A stretch of 63,750 bases of DNA, filler included, from Folioceros fuciformis (GCA_049999805.1; 8 parts of 8 records of this genome joined end to end with filler, not necessarily neighbours in it); one strand, 5' to 3'. Shown: positions 1 to 63,750, counted from the whole stretch's first letter. Numbers and translations: made by a program. Notes: a model not told the origin generated them from the sequence alone.

Positions 1-1127
1 GCCCCTGCAGGTGAGACCAGGATATTGTTCGCTGCAAGACGGGAATCTGAAGTAGCGCGAATTGGCTAGCCTTACGCATTGCTTCCTGCACGGCTGGATC
101 GTTTTCGGCGTAAGTTGCCAACTCTTCCTGCAACTCAGAGACCTCCAAACTGAAAAAAACGTCTCACAAAATTCCATAAAAGCCCTCCAAGCCAAGAGAT
201 GAAGCCAGAGTTACCTTAAGGGGTTTTGCTTGTTCCTCCAGCCCTCTTAGTTGTACCAAACCAGCATCACGCTCACTCTGGTGAGTACATGAAAATGAGG
301 ACATGACAAGCTAGTCAGCATCACACTGGGACATATCCATGCAGATAACCCACGGGCTAGCAGCAGCACGGAGCAGGACGCATACCGAATCTTCTCTTCC
401 TTTTTGGAGGTTCTCTTTCTCAGACTGCAACTCCAGCCGTCTCTTCTTGACAACTTCAAGCTCAGCTTTTAACTTCTTGTGCATTTGCCGAAGCTTACGA
501 AGGGAATCAACAGAAAGGCCAGGTTCTACGTAGTCAATGTAAGCCCCACTTTCCAAACGACAGCTGCAAGCTCTTCTTTACGTCTCACTCCAGTTCGCAT
601 CTGCAAGTACCTGGTTCCCAGCTCGGCTTGGAAGACTCCAGAAATAGACCTGCGATCGTGGAATTTGTCAGCTTCTGTTTCTTCACATTGTAAGAACACG
701 AACATAGCAAGCAACCCGGAAAGGTGAAACTCACCGAGGTGCCAATTTTATCTTTGAACACCAGATCGTCATCTACCAAGCTCTGCACCACGTCCTTCAC
801 GGATTGACTGATTACACCTTTCTTCGGGCCTATCTTCTCCAGTTCCCGCAGCTGGCATTCCGAGACCGCTTCTCAGCAGATGCACGACATTCGCCACGCT
901 TTCAACTTGGAAACGATCAAACCGCAGCTTCTGAACATACCAGATAGAAGTCCTGGCTCTCATAAAAGATTTGCAGCATCTGGCTCCGCTTTTCCTCCAA
1001 AGACAAGCCTCTCTTTTTCGACTGAGCAACATCACCCAACCCGAAGGAGATATCAGTACAAACAGCACGATCTACTAGTCAGCATAATCACGGTCAGTCC
1101 TGAGTGAGAGATACAGCAGTTCACCAT
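1..1127 (-). CDS. MND1: Meiotic nuclear division protein 1; multi-exon, 3' end runs off the window
   Basis: ATG-only first exon (1125-1127, followed by GT), then exons reading SKKRGLSLEEKRSQMLQIFYESQDFYL, LRELEKIGPKKGVISQSVKDVVQSLVDDDLVFKDKIGTS and YFWSLPS, matching the recalled plant MND1 N-terminus; GT-AG introns. Confidence 0.93.
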
Positions 1128-2811
1128 GACTGCCTGTCCTACAACGTCTGCCGCAATCCCTGCGCCTCAAGTTTCCTGGGAATTCTCGACCATTGCGGAC
1201 AAGATCCTCACAAACGATGCCAGCAGTGGCCCTTCTCTCAATCAAGCCAGCGGGCTGATGGGAAACTAACTGCGATCAGGTGGGAACCATGTTACTGTAC
1301 GTCGTCTTGAACAGCGTTGTAGACGAGCAGGGTGGCATGCAGCCGTCCCCAGTCAACGTTGCTCACTGCATCGCTTACACCCGCGTGTCTCCAGCCTGCA
1401 AGACGTGCCAGGGCGCCGTTGGACAGGAGCTCTCTCTGTTGTGCGCTTGATCAGAGGGGAGTTGGCCAACGGGTAGGGTTTTCTGTGTGCCTGGGTCCAG
1501 ATCCTGGTAGTAGCACATCGAGCGTGAACCTTGGTTAGTTGCCAGTTCTCAGATCCAGCAGCTGTGACTTTCTCAGTTTTGTGAATGTCCCTCAGCTTGC
1601 GAATGAAGGACAAAAAGTCGTGCGTGCGTGGGTAGTCTGCTATTTCTAAGATAGGATCTCCGTCCAGCCTGCTAATCAATTGTACTACCAGATACTGGCG
1701 GGTTGTCCAAATGTTCTCACACTGATTTGCATCACGCTTCCGTCTGTCGTGGGGACACTGACGCCAGGATGTTATAGCTATGTTCATTGTTGTTCTCAAA
1801 ATCTTTCCCCTTGTCGTTGTGATGTTTTTCGCTCCGCACTGGTACTGAAAGTACTATGATACAACCATCCTCCATTAGAGGTGACACTAGCACAAGTGCA
1901 CGACTTCTGATTGGTGTTCTTGCGTGCTTTCATCCGCTAATTACTTAGTGTTTGATCAGACGGGTTTGGGGCAGGCTACTATACCTACCTGTAAATGAGC
2001 CTTGTAGTTGTCTTGAGAGTCTCTAGCTGTAAACTCCCAGCTATTGTGTGAGGCAAGTTATGGACGCACAGTCTTCTGTGACTTGTGTGGGTCCCTCTGA
2101 TTTTGCATGATGTGCTTTGCTTGGCTCCTTGCTCCATTGTTAGTACACGAAGCACAGTGCAAAATGCAAAGTTTTCAGCACACGAGTTTACCCGTGGAGT
2201 GGCTGTTCAACATGTTAATTCTTGTTTGTACAACACAGGAAGCTGATGCCTTTGGTCGCACCGACATTCAGACACTTCTCCACCGCTCTGAGGTATGGTT
2301 TGGTGGTTTGGGTACAGGCTGGCCATTGATGCAAGGGCTGAAGTCCTTGAAAGTGTATTACCCTTGGAAGATGTTCAGGTGGAAGCGATGTGAGCTGCGG
2401 AATCAAGGGTCAGGAAACCGGTACGAAGCAGAAGTGCGAGATCTCACCGATTGAGGACCAATCAGGATCGTGCTGGAAGGTTATATGGCCGGACTGTCCA
2501 AGTTCGAAACCATAAGAACAGCGAGACGTAGGAGCGCAAGTACTCACCCTCTAGGCGTTGCATTTCCATGTCAAATGGACATGATTGCCCTGCTTTCACT
2601 TTCATTTGAAATTGATTTGACATTCTGAGCCTCTTGATGCACAGGAATTTTTGGAAGCTCGAAGACTGCCTGAGGCTGCTTTTCCCATGTTTCTTTCTTC
2701 TGGTAAAGATCTCACACGCCACTGTCTCTGTGCCGGGCTTATTGATTCTCACAGCATGATTGTATGCCTTTCTTTTGAGCCTTAGGCAACCGTGGTCATG
2801 GATTTGTTTAG

Positions 2812-4241
2812 GTGCCGAGCCATTATCTCGGAAACAAGAGCACTGGAATGTTGGTTTCAAGCGGCTGCAGAAGTTTCGGGAAGGGAAGGGGAAGAAGTTG
2901 CCCCCGCTGACAACCACTCCAAGCAGCGATGTGGCTGAGTCAGGTGGTCCGCCCGATGTTGGGGTTGTGGTTTTTTCTGATGAGCACCCAGCTGGAGAAC
3001 CAGTACTGCCTGCATCGGATGATGGCCAACCAGCTGGAGAACCAGTATTTCCAAAATCAGACGATTTCCAGCCAGCGAGCGGAAGTGTAGTGTCCACATC
3101 TAGGAACGGACCTCGGGATGCTGTTCGGCTCAACCACTGGCCATCTCCAGCAACTGTGGATGATTTCAGCGCATTGGAACAGCAGATTGAGGATCTCACC
3201 CAAGAGAAGGTTTACTTGCAGCGGAGCCTCGCCTCAGCAAATGAGTTGGCAGATGAACTGGCCAAGGACCACTCTTCTCTGACCGAACACTATAACCAGC
3301 AGGGAAAGGTGGTGAACGAGCTGAGAGATGAGCTTGCGCGGCTGGAAGCTGAGATTCAAGCGCAGGCACTGGTTGTAGCAAGCCTGAGAGCTGAGCGGCA
3401 AAAAGCTGAACGAGAGGGTGCTGCTGCCGTCGACCAGTCACATACATTTGCAGCAATGGTTGTTGCGTTGGGCGAGCGTGTGCTTCACATGAGGTCACAG
3501 GGACTGAAACTGGAAAGAAGCACAGAAGCCCTTGCAGCGGCCAACGAGGTAAAGAAGAAGCAAGTAGCAGTCTTGGAGAAAGATCGTGCGAATCTCAAGG
3601 CCATGTTCGAGGCCGTCCACGAGGAGAAGGTGGCGCTAACTTCCCGACTCCATCAATCTTCCAAGTTTCCCCATAATCCTCCGGGGACTCTGTTGAAGAC
3701 AGATGCTTGCACTGGTACAGACGAGTGGCAGTCCGAGCCTACTTCATCCCAATTACAACCATTGTCTCAAGTGCAATACCAGACGGTGTCAACCGACCCT
3801 GCACCCTCATCATCAGTGGTTCCAGAGCAACCATCGCCAATAGGATTAAGAAGCTCACCTTCACTCGGAGACAGTGACTCCATCCCGCTATCAAGCACCC
3901 TTCCCGATTCCCACCTCAGGAGCCTGGAGAGCATAAACTCCCTGCTCCTGGAGTTGACAGATGACAAGGTCGCCTCCATCAGAGCGGTAACCGACGAGTC
4001 TGCATCAGCAGCGGAGCTCCGATCAGCCAATGTGGAGTTGCAGCAGAAACTGGAGGCGCAGACCCATCGCCTGGAGCTGGCTCTGGCCCGCAGCATGGTG
4101 GCCCGGGATTGGAACTCTCCTCTACACCATGCCCATGTAGCAGAATCTTCTGTAGGAGCAGAGGGCGTGCTCGGATGGATCAAGTGGCTCATCTATCCTC
4201 GCAGGCCTGACCCTTCCAGGCGTCGCCACAAGACACTGTGA
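2812..4241 (+). CDS. BLI: BLISTER-like coiled-coil protein; one long exon, true start uncertain (probably an upstream exon)
   Basis: DDFSALEQQIEDLTQEK...HYNQQGKVVNELR...LKLERS...LEKDR and C-terminal VLGWIKWLIYP resemble plant BLISTER; N-terminal SRKQEH...KRLQKFREGK. Putative acceptor TTAG ends at 2811. Confidence 0.8.
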
Positions 4242-4467
4242 AGCTCCTGGAGTGGTCATGGACGGAACCCATCAATCCACTCTGTTTGCGGAGCAACCAG
4301 GAGGTAAAAATAACAAGAAGCGTTCACTGTCATTTGAACGAAGACGGTTGCTGGTCGGTGCCAGCCGGCAAGCTAGGCAAGGAAAGCAAGCCAAGGCCGG
4401 GTGAGCGAGGCTGAATACTGAGGTTGCGCAGAAGGTGCGGGAAAGGTGCGAGAAAGGTGCGAGGAAG

Positions 4468-5805
4468 ATGAGGCACTGGAAGCTGAAGCCGCCGGGTCCT
4501 GCCGTGGTGACGCGCTACGACCGGTGCCACAAGGGGCGCGTGGGAGACTGCCAGTTCCGGCCCAGCATGAAACATGTCGTGTCTGGAGGGGCAGATGGGC
4601 AGGTTTTGCTTTGGAGCTTGCACGAGAGACCTGGGGTGCTGGATGCTTGCAACAGGCCTTATAAGTTTCTTGGGCACCAAGGGGCCGTGTGCGCCATCGC
4701 CGTGTCGCCCCTGGACAACGTCATCGTGTCTGGCTCTAAGGACAGGACGCTGAGATTCTGGCTGCCCACTGTTTGCGGGCAGTCGAGGGTGATCAAGGGT
4801 CACTCCGGGGCGGTGCGCACGGTGGCCTTCTCGCCCAACGGGCACCATGTCCTGAGCGGAGGGGACGACAAGATGCTAAAGGTGTGGGCAGTGGAGGGAC
4901 GGAGGTTTCTTCTCACCCTGGCCGGGCATCTGAACTGGGTCCGGTCGGCCGAGTTCAACCACGACGGGAGGCTTATCGTGTCCGGGAGCGACGACAAGAC
5001 GGTGCGGCTGTGGAACTTCGAGCGCCGGGAGTGCATCCACGTCTTCCACGACCTGCTGGGCACGGTGAACTGCGCCAGGTTCAGCCAGGACGGGAATTGC
5101 ATCGCCAGCGGAGGGGCCGACTACGCCATCCAGATTCGCGACATCCGGACCCGGATGCTCGTGCAGCACTACGACACCGAGGGCGGGGCCATCCAGTCGC
5201 TCTGCTTCCATCCGTCGGGGCATTTCCTGCTTTCCGCGTCCGGGGACGCACTACGGGTGTGGGATGTGCGGGAGGGGAGAGGGCTGTATACTCTGGCCGG
5301 GCATGGGGATGGGAATGTGACGTGCGCGGCCTTCTCGCCGAACGGGGAGTACTTCACGTCCGGGACTTCGGAGCAGCTCGTGATGGTGTGGAGGTCGAAT
5401 CTGGACAGGTCCTGCACCGGAGCGAGATACAACTGCGAGCTGCAGGAACAGAGCGAGAGCAGGAGCAAGAAGCACATCCTGAGGACCAAGGTGGTGGTGC
5501 CCGAAGACGGGGATGACAAGAGCCCCAGCCCTGACATCAGCGTCCCCTCGGACGACGGCAACCAGTCCACCATCGACTTCAGCCTGAGCAGAGGCGACCG
5601 AGTGCGCGTCGGAAATGAGGAGTTCACGGTGAATGTGCTCCCGAGCGACTCCAGCTCCGTTTCCTCGCAGCAGCAGGCGGACCTGGATGCTGTGGCGGAC
5701 GAGTATCTCCGGCACGCTGAGTGCCAACTTAATACATTGCGGCACTCCATAGCCAAGCTGCAGAAGCAGATCGCACCGGACCGGTTTCTGACGAGGGTGG
5801 AGTGA
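4468..5805 (+). CDS. POC1: POC1 centriolar WD40 protein, intronless
   Basis: Seven WD40 repeats with POC1-like motifs (GHLNWVRSAEF, MLVQHY, FHPSGHFLLSAS, EGRGLYTLAGH, VMVWRSNLD) plus a short C-terminal coiled coil (LRHAECQLNTLRHSIAKLQKQI). Confidence 0.88.
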   Translation: MRHWKLKPPGPAVVTRYDRCHKGRVGDCQFRPSMKHVVSGGADGQVLLWSLHERPGVLDACNRPYKFLGHQGAVCAIAVSPLDNVIVSGSKDRTLRFWLPTVCGQSRVIKGHSGAVRTVAFSPNGHHVLSGGDDKMLKVWAVEGRRFLLTLAGHLNWVRSAEFNHDGRLIVSGSDDKTVRLWNFERRECIHVFHDLLGTVNCARFSQDGNCIASGGADYAIQIRDIRTRMLVQHYDTEGGAIQSLCFHPSGHFLLSASGDALRVWDVREGRGLYTLAGHGDGNVTCAAFSPNGEYFTSGTSEQLVMVWRSNLDRSCTGARYNCELQEQSESRSKKHILRTKVVVPEDGDDKSPSPDISVPSDDGNQSTIDFSLSRGDRVRVGNEEFTVNVLPSDSSSVSSQQQADLDAVADEYLRHAECQLNTLRHSIAKLQKQIAPDRFLTRVE

Positions 5806-6544
5806 CTGTCATTTTGTAAACCCTAACAAGAGGATGTAACCAAGCGCGTAGGGAGGCAGAACAAAGAAACGGGGACGGGAAAAACTTCGGAGTAGGCATG
5901 TGTGAACGGTCATCTGCTTCGAACGGGGAAGCGACGCTGTGGCCCTGCGAAGTGACACCAAACCGCCGCCTTGATTCCTGTGTGCACAGGCTCGCGAGCG
6001 ATGCACCTCTTCCTTCCCTGCAGGCTTGTATCCCTGGACGCAGACGTATGATCCAGATCGGGGCGAGGTGCCGCATTGCCCACGGCTCCATGGCATCTTG
6101 GCAGTGTAGGTCTTCGGGTTTGGCGTTTTTCCGAGTGTGCGCGTCCTCTGTTGCCGGGTGACCTGTAGCACGTTCGAGAGCAGCAGCGTGGCCGTGGCCT
6201 TGGCCTTGGCCATGGAAGATAACTTTATGTGACTCCTCAGGCCAAAAATGCGGATGGCGTGATTGTGTTTTCTTGAACTTTTGTTCGTTGAATGCACGCA
6301 TCGGGGAACAAGAAGCGCATCATGGTTCGGGTGATCCCTAAAGCTGATCCAGGTGCAATTCTGGATAGAGGTCGAGAAGTGGTGGTGGGAGGGGCTTCGG
6401 AGGAGAGCATCGGGGAATTGCGTACTCCTTCCCGAGTAGGTTAGACAAAATTTTGAGCAGGACTGGCCAGGGGACCTGGCGCAACTCGCGGACAAACGCA
6501 CAGAGTGTCAGACAAACGTTGCTTATGCTCCGACAGCTGGAAAG

Positions 6545-7707
6545 ATGAGTACTACTTTCCTATTCGATAGACATGAGAACCACTACCTCAAGGTTTCGGA
6601 GATGGTTATGCTGGCCGTCGGAGTGGTGGTGGCAGTGATGGAAATGACCGGCAAGAGCCTCCAGTATTCCAAGTTTGCTGATAACACTAAGAACCACCAA
6701 ATATCAAGTAAACGCGGGATGCTTATTATGTACGTTCCGTCCGCGGTGATCGCCGTCTCCTTCCTGCTCACCAAGCTGGGTTTCCTGGACCCCGTGGATG
6801 TGATGTACAAGCTGCATCTCACAGGCTGGGCCAATCACATCTCCTTTCACAGAGATTGGGACAGAAGAATGCGCATGCTGGCTTCCGCGCTTATCATGCA
6901 TTTCGGGAAGCGAGTCCTCGAGGTCAGTGCTCTTTGTACGCTGCTTTTTCTTGCAACACGTCATGCTCCCGTCACTGTAGCCCAACACACCGGCTAGTCG
7001 ACAATTTACGTGAGTCCCACCACGGTTTTATCTCCAGGAACCGCAGTTCCCTTAGCATAGAAGCAATTCTACTGCTATATGCTCACTAAGTCCGCAAGGA
7101 GTCTCACTGAAAATCTTTGAAGTCCATGATATGAATGCATGTATGACACATTCGCTCACTCACTCAACTCACTCTCCGCTTTCAAAACAAATGTGTGGAC
7201 CAGATCCTGTTCCTCCATGTTTACTCAGGAACAGTCCATGCTTTTCAAGCTGTGGCGATATCAATTGCTTACTGCACCGCAGTCGTGAACCTTCTATATG
7301 GCCAAGAGATTGCTTCCAACCTGAATGGACCTGCAGTGAACCTCAAATGGGTTGGCCTCTACACCTTCCTGGTGGGAGTGACTGGAAACTTCTACTGTCA
7401 CTACAAGCTGGCAGGTTTTCGAAAGGAAGCTAGGTCTGGATTCTTCGCAAGGCGCCTCATCAGTCATACAAACTACGTGGTGCCCACAGGCGGCCCCTTC
7501 GAGTACCTGGTCTGCCCTCACTACGTCTTCGAGATCATCGACTTCATAGGCATTGCCATGATATGCCAGACATCAATTGCGTTCTGGACAGGAGTATTTG
7601 TGGTAATCTACATGACAACAAGAGCCGTGGCAACCAAAGAGTGGTACTTGAAGAAGGTGGATGGCTTCCCTGAAGACAGAAAATACCTCATCCCTAAAGT
7701 ATTCTGA
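6545..7707 (+). CDS. 3-oxo-5-alpha-steroid 4-dehydrogenase (steroid 5-alpha-reductase / enoyl reductase) family protein; exons 6545-6922 and 7204-7707
   Basis: HFGKRVLE|ILFLHVYSG across a GT-AG intron, GNFYCHYKLA, PTGGPFEYLVCPHYVFEI, C-terminal KYLIPKVF. Confidence 0.9.
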
Positions 7708-8815
7708 GCCCCAAGCGTACGTAGGGTTGAATAATGCTTAGAACAGCTCGTCAAACGATGTGTAGGGTAAGTTCGGGTTCTGCAGCTCTTGAAATGATGT
7801 GTTTCAGCTCCGGTGATCTGCTCCAGTGATCGGTGACTGGAGTCTTTCCGCTTCTGTGATTGATGACTGGATCACATGTACTATAGGCGTTTGATTACTG
7901 TTAATTAGGCACTGTATGGGCTAGCCAGCTGATGCTGATGACGCCCTAGCTTTGCGGCTTGAAAACTTTGAGGCCAGAACTGCATCAATTTGTTCTTAGC
8001 ATGATTCTTTTGTAGATGATGGTTACCATGAGAGGCAGTAGGCAGAAAAAGAGCATACTGAAAGACATGTTTCTTTTGAGCTAAATAAACATGTGTAGGA
8101 AGACAATGAATGAATTCCTTTGAGAGAGCCACAAGCTGTTCCTCACACAATAAAGCACAATCTCCTCCTCTTTCAAGGTATGTCGCCATGACTAAGCTAG
8201 GCTGGCAGTGCAAGCTTGAAGCTACAGCCACTTCTGGTCAAAACAAAAACCTCTCATTCCTTCATTCATTATCTCATTCACGGGACGAAATGCCACACCT
8301 CGTCCCCCCCTAACAAAACCCCTTAGGACTGTAACATCCTACGCAGTAGGTACTCTGCTGGACTAAAAATATTGCTGGAAATGTAACAGGAGTAGGTATG
8401 TACATCCTACCAGTGTGGCTGCTACGGCCATAACGGCTCCAATGGACTTGAATGCGAAAGCACAAAAGAACCTAAACCACGTTCACTGTGCTTACGTAGA
8501 CTAAAATTCGATGTTACCAAAACGTACCTTTATCTAGGAACACCAAATCCATGCCGTCCTGTACGCAAAATTTCCTTTCCCCTGACCCGACCTGACCTGA
8601 CCTGGTCTGGCCCGGCCCGGCCTTGCCAGAACTGTCCTGTCCTGGCTGAGCGCTTGTCCCAATCTACCAATCCTAAAGCAATAATTGTGGTCGCAACATG
8701 CAGGGCGTGCTACAAGACATTGCTCCTGACGGTCACAGTAAGAAATCAATAAATACTCCACCAGGCGGGCGGGAGGAAGCAATAAACTGAAGCACTAGTA
8801 AGCCGAAGATGATGA

Positions 8816-9785
8816 TCAGGACGTTCGTTTCCTCGATGAGCCCAAGACGGGCTGGGGCCTCCAATCCAAGAAAGTGGCTGTTGTGAGCACCAGGCAGCTG
8901 AGGATAACATAGGCCAAAACCCAGGAGATCCTCCACGTTGCGTATACGCCAGCGAAGCTAAAGAGCGAGAAGAAGGCGGCCGTCCCCGCCCCGTGCACCG
9001 CGCTCAATTCCCCCTCGTCTATTGCACAGGGAAAGCAGCCAACGCGATTGAACTGGTGCAGCAGCTGGTCCTTCTGGTGGAAGGCATCGTTGAGCCAGGC
9101 GGAGGAGCCCGCCTCCGACTGCGGCACCCCGTCCACGGCCACCCGACGCACATGGATGTGCACCTCGTCGGGGTTGATCCCGAACAGATTGTCCACAAAC
9201 GAGGGACAGCGGTACTTGTAGGCGATGGTGAGGTCGTAGACGGCATCCAGAGTCGGCCGCAGCTTCGAGACGCACGCAAAGAAGCCCTTAGTACGGGGTC
9301 CCAGTACGTTGTCCAGCTTCGGCAGCCCCTGCTGCTCCGCGAATCTGTGGCTCTCAATCTTCTTGTGCTCCGCGAAGTCCGTGCCCTCGGGAAACAGCAC
9401 CAGCCACAGCGCGTCTCCGCGATCTTGGAAGGTTGCCAAATGACCCGCTATCACCGGCGCGTCCACCTCCCACTTCCTGTCCAGAAACAAAAATTCTAGG
9501 ATATGGAAGGCCCAGCCAAACAGAGGCGCGTTTCTCACACTGCTCTTTAAAGCATACTTAACAAACCCGATGCTCTCCTTGCGCGTCGCCAGGTTCCAAA
9601 TATACATCCAGTCCACCTCCGTGCGATGGTTGCATATCAGCATGACCCGTTCCCCCGCTGGCACCTTCTCCCCCGAGAACACCACTCTCGTTTGGTTGAT
9701 CTTCTCGAACAGAAATGGCCACATAGAAAGCCAATGCCCGAAGAAGAACCCCGTGCACTTCCTAAAGTACCGCACGCTGAAGAGC
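8816..9785 (-). CDS. LPAT5: 1-acyl-sn-glycerol-3-phosphate acyltransferase, LPAT4/LPAT5 clade; 5' truncated at contig end
   Basis: PlsC motifs NHRTEVDWMY and LFPEGTDF, plus PRTKGF and DAVYDLTIAY. Confidence 0.9.
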
Positions 9786-9885
9786 NNNNNNNNNNNNNNN
9801 NNNNNNNNNNNNNNNNNNNNNNNNNNNNNTTAATTAATTAANNNNNNNNNNNNNNNNNNNNNNNNNNNNNNNNNNNNNNNNNNNN
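9786..9885. other. Artificial contig spacer
   Basis: N run, TTAATTAATTAA (stops in all six frames), N run. Identical spacers at 24229-24328, 38262-38361, 46884-46983, 49953-50052, 52853-52952 and 61654-61753. Confidence 0.99.
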
Positions 9886-10148
9886 CGAGCAAAAGTATGA
9901 ACCCTCAAAGAGTTAATTCAGGCAATAGTAAATCATTCTTCAATTTCCTGCAGCTGGTGGTTCACATTTCTGACTGTGTATACATATACAAAGGTTCAAG
10001 TAGAGTTGAATGACTAAAAAAAACCATGAAATTTCAATAAATTGGCTGCACCAAAAAACTGCAGATAAGCTGGGGCCCGCAGATGTTTTACATAAAAGAA
10101 GCTTGTGTTCCAATCCACTCCAGCTGCCCCGTCTTCTATACTGTCATG

Positions 10149-13100
10149 TCAAATCACGACGCAGTAGGCCTCACTTGGAGGTGGGGACTGGTAATCCCGC
10201 CGAGCGAGGAATGTCTGAGCAGCATTCTGGACCTTCCAGAGGCTGCAGTGCCACAGTGCCGTCCCCTTGTAATCTCTCCACAGTGGCTCTTGTCCCAAGG
10301 CAACATGTTCCACACTGTCCTGCCGTACACAATGTACGGCGGATCGATCTGGTTCGCAATAGTCGGGGACCACGACACAGCCGATGGAGACATAGCCGAA
10401 GGGAGGCCGTGGTTTCCAAATAGTCACGGGATCCCTGGCCCCACTCTCGGTATCACGCCAAACCTGGCCAGCAGTAGGGAGAGTTTTATAAAGAGCACAA
10501 GGTTTAAGGCTGTGTCCGTAGCTGGAAAAACAGAAATGTAATACCCTCTGAGGTGAGTGACGTACCAGATCATATCCCTCTGGAGGGAGAAAAACACCCC
10601 CATTGTCCAGATACACCATGGCTTTCTCCGGCGGGTTGTAAGAGCACTGGACAACATCTCCCACGGAGACGTAGCTGTACGAAAGGCATAGACCAGTGAG
10701 GAACTGGACAAAACAAAGATTGGTTCACCTGCAGCCGAATATTGACTGTCTCCAAATGCTTACCCGGCCGGAGGAATTGGTCTCCAGATTGAGACATGAT
10801 ATTTCTTGCTCCAAGGAGCTCCCTGTAACCAGCACAGCCTGTGAGTCAGGCAGGTAGATTCCTACGCTATGTTTTCAAGATTGAAAACACCAAATCAATA
10901 CTAATCTGTGTATTCAGGATCATGCACCGGGGGGCTAACCTTATCCCACCAGATACGTTGAAAGTTTGCAGTGAGGTTTCCTCGTTGACCGACACCCCCA
11001 ATCAAGGCCGCAGATCCGTTAAATGCAGGTTGTGAAACCTCAGTGACCCTGGAGCGCTTGATGTCTTGACGAATTGGTGGATCATCTTCTGTTTCTAGCA
11101 TTGCCTGTCCTGCCGTCCCTATAAGTGCACCAAAAGTTGCCATTACTGGAACTGCAATGGGTGCTGCTGGACCTGCAAGCAACCCGAGAGCTGCTCCGGA
11201 TGCTGCTCCAGCTCCAGCACCGGCATATGGCTTCCTAGCTGGTTTCTGCCTTGCACCCTGTAACTCCAAAAATTAAGGTACATCAATTAGAAGCTTCTGT
11301 TCACCACAGCAGGCTATCCACCCCTCCAGAAAACAGACGTCTTCCTCCCACGCATAACAACTCGAAGGCCAATGAGTCATCCATGACCAAAGAAAAATGG
11401 TCAAGGGCAAACCTGAGCTTGTACTGACAGACGGTCTGGTCCGTACGTGTTGAAAGCATGTTGAATTGCAGATTGAATCTCCGTTGCCTGTTTGGTGCCA
11501 GGATGACACTTCACTACCCGAGCAATCTCTTTCGAATCAAAGAGTCTAGAGTCCTGTGACCAGTCTCGAAGATGTATAATAAGTCTTGAGGGAGGGAGAT
11601 TAGGAGATTCATCTGCCCCGTGTGTCACCTCCAATGTCATCAAATCGTTCCATGTGACATCCCACACAATTGCACAAGGCTCTTTCATCAAATCTGGCCT
11701 TTTTTGGGCAATTAGTGCAGTTGGATGCTGCAAGTAGCATGGCAAAAGATTAGCACTACCATACGCACACAACCTAGGAGAATACAAACAGGAAGCGTCT
11801 ACTTCAGGCAAGACGTTGGAACAAACCTGCAGCAGGATAACCCTCCGGTGAGTAATCATCAGGGTCTTCCCTTTTGGAAGGTTATAATGATATTCATATG
11901 CATCGGAAACTGCATACTTTCCACGAACCTTAAACAGATCAATATTACCAAAGACTGCACCTCGCTCTGCTAACTGCATCAGGACCTGTTCACCAAATCG
12001 AAGACAATAAATATCCGAATTCACGGTTTTGCATATCAAGAATCTCAGCGTGCAGGTACATTATTCTTACCTGGCCACGAGCCTTGTAGTCATCGTAAGG
12101 GCGAAGTATGTTATCCCCACCTATCACACGTGGAAGACGTTGGCGAAGAAGCTGTTCCTGTAGAGTCAATGCTGCGGCAAGCTTGATTCTGCTAGCATTC
12201 GCTCCTTCTGTTGTTTTCGACAAAAAGTCGAGCACACCACTCATAGGTTGAGCAGCAACACCAATAAGACCTTTCCCTACACCTTGGACGAATCCTTCCA
12301 CGCCAGATGATCGAGCACCTTCTAAAGGCTTCGTGAGTATGCCAGTTACGCCTCTGAACAAGCTTTTTGCAAGAGCCTCACCTCCCTCACGTAAGCCATC
12401 TCCTATATCTTCTACATTAGCCTTACTTTCCTGGACATATAAACAAGACAGTCCTGTCAGAGAAAGCAAAACGAACTCAGATAGGAAACAAGGCAATCAA
12501 AACTTTGAGAGCAAGTGGCTTGCCTGCTTTTGACGACTTCGAATAAATTTTTTGTCCATGGATAGAGCAGCTACACCCTTGCTCATGTGGCCCAGTGCAC
12601 TGCTCGCATTTCCCAGCAAATCAACACCAGTAAGTAGCATCAAAGGCTGGCTGAGGACGTCATTTCGTATGTTTGTGACAGCGGCAGCTGTAAGCGCACT
12701 CTGGCGCATGCAAACGTCTTCGTGCACATGAGGACTGATGCGGATCTGCACGGCCAATGTAGAATTATAATAGATTTTTCAAAAGTGAAAATGACATTCT
12801 TTCCTGTAAGTGTATTGCAGTAGCCCATAGGTAGCAAGACAAGCCAAAGGACAAAACCCCCTGCCGACCAAATGACAATGCACTCTACCGGCATTTCATT
12901 TGTATTGCCAAGCGAGGCAACCAATGTTGACCAGAAACCAAGCATTCCTCGAGGTCGCTGAGTTGGGGACATCGCCAATGTCACCTTGAAGCGGATTTCT
13001 GATGTATTTAGAAGACTGAAAGAACACAAAGGCAGAAGGGGCGTGAGCCCAGGCAACCATGAAACCTTTAAAGCAATGACAACAGATATAAAACTGTATC

Positions 13101-16100
13101 CAAGGAGCAGATAATGCCTGACACAGGCCTACCCAATGCGAATGATGGGATCAATGGCAACGTCTGTGGTTTGGCTATTGCTTAAGCTGCTCAGATTCAG
13201 CCTCCTTAACATTTCATGTAAACGCCAAAGAATTGGCTCATGTATGTTGACGAGAAATGCCACACCTGGTGCACACTGACAAAAAACAATTACCTTATCA
13301 GTGAAGATAGAACCGTTTTCATGCCAAATGCCAAAACAGAGTAAAGACATAAATTTCAACTGCCTCAGATCAAAACACTTCTGTTACCAGTACACCAATG
13401 TACGGATAAATGAACTGATCACATTGCATATTATCTTGCACGGTCAACGTGAATTTGAGGAGAAAGTCAGTCCTGTTGATGTTATCTTGAGGAATGAAAA
13501 GGACAGGCATCGGAGTAAGTGCCAACTGACTGTCAATTTGCAGCCCATCCACACGAAGTTTGAACCTGCCAGTCGAACAATGGCCCCGCATATTCAATAC
13601 TTGGAAAACTTTGATAGGATTAGCTCAGGCCATAAAAACAAAAGTAAAACTACATACCGACTTGTTCTGGAACCAAGGCCTGTGGCATACGAAAAGATAA
13701 GGTTTTGCACAGAAAAGTAGATCAGCTCCTCTGGAGTATGATCAACGACTGACAGTCCAAATTCAGCCAGTTCTAAGATCACCCGGAACTGATTTTCGGA
13801 GTCCTCATCTCCAGCTCCTTGCTGAGCCAATGTGTCATTTATACGCAGACCAGTCACAGAAGATACAGCAGGCACAATAGCTGTCTCATCGTTGCTTGGT
13901 TTCCAATCTGAAATGGCCGCAACTTGGAATGGCCCTTCTTGAAACACAGATACATGCAGAGCTTTTGACGAGCTACCACCAACTGACATAGGTTGATGCT
14001 CTCCAGCCTTGTCTATGTTGTACTTTCTTGATGAGATAGGATTCTCACCCTCCACCAATATTTCCAACAGCCTGTTCCTTTTCAGATCTGACCAAGCATA
14101 CCCAGCAGCAGAACCTGGCAAGAGGAGATGCCAGCAATCGTCACCAAAGCCTTCTTGCCGAAACTGAAAAGATATAATAGCAGAGCGATTTTCGATCCTG
14201 TGTTAAAAGAGAGAGATCAGAGCACTGGTGATTGGCAGCTATAGATCTTATGGTTTGAAATCAATACATGAAACCATACTCACTAGGAGGTGTCATCAAC
14301 CTTACCTGTAAGGTGCCTGGAGTGAGGCATGACGGAAAATGACCAAGAATCGGGAATCCTTTAACCCGTTGCGAACTTCAGTACGCACAATGACGCAGCT
14401 CTCATCCATCTCATTTTGCAACCTCACATGCATAATGCCTTCTGTGTCCACACTGAAGGGATGACTCCACCTGTGGCCCTCCATGCGAACCTGAATAACA
14501 TGAAGCTCTAGTAAAATACGTCGACAGCTGCCTTCTGCTATTTAGTGCTCAAACTCAATTCGGAACAACTTACACTGATTACTTCAGGTTCCCATATGGA
14601 TTTCCAATAGATCGTTTTTGCTTGGTCATTTGGATACAGAAGCTCATCATGTGGTAGGTTGCCCTGGCGGATTTGAAAGTTCCGACCTAATCTATTTACA
14701 AACAATGTATGTGGCTGTACATGCACCACCTGTCACCAAATTGAACTTTTTTGAGTACAAGCTTTGCAGCTTTAACAATGACTCAGCACTGAAAGCTAAA
14801 GAAATTTATTCAAGCTACAGGAAGAAGGTAAGAGTGGCTCACCTTAGTCCTCTCAGCTGACATGTCAAGAAATGCGGAGAGCCTATAGTAAGAACCTGAG
14901 CTATCAACTGCTTTGAGCTCAATCCGTTCCATCTTCAGCAGAGACAAACAAACATTCCAGTTAGGAAAGCATCTCAGAGGTAACAACCTTGACACACCTA
15001 GAGAAGCAGCAGTGCTCAAAAGTACGTTAGCTTTGCAATACAAATGTTGCAAGTAGATAGCAATACCCTACCTTGTCTTCAAAGTTCTTAAATGACAAAG
15101 CATCACTGCAAACGTCACTCCCAAGAACTGCTATGCAAAGTCCTAGTCGAGGAGAAAGCAAGTTGTCCTGAGATGAAGGAGCCAAGCTCCGGTATTGGTC
15201 AGATAGTGCCTCCAATGACAGCATGACAGGTGCACCAGATGAGTCTTCCACTGCCTCCAAACTGCGAACAACTTTCCGCAGCTCTGAGGAACTGTTGCGA
15301 ACAGCTTGTGACGGGCGACGACCAGCTTGCTTGGCAGCTTTTGCTGCCCTTGCAAGCAAAGAAGAATCGGCCCCCGGCCGCTCATTGGGTTCAATTTCTA
15401 CTAAGCGATAGGACAGTGGTAAGTTCGCATCATTTTGGAGCCAGTATGGGACAAATATTCGAATTATCTTTGCTGCCAGTTTTGTTGCACCGAAATCATG
15501 TTCCACACTCACTCGTAGCTTCCTGGAAGACCATCGTATTAGTGGCGATGATGCTAGCCTCACCAGCAGCTAACCCTTTAAAGAGTTGCAAAATCCATCC
15601 GAATATCCACCAACAGGTCTATATTTCTGTCAGTTTGAAATGGAAAAAATGCTTACCTCTCACTTCTCTGGTGCACCATCCAGAAGCCAGAGGGAAGATC
15701 ATCAACCATCGGGTCAGAGATCAAGACCGTCTCCTGCACCGTAAAAAACCACCACTTAAGGACCCACGCTGTGCCAAAGAAGTCAAATGCCTTTGAGTGG
15801 AAATTGAACAAACCTTTTCAGGTCTCCAGCCTCCTTGCGCACGCCAAGTCAGGTAGATTGGTCTTCGAACATCTACACTGTACACATAGACACTACCTCC
15901 TGAACTCACCACACCATGCTGCCGTTGAATAGTATGCGCATTGGCAGGCTTCTCCCAGACAACGAAATCTGCTGTACACGGTAACCGATTTTCTAATTTC
16001 AAGGGAGCATTAACTGTCAATTTCCAGTCATACAGGGGTATATTCAAGTCATCATAGATGAGAACTGCATCTGCATCCATCGCCAACCAGCTGTGGCCCT

Positions 16101-19100
16101 TTTGAAGACCAGGACAACAAAGTAGCTCTTCAGTTTTTGCTAACTGGGAAAGAGCAAATACTGAAGCTGAGACTCCGCGTTTTGAGGGTGACTTCAAGCT
16201 TCCAAAAGACCAAGCATCTTGGGTAGATGGGCCGCCGGATGCTGCATTTGAGGCCCCATTCCCCACTGTTCGGCCCCAATTACAATCCAATTGAGGCCGT
16301 ACTTGAACACACAAGTCTGTCTTCGTACCCATACAGCCCCAGGGTATTGGTATTGATAAGCCAGGCTCTACGACTCCCACAATTTGTCGACCACAAACAG
16401 GATTAGTCCTCTGTCTAATCCTGTAAAGCCGACGTCTACGGACAAAGTCAAATGTGGACTTTTTACTGCACTTCGAGGATGCAGGCGGCCATCGCACGCT
16501 CTGGAAATTTTCCCCATACGCCCAGCCTTCATTGTCAACATGCCCAGACTTGTCGATAAGCCAGTCTGAATTCCATGTCCACCCTGGTGGCAGTTCAATA
16601 TTAGGGGAGTCCTGGGACATCCATGGCCAAGTTAGCACAGAGGATTATTCCAAGATAAAAGAAGAAACCAACCTTGACACGGATATGAACAGGTCACCTG
16701 ACTAGACTTGGAGCAATCACGGTTGCTCCAATGATTTGGATCAGTGGGAAGTAGATGTCCAGGCCATCTGTTACCCCACCCTCCTAGGAGAGGCTGATAC
16801 CGCTGATTTTCAAAGATCTCCTCAGTATATATGTCTGACTCACTTACTGTAGCACTCGTAGGTCCATCTGGACTATTTAAACGGGATAGGGGGCAGACTG
16901 CAACTTCTAAGGACGTGTCTGTGTTGTTCACAACAGTTACAAGGCTTCGAAAATTGACTTGCTTGTGACCATGTGCCGTGATTACTTCAACCACCAATTG
17001 CTGTTCTTTTACTTGCTTGGGAATAGTTCCAAGAGGAAGAATTGATCGCATACTTGTCCAGGGGCCATCACGATCCACTGCAAACAGCAAACCAACGTCG
17101 GTACCCAAAAACCCTTCATCATTGCCATTACCATGAGGCCGCCGGTCTGATTTAGATCTGAAGAAGAACTTGCTAACTACTATGACCCCTCCACAGTAGG
17201 TCTCCACTGAGTCATTTACCTGAGTCAATAAGAAGCGGCAGAAAGGAAAAGCTATAGATCAGTTATCTGAGTAGTACAACCACCTGATCAGTTAAAAAAT
17301 GCCACACATTACTGACCTGAAAAATTAGAGACATTTCAGGACACAAAATAGTAGGCAATTACCGTCTTCGGAGGCATCAAATTGAACGATGTTGTCACAG
17401 CAGAAGGCCAGCGAGATGGGGATCCCTGTTTTGCGGCATGCCTTACTATATTCCAAAGTGAGGATCGAGGTCCAAGACGAGCACCCTCTTCCTCTTGCAC
17501 TGGCAACGAGATGACTCCCACTGCTTCGCCTGTAATAGCGAGGGCATAATCACACTAATGGCAAGGTCGAGCGATTTTCATAACCAAGGAACAAAAAAAC
17601 TTCACGATAAGTAATTACAAGAACAGACCTTTCCCAGCCCTTGCTGCCTGGTTAGTCACCACAACCTCCAGATTTGCTGAACCCTGTGGGTTGAAATGGA
17701 TAGTTTTTAGGAAAATTGGGCGGACGATTTTAGTAGACAAGTATTAGACATTTCACTACCCAGAACACACAACCTTCAAAGTGATCGCACCTGACTTGGT
17801 ACTTCAAAAATGAACACCTCATTCCACTTTGCTGTGGCAAGAAGTGATGTTGGGCCTTGTGTAAGACTAAAAGGTTTCACACAGCGCGACCTTGCACTTT
17901 GAGGAAGTGCCTTCTGCTGCTCTGAACCCTGCTTTCTGACAGCCAACCTGAGCGCACAAAGATAATCTTGACCATTCCCATCGTCCCGTATCGGAAGGTC
18001 CTGGACAGTCATTGAACATAAACAACGTGAGGATCTACAACGTTATGTCGTACACTTGTTACGATAAGCCCAGAACATAACAATGTGCAGGTACTCACTC
18101 TGACTTCAGACACGTGAACTGCTACAAATTGACGGGTCGGTCTTGATTCATCGACGCTAATAACTTTGTCAGGGAATCGAAGTGGAGGCATTCGCACAAC
18201 ACTGCTTTTCCCATCACTTAATGGCTCAACAGCCTCAAATTTGTCGATAGATGTCTTCAGGAAAAGCTCGCACCCAAGCTTGTTTTCAACTACCAGTTTT
18301 TCATAGTCATCATCCCTAAGTGCAGAGCTGACAACTAGGCCAAGATCATCCTTATAATCATTCTCTTCCTGCAAACAGTTAGAACATTACAGTTTGAACC
18401 TCTTCGGAACAAGGATTTCGTGATCAATCCACCAATAGTCTACATCAAGCAAGACCAATACCAGCTCAGCCGCTCGTCGTGCTTGCTGCTCAAGGGCAGC
18501 CTGCTTCCGCCATGCTGCAAGCGACCCTATCCAAGTGTCTAACCCTGCTGATGTCACATCCAGATTAACTACACTTGTTGCCGTGATTCGGATGCGCTTT
18601 CCAGACTTGATGGCCTCAGATTCGGCATCATACGATTCGTACCTGAGCATGACAGGGACATCATGACAATCTGGTTTTTGACAGCAACGCGCATGCCAAG
18701 ACTAGATATCAAAGCTGAGGTCAGTCAATCTCTTATGCAAACCAAAGCACCTCCCTGAAAAAGAACGTACTTAAAGATACCCTCAAATGGTTCTATCAGA
18801 GGTTCCCAAGCTTCAAGCTGAGTGTTGAAAGTTGATGCAGCAAATGTGCTTATGACCACTGCATTTAAGGCCTCTGCTCGTCCATTAGCTGCAAGCGTGG
18901 TGCTTGTTGTCGTTGCATTCACCAATGGTGTCATCTTCAAAACGCATGGAAGTGAGAACCCTGTTTATCCCTAAGAATAATTCTTGCCTTCAAACACCCT
19001 GGACACTAACAGAAATACGAAACATACCAAGCCACTCAAATCATTGAATATTGTTGTTGAGAGGCGGCCGATTTTGATTTCCGCACTGATGTTATCTCGC

Positions 19101-22100
19101 AATTTGCGCTTCCCTGTCTCGGCAAGTGCATAAGCCATTCGTTCTGGGGGCTTTTTGAGGTCTGGCCTGGCGATAAAGGTATTTGCCTGATTCACACGAG
19201 AGACCAGTTTACTTGTCAACCTGGCTGTGAAGGAAGCAGCATGCCCTGACAACAAGCTACCAGAATTAAGACAGCTGATCCCTTGCCTGGTTTTGGACTG
19301 CCCACAGGCTGCAGCTGTAACCAGCTCGATTTTCTTGCATTTGAAAAAGGGCTCGATTGGACAAGTTAGCCTGATTGACTAGACTCATACGAACACAACG
19401 AACGCAGTCTAGAGGTGGGTTCTCCGAAGTTTTTGTGGTTACACAGCCCAATGAAACATAACCTGGAGGAGACACAGGAAACCACATAAACGCGTCTTCC
19501 ATCCCCTTCCCATGAGCGTGCATGCGAGGCATAAATCTAACAGGCTTGGAAAAGAGGTCTGGGTCATCCCTTACAACAATACCAAAGCCCGGTGGCTCCA
19601 GCCTGCAGAACAGAACAATCTCAGAACGCTGAAAGAAGTTTTAATCAACAATGCAGCAAACTTGCCCTAGACGATCTGCACGAAACTGACATAAATAAAC
19701 ATGTGAATTTATACTTGCCCAGCAACAATGCAATCGCCAACAATGGAGTAGCCCGGAAGCGCTATTGGCCGCCAAATAGAAGCCATGTGACCTGTATCCG
19801 TTCCTTTGTTCCACCAGACACGCTCTAATTGTGGAGTAGTCACGTAAACCTTCCCAGTATTTGAAGGTGAAGTTCCAATGCTCTCAGGCCTCGACACACT
19901 GGGTTTCCGATCCAATCCTCTTCTTGAATGACTTGGCACCTGTTCTGTATCTGCTCCCACCTTCTCTGTCTCCTGAGGAGCTGTAGAAGTGCTCTGGCGG
20001 AGAACCTCCCGCAAATCACACATGAACGACTTGGGTGGAGGCTGTATGGAATGGTGGGCAAAGAATGATCCTGCAGCACTCTCTATTCTCCAAATGCTGC
20101 TCCCATGCTTCTGAGTTCTGATGGAAAAAGCTGACGTCATATGTTGTTCAAATTCCGTTAGAGCACAGAGTACAGTAAGTAGGAAATAACACAGACCTAT
20201 CATCTGGAGAGATATAGAAGATGCAGTCACTGATTGACGCTGAAGTAACCAGGTCCGTATGTACACAGTGAACAACATTGTTTGATGGAGGTGAGCTTCC
20301 CCTCTCTGCCACACAGCCAAGGGCCACATAGCCCGGTGGTGCCACAGGGAGCCATATGCAGCAAACATCACTCTCCTCCAGGTTACTTGTCTGATCCACA
20401 CTTTTCACACAGCCTTCATGGGATGACCAGATGAGCTCGAACTGAACAGGCTTTTTCACACGACCATATTTGTTGCTTAACGCCATAACTGCCTGTGATG
20501 GCGGTGCCACTCTGAACATGGTCATCCCAACGTCTGTTAGCTACTTCTCAACAAGTCTCCATTATCCACACTAGTATGAATTTCCTGGCAACACAAACGA
20601 CAGTCTTACCCAGATGTTGCACAGTCACCCAATATAACATATCCTTGAGGTGATCTGGGTCGCCAAATTGCAACCTGCTGTCCCGAGTTGCTCCCTGGAA
20701 ACAACAACAATTTGAGGTTCCGCCACAAAGCATGCATAACACACATTTCCCAAAGTGTAAAATGGGCTGAAATATCTGAGCATCATGAGCTGACCTGACG
20801 AATTCACCCAAATTCTGTCAAAGTGTGTACAGCGAGATACTACATGGTCGCCACCAACATTGAACCTCAGTATTGCATCCTCTTGGAATCGTAGGATGAG
20901 CCGCATGATATTGAAGGAAAGGCGCATTGATATGTCAGAAGCAAACGCTGAAATGAATGTTCTTTCTTGAACATACGAATATTCGGCTTGCACGTCCACG
21001 GGCTCAACCACCACAAGACCTGAGCCCCCCTCGAAACTAAGTCCCTTCACAATGCCTCTGATCCATTGGTCCTTCCCCTTCGAAGCAAACCTGTTGAAGA
21101 GAAGACAAATGCCAGAAATTGATTCAGTAATTCGCAGTGAAACTGAGGCATTACAGAGAAATCCCAAAACCACCTACATAAAATTCACGTCCATCTTTGC
21201 CCTGAGCAACTTTTCTCTTCTGGTAAGATCGCCAGTTGGCCATTTTGTGCTATCGTAGAAAGTCAGCTCAGGAGCTATAGCCTGCACCATAGTTTAGCAC
21301 AACAGAAGCAGATGACAAGAAGGCCCTGGATCAAGAAGATCTACTGTTTCAAGACATCTGCAATAGGCCTAAGAAATTCATCGAGGTAGTTGCACCCACA
21401 CACTAGAAACAATTTGTCATGATCGCGAGGAAACTCGAGGACAGTTTTCAACGAACCTGTACATCTAGAACAAAGTCAATTGCATCTGCTGGTTCAGGTT
21501 TTTGTCCATCGCCAATGGAATCCTTGCGAAACAGCTCCAAGCTATCAGTTTCAGCACTGAATCTTTCGAGCACTACAGCATCCTCAGGTAATACTGAGTA
21601 GCTGCTGTCAGTGCTCAGATGGACGACCTCAGGCAGAAAATGAGCATTCTGCAACCAAAATCCACATCAAAGTGTGCTCCTCTTTCTTTTCAGTTAAAGT
21701 AAAACGTTCGATTGCCAACTAACTGCGTACGACCTTGAAAGCACCAACCTTAATGACGACGTTTTTAAACCGCAACTTTTTCCCACAACCAACAATGATG
21801 AAAGGCTCTGTATCTCTCAGGGGCTCATCAATGGTGTGATCCTTTGCATTTAGCCAAAGGGAATGTCCACAACCATCATAAACAAACTCGTCAACATCAT
21901 GTGCTTCAGCAATAAGCTGTTGTTCGATAGATAGGCAGACCAGCCCATCCTTTTGCTCATGGACAGCTGAGTCCAGTCTTATATGGTTCCCTGCCAGGAT
22001 AGGGTCAGCTGCGAGCTCATCCTGCCCTGTGAGAGCCCCAAGGGAAGGCACAAAGAACTGCCCAACTGCCAGTAAAAAGTCCACCACAACAAGAAGCCTC

Positions 22101-24228
22101 GGCCGTTGGACACGGATAACAACTGCCTGCGACATCTGCTTTATTCTAATATCCATCACCAGCATGGTAAGGCGAGCAGTGATGGATTCTGAAGGTGAAT
22201 TCACAGCTGAACCATGCTCTGCATCGCTTGATTCAGAAGGAGTGTAGCTGCTTTCCACCTCTGTCATAGAACCCAGCATTAATCGCATCTCTGGCTTGGT
22301 GTCAGGCCGAAGATCAATAACCGAAAGATTAGGCAGAGTAACATATACATCCAAGTCTTGGATTGAAGTAACACAATAACCCAACCAAAATCCCTGCATC
22401 TGCAAACACAGCAAGATTTTTCACGAGGAATAAATCAAAATATCATGATATGGAAGTCAATCCACTCTCTTCAAAACGACCTTCCAGCTATACCTCTAAC
22501 CGAGCCAATGGTGATTCTCTTTCACGGCCAACGTACAGCTCTAGCTCCGCAAGTTGCACATGCACATTGACTCGAAGTTTAGTCCAGCTACTGGTCGCTT
22601 GCACAAGTTTTGTGCCACTATGAGGTTGCTCAGATTCCTGCTTCTGAAATTCAGCAATGTCCTTATTGACTCTGTCGACTCCTACAGAGTCCTCTCGAAA
22701 GCTGGGCGGAAGATTAGGCAACTCAGCTAGGTTTGTAGCAGCACAGTCGGTGATGACGAGGTACTCTTGGTCAGACATAATTCCTGATAGCTTTTCAATC
22801 TGACATTCACAAAAAAGTATTAGCTCATGTATTATCACTGTTTTCGTTCATTCCTTCGCAATTTCCTAATAAACTCCCTCCACACAGGCTTTATGAAGAA
22901 GAGGCACTACAGAAATGCATGAGCCAAATGTAAAGATCTACTATGGTAAATCATCCTTGCTCAACTTTGTGATGGCCTTTCGAATCAAGATTTGAGCAAA
23001 CAACAAACTGAAGGTGCTTCACCAACAGCAAACGACGTCTTTTACCTGGACATCCACCTGCATCTCAGCAACTTTTTTAAGCAAGTCCCTGAGAGGTCTT
23101 CTGACTTTCACATGTAGGCCACGAGCCTCTTGAACCATATCCTTCCCTGGGACACCATCAATGCCCACTACCATGTTGATACCAGCCATCTGGAGTACAG
23201 TATTACAAGGTAGGCATCAGAGGGTTAACAGCATTTAGGGAATGCTAGTCACATGGCAAGGTAAGAGCTCTGATAAATGAGAAGCTTCTTGAGAGAAAGA
23301 AGAGCACACCTCGGCATACAAGACATCCATATGCACAGCTGAAGGATCCTCTTTCGTTCCGCCATACCACTCAAATTCATTAATTACCTGTAGATGTCCC
23401 AAATCAACCTGCATAAACCTGCACACAGAACAATTGTTAGCACATGGGAAACGTCTCGCAGAGGATCTTGAAGCACATCCCATTAACATAAACAAGATCT
23501 AATAGATATAAAGTTTCATTAGGCTTATTGGTAGCAGTGCAAAACAATCTCAGACCACATACTCTTTGCTTGAAGAGCTCCGAGGCATGATAATGACAGG
23601 CGTATCAAGCCCAACATTTAGCTTAACAGCTGGGGCACCATCCATTTCAAATTGATGAAATAGTCGTCCAATAGACCCAACTTCATCCACAACCATGATC
23701 ATCTGCTGGACTTGCGGCATAGCAAGAGCCATGAAATATTCTGTGATCTGCGTGCAGATCAGATATTAGTTCCCCTTCACAATATTGCAGCCATGACCAG
23801 ATCTTCAAAGCCATGCAAATCGAGCACATTCTACGCAGTTGCACACATGGACGACCTAACAAATTCAGAGCAGCCTACAAACTTGTACCTCTTGAATGAA
23901 CCTGTAGAGGAAAACAATCCGAACAGCTGACAATTTTCCGGAAAGACTATAATCATAACCCTCAAAATCATCGTCGTCCTTGTTGAATGATTGAAACTCC
24001 AGCTGCACAAGCAATGACCAAACAAGCCAACATGAATGGGCTCCTTGCTAGACTCACATGGCAAGGAGGCTAGAAGAAGCACATGGGCCATAAAGTACAG
24101 GGAGTACCTTTACGAGAGACTCACAATTTGGATCACGCATGTCACAAAACCAGCCCCATTGATGCTCTGGACCTAGAAGCATATCACAAACTCGCAAGTT
24201 TCCCAGTGTACCTGCAATGATAAACGAG
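10149..24228 (-). CDS. VPS13M: VPS13 bridge-like lipid transfer protein, plant M-type (Vps62/DUF946, C2, peroxin/dysferlin, VAB, ATG2_C, PH-like); dozens of exons, 5' part missing
   Basis: Exons encode LDTPVIIMPRSS, Vps62 repeats (IWLPVAPPGYVALGCV, SIWRPIALPGYSIVGD), dysferlin motifs EEIFENQRYQP and LPPGWTWNSDW, VPYWLQND, PYRIENRS, LGNASSALGHMSKGVAALSMD, GVTGILTKPLEGA and a C-terminal Vps62 domain. Confidence 0.95.
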
Positions 24229-24328
24229 NNNNNNNNNNNNNNNNNNNNNNNNNNNNNNNNNNNNNNNNNNNNTTAATTAATTAANNNNNNNNNNNNNNNN
24301 NNNNNNNNNNNNNNNNNNNNNNNNNNNN

Positions 24329-27300
24329 TAATGCCACTCGAGGCTGATGACTCAAGTCCTGAACCTCCATCTGGCAGGTACTGAGTTCCTGTTGACAACG
24401 CGCAAGCTGCGACGCCAACTCCGTCCTCTCACTTGCCACAGACACCATCTGCCGTTCTAATTTCGATATGATTTTCAAAGATTTTGCATTCTCTTTCTCA
24501 AGAGCTTTGAGACGGTGCGCCAAAGCCTCTTCACCATAAACCTCAGTTACATGGTTTTGGTGCCCATCCTCCAAGAGGTCATCTAACTCAAGATCTATAT
24601 TTAGGTCCTTCAGCCTTCCCTCCAACGACATTCTTGCTGTCTGTAGTGTCCCAACTCTCGATTCAATCTCCTTGTCGAATTCTGCGATACGAACCTGCAA
24701 CCTGTCCACATGCGACAGGCTTTGCCTTCTATCTTCATGGGAATGAGAAAGCTGCTCTTCCAAGATACTCCTCATACTCTCAAGCTCTGCCAACCTTGAC
24801 CCCATTTCCCCAATCCTAGCAACTTTATTAGAAAGTTGGGAGTGAAGCTCCTGGACCTGGCTTCTTGTCAACCTGCCTTCCTCTTGAGCCTCTAGAAGCT
24901 GATTTTCTAGCACTTCATCCTTCGACTCCACATTCATGACCATTGACACTTGAGGCTTCTGACGAAGCTCCTGGTTTTCCGCTTGAACCTGCAGAAGTTG
25001 CTTCGCTAGTTCAGTTCGTTCTCCTGAAACAGATACCACCTGCCTTTCCAACTTCTCTATAATTTGCAGGAATTTGGCATTCTCACGTTCAAATGCTTTC
25101 AGCTGATTCTCTAAGCCTCTTGATCCTTCGTCTCTCTGGTCATCGGAATCTGGTTCCATCGTCACATCATTAAGTACGTCGCCCAAATCCAAATCGATCT
25201 GCAGCTCCTTCAATCTGCCCTCCAGTCCTGATCTTGCTTTCTGAAGGTCCCTCACTTTGGAATCGATCTCTTTATCAAACGCTGCTATGCGAACCATTAG
25301 CGAGTCGACATGAGATAGACTCTTCCTCTTGGCATCGTGTGCTTCAGAAACCTGTTCTTCAAGTTCTTTCTTCATTGTTTCTAGATCAACTATCCTAGAT
25401 GCCATGTCGTCAAGTTTAGTAATCTGCCCCGTAAGTTGACGATGAAGTTCCTCAACCTGAGACTCCCGTATCTTGCCCTCTTCCAGGGCTTCAAGGAGCT
25501 GCCTTTCAATCGCTTCGTCCTTAGACTCAACATTCATAACCAGGGAAACCGCTTGGCGATTGCTGAGCTCCTCGATACGAGTCTGACAAGTCTCAAGTTC
25601 ACTTTGAGCATGCAAGAGTTTTCTTGTCAACTCAGCCTTATCTGCAGACAAAACTACCACCTGCTTCTCCAATTTTGCAATAGTACGTAAAACTTTCGCT
25701 TGCTCTTGTCCAAATCTGTTCACTGTAGTACGCAAACGCATGTCTTCTGTAACGGAATCATAATTCCCAGCTTCCCCATCCTCGTCGACATCGTGGTGCC
25801 CTTCTCTCTCCTCAGGGATACCTATCTGATGCTCTTCAAGTCTGGTCTTCAGAGAATCTCGTGCTCTTCTCAACTCCCTAACCTTGTTCTCAATCTCACT
25901 ATCAAACGAAGCTATACGACCCTGGAGCAAAGCAACGTTAGAGGAACTCTTTCTTCTTTCATCATGCGAATGAGCAAGTTGGCCTTCTAATTCACCCCTC
26001 CTCTCTTCAAGTTCGTTGATTCTTGACTCCATCTGTTCAATTTTTTCAATCTGAGCTGTAAGTTTGACATGCAGGTGCTGCGCCTCAGATTTGCTCAGCC
26101 TGCCCTCTTCTTGCGCTTCTTGAAGCTGCCTTTCAATAGCTTCATCTCTCGTGGCAATGTGCATGATCAACGAAACCCGATGCGGTTGCTCCTTCGCCTG
26201 TCTTCGTTCTTCCTGCGTCTCGTTCAGCTGCCTCACTAATTCAGTCTTCTCAATCTGAAGACGTGCGAGCTTGGCTTCCAACTCTTGGGATGTGGACGAG
26301 TGGACATTTAGCTGCTGGAATAGATCCTGTATCTGTGACTCGCTGCCCCTCCTCTGTTTCACCAGCTGGTTCTCGAGATCTGCTCGTTCAGCTTCGAGTT
26401 TGCCAAGTTTTGCCTCCAATTGTATTTGCCTGGATTCCTGAGAGACATGATCCTCAAGATACTGCTTAATCTGGCTCTCGGACCGCTCGATCCTGTTCAA
26501 CAACTTGTCCATCTCAGCCGCTCTAATCCGCTTCTTGTTCTCTGCTTGGTTGTCCACCTTTTGAAGTAGATCCTGTATGTAAGATCTAGAGCTTTTGATG
26601 TCTTCCTGAGCCTCGGTGAGCTGCCTCTGCAGATCAGACCGTTCTAATTTGAGAGCTTCTATCTCAGCCTGCATTTCTTGCGCACTTGCTGTGTGACCAT
26701 CCAGCCGCTGCCAAAGTTCATCAAGTTGATTTTTGCTGTTTCTCCGTTCATCTGCCAACTGGGTCTCCAGCTGAGCTCTAAAAGCCTCTAGATCTTGAAT
26801 CTTTGACTCCATTTCCAGTCTCCTGGAGGCTGGTACAACATGATGTTGCAGAAACTGTTTGATTTGCTCTTCAGACTGGTCAATTCTACTCATAAGAATT
26901 TCTACCTCGGCGTTCCCCCCGTCTCCTTCACACTTATATTGCCTCCCCGCTTCTATAGCCTCCTGCAGCTGCCTCTGTAACTCTGCTTTATCGGCCTCGA
27001 GACTGCCAATTCTCGCTTCCATTTCACCCCTGCTGAGCGTATGGGCATCCAATCTCTGCAAAAGCTCCCCTACCTGACCTTCACTCACCCGTCTCTCGTG
27101 CAGTATTTGGCCCTCCAACTCACCTTTGAGCGTTTCCAGCGACTGTATCCTCGATTCCAACTCCGCACGCTTTGACCTCGGTGCTACGTGATATTCCAGA
27201 TACTGCTTGATCTGCTCTTCAGATTTGTCAATCCTGGCAAGGAGCTTTTCAACTTGGGTATTCCCCTCCGCTTGCAAATTTTCAGACGTCTCCCTCTGTC

Positions 27301-29943
27301 TAATTTGCTCCTGTAGTTGTTGCATTTGAACCCTGGTAACAGTAGCATGCTCCAAAGCTTCACGCAGCTGCTTCTCCAAATCATGTTTCCCATGCTCAAG
27401 ATGCGCAATCTTCGCCTCCATTTCTGCTGTGCTACCGGCATGCTGGTCAAGTTGTTCTGAACTCCGCCTTCTCTCTTCCCATAAATGGTTTTCCAATTGA
27501 GCTCTTACACCTTCGAGCTCCTCAATCTTGCCCTCCAATTCTGCACGTCTTGAAGCTTGAAGATCATGTCGATCGAGAAAATCTTTTATCTGATCTTCAG
27601 ACCGCCCAATTCTGTCAAGAAGCCTTTCCAATTCCCCTCTGCCAGATGATGTATGATAACCACCGCTCTCCGACGAAGTTGTCGTTTTCTCTAATCGCTC
27701 ACGCAATTCCTCCATTTCAAGCCGACTGAGATTGCCCGCTTCCAGCAGTCTAGTCTCTGCTTCAGAGCGATGAGCTTCAGAGTGGGCAATCTTTGCTTCC
27801 GCTTCTTGCATCGCACTCGTGTGCTGATGCAACAGGTCAGTGAGATCACTGTTTTTCCTTCTCTCTTCTGACAGTTGGTTTTCCAATTGCATCCTCAACA
27901 TCTCAAGGCCCTCGATCCTAGAGTTGTATTCCTGTAGTTTTGCACCAGGAACCACATGCTCTTGTAAGTAGTCTCTGAGTTGATCCTCTGACCTCCCAAT
28001 TCGGTTGATCAGCTTCTCCATTTCAGCAGTTCCAAGCTTTTGCACATTGTTCTTCGTCTCCATTTCCTTTTCAGCCAGTTGTCTTCGTAGTTCATCTATC
28101 TGAGACCGACTGTGCATACCATCCTGCATAGCCTCCTGTAGCTGCCTCTCCATATCACCCTTTCCAAGTTCAAGTTCCATGATCTTGGCTTTCATCTCCT
28201 CTCTAGTTATGGAGTGAAGGGTTACCTGATCAAAAAGATTTGTCTTACCTCTTTGTTCTTCCAGCAACTGCTTCTCTAATTGAGCCTTTAACATTTCAAG
28301 CCCATCAATCTTCGACTCCAACTCAGCTCTCTTTGCTGTCTGCAGATTATGGTGGTCTAGAAAATCTTTGATTTGGTCCTCCGATCTGCCAATCTTGTCA
28401 AGCAGACTCTCCAGCTCTTTGCTGCCAGGCAATTGGCTTCGATGTTCTGCTTCATGTCTGACACGCTCGGCCAGTTGGTCACGCAGTTCCTGCATTTGGA
28501 ATGAGGTCATCCTGGCTTCGTCTTCAGCACCCTGCAATTGCCTCTCCAGCTCAGTCCTCCCAAGCTCGAGACGCATGATTTTATCTTCCATGTCCCTTAC
28601 TGATGCATTATGAATGTCCTGTTGGGCTTCGTTAGCCTCTCGAAGCTGGGACTCTGCAACCCGGAGCTGCTCTTCCAAAGCTGCATTTTTGCCTTCAAGA
28701 TCACGGATAACAGACTGAAGACGTTCGACCAGCCTCTTCTGTGACAGAAACTCCGCCTCCATGGAGCTCCCGGGCTCTGCTGCAACGGTAGCTTTTTCAC
28801 TGAGCATGCTCGGCTCACCGCTTGTAGACGGTGCCTGTATGAGCCAGGTATTTCGATTGCCGAGCACAGCCGAAACAACAAACATCAAACAATGTAACGA
28901 GAAGTTGACTACTCAGGGTTACCATATCTGCATCAGGCTGAGCCTCAGCCTCAGCTGCAGGGTTGACATCACTCTCTGCCGGTTCTGGAAGTGGAAAGCC
29001 GTAAGCTGGCCAGCTGCTGCAAAAGCCAAAAACAAGTTCTCAGAACACCAGAGTTTGGTCAGGGTATGTTCCTTCAACATCACAGACCTGGGGCATCCCC
29101 CGTTTCGACAAGCCAGGCCCGACACAACAGTTTCCGAAGTACCTGAAGCCTGGCCTCGGGGTGATACACTGAACAACAACCTGTTCATCATCCAGCAACG
29201 GGGAGGATTAAGATCAGCACATGCTTATGAGCCGTGTTTAACAGAATGCAAAGCACTCGGCAAAGGTCCAGCAACACATATAGGAGCTTTGCACACATGC
29301 AAGGTGGTGCCTGCGTCGTTTTCCTTTAGCATCAAGCTGATATGAGCTTCACTATTAGAGCTTGCCAACAACGCAACATCTAGCGTCGCCTCTCCCAGAA
29401 TGTGAGTACGAGTGGAACCCTGTCTCAACCACAACCGGAAAAAATGTGGGAAACCTTCTCAAAACTGTAGCAATTGGAAGACATGAGCTACAGTTGATGC
29501 CGGTTTGAACCTTGGATACAATAAACTTGTAAATCTTTGGTTGATATGACTCCCCATCCGCACCCATGGTTAACTTGGCGGTCTTGATGACAGAGTCCGG
29601 CCACGAGCACTGCCCGTCTTTCACAACCGCCTTGGAAGTTTTGATGCTTGCCTTTCCAGTGGCAGAGGACACCATGGAAATAACCAGTTTCTCCCATCCA
29701 CTGGGCACCTGGACAGGAGCAGAATGCACACTGTGGTCAAATCCTGGGAAATGTCATCCGACAGAGCCATGCGTTCCTGGGCTTGGCACCATTCGAGAGC
29801 AACTTACCAATGAGACAGACCGTGTAACTCGGAAGCAGACTCCGGAGTGAAACGGAAAAAGAAACCTGTGTTACGCGAAATCGAAATTTGAAGTCGATCT
29901 TCTCTTTCTTCCTTCGCTTGGGTTCCTCTGAAGTGGACTCCAT
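24329..29943 (-). CDS. NT-C2 (EEIG1/EHBP1-type) domain protein with a very long repetitive coiled coil; 3' truncated
   Basis: Five small 5' exons give KKEKIDFKFRFRVTQ|VPSGWEKLVISMVS...KTSKAVVKDGQCSWPD...KIYKFIVSK|GSTRTHILGEATLD...GTTLH|VVVQCITP (plant NT-C2), followed by one uninterrupted exon from 28834 to at least 24329. Confidence 0.9.
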
Positions 29944-30011
29944 GGTTTCCAAGCATTCGTGGATAGCGTACTAGCCGACAATGAGGATGTTGACTGAAAG
30001 CGTATGAACCT

Positions 30012-30282
30012 CCTGACGTGTTGGAATCCAGTCAACCAATATCAGTCCATAATGTGAACCTGAAGGAGAGTGGCAAAAACAAGATACCCTGCACTCTGAA
30101 CATGTCCTCTGCCGCTGCCACTCTCTCACAGCATTTGTGCTAGCCGGCTTGGAACAGGAAGAAGCAGTCACTCAATTCGTATGATTCCTCTGACGCCTTT
30201 GGGTCAACCAACATCAGTCCAAAATGTGAACCTGAAGGAAAGTGACAAAAAAAAGGTACCCAGCAATTTGACCATGTCCTCT
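30012..30282. repeat. Degenerate direct duplication (about 95 bp) upstream of the NT-C2 gene
   Basis: gtcaaccaatatcagtccataatgtgaacctgaaggagagtggcaaaaa versus gtcaaccaacatcagtccaaaatgtgaacctgaaggaaagtgacaaaaa; copies at about 30012-30110 and 30189-30282. Confidence 0.8.
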
Positions 30283-31949
30283 ACTTCGTGACGGCCCTCG
30301 CAAAACACCTGAAAATAAACGGTCGGATGCTCAACAGCGGTGCCTCACTCCTGCAATATGCATGCTCGTGTGGCCATTCCTAGTCAAAGCTGCATGTCAC
30401 CAAGGGGCACTCATTGTTTGTTTGCTGGTTCCTATGGAGGAAGGACCAGATAAGATGACCAAACGCCTTCCCTCATTGTTTCTTGCTGCAAGAACAAGTG
30501 TAACCATGCTGCAACTTGGGATGCACAACCAATCCCATTTTCTCAGTGTGCTGACCGGCAGCAGACCAAGCCTGTCCTTTCTGCTGTTCACAACCATAAT
30601 GCTACCAAGCTTGTTGCATTGATATTCAGGCTCCTAGTAGCGCAATTTGCAGAGTTCAGTCCACGTACGCGTCACGAGCTGGGCAGAAATCCATCCATTC
30701 ACAAAGTGCAGTTTCCAGTCTCTCCAACCGAATCGAATATGTCCATCCATGCGGGATACTATCCGACGGCGATGCTGTGAGCCGATTTCGGCATTCAAAC
30801 CAGAATGAAGCGGAACAGTGCCCCAATCTGACCTAACCCATCGTATAGTAGCGATTATGCTCGGAGACTGTGATCGCTCTGGATGAATATGAACTCCACT
30901 GATTCGACAAGAACGAGAGAGCATACAGGTGCTGGTGGCCGAGATTGGGACGAACAACCCCGGCAGAGAAAGGATGTGCCGTTAGCCAGAGTTATAAACC
31001 CTGTAGCGCGAGAATGTGTCAAAATGTACGCGGAGCTAAACCATGCTATAACTTCTGGTGCCAGCTGCAAAAGTCCGAGCAATGCCGTCACAAGCGGCAG
31101 TGACGGTAATTCCCAACCATCCTGAGGAAGAAAATGTGCCGCTCAGAAGCCACAAGGTGCTGGAACATTGCGGGCAGTTGTTCCATATCAGAGAGACAAG
31201 AAGCTCGGACCTGGTTGGTGGTCTGGACTCGAGATCCTCGCCGGGTGTGACAGCTGAATGCCGAGGGAAAAATCACCAGCAATTCGCGGATGACAATTTC
31301 AAGAATTGCGTTTCTTCGGTGTTGCTTTATCTTCTTCCGCTGATCCACAAGAGCCGCAAGTGTAATTTCAATTCCCTCGCAGCCGCGTCGCCGTCCCAAC
31401 AGCTCTGGACTGCCTAGAATCAAACGACGGACAAGACACACCGAAAGAAGCAAATGTCAGCCCCCGCGCTGCACATTCAACGGCGTCCTTCCTTGGACAT
31501 ACCCAAGATCCCAAGGACTTGGAAGGGAGACACGAGGGGGTAAAGTGACGTGAGACCGATAGGGGGCAAGTGAAGAGGATGATGAAGAGTTGGGGAAAGA
31601 GGAGGCTCCGAGATTGGAGGGGACGATGACCAGGTGTGCTGACATGTCGACAGGAGCGATTGAGCGAAGAAATGGCGACGACGCCCTATTCTTTCAGGAC
31701 AACGTTGCGAGCCAACGGCAACAGGCAGAACGCTTCGCCGGCAGTTCTTTACTTCACCCCTCCTCCTTCCAAGTCCTCCAGCTCCCAACTCCACCATGCA
31801 ACAGCTGATGGACGATCACAGTAATGTCTACCACGCAGGACCCTTCCCACCCTTGCAATTCCTCTCCTGTGCTCCGCGGTGATCCGCTTCCGGCCTTGCG
31901 GATTTCCCGGCCGCCGCAGCAAAGGAGCCGGGAACCTGCTCCCCTCTTG

Positions 31950-32370
31950 TCCCACCCTGATTTCATTCCTGCACAGCTTCTGGTAACCTGCAGCAATGTG
32001 CCGCCTTCAGAACACCGCCCGCTCCGTGACCTTCTTCTCCGGTACGCTCACCAGACGCTCGTCCGTCCCTCCTTCCCTAGCAGTGCAGCGCAACGCGTTC
32101 ACAGTGACATCCACCCTACTGCGACGATCCAGCACCAGGCTAAAGAGCCGCTTCTTCTGCACACTAGGCTGTCATGAGCGCCGCGACCTGCGCATTCCAG
32201 GAAGTGACGATACGACCAGGCAATCCGCAGAAAGCCAGAAAATCGCATTCCGGAGCAGAGAGCGTGACGTTCCTGCTCCCACCATCCTCGCTCACTGCGT
32301 TGCCGAATCGGCTATGCCTCCCGCCGTAGAGACCCCGCTCGGCCCTGTTCTTCACGACGTCGGCGGCCAT
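31950..32370 (-). pseudogene. RPL28: Mitochondrial-type ribosomal protein L28 (bL28m) pseudogene
   Basis: RAERGLYGGRHSRFGNAVSEDGG|SRRS*QPSVQKKRLFSLVLDRRSRVDVTVNALRC...AVF*R; in-frame TGA at 32172-32174 and 32007-32009; intron 32188-32272 begins GA instead of GT. Confidence 0.85.
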
Positions 32371-32629
32371 GGCCTTTCAGCGGAAGGCTACGGACACAGC
32401 GAGCCGCACCCGACAGAGTGTCAGACCGTTGTCATGTGAAGCTGCGTGCCGATGTGCCAAGGCCTGGCCTTCAGTTCTTCGTTATTGAAGAGAAGATAAT
32501 TTACACCCACGTTCACAGGAAAGAAACTCTTTGCGATATCGAAGGCCGGTGTGAATGGCGAGATGTCTGTCACTGTGAACTCCCGACGAAGGAATGGCGA
32601 GGTCCTGCACCATGTCTATGAGATATCTC

Positions 32630-33680
32630 TGTGTCCACGTCCCGCTCCCAGTCAGCACTAGCTGTTGCTGCGTTATGCCAGGCTCAGGTCTCGCGCCAGG
32701 CTAAGGAGATGCGTCGGAGGGGACTGTTGCGGACCCAACAAATTGGTGTGTATACAGGGATCCTACGAGAAGCTCCCGCTCACCTCACCTCACCTCTGGA
32801 AGTCAGTTACCGGCGAACAAGCAAGCCTCCAGGGGCAGCAGAGTAAGGAGCCCAGCACTGCCGCTTCCAAAAAATCTGTGGTTTGGGACCAGTTATCCAG
32901 CGATGGTGGTCGCCAGGAGCAGGAGCAGGAGCAGCTGCGGGAACAATTTCGTCTGGACCCTCTCATATGGTGGGGTACAGCAAGGACTCAGCCAAGAGGC
33001 CCTTGATCTGTATGGACGAATGGAGGAGGAGGGCGTGCACGCGACTGACCATATAACTTTCGTCTGCCTTCGCAAGGCGTGTGCAAGCACTAGTTGAGGT
33101 CTTTGTTAAACGCTTGCAAAAGTCACGGGAACAGAGAGAGCCAAGAGGTGTTTCGAAAGCATTGTCACACTGGACCCTCACCGGGCTTCTGCCTATGTGA
33201 TCATGGCCAATGCCTACTAAGATGCGGGCACGTGGAGCGATGTAGACAAGATCGAAACAATGAGAATGCTGGCAGGAGCTGACATGAAACCTGCAGCGGC
33301 GACCATTGAGGTGAACAAGCAGGTACACAGATTCGTGGTAGGAGAAAGAAGGCAGGATATTGCACGGAAGTTAGACAAATGCACGCCTAAAGCAGGAAGG
33401 CGGCCACGTACCTCACACGAAGTTGGTGTTGAAGCCAGTGTGTGAGAAGGGAAAGGAAGATCTGCTTCGTGGACACGCTGAGAAACCAGCTCTGGCGTTT
33501 GGCCTCTTGCACACTCCGAGTTGGGCACCGCTAGTGGTGACGAAGAATCTCCGCATGTGCAGTGACTGCCACTGTTCCACTGAGATCATGTCAAGGCTTG
33601 AACGTAGAGACATTTTTGTGAGGGATGGGTACGGCGAGCACCGTTTTGCAGCTGGCTGCTGCAGCTGCAAGAGTCGGTGA
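32630..33680 (+). pseudogene. PLS-class PPR protein with E1/E2 and DYW:KP deaminase domain, disrupted
   Basis: P motif (QGLSQEALDLYGRMEEEGV..DHITFVCL.KAC), E1 (RSLLNACKSHGN), E2 with in-frame TAA at 33218-33220, KPAAATIEVNKQVHRFVVGE, frameshift near 33375, then GHVPHTKLVLKP...GHAEK...KNLRMCSDCH...GCCSCKSR*. The 5' boundary is approximate. Confidence 0.9.
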
Positions 33681-33776
33681 GAGTAGAGGAGGCCTACCCT
33701 CAGGGGCTCAAGTGTGTACGTACTGTCTATGTTCGAAAAAGTCGCTTGTTGAACAATCTGGACCTTCGCGCCCTTA

Positions 33777-33890
33777 CTTCGGGAATGTAAAAAGTACATG
33801 CTTCAGGAATGTAAAACGTACATCCTTCAGGGATGTAAAAAGTACATGCGTCAGTAGTTGCGCTTACTTCACGGATGTAAAAAGTAGAAG
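33777..33890. repeat. 24-bp tandem repeat (three adjacent copies plus a fourth) next to the tRNA-Pro 3' end
   Basis: cttcgggaatgtaaaaagtacatg / cttcaggaatgtaaaacgtacatc / cttcagggatgtaaaaagtacatg, then cttcacggatgtaaaaagtagaag at 33867-33890. Confidence 0.9.
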
Positions 33891-33911
33891 CGTGAGTAAC
33901 GGCTCAGCAAA

Positions 33912-33983
33912 GGGGCATTGCGAGAATCGAACTCGCGACCTCTTGCACCCTAAGCAAGAATCATACCACTAGACCAAATGCCC
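33912..33983 (-). tRNA. trnP-AGG: tRNA-Pro(AGG)
   Basis: Reverse complement GGGCATTTGGTCTAGTGGTATGATTCTTGCTTAGGGTGCAAGAGGTCGCGAGTTCGATTCTCGCAATGCCCC folds into a full cloverleaf with A and B boxes. Confidence 0.96.
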
Positions 33984-34176
33984 TCACACAACAACGTAAG
34001 TCTATAAAATTTATTAAAACATATTATAATATTAAATAATTGTTTTAAAATACAAATTCAGTAGAAGCTGCCTTGTAGGAGTGGGTAGCCGCAAGTTCCA
34101 TTTATAGCATGAATCTCTATGAGAATTGAAGTTGCAACAAAATAAAGTATAACAAAATAAGTGCCATGAATCACAA

Positions 34177-34282
34177 GATTGAGTAAGTGCCACATCCTTT
34201 GTGTTTTTCCCGTTGGACCTTATGATTTTGAGTAAGTACTAGATTCCTTGTGTTTGCAGTTGAACCTTATGATTTTGAGTTA
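34177..34282. repeat. Imperfect tandem duplication, unit about 50 bp
   Basis: ttgagtaagt...tgtgttt...gttg(g/a)accttatgattttgagt occurs twice. Confidence 0.7.
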
Positions 34283-35008
34283 CAACGCATGTATCAATAG
34301 TGACTTACAAGTGCACAGGTATACAATGTGTTAGATAGACTTTAGAGAGATCTTCCCTCCAGGCTCAGCATTTCAGAACCCCTATGCACGGATCCCTGCT
34401 TCACCTTGCTGGGAAGGCTTGCTCACCCAAGGCATTTCTGTAGTAGTTGTGAAAACAACACTCAGACCAGGTTACGTGATTTGTTTGAAATTACTTAAAG
34501 TTGAGCAATGGCTGCACGGGCCATACAGGGCCCCGGCCCGGCCTTCAGCACCTCCCCACCCACCCACCAGGAAAGTTCCGAACGTTGCTAGCCTTGAAGC
34601 ATTCTCCAGGCAACAGCACAAGGCTTGGGTTGTAACCGATGGAGGGGAACCAAGTACGACGAGATCGATATGAAAAGTTGCCACAATGGTAGCTATCTTT
34701 CAAGAGTTCGGGTGGTTTGATCCCGCATCCACCTTTGAGACTGGCAATGATGAACAGGCCAAGGGAAATGCACACCGGAACACGTCCCCTGCACGGTAGT
34801 GGCAAGTAGCAGGAAGAACCTGAGCGAAGGGTGCAGAGTTGCGGAAAGTAGAGGCTCCGAGATTGAGGGGCCCAGGAAGGATGATGCGTTTGTGGAGTGC
34901 AGCGCTTGGAGGATGACATGTCGGCAGTACCCTAATCTGCGGGCCAAATTGGCGACGGAACAAGCAAAGGCAGTGGGCTGATCGAGAGGTGCAGCCTGCA
35001 GCACTACG

Positions 35009-36888
35009 ATGGCTGCATTCAGGATTGCCTCGTCTGTTGCCCACCTTCCTACTCTCCAGCCCTCCACGTCCAGAGGCTCCGTCCCTCTGGGCGGACGCAC
35101 GAGGGTTCAGATCAGACATGCCACAGCGGATGGTGACCGCCAGGCAGAGCCCTCTACGGTCTGTGCACTTGACTGCCAGCTTCTCCGACCTCTAATGCTT
35201 CCTGCTGCTGTGAAGCGATTCCCACTGACTGCTTGCTTGCCTCCGCCGTCTTGGTGCAGAGCTCCACGGCCACCGCAGCCGATGTCGAGAAGGAAGACTT
35301 GGCTGCAAAGGTGCGCTGTCCTTGCGTGAATATCCCGATGCGTAGCATCAGCAGGACAAGCATGCAAATTTGTTGGGCTGTAGTGGCTGTACTGAATACA
35401 TGGGCTTTGCAGCTCAATGCGCCGGGTCAGGGAAGGAAGACTCGGAATTCACTGTGCTTTTCCAGTTGGCAGCTGCAGAGGCAGAGGCCGAGGCATTGCG
35501 GAAAGAGCTGGCAGCCAGGAGGGGCGGCAATGCATCGGCCGATCTCTCCAAGTTGAAACCCGCTGCTCCAGAGAAGCGCATCGACGGGACTGGGTACAGG
35601 GAGACTCTCTTCTCCGGGCCGGGCACAGCAGCAACTGGTACGTGGTCATCTTCTGCAAATGCTTGATACGCTGTCCATGACGACGGCGTGTCTGAATGGG
35701 AATGGGTGAGGAGTGGCGCACCAGGATCAACCGAGCAACAGAGCAAGAAATGGGGGCTGTCAGAGGCTGAGTTGTTCCTGTCCAAAGGTGCTCCTACGGA
35801 AGGGACGGGTCTGGCTATTCCAGCCATGGACGAGGGTTCCGATGACCTTGTGAGGCGACGGCTCATTATCGGGGTCGGAGTCACTGGTGTTGCCGGAGCC
35901 TTGGCCTTCGTACGTAGCTCCATCCTCGAAGATTGCATTGCATCGCATCGCATTGTCGCCTTGTCTGAATTCGTGACGAGACCTTCCCATGTCAGGTGAA
36001 ATTTCCCAGAGGGAGGCCTCCCAAGCCGTTGTTCTTCTACTTGATTTCCATTATCAGGCTCGGCGAACAGTTGCAGCTCATCGAAGACTCATCATCAGGT
36101 ACAGGATCAGCACCTGGAGCTGTTCCTACGACACGAAACCCTGATGCCGACTTCCTCTCCGTCATAGATTTATCCACACTTTCGTTTTGTGTCAAGATGC
36201 GGGATCTGTCCGAGCGCAGCTAAGGAGGGCATATGGATCACCAGATTCCGTAAAAGATGACTTCCTCAGGTTCACCTAGTCCACCAACAAGAGAGCTTTC
36301 TTGCATGCTTTCACTGCCAAGTCATATGGGTTGTTCACCTTCTGTTTGGGTTCCAACAGTGTGGTGGCGTTTCTCGAAGGAGCAGATGCAGATCGAGCCA
36401 GTCAGCTGGCATACGCCATTTTCGAGTATTTAGACCAGGTACGTTTGTTCTGGAGATCCATGATTGGTGACGACCTGTCGATCATTGCTGAAACGTTGGA
36501 TGTGTGGGCCGGGTGACAGGCTGATTACAGTAAGTACTTCGAAAATCTAGGGGAACCCACAAGCACTCAGCAGTAAGTACAGCCCGGACTATCCGCCTTG
36601 GACTCTTATCTTCTTTGCAAGGATCGGCTTGTTGTTGACTGTTCACCCCAACTCATGTCCTGATGGTGTGTGTGTGCAGGGTGGAATTCCTGCAATTCAG
36701 CTTGCAGTCCATCAAGGTAATGGCATGATCTTCTCCAGCTGTTGTGCTCCTGAAATATGACAAAACGTTGAACACCGATGCTTACTCTGCGATGAAACGC
36801 GCAGGCTGCGCGAGAAAGAATAGACGAGTTTGTGCGACTAGCCCCCTCGGAGTCACTAGAAGCGGCTTTATTGCAGGCGAAGGAATGA
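35009..36888 (+). CDS. Uncharacterised putative plastid (thylakoid) single-pass membrane protein; 10 exons, about 330 aa
   Basis: GT-AG exons 35009-35158, 35260-35310, 35466-35637, 35725-35909, 35996-36098, 36197-36269, 36360-36438, 36520-36572, 36680-36716 and 36805-36888 splice in frame. Ser/Ala/Arg-rich transit-like N-terminus, RRRLIIGVGVTGVAGALAF helix, helical C-terminal domain. Confidence 0.75.
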
Positions 36889-37032
36889 TGAGCATCCAAG
36901 CATCCGAGCCCCACTGCTGGGAGTCCCTGCTTATCACAGAGCAACTTATTAGGTCTACTATGTCTGACAGGCTTCTCTAGTTACACAAGCTTCCTCCGCC
37001 AAATATCCGTATGCGTCTTCCCCAAACACCTC

Positions 37033-37674
37033 TCAAGTCACTCTCTCCAGATCGTGACGCTTGTGCCACTTCTCGATGCTTTCGTCCGGATACAGTGGGA
37101 ACTTCTTGTCCCCAGGCTTCACCTCTGGCTCCACCCAACTTGCTTTGAACTTAAGCATGATATGAGTGGTCTCCGGAGGAACAGGGAGGTCCGTGTCTAC
37201 TGCCGAGGCATGTGGATGCACTAACTCCGGCCACCTTGAATCGTAAAGCCACAGCTGACAACCGCATTTCTTACAAAACTTGCGTTCCGCAGAGCTCACC
37301 TGCGCGATTCACCAGAAGGGTCAAGAAAACCCAGAGTACAATCCCCACATGCTGTGCAGGCACAAAGTACCTCGGGAGGATCGGCAGAGGAAAGGATCGC
37401 GTTGTAACTTGTGATATTTTCCTCCCCTTCGATCTTCAGGGTAGCGCAGTCAGCAGCTAGGTTGATAGCGTAACCACCCGATCCCGCGGTCTTCCGGCAT
37501 ATTCCGCAGTAGCATCGCTAGATAGAGGCAATATGACGGATGACAATCCTTCCAAAGGCCCCAGCAAGTGAGGAATGAGAGCCAAAGGTGAGGGCGAACC
37601 TGGTAAGGATATGGGTGTTTGGATTTGCACCGAAATTTTACACCACCGCAGTGGCAAGACCCGTTGAGCTCCAT
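37033..37674 (-). CDS. GFA/CENP-V (Mss4-like, Zn-binding) family protein; exons 37674-37600, 37517-37371, 37299-37033
   Basis: GSCHCGGVKF...PYQ|RCYCGICRKTAGSGGYAINL...|RKFCKKCGCQLWLYDSRWPELVHPHASAVD...YPDESIEKWH; splices in frame to 162 aa. Confidence 0.9.
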
Positions 37675-38045
37675 GTTCGCGTCAGGGGAAGCTGAAGCAG
37701 CGTTCTTTCAAAGGAGAACAAGCAGCGCCGAGGTTGCTAAAGTCACAGCAACTTCAGCCTCGTAGGAAGCAATGCTTCTTAAAGCCGAGACAGACACAAA
37801 GAGAGAAGCTAGACCTGGCACGTAAACTGATTTGCACGCGAGGGTTACAGAGGAAGTGTGCAAATGAGCTACACTTCACGACAACAGGAAATAATCTGGC
37901 CCAATATGCGTAGGACGGATTACAAGTGACCGGCGCGTGGCTGCTGTGTCACTGGCAGTCTCCATCCCACGTGAACAGCTCACAGTGGAGCAGCAACAGC
38001 GGAAGACAGAAGACAAAAAACTGCGTGGCACAGGATGAGCGCCAA

Positions 38046-38261
38046 TCACAGCTGCGGAAGCTTGCCTGACAGGAATATGGCAAACTTGGACACCGTTGAC
38101 AAAGAGTGAGCGATGCCGTGGCTGCGGAGGAAATCCTGCAGCAGCTCTCGGATGCGCTCTGGTTCCGTTGTCTCCACTTCGATCTCGTAGTTGGTGCCGA
38201 AGTCGAAATGTGTTTCATCCAACTCGATCCGGTGTCCTTCCCACTTATAAACGTTCCTCAC
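38046..38261 (-). CDS. TTM3: Triphosphate tunnel metalloenzyme 3 (CYTH domain), C-terminal part only
   Basis: VRNVYKWEGHRIELDETHFDFGTNYEIEVET...SKFAIFLSGKLP; cut by a spacer. Confidence 0.88.
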   Translation of the reverse strand: MRNVYKWEGHRIELDETHFDFGTNYEIEVETTEPERIRELLQDFLRSHGIAHSLSTVSKFAIFLSGKLPQL

Positions 38262-38361
38262 NNNNNNNNNNNNNNNNNNNNNNNNNNNNNNNNNNNNNNN
38301 NNNNNTTAATTAATTAANNNNNNNNNNNNNNNNNNNNNNNNNNNNNNNNNNNNNNNNNNNN

Positions 38362-39430
38362 CTCCTTCCTCTTCCCCCACCGCAGCTTTATCTACACTTT
38401 TTTCGCCAGATAGTTTTGCAACCGTTGCCGAAGCACTGCCTGGTTCCTCTTTGGAACCGTTTTCCTCCTATGAAGAAGAGCTGTACTCGAATAACCGTCC
38501 ACTCCTAGGCCTAGGCACAAACGCAACAACACCTTCCGGACGGTCTATCATTGGCACACTTTCTTCTACCTCCAAACCCAAAAGCGATTGTTGCCTTCCT
38601 CCAGCGCGCACGCCTCCTTCCTCTTTTCCTCCACATTCACCCTTGCCTGCCCTGTCTTCTTCTACCATTGCCTTCTTCTCCTTTTCTTGGCGCTCTACTG
38701 AAAACTTGCTCACTGGTGAGTCTGACCTCCCACTTGCTGGTGAACTTACTCCTTGATCCAACGAAATGTCCGTCTCCTTGCTCTCCACCAATCCATCAAC
38801 CAGCACAGGCAGATGCGCATTGGATGCCTCTACTTCCGCACCCTGGAGCGTAGAGTTTGTCTCGCCCCCACCACTTGATCCGCTCACGTCCTAGATTGCT
38901 TGTAAGACCCCACCTTCCTCACACACCACGATGCCTAATTCCTTCTTTGCTGCCGCTGCTGCTGATACACCTTCCTCATGTCCTACCAAAACCATTGCCT
39001 CGCCTCCTGCTGATGTAGTCACTCCTTTGCCTCCCAACGTTCTCTCCACTTTGATCTCAGACCACCACAGCTCCATCTTTCTTGGCCTTTTCTTGATCTA
39101 CTGCGCTACCCACTAACAACAGAGCACTACAAGGAGGTGGAGGCAACACATGCGGCCCACAAACATTTGTCAAGGCATCCCGCAGCCATTCCAAGCCAAG
39201 ATTGAGACCGCCCTTCAACCTTTCCAACTCCTCTGCCTGCTCTTGAAACTGCTGCAACAACTGAGCCTTTGCAAACCTCTGTGCTGGAGGCTTCTTAACA
39301 TTGTCTTTGACCAACCCTCTCGCATGTGCCCTAGAGGTTCCCGCTACCACAGCCTGCTCCTTCTTCTTGCCCACCATGTTCGTCAAACCCTCGGCACCAC
39401 GTTCTTGCCAAAGTTCTCCCAAATACCATT
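38362..39430 (-). pseudogene. Decayed charged/low-complexity reading frame, probably transposon-derived
   Basis: Consecutive ORF pieces separated by single TAG stops and one apparent frameshift; no recognisable domain. Confidence 0.35.
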
Positions 39431-40772
39431 CTTGCCACCCTTAAACCTATCGCCTGACAATGTTCCATAGGCATTGAATCTTAGAATAACAAGTTTCAAG
39501 AAATTTTAAAACACCATTATTCTATCTCGTACTTTTTCTTTACTCTATATGCCTTCAACTTTAAGACCCCAACTACCCCTCTCAATCAGATTCCTCCATC
39601 ACACAACTGAACACCCACGACTCTACGGATTCATTTCATCTCTTAATTGCTGTAAAACTCCAAAACTTTTCAGCCAGAACCGTTATCCTATAAGACCACA
39701 CTACTTAATAACTTACAAGAAACGCGCATAATTTTCAAAAGAAATCCTTTCTCAACTCATCACCTTCCAACTCAAACACCTTAAATACTCACATCCACAC
39801 TCTTAACATTCTTGTTCAAGTTGCCTCAAATAAAATCGAACATCCGTCCTCGGATCTTGGCTTTACAAGCTTTTGTACTTTCGCTCTAACCAAAGACCTT
39901 TCCATCCTTGAAGCATGGTAGCACCTATCCCTCTTTGACCCAAACACAACTTACCACTCTAACCAGTACTAGCATCTTAGATCCGTATACTTATTTGCTC
40001 AAACTCACCCTAGAGGTGCCATGTTCCATTGATAGTGACAAGTTTCGTGCAGTCGATCCGACTACCCTCCATATCACGTCATTGTACCCTTCCTACATGC
40101 AATGATTTGTGTGTATGCAAATATGTAACACAGAGGTTTTGATTCAATTGTTCAGTTCGCTACAAGCTCAATGATCAAAGTGTGATGCCAAGATCTGCCA
40201 ATTGTCTATTGTCTCTTAGCTTTCTAAGAGAACTATCAAAAGAATGCTCATTCATTCTTTCCAGACCCCTATATACTTGCAACATTTTGTTGCCAACTAC
40301 TTGGGTGAGCATTCTTAATCGGTATAAACTGTTCACAAAGTTAACTACCAAGATAACTGTGCTTTCCAACCGTCCTTTTGTGAAAACTTTTCATCTATTA
40401 GCTACCTCTTTAGTGAAAACACAATGGATTTATCTTCACTACGCACTTATTTGCTATGAGTTGTCAACTCATACGGAATCGATCTGCACAACAAGTTCAC
40501 ACATATGCAGCACTCTAGCAAACTTTCTAAGTCATGACAGAGTGCATAAAAAAAATAGTGATTTCTTCTGGTGATTGCACCTGCTTTCTCTTTTGTTTAA
40601 CTAACACAACTGTACGGAAGACATGATACGATAAGTTTAAGGTATTAGGCAATTAGGGACATCAATCCCTATCATGGTAAAGAGTTGCTTAAGACAAAAT
40701 TAACAAAAGCCTCAAGCATATAGGTTTCTTTATGAAATGGTTGTACCATTCTATTGGAACACCATCTAGTCC

Positions 40773-40902
40773 AAATCAAAATCGAAGTTGATAACAACAA
40801 CAAAGTCAAAATCGAAGTTTATAACAGAACAAAGTCAAAATCGAAGTTGATAACAGCAACAAAGTCAAAATCGAAGTTGATAACAGCAATAAAGTCAAAA
40901 TC
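40773..40902. repeat. 29-30-bp minisatellite, about 4.4 copies
   Basis: aaagtcaaaatcgaagttgataacagcaac repeated head to tail. Confidence 0.92.
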
Positions 40903-41279
40903 TATGCGCAACCCAACTGAATACTACCCTTGACTCTCTAAAAAGCTTACTAGCTAAGGTCTCTACAACTTGAGGCTCACAATTGAGTCTCTCTTAAGCT
41001 CAAGAGGAAAGTCTCCTCTCTCAAAGCCTATGTAGTGTATCTCTATTGGTTAGCAAGAGCTAGCTAGGAAACATGATTGGCAAACCACATGAATATGGAT
41101 ATTTTGTGTTGAAAGGATGAGAGAACTTTTTGGAGTTCTTACATGAATGGCTTGGAGTAGACGAAAACTATATAAAGCTTGGACAAAGTTTGCCTTGGAC
41201 AAGAAAAGGGCATCAACAAGTGTGTCTATCACTTAAATTTGTGTTCCGCCGACCTATAGCCAGCTGCCTAGATTATATT

Positions 41280-41560
41280 TGTAGGTCACTCAAGTGACTA
41301 CTGTTCCTTTGTTGTAATTAGGGGTGTGTCGGATTTCTAGCACATGAGTGACCAATATTCTTCTCTTGTGATCAAGGGAGTATCAACATTTCTGGTACAT
41401 GAGTGATCACTATTAATTTGTTGTGATCAGGGCTGTGTTAGCTGTTGTGATCAGGGGTGTGTTAGCAGTTATGGTGCATAATTGACCATTGTTCTTATGG
41501 TGCATGAGTGACCATTGTTCTTCTGTTGTAATCAGAGTTGTGCCAACATTTTTAGTAGAT
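41280..41560. repeat. Degenerate tandem repeats, unit about 55 bp
   Basis: Recurring catgagtgacca...ttgtgatcaggg...tgtg..aacattt units. Confidence 0.65.
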
Positions 41561-41598
41561 TAGTCTCATCATGGTAGCTTGTGCATTGAACTCCAATG

Positions 41599-41700
41599 TC
41601 ATGTGTACGACTAAACATTGGAGTCCTAAGGCTGAGCTAAGACATTGCATCATGTGTACGACTAAACATTGGAGTCCTAAGGTTGAGCTAAGGCATTGCA
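41599..41700. repeat. 51-bp tandem duplication with 2 mismatches
   Basis: tcatgtgtacgactaaacattggagtcctaagg(c/t)tgagctaag(a/g)cattgca twice. Confidence 0.95.
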
Positions 41701-43668
41701 TCACCAAGCCTGATGCTGCAACTTCACACTTTGTGAAGTTGCAACTTCCAACTATATCTTACAAGAAAAAGTAGAGATCCAAACCGTCTATGATTGGAAC
41801 AAGATTTTAAAGGATGCCCTTAGGAGATGAGCCTGGTCCTATAGTATTGGGGGGTTGTTCCACATGTCATTCCTCCACTAGACCACTAATGGTATCACAT
41901 AAAGGCCTTTTATTTATTATTTATTCCACATCATGACAATCAGCAGCTGTGAGAATGATGTGAGAAACGGAGCTAGTACCTAAGGAGCTAGTACCTTTTT
42001 GGCTTTTGTCTTATTGGGTTGTCCTGGTTATCTTTGGGATAGGCGAGACTTTCCATCTCTTTCTCAAAATAAAAAATAGTCCAAATCATATAAAATAATA
42101 AGAAAACACAGGTCGCCGTACATTTGACTAGCAGATGCAGTATCCGGACGGCGGCCTATCGCAAATATGAAAAGGCACACTTGACGAGACGTGGCTGGGC
42201 TGGGTCAGTCAGTTTTGCATGCGGTGGCCGGAGAGTGAAGGACCAATAGCCGGTGAGCTGACGAGACAGATGGGTTGGGATTTTTGTGGACCTTCAGCCC
42301 CCTGTTATGGAAATCGACATCGAAATGTCCAGAAAACAATATCTGCTCGGCGGTGGGAAAAGGGTAAGGGAATGTCGATAGTGTAGGTACCATACTACGC
42401 CCCGAGTCGCGAGTGGGGAACGGCTGGACTGGTTGCGGTGCCACGGGACGATGTTGACAAAGCCGGGGATTTTTAATGTATGCGGGTTTTCACGTGGCGT
42501 TGCGGGTGGGTCCGTGAGTGTTGCTCGCAGGACGCAGAGCACCAGAAGCGGAGAGTTTCCTGGAGGACGCTGTGTTCTGACCTGGTTTGGGTAGTGGTGT
42601 TGTGTGCTTGATTTGCTGTCGCCACTGGGGGATTGTCGGGCAAGAGAGACAGGACATTGTGAAGGGAGGAGTGCGTTGTGGATCTGGGCGTGATTGGAGT
42701 CGGAGCAGCGTAATGTCAGTCTGGTGAAGTCGTGGACGGAATTCATGGGGCAGCATGAATGGACGAAGAATCAATTATTGTGTGGAGTATCTGAAGACGA
42801 CAAACAGGTTGAGCTCCGTAGCAGCTACTACTATTGGAGGCTGCCCAACCGTGAAATTATACTTTACTAGACTGCTATCCCTTTCCTGTGACTCTTGTGA
42901 TGGGATCCACGTGTTGACTGTGGTTGCTCTAGCCTGGAGCGATGACGTCCCAGCAAAGGAGGGTCAACAGACAGTGCATGGACAGGGGGGCAAGGAACAA
43001 CTCACGCCAAGAGGATCAATAATGCAGTGACTGGGTATGAAGTAGGATGGAGTCTGCAAGGTGGCCGAACAGCCTGGTTTCCCTTGCCTCCCCTTCCCAT
43101 GCGACCTGGTCCAAGGTCTGAGTCCTGCTCGTTTTCAACCCACAGAGATGGATCCCACCTTCTTCCACCGGATTCCCTCATAATCAGTTTCAGCATTACG
43201 CAGGAAGACCTACCCCGGCTAGCACCGTTAACGCTCCTGGAGCGCCTTAAATCAGTACTCTCCGCGTTGCGTCAACGCTAACTAACCGTTGTGTACTTTG
43301 TCTTGGGCTTGCTGTAAAGGACACTGGCATGATATTTACAACGGCGGCGAGAAATCCGCTATGAATTACACGCGTTGGGATGTGGGAAGACCTGAAACCG
43401 TCGGAATAGTCTGGCTGGATAAAAAATACTCCCTCCCCAGCTTTGTACGCCGGTAGCTACGTGATCATGGACTCTGTCTTCGGTCGTGGCTGCAGCAGGC
43501 TCCCGGGTCCTATGCATGTGGACCGCTGGAGGGCAGTATTCTTAAATCGGGAAGCACCGCATCCCTCAGGCCTGCAGCAGGTCACATCCGAGGCCGGCGT
43601 GATTCTAGTAGTAGTGGAATTGCTGGCCCGGCCTGTGATTCCAGGAGCAAGACGAGTGCAATCCCAAG

Positions 43669-45712
43669 ATGACGGTGGCGGCGGTGGAGGCATTGGAGAG
43701 GGCCAAAGGCAGCAACAGCAGCGGCAGGAGGGTGGTGGTGTTGTTTGTGAAGGTTGCGCTCGTGACGTCGTGCTTCGTGTGCCTCAACCTGGGCTTCAAT
43801 TACAGCTCGCTGCCCAGCCGGTCCGGGGTCCCCCCACGGGAGGAGGGCACCTGGCTGGCGGCATGGATCGGGGATGTGCTGGAGGGCTCGGCTACTGACA
43901 GGAATTCGGAAAAGGAGGCCGTGGACACGAGGGTGGAGCTCTACAACTTGGCCGATGTCTACAGGAGCGGCCAGGTGCTGGGCCGGTTCCGCAACGTGTG
44001 CTACAATGGGAGCCATATTCTTACGCTGGGGGATCGGGAGGCCCCCGCATGCGAGAACGCGCTCAAGCAGGCCCCGAACGAGGGATGGGGGCCGCTCGTC
44101 CCGCTGCTCTGCAACGACACCAAAGCCTGGGACAGGTACCTGTCGGCGCTGCAGACGCAGTACTGGATGCCCTTCGACACCCGCGAGCGTGATTGGTTGC
44201 TCAGCAGGAGCAGGAGCGGCAGCGTGCAGTGGGAGGTCGGCACCACCAGCTTTATCTTCCTGGACCGCAGTACCAGCAATCTTGCCCACTTCGTCGGCAA
44301 GATGAACATGCTTACCCTCTTTAACGGCGCCTCCATCCCCGTCCCTGCCCTGCGCAACACGCTTGTGGACAGATTCTACTTCCCCCTCTACCCCGGCCGC
44401 GAACAGCTGTGGGCCAACACCCCCCGCAACCAGCAGGGATTCCACGCTACCTTCTTGGCCGCCAACCTCAACCGCGTCCTGGCCCCCTTCCACATACCGG
44501 AGCTCCGTGGCCCCGACCTCGTCTCCGGAGACGGCCTCAACGTCGTGGCCGCCCAGGGCAGGGCCAAGCTCGGCCGCGTCCCCTTCATGAACGCGTCCGA
44601 GGACCGCCCGCTCTGCTTCCAGAACGCCTTCCTCCCCGGCATCCTTAAGGTCAATAGCTCATATTACTCTAGTCTTGTTTCGTTCCTGTCTTGTCTGCTC
44701 TTCTTCAATTTGTTTCTTCCCTTCTCTTGCTCTGTGTCTTCGTCCTTTGTTCTTTCTCCTCTTCCCTTGCCCTTCCTCTTCGTCTCTTGCTCCTCCCTGT
44801 TCGGCTCTTGTCCGCCTGTTCGTCTCTTGTCCGCCTTCTCTTGCCGCGTGCCGTCTAACAAGCTGGAGGCCCGACATGCAGCACTCGCACTATGTGGGAC
44901 TGGGCGTGGAGGTTGCGGACATAATGCGGCAGCATTTCCGTGACTGGCTGCACCTGGAGGCGGACACACAGCCGCCGGGGACGGACCCAGCGGTGCTGCT
45001 GTACAGCAGGAGGGACGGCAAGCGGAGGATTTTCTCTCCGGAATCGGAACAAGCGCTGACGCCGGTGCTGGAGGGCATGCAGGGTTTCACGGTGCGGAAC
45101 ATCAGCTTCGGGAAGTTGAGCTTCAGGGAGCAGCTGAAGGCGACGCAGGAGGCGGACGTGGTGATCGCCCTGCACGGGGCCAACCTGGTGAACCCGTCGT
45201 TGCTGGCGCGGAAGAACAGCGTGCTGATCGAGCTGTCGCCTTACCGCGTGCTGCACCGGGCATTCGAGACGCAGGCCATCCAGTCCGGGCTCATCTACAT
45301 GTCGCACCAGTTAGGGCAGGGCAGGCCACAGCCGGGGGACGACGAGGGGCCTTTCAAAGGGCTGGCCTACATCACATGCATGAACGTGCTCGCCTGCAAG
45401 TCCCATTTCGTGCAGGAGAGGAGCGTGGTGCTGGACCAGGAGGACCTGCAGCAAATACAGACCCTGCTGAGCGTGGCCAGGCGGATACATTTCGAGCTCA
45501 CGCGCCATGGCATCACCGTTGCCGACCCTTCCACCACAGAGGAATTCCACGCAGCCTTGGTCCGCATCGTGAAGGAGGAAGCGGGGCTGGACATCTCTTG
45601 CGGCGAGTACCGCAGCACCAGGAATGACCGCTGTCGCTGCACGTGGTTGGCTTTCGCAGATGATGGAGGAGTTCCCACTCTTTGTTATCTCGCCATACGA
45701 TGCAGCTCTTGA
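43669..45712 (+). CDS. Glycosyltransferase family 61 (DUF563-type), type II membrane protein; exons 43669-44649 and 44882-45712
   Basis: N-terminal TM helix; NLAHF; LCFQNA; LLYSRRDGKRRI; LSFREQLKATQEADVVIALHGANLVN...LIELSP. Pyrimidine-rich intron with CTAAC branch point; phase-0 splice keeps frame. Confidence 0.85.
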
Positions 45713-46079
45713 AAGTCCTTCATGCCCCTGTGGTTATGGCCACGCATTCTGTTACCCTCGTACAGCGTTGGCTCAGGTTGCCAGATGTACTGTACATTGG
45801 CCATCGTTCATCAGGGACCCTGGCATCAGACCGTTGCACGGTCCCAGGCACATACCATGCATCGAACGATGGACGTATATACAGTACTCTAGGACCCTCC
45901 AGCCCTAAATCCACGACTCGCTATTTTGATTTTTTGCAGAGGGTAAGAGCACTTGTGGGGAAGCCGGTGTTGCCTGGCCTGTACCGTCTAACATCTTCCT
46001 GCAGTCGCACCCTCCGGTATGTTCCCCTCAATCATATCATGAGCTCGGAGGCTGCGACTGAGGATCCCTGCCTTATCAA

Positions 46080-46254
46080 CCTGCGGCAGGGAGGACGACA
46101 TGATGCCACAGTCCGACCTTGCCTGACAATGGAGCTCTTTTTTCGACCAGTGGCCAGACGCGCCTGCGGCAGGGAGGACGATATGATGCCACAGTCCGAC
46201 CTTGCGTGACAATGGAGCTCTTTTTTCGACCATTGGCCAGACGCGCCTGCGGCA
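46080..46254. repeat. 83-bp tandem repeat (two near-identical copies plus a partial third)
   Basis: Units start at 46080, 46163 and 46246 with cctgcggca. Confidence 0.95.
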
Positions 46255-46690
46255 CGATCGATATCATCTGGTAACCGTGCTCTTCTCCAGAGCAGTTTGA
46301 TCGGCAGTCTTTCATTTTTGGTACCTTGAAGACGAGAACAGTGCGAATCACAACCAGATCGAAGAAGGAGGGGATCCTTTCAGCAACACAGGGCGTTGAA
46401 TGATGAAGGCAAGTTTTGCCGTCATGTAACCCGTCATTCAACACAGGGCGTTGAATGATGACGCCTTCAATTGTCACTCTAAGCAATCGGATGCCTTGCA
46501 AAGTCGTCCCAGCTGTGAGAGCAAGGAGCGTGACTTGGGCAAGCTCCAGGATGCAGCCTCCGAATCCCCCGTTGTGATGTACAGGCCGCCGCTTGACAAA
46601 TCGAGATACACCTGCCGGATATGTTTAGATTCTTCTGGAACAAAATTAATATATATATATAAATACAAACCCAAGACAATGATTTTAGCC

Positions 46691-46792
46691 GCCGCCCTAG
46701 CTCAGTCGGTAGAGCGTAAGGCTCTTAACCATGTGGTCGAGGTTCAAGCCCCCCGGGCCGCGGTGGTCGGGGTTTGAGTCCCGCGGGCGGCG
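46691..46792 (+). tRNA. trnK-CTT: tRNA-Lys(CTT)-like gene or pseudogene with a tandemly duplicated 3' half
   Basis: GCCGCCCTAGCTCAGTCGGTAGAGCG-AAGGCT CTT AACC, then two 30-nt variable/T-arm/acceptor copies (46733-46762 and 46763-46792). Confidence 0.8.
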
Positions 46793-46834
46793 GTGATATC
46801 GTCTTTCACAAGACATCAGTGGTCTATGAGTTGA

Positions 46835-46883
46835 TGCGAAGTCGGTCCAACATTCTAGGCTCTGCGAAGTCGGTCCAACATTC
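46835..46883. repeat. 28-bp-period repeat running into the contig end
   Basis: tgcgaagtcggtccaacattc at 46835 and 46863. Confidence 0.8.
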
Positions 46884-49800
46884 NNNNNNNNNNNNNNNNN
46901 NNNNNNNNNNNNNNNNNNNNNNNNNNNTTAATTAATTAANNNNNNNNNNNNNNNNNNNNNNNNNNNNNNNNNNNNNNNNNNNNGCCTCATTTAATATTTT
47001 CTCCCTGGGCCCGGAATTATGAGGTCGTGCTGATTGCTTACGATCCCGAGGGACCCCCTTCCCCGAAGTCCACCCATATACACTTTCTCTATGCTACGTA
47101 GTGGAACCACCCAGCTTCCTTCAGGCCAATAGAGCAGGTTCTTGTTGACTTCCTGGACCCCATGGCATTGCTGCAAAAGAAGTGAATATAAATCTTCCGC
47201 TTTCCTTCCTCTAATGATGAACATACACTTTATTGAAAAACAAGTCTATCTCAAAACAAAGGAAAACAAAACTACAAAAGCAACTGAATGGAGGAGGGAC
47301 ACACCCCTACACTTCTTTAAATTGCATTCGCCCACGCCCTTGGAAGAGGGCTGAACACTTGATATGCAAAGGTCAAAATATGAGATGAACACCTGACATT
47401 GAAAGGTCAAAATATGAGATACAGGGAGACCATCTCTGTTCTTCAACCTGTTGGGGTAAACTTTGGCACAAGTCTTAAAAAACTTGCAGCATTGCTTACA
47501 TGTGGCTCCATAGTTCTTGATAGCAAAGGAAATGAAGATATGCTCACCCTACATGTGTCTTGGATAACTTGCAGCTATGGTGGCTCCTCTACAAATTGTT
47601 GTGGACAGTTTGCAACCGTCATGGCTCCTTTATATGTACCCACAATCATAGTCACTTGGACATCAACTTGTGATTGTAGAAGGTTTGTATACAAAGCTTA
47701 GTCAACTCGATGTATGGATATGTGTTGTTCAAAGCCATCACAACTGGTAACAAAGCTTGGAAGCCTACCTCTTGGAGGGGACTTGTCACCACTATGAGTC
47801 ATTAAGCAGCAACCTGATGTGCTTGTTTGTTACAACATGTGGAGAGTACAGTTCATCAAGAAGGCGGAAAGAGTCATGTGGCATGGGGGAGAACACATTG
47901 GATGTCGTATAGCTAACCCAACTTCTTGTAGGGGTGCATCAGCTATTGCACCCAATAGAGTTGCAATATGCAGAAAGTAGTGCTTGGGCAACTTATCTAG
48001 AGGCCATTACTAGCTAATGTCTTGCCGGTGCATGTGGTTTTAAGCTATCAAACCCAAGGCATCTCGATGGAACTAGGGATGCAGCAAAAGTTGAATTGTG
48101 GGTACATAAGATTCGAACATACTTGGAGCTCAACGACATGAATCCTTAGTACTACATGTAAGTAGCAGTCACGTTCCTTAGAGGCACTACCTTAGAATAA
48201 TGCGCACAATTCTTAGAAGGGGATGCATGTGGGGAAGAGACAATGACAAGTAATTTGCTTTAGTCTTTGCGAATGGTTCGATCAACAACATCAAGCCTTT
48301 GGGTCTTAATACATGTTTTAGAATTGCACATAGTCTTTTGAAACATTTCAAGCTTCCTACTTTCTTCTCTATGTCTACACCTTCGCTCTTCTTGAGCTCT
48401 AGATATTTCATGCTATCCAACATGTCAGGCTATTCATATGACATTTAAGGGTCCATTGATCCTTTTAGTTTTTTTTTGTTGTTCTTTTCGGTGTTTAAAA
48501 ATAAATAAAATCACTATATTAATGAAATAAACTTACCACTCTATCCATGTCATATAAGTATACACAGTTAACAAGTAAACAAAATGCAACCCTCAAAATC
48601 CTTCAAAACTCCAAGGACATATGTGTTGCTACATACTAAAGTAACATTGGATAATGTCCTATTTGTTAGGATCATCTAATTTAGAGTGTCCTAAAGAACT
48701 TTTAAGCTGGAGATAGACCACCTAAGCCTAGCTCTAGCTAGCTCCATCAACTTTAGTGGTTTGCTTCACCTCTTTCTCATTTGGTAGCCCTAGTACATAG
48801 TTTCCCATCTTTTTTTTTTTCAAGTCAAGAAGTAACCCTTCTAATACCTACAATGCTTGGCACAAGCATAAGCCAAATATGGGATGCATGAAGGTGAACA
48901 ATTCTAGACACAACTTTACCAAGTGCCCACAAGAGTAAGGTGCAACCCTAAACCCTAGACATATCAATCACATAAGAGATGCTCAATGTCATCAGCTATT
49001 ATGCTTTGGACACCTTTATGGCCTTTCTTTCTATTAGTGAAGAGTTTCTTTTAGGAAGTACATTTTTTCTCATTTCTTGTTTTCCTTTTAGCTTTAAGGA
49101 GACTTTGAGCCCATTTATAAACTCTTTTAACTTCAAGCAAAAAGCAATAGTTTAAAAATTGCCTTGTCTCAAGAGAGCAATTTGATTGCTTTATTAGTAT
49201 GAAGACAAGTACTTCTAGAACATGTAGAGAAGATGCTAGTTAAAAAACAAACCCCACTAATTCTTGCCACTAATATTTATATATTATTCAAAATAATTCT
49301 TATATTTTTTTCTTATTTTTGAGCTTTTCGATGTCCAATTATGTTGTAAAAATTAATTCGAATCATTCATTTGTGGAGACATGCTCGTGCTTCTTTCCAA
49401 TAGGACTTTTCTTAATTCACAAATCCAACACAAAATGTGTGGGAGTGAATGGCTTTACCTAATTTTAGAAAAATGGATAAATTTTTTGATGATGTATGTG
49501 GACTCCTCTTTCCAATATAGAGGAATGACACAAGTTATTATATCTCTTGTAGCTAGTTTGGTTGAATATCTTTGAAATATGAATTATATGTTATAATTTT
49601 TATATCCATAATATATATTATGTACATGAGCGATGTATCTTGCACTACAAGGTGTTGTGATATGAAAATGACGTCATAAAATTTTATTGTATGAATTGTA
49701 CTTAAATCTAAGATTATAATTTTCATAAATGAATTTTTTTAAAGATCTTAAGAATAGGAAAGAAGGTCAAAGAAGCAATGTCTAAAGACTAGGCAGAAAA

Positions 49801-52800
49801 ATATGTAAATAGTGGAAAATAGAATTCTCATTATTTGTCTAGAAAAATGAGTGAAATATATTGTAAAAAAATAAAATCTTGAATTCGTTCTTAAATGACT
49901 TGAGAATCTTGTTGGGATGAAACTTGGAAGGCTGACAGCCGCTCCTATAGCCNNNNNNNNNNNNNNNNNNNNNNNNNNNNNNNNNNNNNNNNNNNNTTAA
50001 TTAATTAANNNNNNNNNNNNNNNNNNNNNNNNNNNNNNNNNNNNNNNNNNNNCTCCCGTCTGAAGTAGGCGGTTCTACTTCTTGACTCGGTATGCCAGCT
50101 GCTGAGGGGTGCTAGCGGGTGTTACTAGTGCATGTTCGAGTACGTTAAGAGCAGTATGGCCAGCAGAAAGTGAAGAGGATTGGAAATCGCTGATCCTGAA
50201 GTGCATAATATCCGATGATGATGCAGGGAACTAATGGGCAGCAGTAGAAGTAGCAGCATTGCTTGGTCATTCTGCTGAGATGCAGCAGTCCTTGCTAATT
50301 CTGTTTAGATGCAGCATTCCTTGCTCAGATACCGTGTTGGGGAGTCTGAGCGTGGATTGCGTATACCAGTTCGCCAAAGACTTCAGCTGCAGCCTCGTCT
50401 TTGAAGTTCTTCAAGATTCTGATACACCATTCTGCAATTTGAGCAAGCTTGTGCAAACACGTCCGTTCGTCCCTCATTACCATGAGCTTTCAGGTTCAGT
50501 ACGTGCGTGACATCTATGTCGATCGACATGCAGGCATGGGAGGTTTGCTAGCCTCCGCCAGACTGCAGATACAGCGAAGCGTCTACCACACCACCCGACA
50601 CACTTCCAGGCTTGCGGAGCCCTCACTCATGCTGTCGCTTAACGCTCAAATCCTGCGTGCAAGCGAAGGAGTCGTGATGCTCACTACCAAGTGTTTGCAC
50701 ATGGATCCCTGTCCTGCTGTCTCCTAATTCATTACCAGGGCACGATCCCTATTGCACACAGGTCCACGATGGGACCAGAAGAAACTTGGTTTTGGAATAC
50801 TGCAAGACTCCACACCGGTTCCAGAACGTTCACCTTGCCATTTTTTCCCGTCTCGGACCGTCGCAGGGAAGCACCGGGTACAGGAATAGAACGCCACATT
50901 GAATGCGCCCCTCACACAAGCATGCCATACCCGCCCCTCGGTCCCGACTTACGCGCGCGTTCGCGTTAGGCAAACCCTTCCTGAAATGAAACCTGCGACC
51001 CATGGCAAGACGTTGCTAAACATACTCTCTATGGACCCCACGGCGTCCAGGCTTCCGGCACGGTTGGTGCCGGGGACACCTAGGGAACCGGACACGATAA
51101 ACCAGGAGCTTGTTGCCCCGCTTGCCCTGCCTCCCTGCCTGCCCTGCCCTGCCCGAGGCCAGCTTGCTATACTGGTCTTGTCTGCTTCCTGCTTCCTTGC
51201 CCACCTTGCTCTCCTTTCCTTGTGGATCTTGCTTGCCAACAAAGTCAACCTAGGACGCATGTGCTGTGCCCTTGGATGTGGGTTGTGGGATGTGGGCTCC
51301 ATCTGCACCGAGACTTCTAATTTTGCATTCCCAATGTTCGTTTGCATGCACAACTGTGCATGTGTGGCGGGAAATCTCCCTCCGACTTGTGTGAATTCCC
51401 ACATCTACAGTTCCTTTCCTGGTCGACCATAAGGCTTAGGCCAGCTTCTTGGGATGGGTTGTGAGCACCGCCGAGCGGGTCGCAAAAATCGAAGTGACGC
51501 CGGGATTGGGGATATTTTCTGGCATGCATACCTATGTACAGTATGGTGTGACTTCGTCCTGGCGGGAAGATGGGCACAACATCTAGCTCAGCCGCCTTTG
51601 GAAGAAGATCTGAACCCTCCGTCAGCTCACTCTCTTGGGATGAAAGGCTGGCCCATGGAACATGAGATTGGCTGTCGTGAATCCTTCCGTCGGTGGGTAG
51701 CTATGAACTATGACTTCAATAATTTTTAATTCAAAACATATATTATCTGAAGTAAAAAGCTTCACTACATTCAAAGACATGCATTAAGATGAATACTACC
51801 CATGAGGTGGTACTACTTGTTCCAAATAGGTACACCTAGCTACTTGTTCCAAAGGCATTCTTACCTTTAGGGACCCATCTAGTTACCAATTTGAGCACTA
51901 CATGTTGAATCCCAAAGTTCTTATAAGTAGAACATGCTTAGTCCCAAAGCAACTCAAAAGAATGGTGGGAGGGAGCCCATGAACGGTTTTGTGCCAACAC
52001 AGTTTTAAGCTTCCTATTTAGCTTTGAGTAACCTCATCAATCCCACCATAGAGCATATACACTAATTTGCTGCATACATATCTAACAAGACCTTATCTTA
52101 ACTAGTCAAAGAAGGAGCTAAGAAAGAATGAGATAGAATTGGTGCTTATTACACATGTTCATTCACATATCATAATCTTTTGTCAAATTTATAAGATCAG
52201 CTTCCTGATCTGGGTGATGTGCACTTCCTAGCCAGTTGAAGATTTTCCGAAAGGTCTTCTTATCATCGTAAGATAACAACATTACTGTTAGTTTGAACCT
52301 CTTCACTTTAGTTAGTCCTTGAAGTATGCAAATAGCTCCCTGCATGTGATAGTGGAGGAAACAACGTGTCTTGTCAGTAGCCAAATCAACTTACTTCACT
52401 ACATGCTTTGGTGGTAACCAAATATGCTTATCTCTTAAGCTACTAGGTACACACCCTTGGTTCATGAGGCATGTAAGCTTTGCATATTATTTTAGCAACA
52501 AGTCGCATGATATTAGCACTAAGAGATTCCTTGAATATTTCCGGATACTTATTCGAATCCACTTGACTAACATACTCTTGTAACAACTCGAGTTCATCTT
52601 GCAGACGAGTGCATCCTCGCTCGAATTGTAAAGCTGTAGTTGGGGGGAGTGGTAAGGTCATTGGGGTTTTCTTAACATCTATGTCCAAACTGCATGAAGC
52701 ACAAGGTTTCTCCTCACTCTCAGAAGATGCTGACAATAGTGGTTCGATAAGTGATCCAGCTTCTTCTGAACCCAAAATTGATCTCTTTGTTTCTCCATCA

Positions 52801-53445
52801 GACTCATCTTGTTTTGACGTTTCTCGAATAACACTTTCACTTAAATCTTCGANNNNNNNNNNNNNNNNNNNNNNNNNNNNNNNNNNNNNNNNNNNNTTAA
52901 TTAATTAANNNNNNNNNNNNNNNNNNNNNNNNNNNNNNNNNNNNNNNNNNNNTGTCTGTGCAGGTGACTGTGCAGCACACCTCTAACGGCCTACAACAAT
53001 CACCTCACGAAAATGGCAAAGCCTACGTAGGTGATCAGTAGCCGTTCCAAGTAGTTTGTAATGTAGAATTTTGATAACACAAATCTACATTACTTATATT
53101 CTGATATAATCCATTGTCCGTGCAAAAATGAATTCCAAAATTAGCCTTGATATAACATCAAATCTGTACTATCCTGAAAAAATGACCTTCCCAATAGTGA
53201 CACACCTCCTACATGGAAGTGTGCCTATGCTACAGAAATCCTAGATCAGATCCTTCTCTATCCAGAACTAACCGAGTGATAAATCTGCGGATACTATGTC
53301 TGAATAGGCTACCTTGCCACTCCCTCCCCACCCAAACACCACTACTGCCACACCTGACCCCATGCTTCGTGCTGCACGTTGTATACCTCCCCTACACAGT
53401 AAAGGGAACTCACGCCTTTCCCAGCGTGCCAGACGGTATGAAATC

Positions 53446-56400
53446 TCACGGTGGAAATACCTTGGCAGCAGCAGCTGCGACCGCCGATGCTTTGCCAGCT
53501 TTGCTTTGTAAACTCCACAGCATTATGCTTGCTGTCAACGTCAATATCATCTTAGGCCTCACCTGCAAACGCACGATAGGACGAGTCAACACCGTGCAAG
53601 ACACGGCACCAGTCATACACTCGCTTTTTGACCTCTCACCTCCACGATATCGTCCCAAAGAAGGAAGACTGAGCAACCGAGCTTGCGAGCCACACTAATG
53701 ATATAATTTGCATTATTCTTCTTATCCTCCTCTGCGCAACCGACACAAACCCAACACTCATCAACTACACCAACTCTAAAAATTAGCTGTCTGCCAAGAG
53801 AGCACAGCCACCGCAATCTCTCGGTCAAAAAGCCAACACATACCTGTTTGACCTGGAGTGACAAGAGCCCAGTTTACAACTCTCGGTTCCACTGCTCCGA
53901 GGAGGTCCAGGAAAAATATCCCATTTGATAGACTCCTATCCTGCACATGTCATTGTCAATCAAAAGTGCATCCTCACTGCAGTGAAACCTTCTGTGGCCA
54001 GGTATTCTTGACTGGTGATGGGCTACTAAAATGGATGATTCCAAGGAGGTGAGTATTGCCAGCTTAAAATACGGAGAAGTTAAAGGAGCTTTTCTCACCT
54101 TGAAGCTGTCCATATGAGACGTTTTGCCAACACTTTTCACCTTAGCGTTTGCCCACTGTAAAATATCTGCATCAGAAACCTCCTTTCCAAGAAGCTTCAG
54201 GCTTTTCACCATTTGTAGCAAACTGTATCGCATCAACTGCCACAAATATGCTGTGTGCACAAGACAACCAAATGCACAAACACTGCCTTGTTAATACAGA
54301 AATTCCATCCCACATTCAAAAAGCGCAACTCCCGAGGCCTCCATCAACCCAACCAAAGCTTCTCATACCAAGGATTAGCTTCTTGTTCTTTTCCACGATG
54401 TCATGGCCGGCTACATTCACGAGTGAAAACTTCAATTTCTTTCCGATCTCAATGGCTTGATTGCAATTCTCTACCTTCTTCAAAGGAATTCGGAATGGGG
54501 GCTTGTTTACAAGTTTCCAGTTGACAACTCCTGGAGAAACCTTGTCAAGTACTTCAAGTAGGACCCACCTGCGCTTCAACCCCAACCTTCTCAGGATCTG
54601 TGCCACCGGCCACACTGTCTACTGAGAAGCCAACAATCAAGTCCTGGCGCCTGCTTTGATGCAGAAACTACAAGCAGGCCTCAGCGGACTCACCCATCCA
54701 CGACATCCTCGAACAGTGAGTTCACAAAGGTGTCGTTTCCAAGACTGTTGATCCACATGCGATAGGCTCGTTCTTCTCTTGTGTCTTGTACCTCGTCTTC
54801 AAGCATCTCAGCATAAGAAAATTTGGAGTTGTCCGCCACCAGTCCCTTCCTGGAGAAAGTCCAAAACCAAAGTGGTATGTTAACTCGTCATTGTGCATAA
54901 CCCACATGGACACAACAACTTTGCAGCAACATGGTACCTTTCATGGAACAGATGGGCCACAAAAGCAAGATTCAAGTTTGGTGACCCCTCTACAATGTCC
55001 TTGGGTGAGACATATTTGCGGCAGTTTATACGCTCAGCTTGTGTCAGAACTGCATTTGCTCTCTCTGTTGGATCTGCTATCCTCAAAGGGGATAGGTCAC
55101 AGCTTTCAGGTGCCAATGTGTGAAGAAGGAAGGTGTATGCTTCACCATCCTGCACTACCGGTCATGTAACTGGAATCAAGCTGACTATTCAGATTCAGAG
55201 GTTCAGAAGATGCAGGGAGTGCGAGTACTGAAATATTTGACCTGAACAATCCATGTGGCCACAAAATCTCACCTTCACATCAGAACTGAAATTCGATATG
55301 GATTTCTTGTACCCTGCCTTTTGAAGGTGAAAATTCATCCATCGCAAGAGGACCTTCTCGGGAGTGAGCTTCGTAAGAGCCTCGATTTCCTGAGATCAAG
55401 CAAGCTTGCAATCAACATCCACACTTACCAAACCCTACATACAGTCCTTCAAGTCTGCAGCCACACAAATAAGACGAATGAGGAAAACCAATATGTCTTC
55501 TTCACACCTCAGAGTCAAGTAATATTTCCACCAACTCAGGTGTCTTCTTCAAGTTCAGATCTGCAAGAAGTTGAATCTGCAGTACACAAGCCATTGTTTT
55601 ACCTCATGTATATCTTCCCATACACAACCCAAACAAATGGGTCGAAAGTCATGAAGGGAAAAGGCAATCGTTATCTCAAACTAGCTATACCTGAATCAAA
55701 ATAGCGACAAAACGGACGTGGAACGTACCTTCACAATCTGTGATATAAGACCAAGCACGAGGTGCGGCTGTCATGCACATACACCACCAGAGTTTAGCGC
55801 GTACTATCTCAGCAAACCATGTACACCAACACTAACACAACATACCGTAACAATGGATATTGTATGCAGTTCCCACTCACCCGGCCAGCAACCAAGTCCT
55901 CTGTGCCAATATTAACAACGGAGCATCCAATGGCTTTCGCAGAGTTTAGACAAAGTGTTTGATTCTCAACTTTTTCCCATGGATTTAGCTTGTCCTTCAC
56001 GTTCAGTGCTCGCTCATCAATGGTCCCAGACACAGCTATGTTGATCAGTTTACTGCATAAACACAGTTAGCGACGGCACAAATGAGAACCGACAGAGGAG
56101 AGCCATGTGCACGGAGAAGGTCAGACAGCGTTGTTTCAACGTACCAAAGCAATATTCCATCTTTCACCATCTCGAATAGAGCATCTCCAGCAGAATCTAT
56201 GGGGAGGTGCCTTCTCAGCACAGGATCATCAGCAAGATAAGTATTGATGTGATCCACGTACGCCTTTTTCTCCGAATCACTTATCGTGTGCACCAAAGTG
56301 GTATTAGCATCTTTGAGAAACGCTGAAGAATTCTTTTGAGGACTTATCTTAGGGCTGCCACCCTTCTGTAGATCTAGATACATCTGAATAGGAGACCATG

Positions 56401-56974
56401 ACAGACACATGATAGAAGTGAGAAGATGCTGGACAGCAGCCAAGCATTGAATTGCACACATTAGGGAGTACGGCGTGAATTGCGTTACCCATAGAAATGC
56501 CTCAAAATCCAGACCAGCCTTGGACTGGGAAGCTTGCTTGCTCATAATTGTTTCCACTTCCTGAGAAGTCAAAGCCTGCTGTAAGTTGAGCTTAGCAAAA
56601 CCAGCCTCCAACTCCCTGGAAGTGAGATATCCAGTTTTCCCCGTGTTCATCGCCTCAAACTGCAGACGAAAGGAAACGAAAAGTGTAAGCACATCCGAAA
56701 TGGGAGACGACTGGATACTGCAACGGTCCAGATTCGGGCCGCCTTTTCACCTCAAGCTGAGCTCAGGGTGACTGAGCACCTAAGTAGGCAAAATAGCAGG
56801 ACCGCAGACCAGCAGAACGAATGCCTGGAATCCAATGCATCGCAGATGCACGTCGTGCAAGCGAGCAGGGCATGGGAGCGTATGTACTTGAGATTTGAGA
56901 GTTCGCAGCTCCCCCTGAGTGAATTGACTGGCCAGCAATGGGTCCGAAACCACAATCCCTCCAAAGCCTGCCAT
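53446..56974 (-). CDS. FIM: Fimbrin (actin-bundling protein with four CH domains), multi-exon
   Basis: [132 protein letters not shown]. Confidence 0.96.
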
Positions 56975-57798
56975 GTCTGGCTGTGGTGTCGCAGAGAGTG
57001 GCCAAGTCAAACCGCATCCACGAAGCTAGGCAGCAGAGCAGGGCGCAGAAGCGGGCTCGGGATCCGTAGATGCGGTGCCATCTTCATTCTGCCGCCATGA
57101 ATGGAGCTGCTGCCGCGGAATTGAGTGGGATGCGAGTTCGGGAGTGCGGGGTGGCCGATCGCAGCGGCATGGAATCCGGTAAGTGGAGCGCGCACTGCGA
57201 CGTCTCGACAGCCAGGTGGAAATCGGTGAGTGCAAGAAAGCTGTGAAGCAAAAGGAACATGACCGAGGCGAGCAACAGAGCCAGAGCAGACAGCAGGAGT
57301 GTACTTGTACTTGTAGGCTGAGTGGATCCAGTGGGCTGGTGAGCAGGCACCCGAGGGCCCCAACCGGGCCGGGCCCGCAAGGGCCAGCGCGCGCAATGTG
57401 CGGCGGAAGAGGGGAGAGGGGAAGGAAGTGCTGCCGATGCCACTACCAAATTTCCTCTAAAGGAAATCGCGCTGGTTATAGGGCTTTCTGTTACTGCTCT
57501 TTAATGGGATGAATTCTTTTAGAGTACAGTAAAGTGGGATTTGCATCATCCAGTTTAACAACTTGCACCGTGATATACAAACCTGTAGTTTACTGATGCG
57601 AGCGCATGACGCTTAATTCTGAAGTTCTGATAAACGTGTGTCCCTGGCCCTCGGGAATGCAAGGGTAACTGCCCATTATTAATAAATATGGTGTCCCTTC
57701 TTATCTCTAAAGGCACGTTGGTGAGCTGGTTAGGGCATCGGTGTAGGTCTGTACTCCGATAATTGAACGTGTCACGATTTACGACTCACGACTCCTAA

Positions 57799-59682
<1,884 letters not shown>

Positions 59683-61802
59683 CTTTTGCATCACCCTCTC
59701 TGATGAGGACAGTAATCGGTACTTGGGACTGCGTAGCCCGACCCATGAGGATTGTGGTGTGTTGGGTTTCAGTATGATTGCTCAGGAGTGTCCGCACTCT
59801 CTACCGTTGGCCGTCACCCTGAGGTGACAAGCATAAGGCGCCTTTGTGATGGAGGGCGAGCAACGGCCTACTTTACCTCCAACTTATCAGCCTTTCACTT
59901 TGTAGTTGTCTGTGGAGCCGATTATACCAGGGTCAAGATGTTGGAGGAGTATGCTAAAACTTATTCCCTGTTGTCGTATGGGAACCCTTGAGTTGTCCCT
60001 GGTCTCCCCTACGCTTCGTTGACCCCTCCACTAGTATGTGAGCATGTATTTTTGGTTTGTGCATCGTGTTCCTTTTCCTCTAACTGCCTTTTCAGTCTCG
60101 GTTTGTGACTGACTGTCTTGTCATTGCAGTGATTGCAGTGGGAAGGGAAGACGGAAATGTCGAGAAGCTTCGACTCTTGTTGTTGTGTTAGAAACATCTA
60201 TTTCCAATCACTGGTTGTTGTCGCAGTGGGAGGGCGGGAAAGGTTGGTGAAGGAGAATCGAACGTAGCTTGAAGGGTATTTTGATAGAATCGAGGATCTT
60301 AACCCTTCATTCTCTACGTGACATTGTAAGATTATGTACTCGGGTTGTGAAGGAAAGCCCTCGGGGATGGGAGGGGTGTAAGCGTGGGCAAAGCATTTAC
60401 CTCGCTCTCCATCAGAGGAGCGCTGTCAGCAAACAGCGATGCGGATTGGAGGGCCTTCGTCATCCTTCTAGCCAATGAAAAACACGGTCCCAAGTTATGC
60501 AGGTCGGGAATTTGCGACTTGAGCGAAAACGGAATTGGACTAGGATTAGGTTAGGTGCCCGTGAACTGGCGCGTTCTAGATTTGATTTGCGAAGTGTGAG
60601 GGCGTCTGCCTTTCTGATAGGAGACGACAGGCTGTTGCGACTCGGTTTCTCCCTCCCTGGCAGCCGAGGGAGGTTTGTTTCTCGGAGGCGATGGTAGTGT
60701 CACACCACAAATTGTGGTCCATGAGTTAAATGACGAGTCCGGGGCCCCGATCGCGCACTGTGACAAAGGCTTGGGGCTTTCCAAGAAGTGATGGGGAAAC
60801 CGATCAAACTTTACAGCCGCAGTACCAACCACGTGGGCAAGCTGTCTCTCCAACCTATGACTGGTGTGGAGTAGCGCAAGGAGCACCGAGCCCATAGTCT
60901 GGAGCACGGAACATCACGGGCCACGGTCGAAGGGAACCAAGTTGCAGCTCACATTCACAGGCTAGGCTGCCTATACGTCGGATCTGGCAACTTACAGCTG
61001 TCCGGCCTGTCGTTGTAGGAGCTACCTATTTTGGAATAGCGTTGACGGATGCGATTGTCACGGAGGAGGCAAGTGGTGGTGACCACAGCGGGCTGTTGGA
61101 CCGCCCGCCTCGCTTGAGTAGCGGATTACGTTCCTCATGATCTGGCTTTAACGTTTGTAATGTCCGAAGCGGGGCTGTCCAATACATGTGTTGTTGGGAA
61201 CGGGTGGCACGATCAAAGACGAAGTCCAACGTCGGTGAATCCCATGCCCGATTATGTGTTGGTCCCTAGCGAGGAAGTGCTGGGTTCCTTCCGCTCTTCG
61301 TGCAGCAGAATGAGGAGTAGAGATATGGCTTCTCAATAAGCTTGACATTTTCACAAACTCAACCAATCAATTGTGAGCCTAATGCTCATGTGTCACAACA
61401 TTTCATGCAACCTTAACCGACGATTTATCTTTGGCTTCACCACGCTTAATGGCCGCCACAAGAGCACTATGCAATCCACGGAGCCTTCTACTGTTGGCCA
61501 CTTCCTCTGAATCATCCATGTTGTCATGGGTGCGAAAGTTGCTGATAATTTCTTCAATTTCCTTCAGCTGTTGCACTCTTCGACCCTCCTTCAATTTCTT
61601 TTGCTGGTGCGCCAGTTCCAATTGTTCAAGCTTGTGAATGATTGCATCAATCCNNNNNNNNNNNNNNNNNNNNNNNNNNNNNNNNNNNNNNNNNNNNTTA
61701 ATTAATTAANNNNNNNNNNNNNNNNNNNNNNNNNNNNNNNNNNNNNNNNNNNNCCTCCTCCTCTCCTCTCCTTCACCATGTAGCTCCTAGCGATCCTTCA
61801 AG

Positions 61803-61817
61803 TGGTATCAGAGCAGG
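61803..61817 (+). promoter_or_regulatory. Primer-binding site complementary to initiator tRNA-Met
   Basis: TGGTATCAGAGC two bases after the CA LTR end. Confidence 0.92.
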
Positions 61818-62305
61818 TGGTGGAGCAAAAGGATGATGTCCCTGGTGCTGTGAACAAAGTAGCTGAAAGAGAGACATTGGAGTGGCTGTATGCAACAACC
61901 GGAGTGCAAGGGCCTCTACCCGGAGAGGAAGCCAAGAGTGGGGCGACCTCCAAGCCTCGGGACGCCTATCCACAGGAGGACGAACGCAGGCGGCATTGAG
62001 CGCGGCAGGCGCACATAGCGCCCCGGGCACACAAGTCCCCCCACTGGCCAGGCAGCCCGCACGGGCACGAGGTGCCTCGGGCGGCCAGCCCGCCGAGGCA
62101 CGGCCAGGACCCCGGCTAGTCTGCCGGGGCGCAGCTAGGCCCCGGCCAGGGGCTTTAGGCCCCTGACGCGACGCCGGGGGCGCTGCCAGACCCAGGGAGG
62201 GGTGGCGGGGCAGCCAACTCCCCACGCCGGGGGCGCCAGGCTCTCCGGTCGGGGCGCCTGGCTTAACGCGGGTGCCAGCCCGCGGGGTGCCCGGCAACCC
62301 GTCCG

Positions 62306-63499
62306 GGGCATCTCGAGGAAGAGGTATACATGCAGCAACCAGAGGGTTTCATTGAGAAGGGCAAAGAGAATCTGGTGTGCAGGTTAAAGAAAAGTCTTTA
62401 TGGTTTGAAGCAGGCACCCAGGGAGTGGTATTTCAAGTTCCACTCATTTATGCTTTCTCAAGGCTACAAGCGTAGCGATGAGGATCATTGCCTCTATACG
62501 AAGCAAGCTAAGGATGGAAGCTTGCTCATTCTGGTCCTCTATGTGGATGATATGCTAATTGCTGGGACTAACAGTGATGAGATTTCAACGTTGAAGTCAA
62601 AGTTGAATGGTCGCTTTGACATGACAGACTTGGGAGAGGCAAGCAATATTCTTCGCATGCGTATTCGTCGAGACAGATAGAAGCGTTTGTTGTACTTGTT
62701 TCAAACTGAATACATTAACAAGGTGCTTCAACGTTTCAATATGGAGAAGGGGAAGGTATTAAGTACTCCGTTGCCTCCATATGTGAAACTGTCGAGCAAG
62801 GATTGCCCAAGCTCTGCGGAGGACAAAGCTGAAATGGAGAAGGTTCCATACTCATCAGCTGTAGGGAGTTTGATGTATGCAATGATCGCTACACGCCCTA
62901 ACATTGCCTTTGCAGTGGGAGTGGTTAGCAGGTTTATGTCAAACCCTGGCAGGAAGCATTGGGAGGCAGTGAAAGGAGTTATGAGATACTTGAATGGTAC
63001 GAAAGCTTTGTGCTTATGTTTTGGTAGTGAAGATGCATCTGTCGTGGGATATACGGATGCTGATTATGCAGGGGATATGGACAAAAGGAGGTCCACATCA
63101 GGTTATGTCTTCATGTGCAGAGGAGGGGCAGTCTCATGGCGATCGCGTTTGCAATCGTGCATAACGCTATCTACCGCAGAGGCTGAGTATGTTGCAACGA
63201 CTGAGGCGTGCAAGGAAGCCATGTGGCTTGCTCGTTTAGTGGGAGATTTGGGGATCAAGGTTGCGCTACCAGTGTTGTATTGTGATAGCCAGAGTGCTAT
63301 CCAATTGGCGAAGAATCCAGTGTTTCATGCGAAGACCAAACATGTGGAAGTGAAGTATCACTTCATTCGAGAGGTGTTGGAAGACAAGAGGGTACAACTT
63401 GTCAAAGTTCACACCAGTCAGAACCCTGCAGATGTTCTTACCAAGGGGCTCTCTTCGGAGCAATTCGCACAAGCTCGGACACTCATGGGCATGAGTTAG
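62306..63499 (+). pseudogene. pol: copia pol remnant (RT 3' half plus RNase H) with an in-frame TAG at 62678-62680
   Basis: LEEEVYMQQPEGF, LKKSLYGLKQAPREW, LYVDDML, YTDADYAG, STAEAEY, KTKHVEVKYHFIRE, NPADVLTK. Confidence 0.95.
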
Positions 63500-63530
63500 A
63501 CCACTCCCCTATAAAGGTAAATTGGCCTGT

Positions 63531-63541
63531 AAGGGGGCGGT
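63531..63541 (+). promoter_or_regulatory. Polypurine tract before the 3' LTR
   Basis: AAGGGGGCGGT immediately 5' of TGT. Confidence 0.75.
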
Positions 63542-63750
63542 TGTAGGGTTATTAAAGCCCAATGTGCTTAGACTAATGTGATTAGTTTATCTAGACTAAT
63601 GTAATTAGTCTAAGATTAGTGTCTAATTAAGTATCATTAGTTTAGATTAGCTTAAGCTAATCTTTAGGAAGCTTCCTGCATAGCTTCCTGTGAGCTTCTT
63701 GTGAAGCTTCCTTGGGAGCTTTTCTAGAGGGTATAAATACCCTCTTGAGC

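Follow-up and report, generated by a model that had tools for sequence, protein, structure and literature searches.

What kind of protein is specified by the giant repeat-bearing exon found in Folioceros fuciformis, and does it represent a new system or a variant of a known one? The window, the whole stretch of 63,750 nucleotides analysed here, consists of several contigs joined by N44-TTAATTAATTAA-N44 spacers. The rod-encoding exon is located on the minus strand of contig 24329-38261, at its low-coordinate end; hence, the contig break that a preliminary description had placed where a fourth B module begins is real. A minus-strand frame without stops runs from 28912 to 24329 (P0001, 1528 aa) and, counted from the GT..AG acceptor at 28835/28834, the giant exon covers 28834-24329, that is 4506 nt or 1502 codons, the same coordinates as those first proposed for an exon of at least 4.5 kb. 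The length is a lower bound, as the contig end cuts the exon. Splicing is seen in X6, a run of a relative that is ~93% identical; its record allows a guess that it is RNA, and it is taken as such because its contigs show spliced joints. These contigs skip four segments with minus-strand GT..AG ends, corresponding to introns of 157, 91, 116 and 126 nt, and the contig supporting the joint between exons 4 and 5 has just 22 letters on its shorter side. The gene model consists of the following features:

29866..29943, minus strand: coding part of exon 1 with the start codon and a basic N-terminus (MESTSEEPKRRKKEKIDFKFRFRVTQ); open spliced frame, donor given by the X6 joint 29706/29864, GT..AG
29511..29708, minus strand: exon 2, main NT-C2 part; Pfam PF10358 match, X6 joints on both sides
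29297..29419, minus strand: exon 3, C-terminal NT-C2 part; weak NT-C2 continuation, X6 joints on both sides
29143..29180, minus strand: exon 4 (38 nt); X6 joints 29178/29295 and 29016/29143, GT..AG after shifting of the cuts
28923..29016, minus strand: exon 5, Pro/Ala/Glu-rich linker; acceptor at 29016 confirmed by an X6 joint
28835..28922, minus strand: putative intron 5 (88 nt, GT..AG); removal keeps one open frame, retention meets stops
24329..28834, minus strand: giant exon, 4506 nt (1502 codons) or longer, truncated by the contig end; open frame, colinear X6 contig

Apart from intron 5, this is the structure of the gene, and the locus is best explained as one protein-coding land-plant gene with six exons in the available part and its 3' end missing. 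Exon 5 contains a (GGCTGA)n-type microsatellite at 28933-28955 that codes for AEAEAQ and is 12 nt shorter in the X6 relative.

The NT-C2 exons are probably joined to the rod exon by removal of intron 5, which leaves a spliced model open over 1679 codons in a frame check. Alternatively, the 88-nt segment 28835-28922 could be retained, and the locus would then give rise to two products, a short NT-C2 protein of ~210 aa and a separate, unanchored rod with either a start of its own (first Met at 28807) or a transcript of its own. The X6 contig reads straight through the putative intron and is colinear with it, none of the joints listed spans it, and retention would end the NT-C2 frame at a stop after ~210 aa, so that the rod frame is not connected to it. 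However, the segment is T-rich, has GT..AG ends and is near in size to the four confirmed introns (91-157 nt), and its removal restores one frame exactly. The same X6 contig ends at the exon 5 acceptor (29019), like a spliced transcript, and rarer variants drop out of contigs, so a form with intron 5 spliced may exist unseen. An NT-C2 domain and a coiled coil in one chain are also already known, according to the available part of PMC9991063. Two separate products are unlikely in our judgement, and a single chain is assumed in what follows.

A BLOSUM62 diagonal scan of the protein gives the strongest self-offsets at 131, 200, 209, 409, 247 and 116 aa. The module A core occurs six times in P0001, at aa 170, 301, 431, 557, 673 and 804 (window positions 28405, 28012, 27622, 27244, 26896 and 26503), with spacings of 131, 130, 126, 116 and 131 aa, and the module B start three times, at aa 913, 1122 and 1322, with spacings of 209 and 200 aa. 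The full modules are 116-131 aa (A, n=6) and 200-209 aa (B, n=3) long, and a fourth B module is begun:

28463..28726, minus strand: A0, truncated A-type copy without the N-terminal third; A profile 41.4 bits, profile positions 39-129
28049..28441, minus strand: module A1 (131 aa); core positions, tblastn, profile
27659..28048, minus strand: module A2 (130 aa); core positions, tblastn, profile
27281..27658, minus strand: module A3 (126 aa); core positions, tblastn, profile
26933..27280, minus strand: module A4 (116 aa, short C-terminal end); core positions, tblastn, profile
26540..26932, minus strand: module A5 (131 aa); core positions, tblastn, profile
26186..26539, minus strand: module A6 (118 aa); core positions, tblastn, profile
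25559..26185, minus strand: module B1 (209 aa); start positions, tblastn, profile
24959..25558, minus strand: module B2 (200 aa); start positions, tblastn, profile, AF2 model
24350..24958, minus strand: module B3 (203 aa); start positions, tblastn, profile
24329..24349, minus strand: start of a fourth B module; ..HQPRVAL aligns with the B starts

In tblastn searches of the window with A5 and B2, the remaining copies score E 1e-19 to 1e-53; outside 24386-28426 no copy was found. The six A modules of the preliminary description are present as full copies at the places it gave, but the A-type copies number seven when the N-terminally truncated A0 (aa 63-150) is included, which reaches its 41.4 bits against a profile built without it. 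The three B modules and the fourth broken off at the contig end (..PRVAL) were confirmed. Contigs of two related organisms, X6 and X4, extend beyond 24336 and 24330, respectively, and by hand translation the extension resembles the next B residues. The missing C-terminus may hold more domains. At the DNA level, three microsatellites and no tandem repeat of module period were detected up to the maximum period searched (500), the B period of ~600 nt lying beyond this range.

The two modules had been described as different, a distinction that did not hold. An hhalign comparison of the profiles aligns A 32-105 with B 43-120 (probability 93.4, E 2.5e-7), and the A profile matches all three B modules with 26.5, 25.6 and 19.7 bits; in 200 shuffles of the protein, the per-domain maximum was 6.7 bits for the A profile and 7.3 bits for the B profile. 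As judged from these profiles, A and B form two subfamilies of a single unit and share a core of ~75 aa. They would have arisen by an old tandem duplication of this unit, followed by a split into the A subfamily, with seven copies that would each form a continuous helix of ~19 nm, and the B subfamily, with at least three and a bit copies in which an A-like core would be combined with extra helices and a flexible acidic hinge. Pairwise identity among copies is 33-50% for A and 43-56% for B, and identical residues use the same codon in 288 of 723 cases in A pairs and 126 of 277 in B pairs; as this is a minority, the likeness is kept at the protein level.

A single 4775-nt X6 contig is colinear with 24336-29019, differing from it at 339 letters and by 51 gap letters. 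Within coding sequence, its indels measure +30 nt (X6 is longer at the border of A4 and A5), +9 and -12 nt, all in frame, while those upstream of the ATG measure 1, 1, 1, 4 and 1 nt. Among the 40 differences listed of 384, 24 fall on third, nine on first and seven on second codon positions, with 19 synonymous against 18 non-synonymous codon changes. By these measures the copies are old and held by protein-level constraint, and the codon divergence, in-frame indels and third-position excess back the earlier view that diverged repeats in an intact frame point to selection. Transcription of the exon is indicated by the spliced, colinear contig in this close relative. A functionless repeat frame, either a decaying or neutrally drifting pseudogene or an artefact of repeat assembly, could be suspected from the gene being cut off by the contig end, from a rod without relatives in large protein libraries and from an assembly depth as low as about 6-12. 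We consider it extremely unlikely: no stop interrupts the 1502 codons, which span copies with saturated synonymous sites, and the X6 relative retains the entire array colinear, with indels in frame only and a third-position excess. X1 contigs also tile the region without differences, but X1 may be the source sample, so this tiling is not independent support.

The giant exon encodes a periodic helical rod. Its composition is 15% E, 12.6% L, 9% Q, 9% R and 0.8% P, the heptad a/d contrast is 0.43 (shuffled sequences, 0.26), and 35% of windows lie above the 95th percentile of the shuffles; together with heptad registers that hold for more than 100 aa, the low Pro and high Glu, Leu, Gln and Arg contents are those of a coiled coil. 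AF2 predicts module A as a single helix over residues 7-130 (pLDDT 91, pTM 0.40; 6-row alignment, all rows from this protein) and module B2 as helices 2-26, 32-119 and 145-199, the last two separated by an acidic linker of low confidence at ~120-144 (pTM 0.33; 3-row alignment, rows solely from this protein), predictions made from very shallow alignments for which a long single helix is a common default. A dimer model of A1, run without the analysis's own alignment, reaches a score of 0.32, just at the mark (best of three controls 0.00), which may reflect memory of abundantly solved coiled coils. The mark is reached by 21 of 30 one-chain pairs and 0 of 23 single chains in microbes, and by 17 of 29 one-chain pairs and 0 of 30 single chains in eukaryotes. 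Contact agreement between the A1 runs is at least 96% and partner pLDDT at least 84, and the modelled contacts pair residue i with residue i at a spacing of 3-4 over residues 10-129. The modelled interface takes in 13 of the 17 invariant A columns, including two invariant histidines per A module, and an exposed Arg-Arg-x-Ser type motif common to A and B is found in seven of the nine full modules. Going by the model, the rod would dimerise in vivo. The giant exon would thus form a parallel, in-register, two-stranded coiled coil; the rise of a coiled coil is 0.148 nm per residue, so ~1400 helical residues would give a length of ~0.2 µm. The heptads and both sets of models support the periodic character suggested earlier, in the form of a helical rod.

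Two other folds were weighed against the two-stranded coiled coil. Spectrin-like or other antiparallel helical bundles, which would turn the rod into a chain of compact repeats, have repeats close in length to the 116-131 aa units. Conserved Gly, Pro and His residues recur at fixed module positions, and the pTM values of the monomer models are low (0.40 and 0.33). In contrast, AF2 gives one turn-free helix over residues 7-130, a stable heptad register extends over more than 100 aa, the chains of the dimer model run parallel, in register over the full module length, and among the Pfam matches listed there is no spectrin-type family save one row at E 2.5, which makes bundles decidedly unlikely.

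The other candidate is the Ish1 repeat (PF10281), whose motif the A core (SEDQIKDFLDHH..) resembles. The whole protein matches this Pfam family at E 1.1e-7 with 32.4 bits (cut-off 26.6), best at aa 177-198 within the A core, and an Ish1/HeH (SAP/LEM-like) motif in each A module would suggest a membrane-tied, multivalent nucleic-acid or nuclear-envelope binder. Ish1/HeH motifs are defined by a helix-extension-helix fold, whereas AF2, using the 6-row alignment, places the Ish1-like motif within one unbroken helix at pLDDT above 90, and its conserved L13, I17, S20, L28 and H31 sit on the heptad interface of the dimer model, so that the modelled A structure is a continuous helix. Copy by copy, two of the six A modules match, both under the cut-off (A1 17.5 and A3 12.6 bits), and the module scan with PF10281 found none in the other four at E up to 10. 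The A profile searched against PDB sequences retrieved no HeH protein; its best match has E 0.02 and all are coiled coils. With single-module scores under the cut-off and the helix-extension-helix fold absent from the AF2 model, an Ish1/HeH identity was rejected, and a binder of this type is very unlikely.

At the other end of the chain, the assignment to NT-C2 proteins stands: scored exon by exon, exon 2 matches Pfam NT-C2 (PF10358) at E 8.4e-7 with 29.2 bits (cut-off 25.2; profile positions 22-89 of 143), and exon 3 continues the domain weakly (positions 87-130, 11.7 bits, E 0.2). A search with the NT-C2 exons returned 0 matches from 18 candidates. The domain is N-terminal, beginning ~15 aa past the start codon, and follows a basic N-terminus with KRRKKEK; the N-terminal motif presumably resembles that of RPG-like proteins. 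The NT-C2 region of ~140 aa could serve as a membrane (phosphoinositide) anchor, followed by the short Pro/Ala/Glu-rich linker. Phosphoinositide binding is known for the NT-C2 domains of EHBP-1 and PMI1 (PMC4894640; bioRxiv 10.64898/2025.12.30.697064, as far as these sources are available), and by analogy the domain described here may bind lipid. Since localisation and function of Lotus RPG do not need its NT-C2 domain, according to the accessible part of PMC9931111, a membrane-anchor role cannot be assumed.

We hypothesize, with moderate confidence, that one gene encodes a membrane-anchored, dimeric coiled-coil rod or scaffold of ~0.2 µm with an RPG-like NT-C2 build. The NT-C2 head would bind the membrane, and the coiled coil would drive self-assembly and partner binding; by analogy with RPG-like NT-C2 coiled-coil proteins, the protein would most likely act as a scaffold or tether attached to the membrane. 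As the rod is built from copies of one unit, the same surface features are shown periodically, and a ruler is one possible reading. Neither a sperm-cytoskeleton nor an organelle-anchoring role, as proposed initially, gains support from these results. Regulation may take place through the RRxS or His positions. A more specific proposal, which we consider quite unlikely, is a regulated ruler of one land-plant lineage, sequence-unrelated to known tethers: each unit of ~19 nm (A) or longer (B) would repeat an Arg-Arg-x-Ser site, with two core histidines per A module, and the rod could be loosened or zipped one unit at a time, either when a basophilic kinase phosphorylates it or when pH or metal conditions change. 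If so, the rod would set the distance from a phosphoinositide membrane to the partner of the missing C-terminus.

How does this protein compare with known systems? Two very large protein libraries, in which plant proteins are represented, yielded no relative of the rod, in agreement with the initial impression that the A/B design is unfamiliar, and neither a Pfam scan nor the search of the A profile against PDB sequences matched the modules to a described family. The nearest ESM Atlas clusters are long coiled-coil tethers, with scores of 0.85-0.87 that lie below the 0.9 line for more than a lead. Tethers and scaffolds such as the golgin GOLGA2, rabaptin, HOOK, DAPLE and periplakin are similar in rod composition and language-model features, and they work as a long dimeric rod fixed at one end. 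However, they share no sequence homology with the protein described here and use another anchor domain, and the likeness is one of kind only. PLASTID MOVEMENT IMPAIRED 1 (PMI1) and EHBP1/EHBP-1 also carry an N-terminal NT-C2 domain, which binds phosphoinositides and places the proteins at membranes, but in the available parts of these sources PMI1 otherwise consists of disordered regions and EHBP1 of CH and Rab-binding domains, with no repeat rod (bioRxiv 10.64898/2025.12.30.697064; PMC4894640). The word 'coiled' is absent from the PMI1 preprint (bioRxiv 10.64898/2025.12.30.697064).

The closest parallel is RPG (RHIZOBIUM-DIRECTED POLAR GROWTH) with its uncharacterised plant homologues, for which the accessible part of PMC9991063 describes, in one chain, an NT-C2 domain at the N-terminus that is followed by a low-complexity linker and a long helical coiled-coil C-terminal part. 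The same domain order is found here, granted the removal of intron 5, and both genes are multi-exon; the likeness is one of domain order. The RPG coiled coil is a functional scaffolding element that suffices for punctate localisation and for function, as reported in the available parts of PMC9991063 and PMC9931111. Of the architecture initially put forward as unrecognised, the array without relatives in the two libraries stands, whereas the combination of NT-C2, linker and long coiled coil was already known for RPG (PMC9991063, in the part available). In contrast to RPG, for which these sources in their accessible parts describe no such array, the rod presented here strings together, in a set order, ten or more diverged copies of one unit that belong to two subfamilies. 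Also, its linker of ~55 aa replaces a long serine-rich disordered region, and the incomplete protein, at least 1679 aa long, exceeds the 1255 aa of MtRPG. The protein represents a lineage-specific variant of an established design and no new kind of system.

The rod gene lies at the low-coordinate end of the contig spanning 24329-38261, one of eight contigs that make up the 63,750 bases of the window and are separated by N44-TTAATTAATTAA-N44 spacers, so that the flanking of a spacer by two contigs does not imply genomic linkage. The reading frame that contains the repeats, P0001, is open on the minus strand from 28912 to 24329 (1528 codons). The giant exon has exactly the coordinates given in the preliminary description, and the contig break reported there is genuine, the 3' part of the gene being cut off by the contig end.

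9786-9885, 24229-24328, 38262-38361, 46884-46983, 49953-50052, 52853-52952, 61654-61753: spacers between contigs
28834-24329, minus strand: giant exon, 4506 nt

When P0001 is compared with itself in a BLOSUM62 diagonal scan, the top offsets are 131, 200, 209, 409, 247 and 116 residues. The core of module A occurs six times, at residues 170, 301, 431, 557, 673 and 804 (window starts 28405, 28012, 27622, 27244, 26896 and 26503), with spacings of 131, 130, 126, 116 and 131 aa, in agreement with the six cores originally placed between about 28380 and 26480. The three B modules are likewise recovered, starting at residues 913, 1122 and 1322 (spacing 209 and 200 aa). A tblastn search of the whole window with one A and one B copy finds every other copy (E 1e-19 to 1e-53) and none beyond 24386-28426, the other contigs included. 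In 200 shuffles of the same protein, profiles made from the A and B copies reach no more than 6.7 bits (A) and 7.3 bits (B) per domain. The array is thereby confirmed. The count of six A modules holds for full copies; a seventh A-type copy, A0, is present at residues 63-150 without the initial third of the module and scores 41.4 bits against an A profile built without it. In the DNA, no module-sized tandem repeat is detected, just three microsatellites (longest period tested 500). The residues at the contig end match the beginning of another B module, the fourth, and are thus compatible with the further copy suggested previously. Contigs of two related organisms extend beyond this point, and their translation by hand reads like further B residues. 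The run X4 (organism B, DNA) contributes only two pieces of 22-23 nt, within 24330-24498, which say little about gene extent.

The two modules had been described as different from each other, a view that does not survive profile comparison. Positions 32-105 of A align with positions 43-120 of B (probability 93.4, E 2.5e-7), and the A profile scores 26.5, 25.6 and 19.7 bits at this same place in the B modules, flanked by weaker A-like pieces. Coiled-coil composition can inflate profile scores, but composition-preserving shuffles reach at most 6.7 bits, and the shared core holds an (R/K)RxS motif. The rod therefore consists of at least ten copies of a single ancestral unit, whose core measures about 75 aa, and these have split into two subfamilies. 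The copies are old. Protein identity is 33-50% among A and 43-56% among B copies, DNA identity is 47-60%, and synonymous sites between copies are saturated. Where two copies share a residue, the codon is also shared at only 288 of 723 such positions in A pairs and 126 of 277 in B pairs; thus, the likeness is maintained at the protein level, and recent duplication or gene conversion is not its source.

The exon structure was derived from public contigs compared with 24329-30400. X1, a DNA run possibly from the source sample, tiles this region with zero differences. X6, which carries another organism label, is 90-95% identical to the gene region, and its contigs omit 157, 91, 116 and 126 nt with GT..AG ends on the minus strand, after stated cut shifts. 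Because of these four intron-sized GT..AG skips X6 is taken as RNA: it behaves as spliced RNA, and its record gives RNA as a guess.

29943-29866, minus strand: exon 1, from X6 skips
29708-29511, minus strand: exon 2, from X6 skips
29419-29297, minus strand: exon 3, from X6 skips
29180-29143, minus strand: exon 4, from X6 skips
29016-28923, minus strand: exon 5, high-coordinate end from X6 skip
28922-28835, minus strand: putative intron 5, 88 nt, GT..AG, inferred only

With intron 5 removed, the spliced model is open for 1679 codons; with it kept, the NT-C2 frame runs into stops. Intron 5 is also the weakest link of the model, since a 4775-nt X6 contig, colinear with 24336-29019, passes straight through it. 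Annotation as a single protein or as two hinges on these 88 nt, a point of caution for annotators. X3, labelled as the same species and guessed to be RNA, yields six identical contigs, 154-236 nt long and confined to the giant exon, and one 40-letter piece at 25953-25992 with 4 differing letters; none falls in 28186-30400. These contigs neither show nor exclude expression in Folioceros fuciformis. Separately, a 50-nt X6 contig at 26091-26136 has a depth of 88.8 versus 14.2 for the long contig, and could be a short sequence common to another abundant transcript.

The preliminary description had read selection from the intact frame, and the comparison with X6 bears this out alongside the protein-level likeness of the copies. 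Within the coding sequence the indels measure +30, +9 and -12 nt and are hence in frame, compared with 1, 1, 1, 4 and 1 nt upstream of the start codon. The 12-nt deletion falls in a hexanucleotide microsatellite (28933-28955, 3.8 copies) encoding Ala-Glu repeats in the linker, the 30-nt insertion at the border of A4, a short copy, and A5 (26923-26931), and the 9-nt insertion in A2 (27737). Module ends appear to be sites that tolerate length change. Among the 40 listed of 384 differences, 24 are at third, 9 at first and 7 at second codon positions, with 19 synonymous versus 18 non-synonymous codon changes, which corresponds roughly to moderate purifying selection. The complete A-B order is retained in this relative.

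The assignment of the head to the NT-C2 family is upheld by exon 2, which matches PF10358 at positions 22-89 of the profile (E 8.4e-7, 29.2 bits; cut-off 25.2 bits). A weak continuation follows in exon 3 (profile positions 87-130), and a basic N-terminus precedes the domain. The rod is rich in Glu (15%), Leu (12.6%), Gln (9%) and Arg (9%) and poor in Pro (0.8%); its heptad core contrast is 0.43 versus 0.26 when shuffled, and registers are steady over more than 100 residues. AlphaFold2 predicts module A as a single helix over residues 7-130 (pLDDT 91, pTM 0.40, 6-row alignment), and module B as three helices (2-26, 32-119, 145-199) with a low-confidence acidic linker (pLDDT 80, pTM 0.33, 3 rows). 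For two copies of A1, the model is a parallel dimer in register, its contacts spaced 3-4 residues apart from residue 10 to 129. The dimer score of 0.32 is barely at the mark, the best of 3 controls scoring 0.00; this mark is reached by 21 of 30 solved same-chain pairs and 0 of 23 solved single chains from microbes, and by 17 of 29 pairs and 0 of 30 single chains from eukaryotes. Contact agreement between runs is at least 96% and partner pLDDT at least 84, with the module alignment not an input. The score expresses the confidence of a model and may stem from memorised structures, coiled coils being abundant among those solved. On the modelled dimer interface lie 13 of the 17 invariant A columns, including both His residues (H31 and H76), and the invariant Arg of (R/K)RxS lies off it. 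This motif, which may fit basophilic kinase sites, is found at residues 481, 607, 723, 854, 986, 1195 and 1395, that is in seven of the nine full modules (A3-A6 and B1-B3).

A match to Ish1 (PF10281, HeH-type) is centred on the A core and reaches 32.4 bits for the whole protein, above the cut-off of 26.6. Per copy, A1 scores 17.5 and A3 12.6 bits, both under the cut-off, and four copies are without a match. We reject this assignment, as no copy reaches the cut-off and the models place the motif in one continuous helix at the heptad interface; the whole-protein score is treated as weak repeat matches summed. Annotators should be aware that this protein passes the Pfam cut-off for Ish1 as a whole without any single copy doing so.

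Other features are present in the window. On the same contig as the rod gene, the DYW-type deaminase domain PF14432 (E 3e-28) is encoded at 33375-33680 on the plus strand, its closest relatives being PPR-DYW proteins with 62-65% identity; its presence indicates land-plant DNA. PPR-like ORFs start upstream of it, from about 32700, in other frames, and the gene may be a pseudogene or carry an intron or frameshifts. A CYTH domain (PF01928, E 1.9e-7) occurs in an ORF at 38046-38261 (minus strand) that is cut at the high contig end. Cys motifs (CHCGG.., CYCGICRK..) abound in ORFs at 37033-37707 (minus strand), which presumably resemble GFA/CENP-V-type proteins; those at 37033-37308 and 37296-37517 have no Pfam match at E up to 0.001. 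On the neighbouring contig, a 233-aa open frame at 21719-22420 (minus strand) looks VPS13-like by eye, with no Pfam match at E up to 0.001.

We hypothesize, as the most likely reading and with moderate confidence, that the gene encodes a dimeric coiled-coil rod, some 0.2 µm long and anchored to a membrane. About 1400 helical residues with a coiled-coil helix rise of 0.148 nm each give this length, a minimum value since the contig end truncates the gene. Such a rod would display identical sites periodically. NT-C2 coiled-coil proteins of plants are as yet a poorly characterised group. The NT-C2 head probably binds phosphoinositides, by analogy with the NT-C2 domains of EHBP-1 and PMI1, for which binding has been shown (PMC4894640 and bioRxiv 10.64898/2025.12.30.697064, respectively). 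The rod itself probably drives self-assembly and partner binding: two reports describe the coiled coil of RPG (RHIZOBIUM-DIRECTED POLAR GROWTH) alone as enough for punctate localisation and function (PMC9991063, PMC9931111). Since the NT-C2 domain of RPG is dispensable in Lotus (PMC9931111), we infer an anchor role of the head only provisionally. The part in the sperm cytoskeleton or in organelle anchoring suggested in the preliminary description draws no support from these data. That the rod acts as a ruler tuned by phosphorylation or pH, via the RRxS motif and the core His residues, both conserved, is improbable. The conserved exposed and core positions could be mutated per module, so that the gene lends itself to testing whether a membrane scaffold depends on rod length or on the number of repeated sites.

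In searches for relatives, none of 7996 scored candidates (840-2674 aa) matched the rod, and an exhaustive phmmer search with rod residues 160-1359 against 1.84 billion cluster representatives gave none at E up to 0.001. With NT-C2 exon 2, 0 of 18 candidates among longer proteins matched. The A profile retrieves only coiled-coil noise from PDB sequences (best E 0.02), and the ESM Atlas only generic coiled-coil proteins, all with scores below 0.9. The DYW ORF on the rod-gene contig served as a control and matches 7 proteins among 96 candidates, of plant PPR type and including one from Vanilla planifolia; plants are therefore present in the collection searched with this control. As far as searched, the modules appear limited to F. 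fuciformis and its near relatives, among them the X6 organism; because coiled coils diverge fast, this absence of homologues is not proof of a new gene family. Searches of the open literature gave no title or abstract that describes a repeat-array NT-C2 protein. Internal duplication is a common growth route of long coiled coils, and the rod gene is otherwise an ordinary long coiled-coil gene, with no new mechanism shown. Its significance is that duplication of a single unit into an ordered array can produce the rod of an NT-C2 protein, and that such an array can long persist. The domain order is shared with RPG and the uncharacterised homologues of RPG, a likeness of architecture; the rod gene differs from RPG by its ordered array of an anciently duplicated unit, its short linker and its size.
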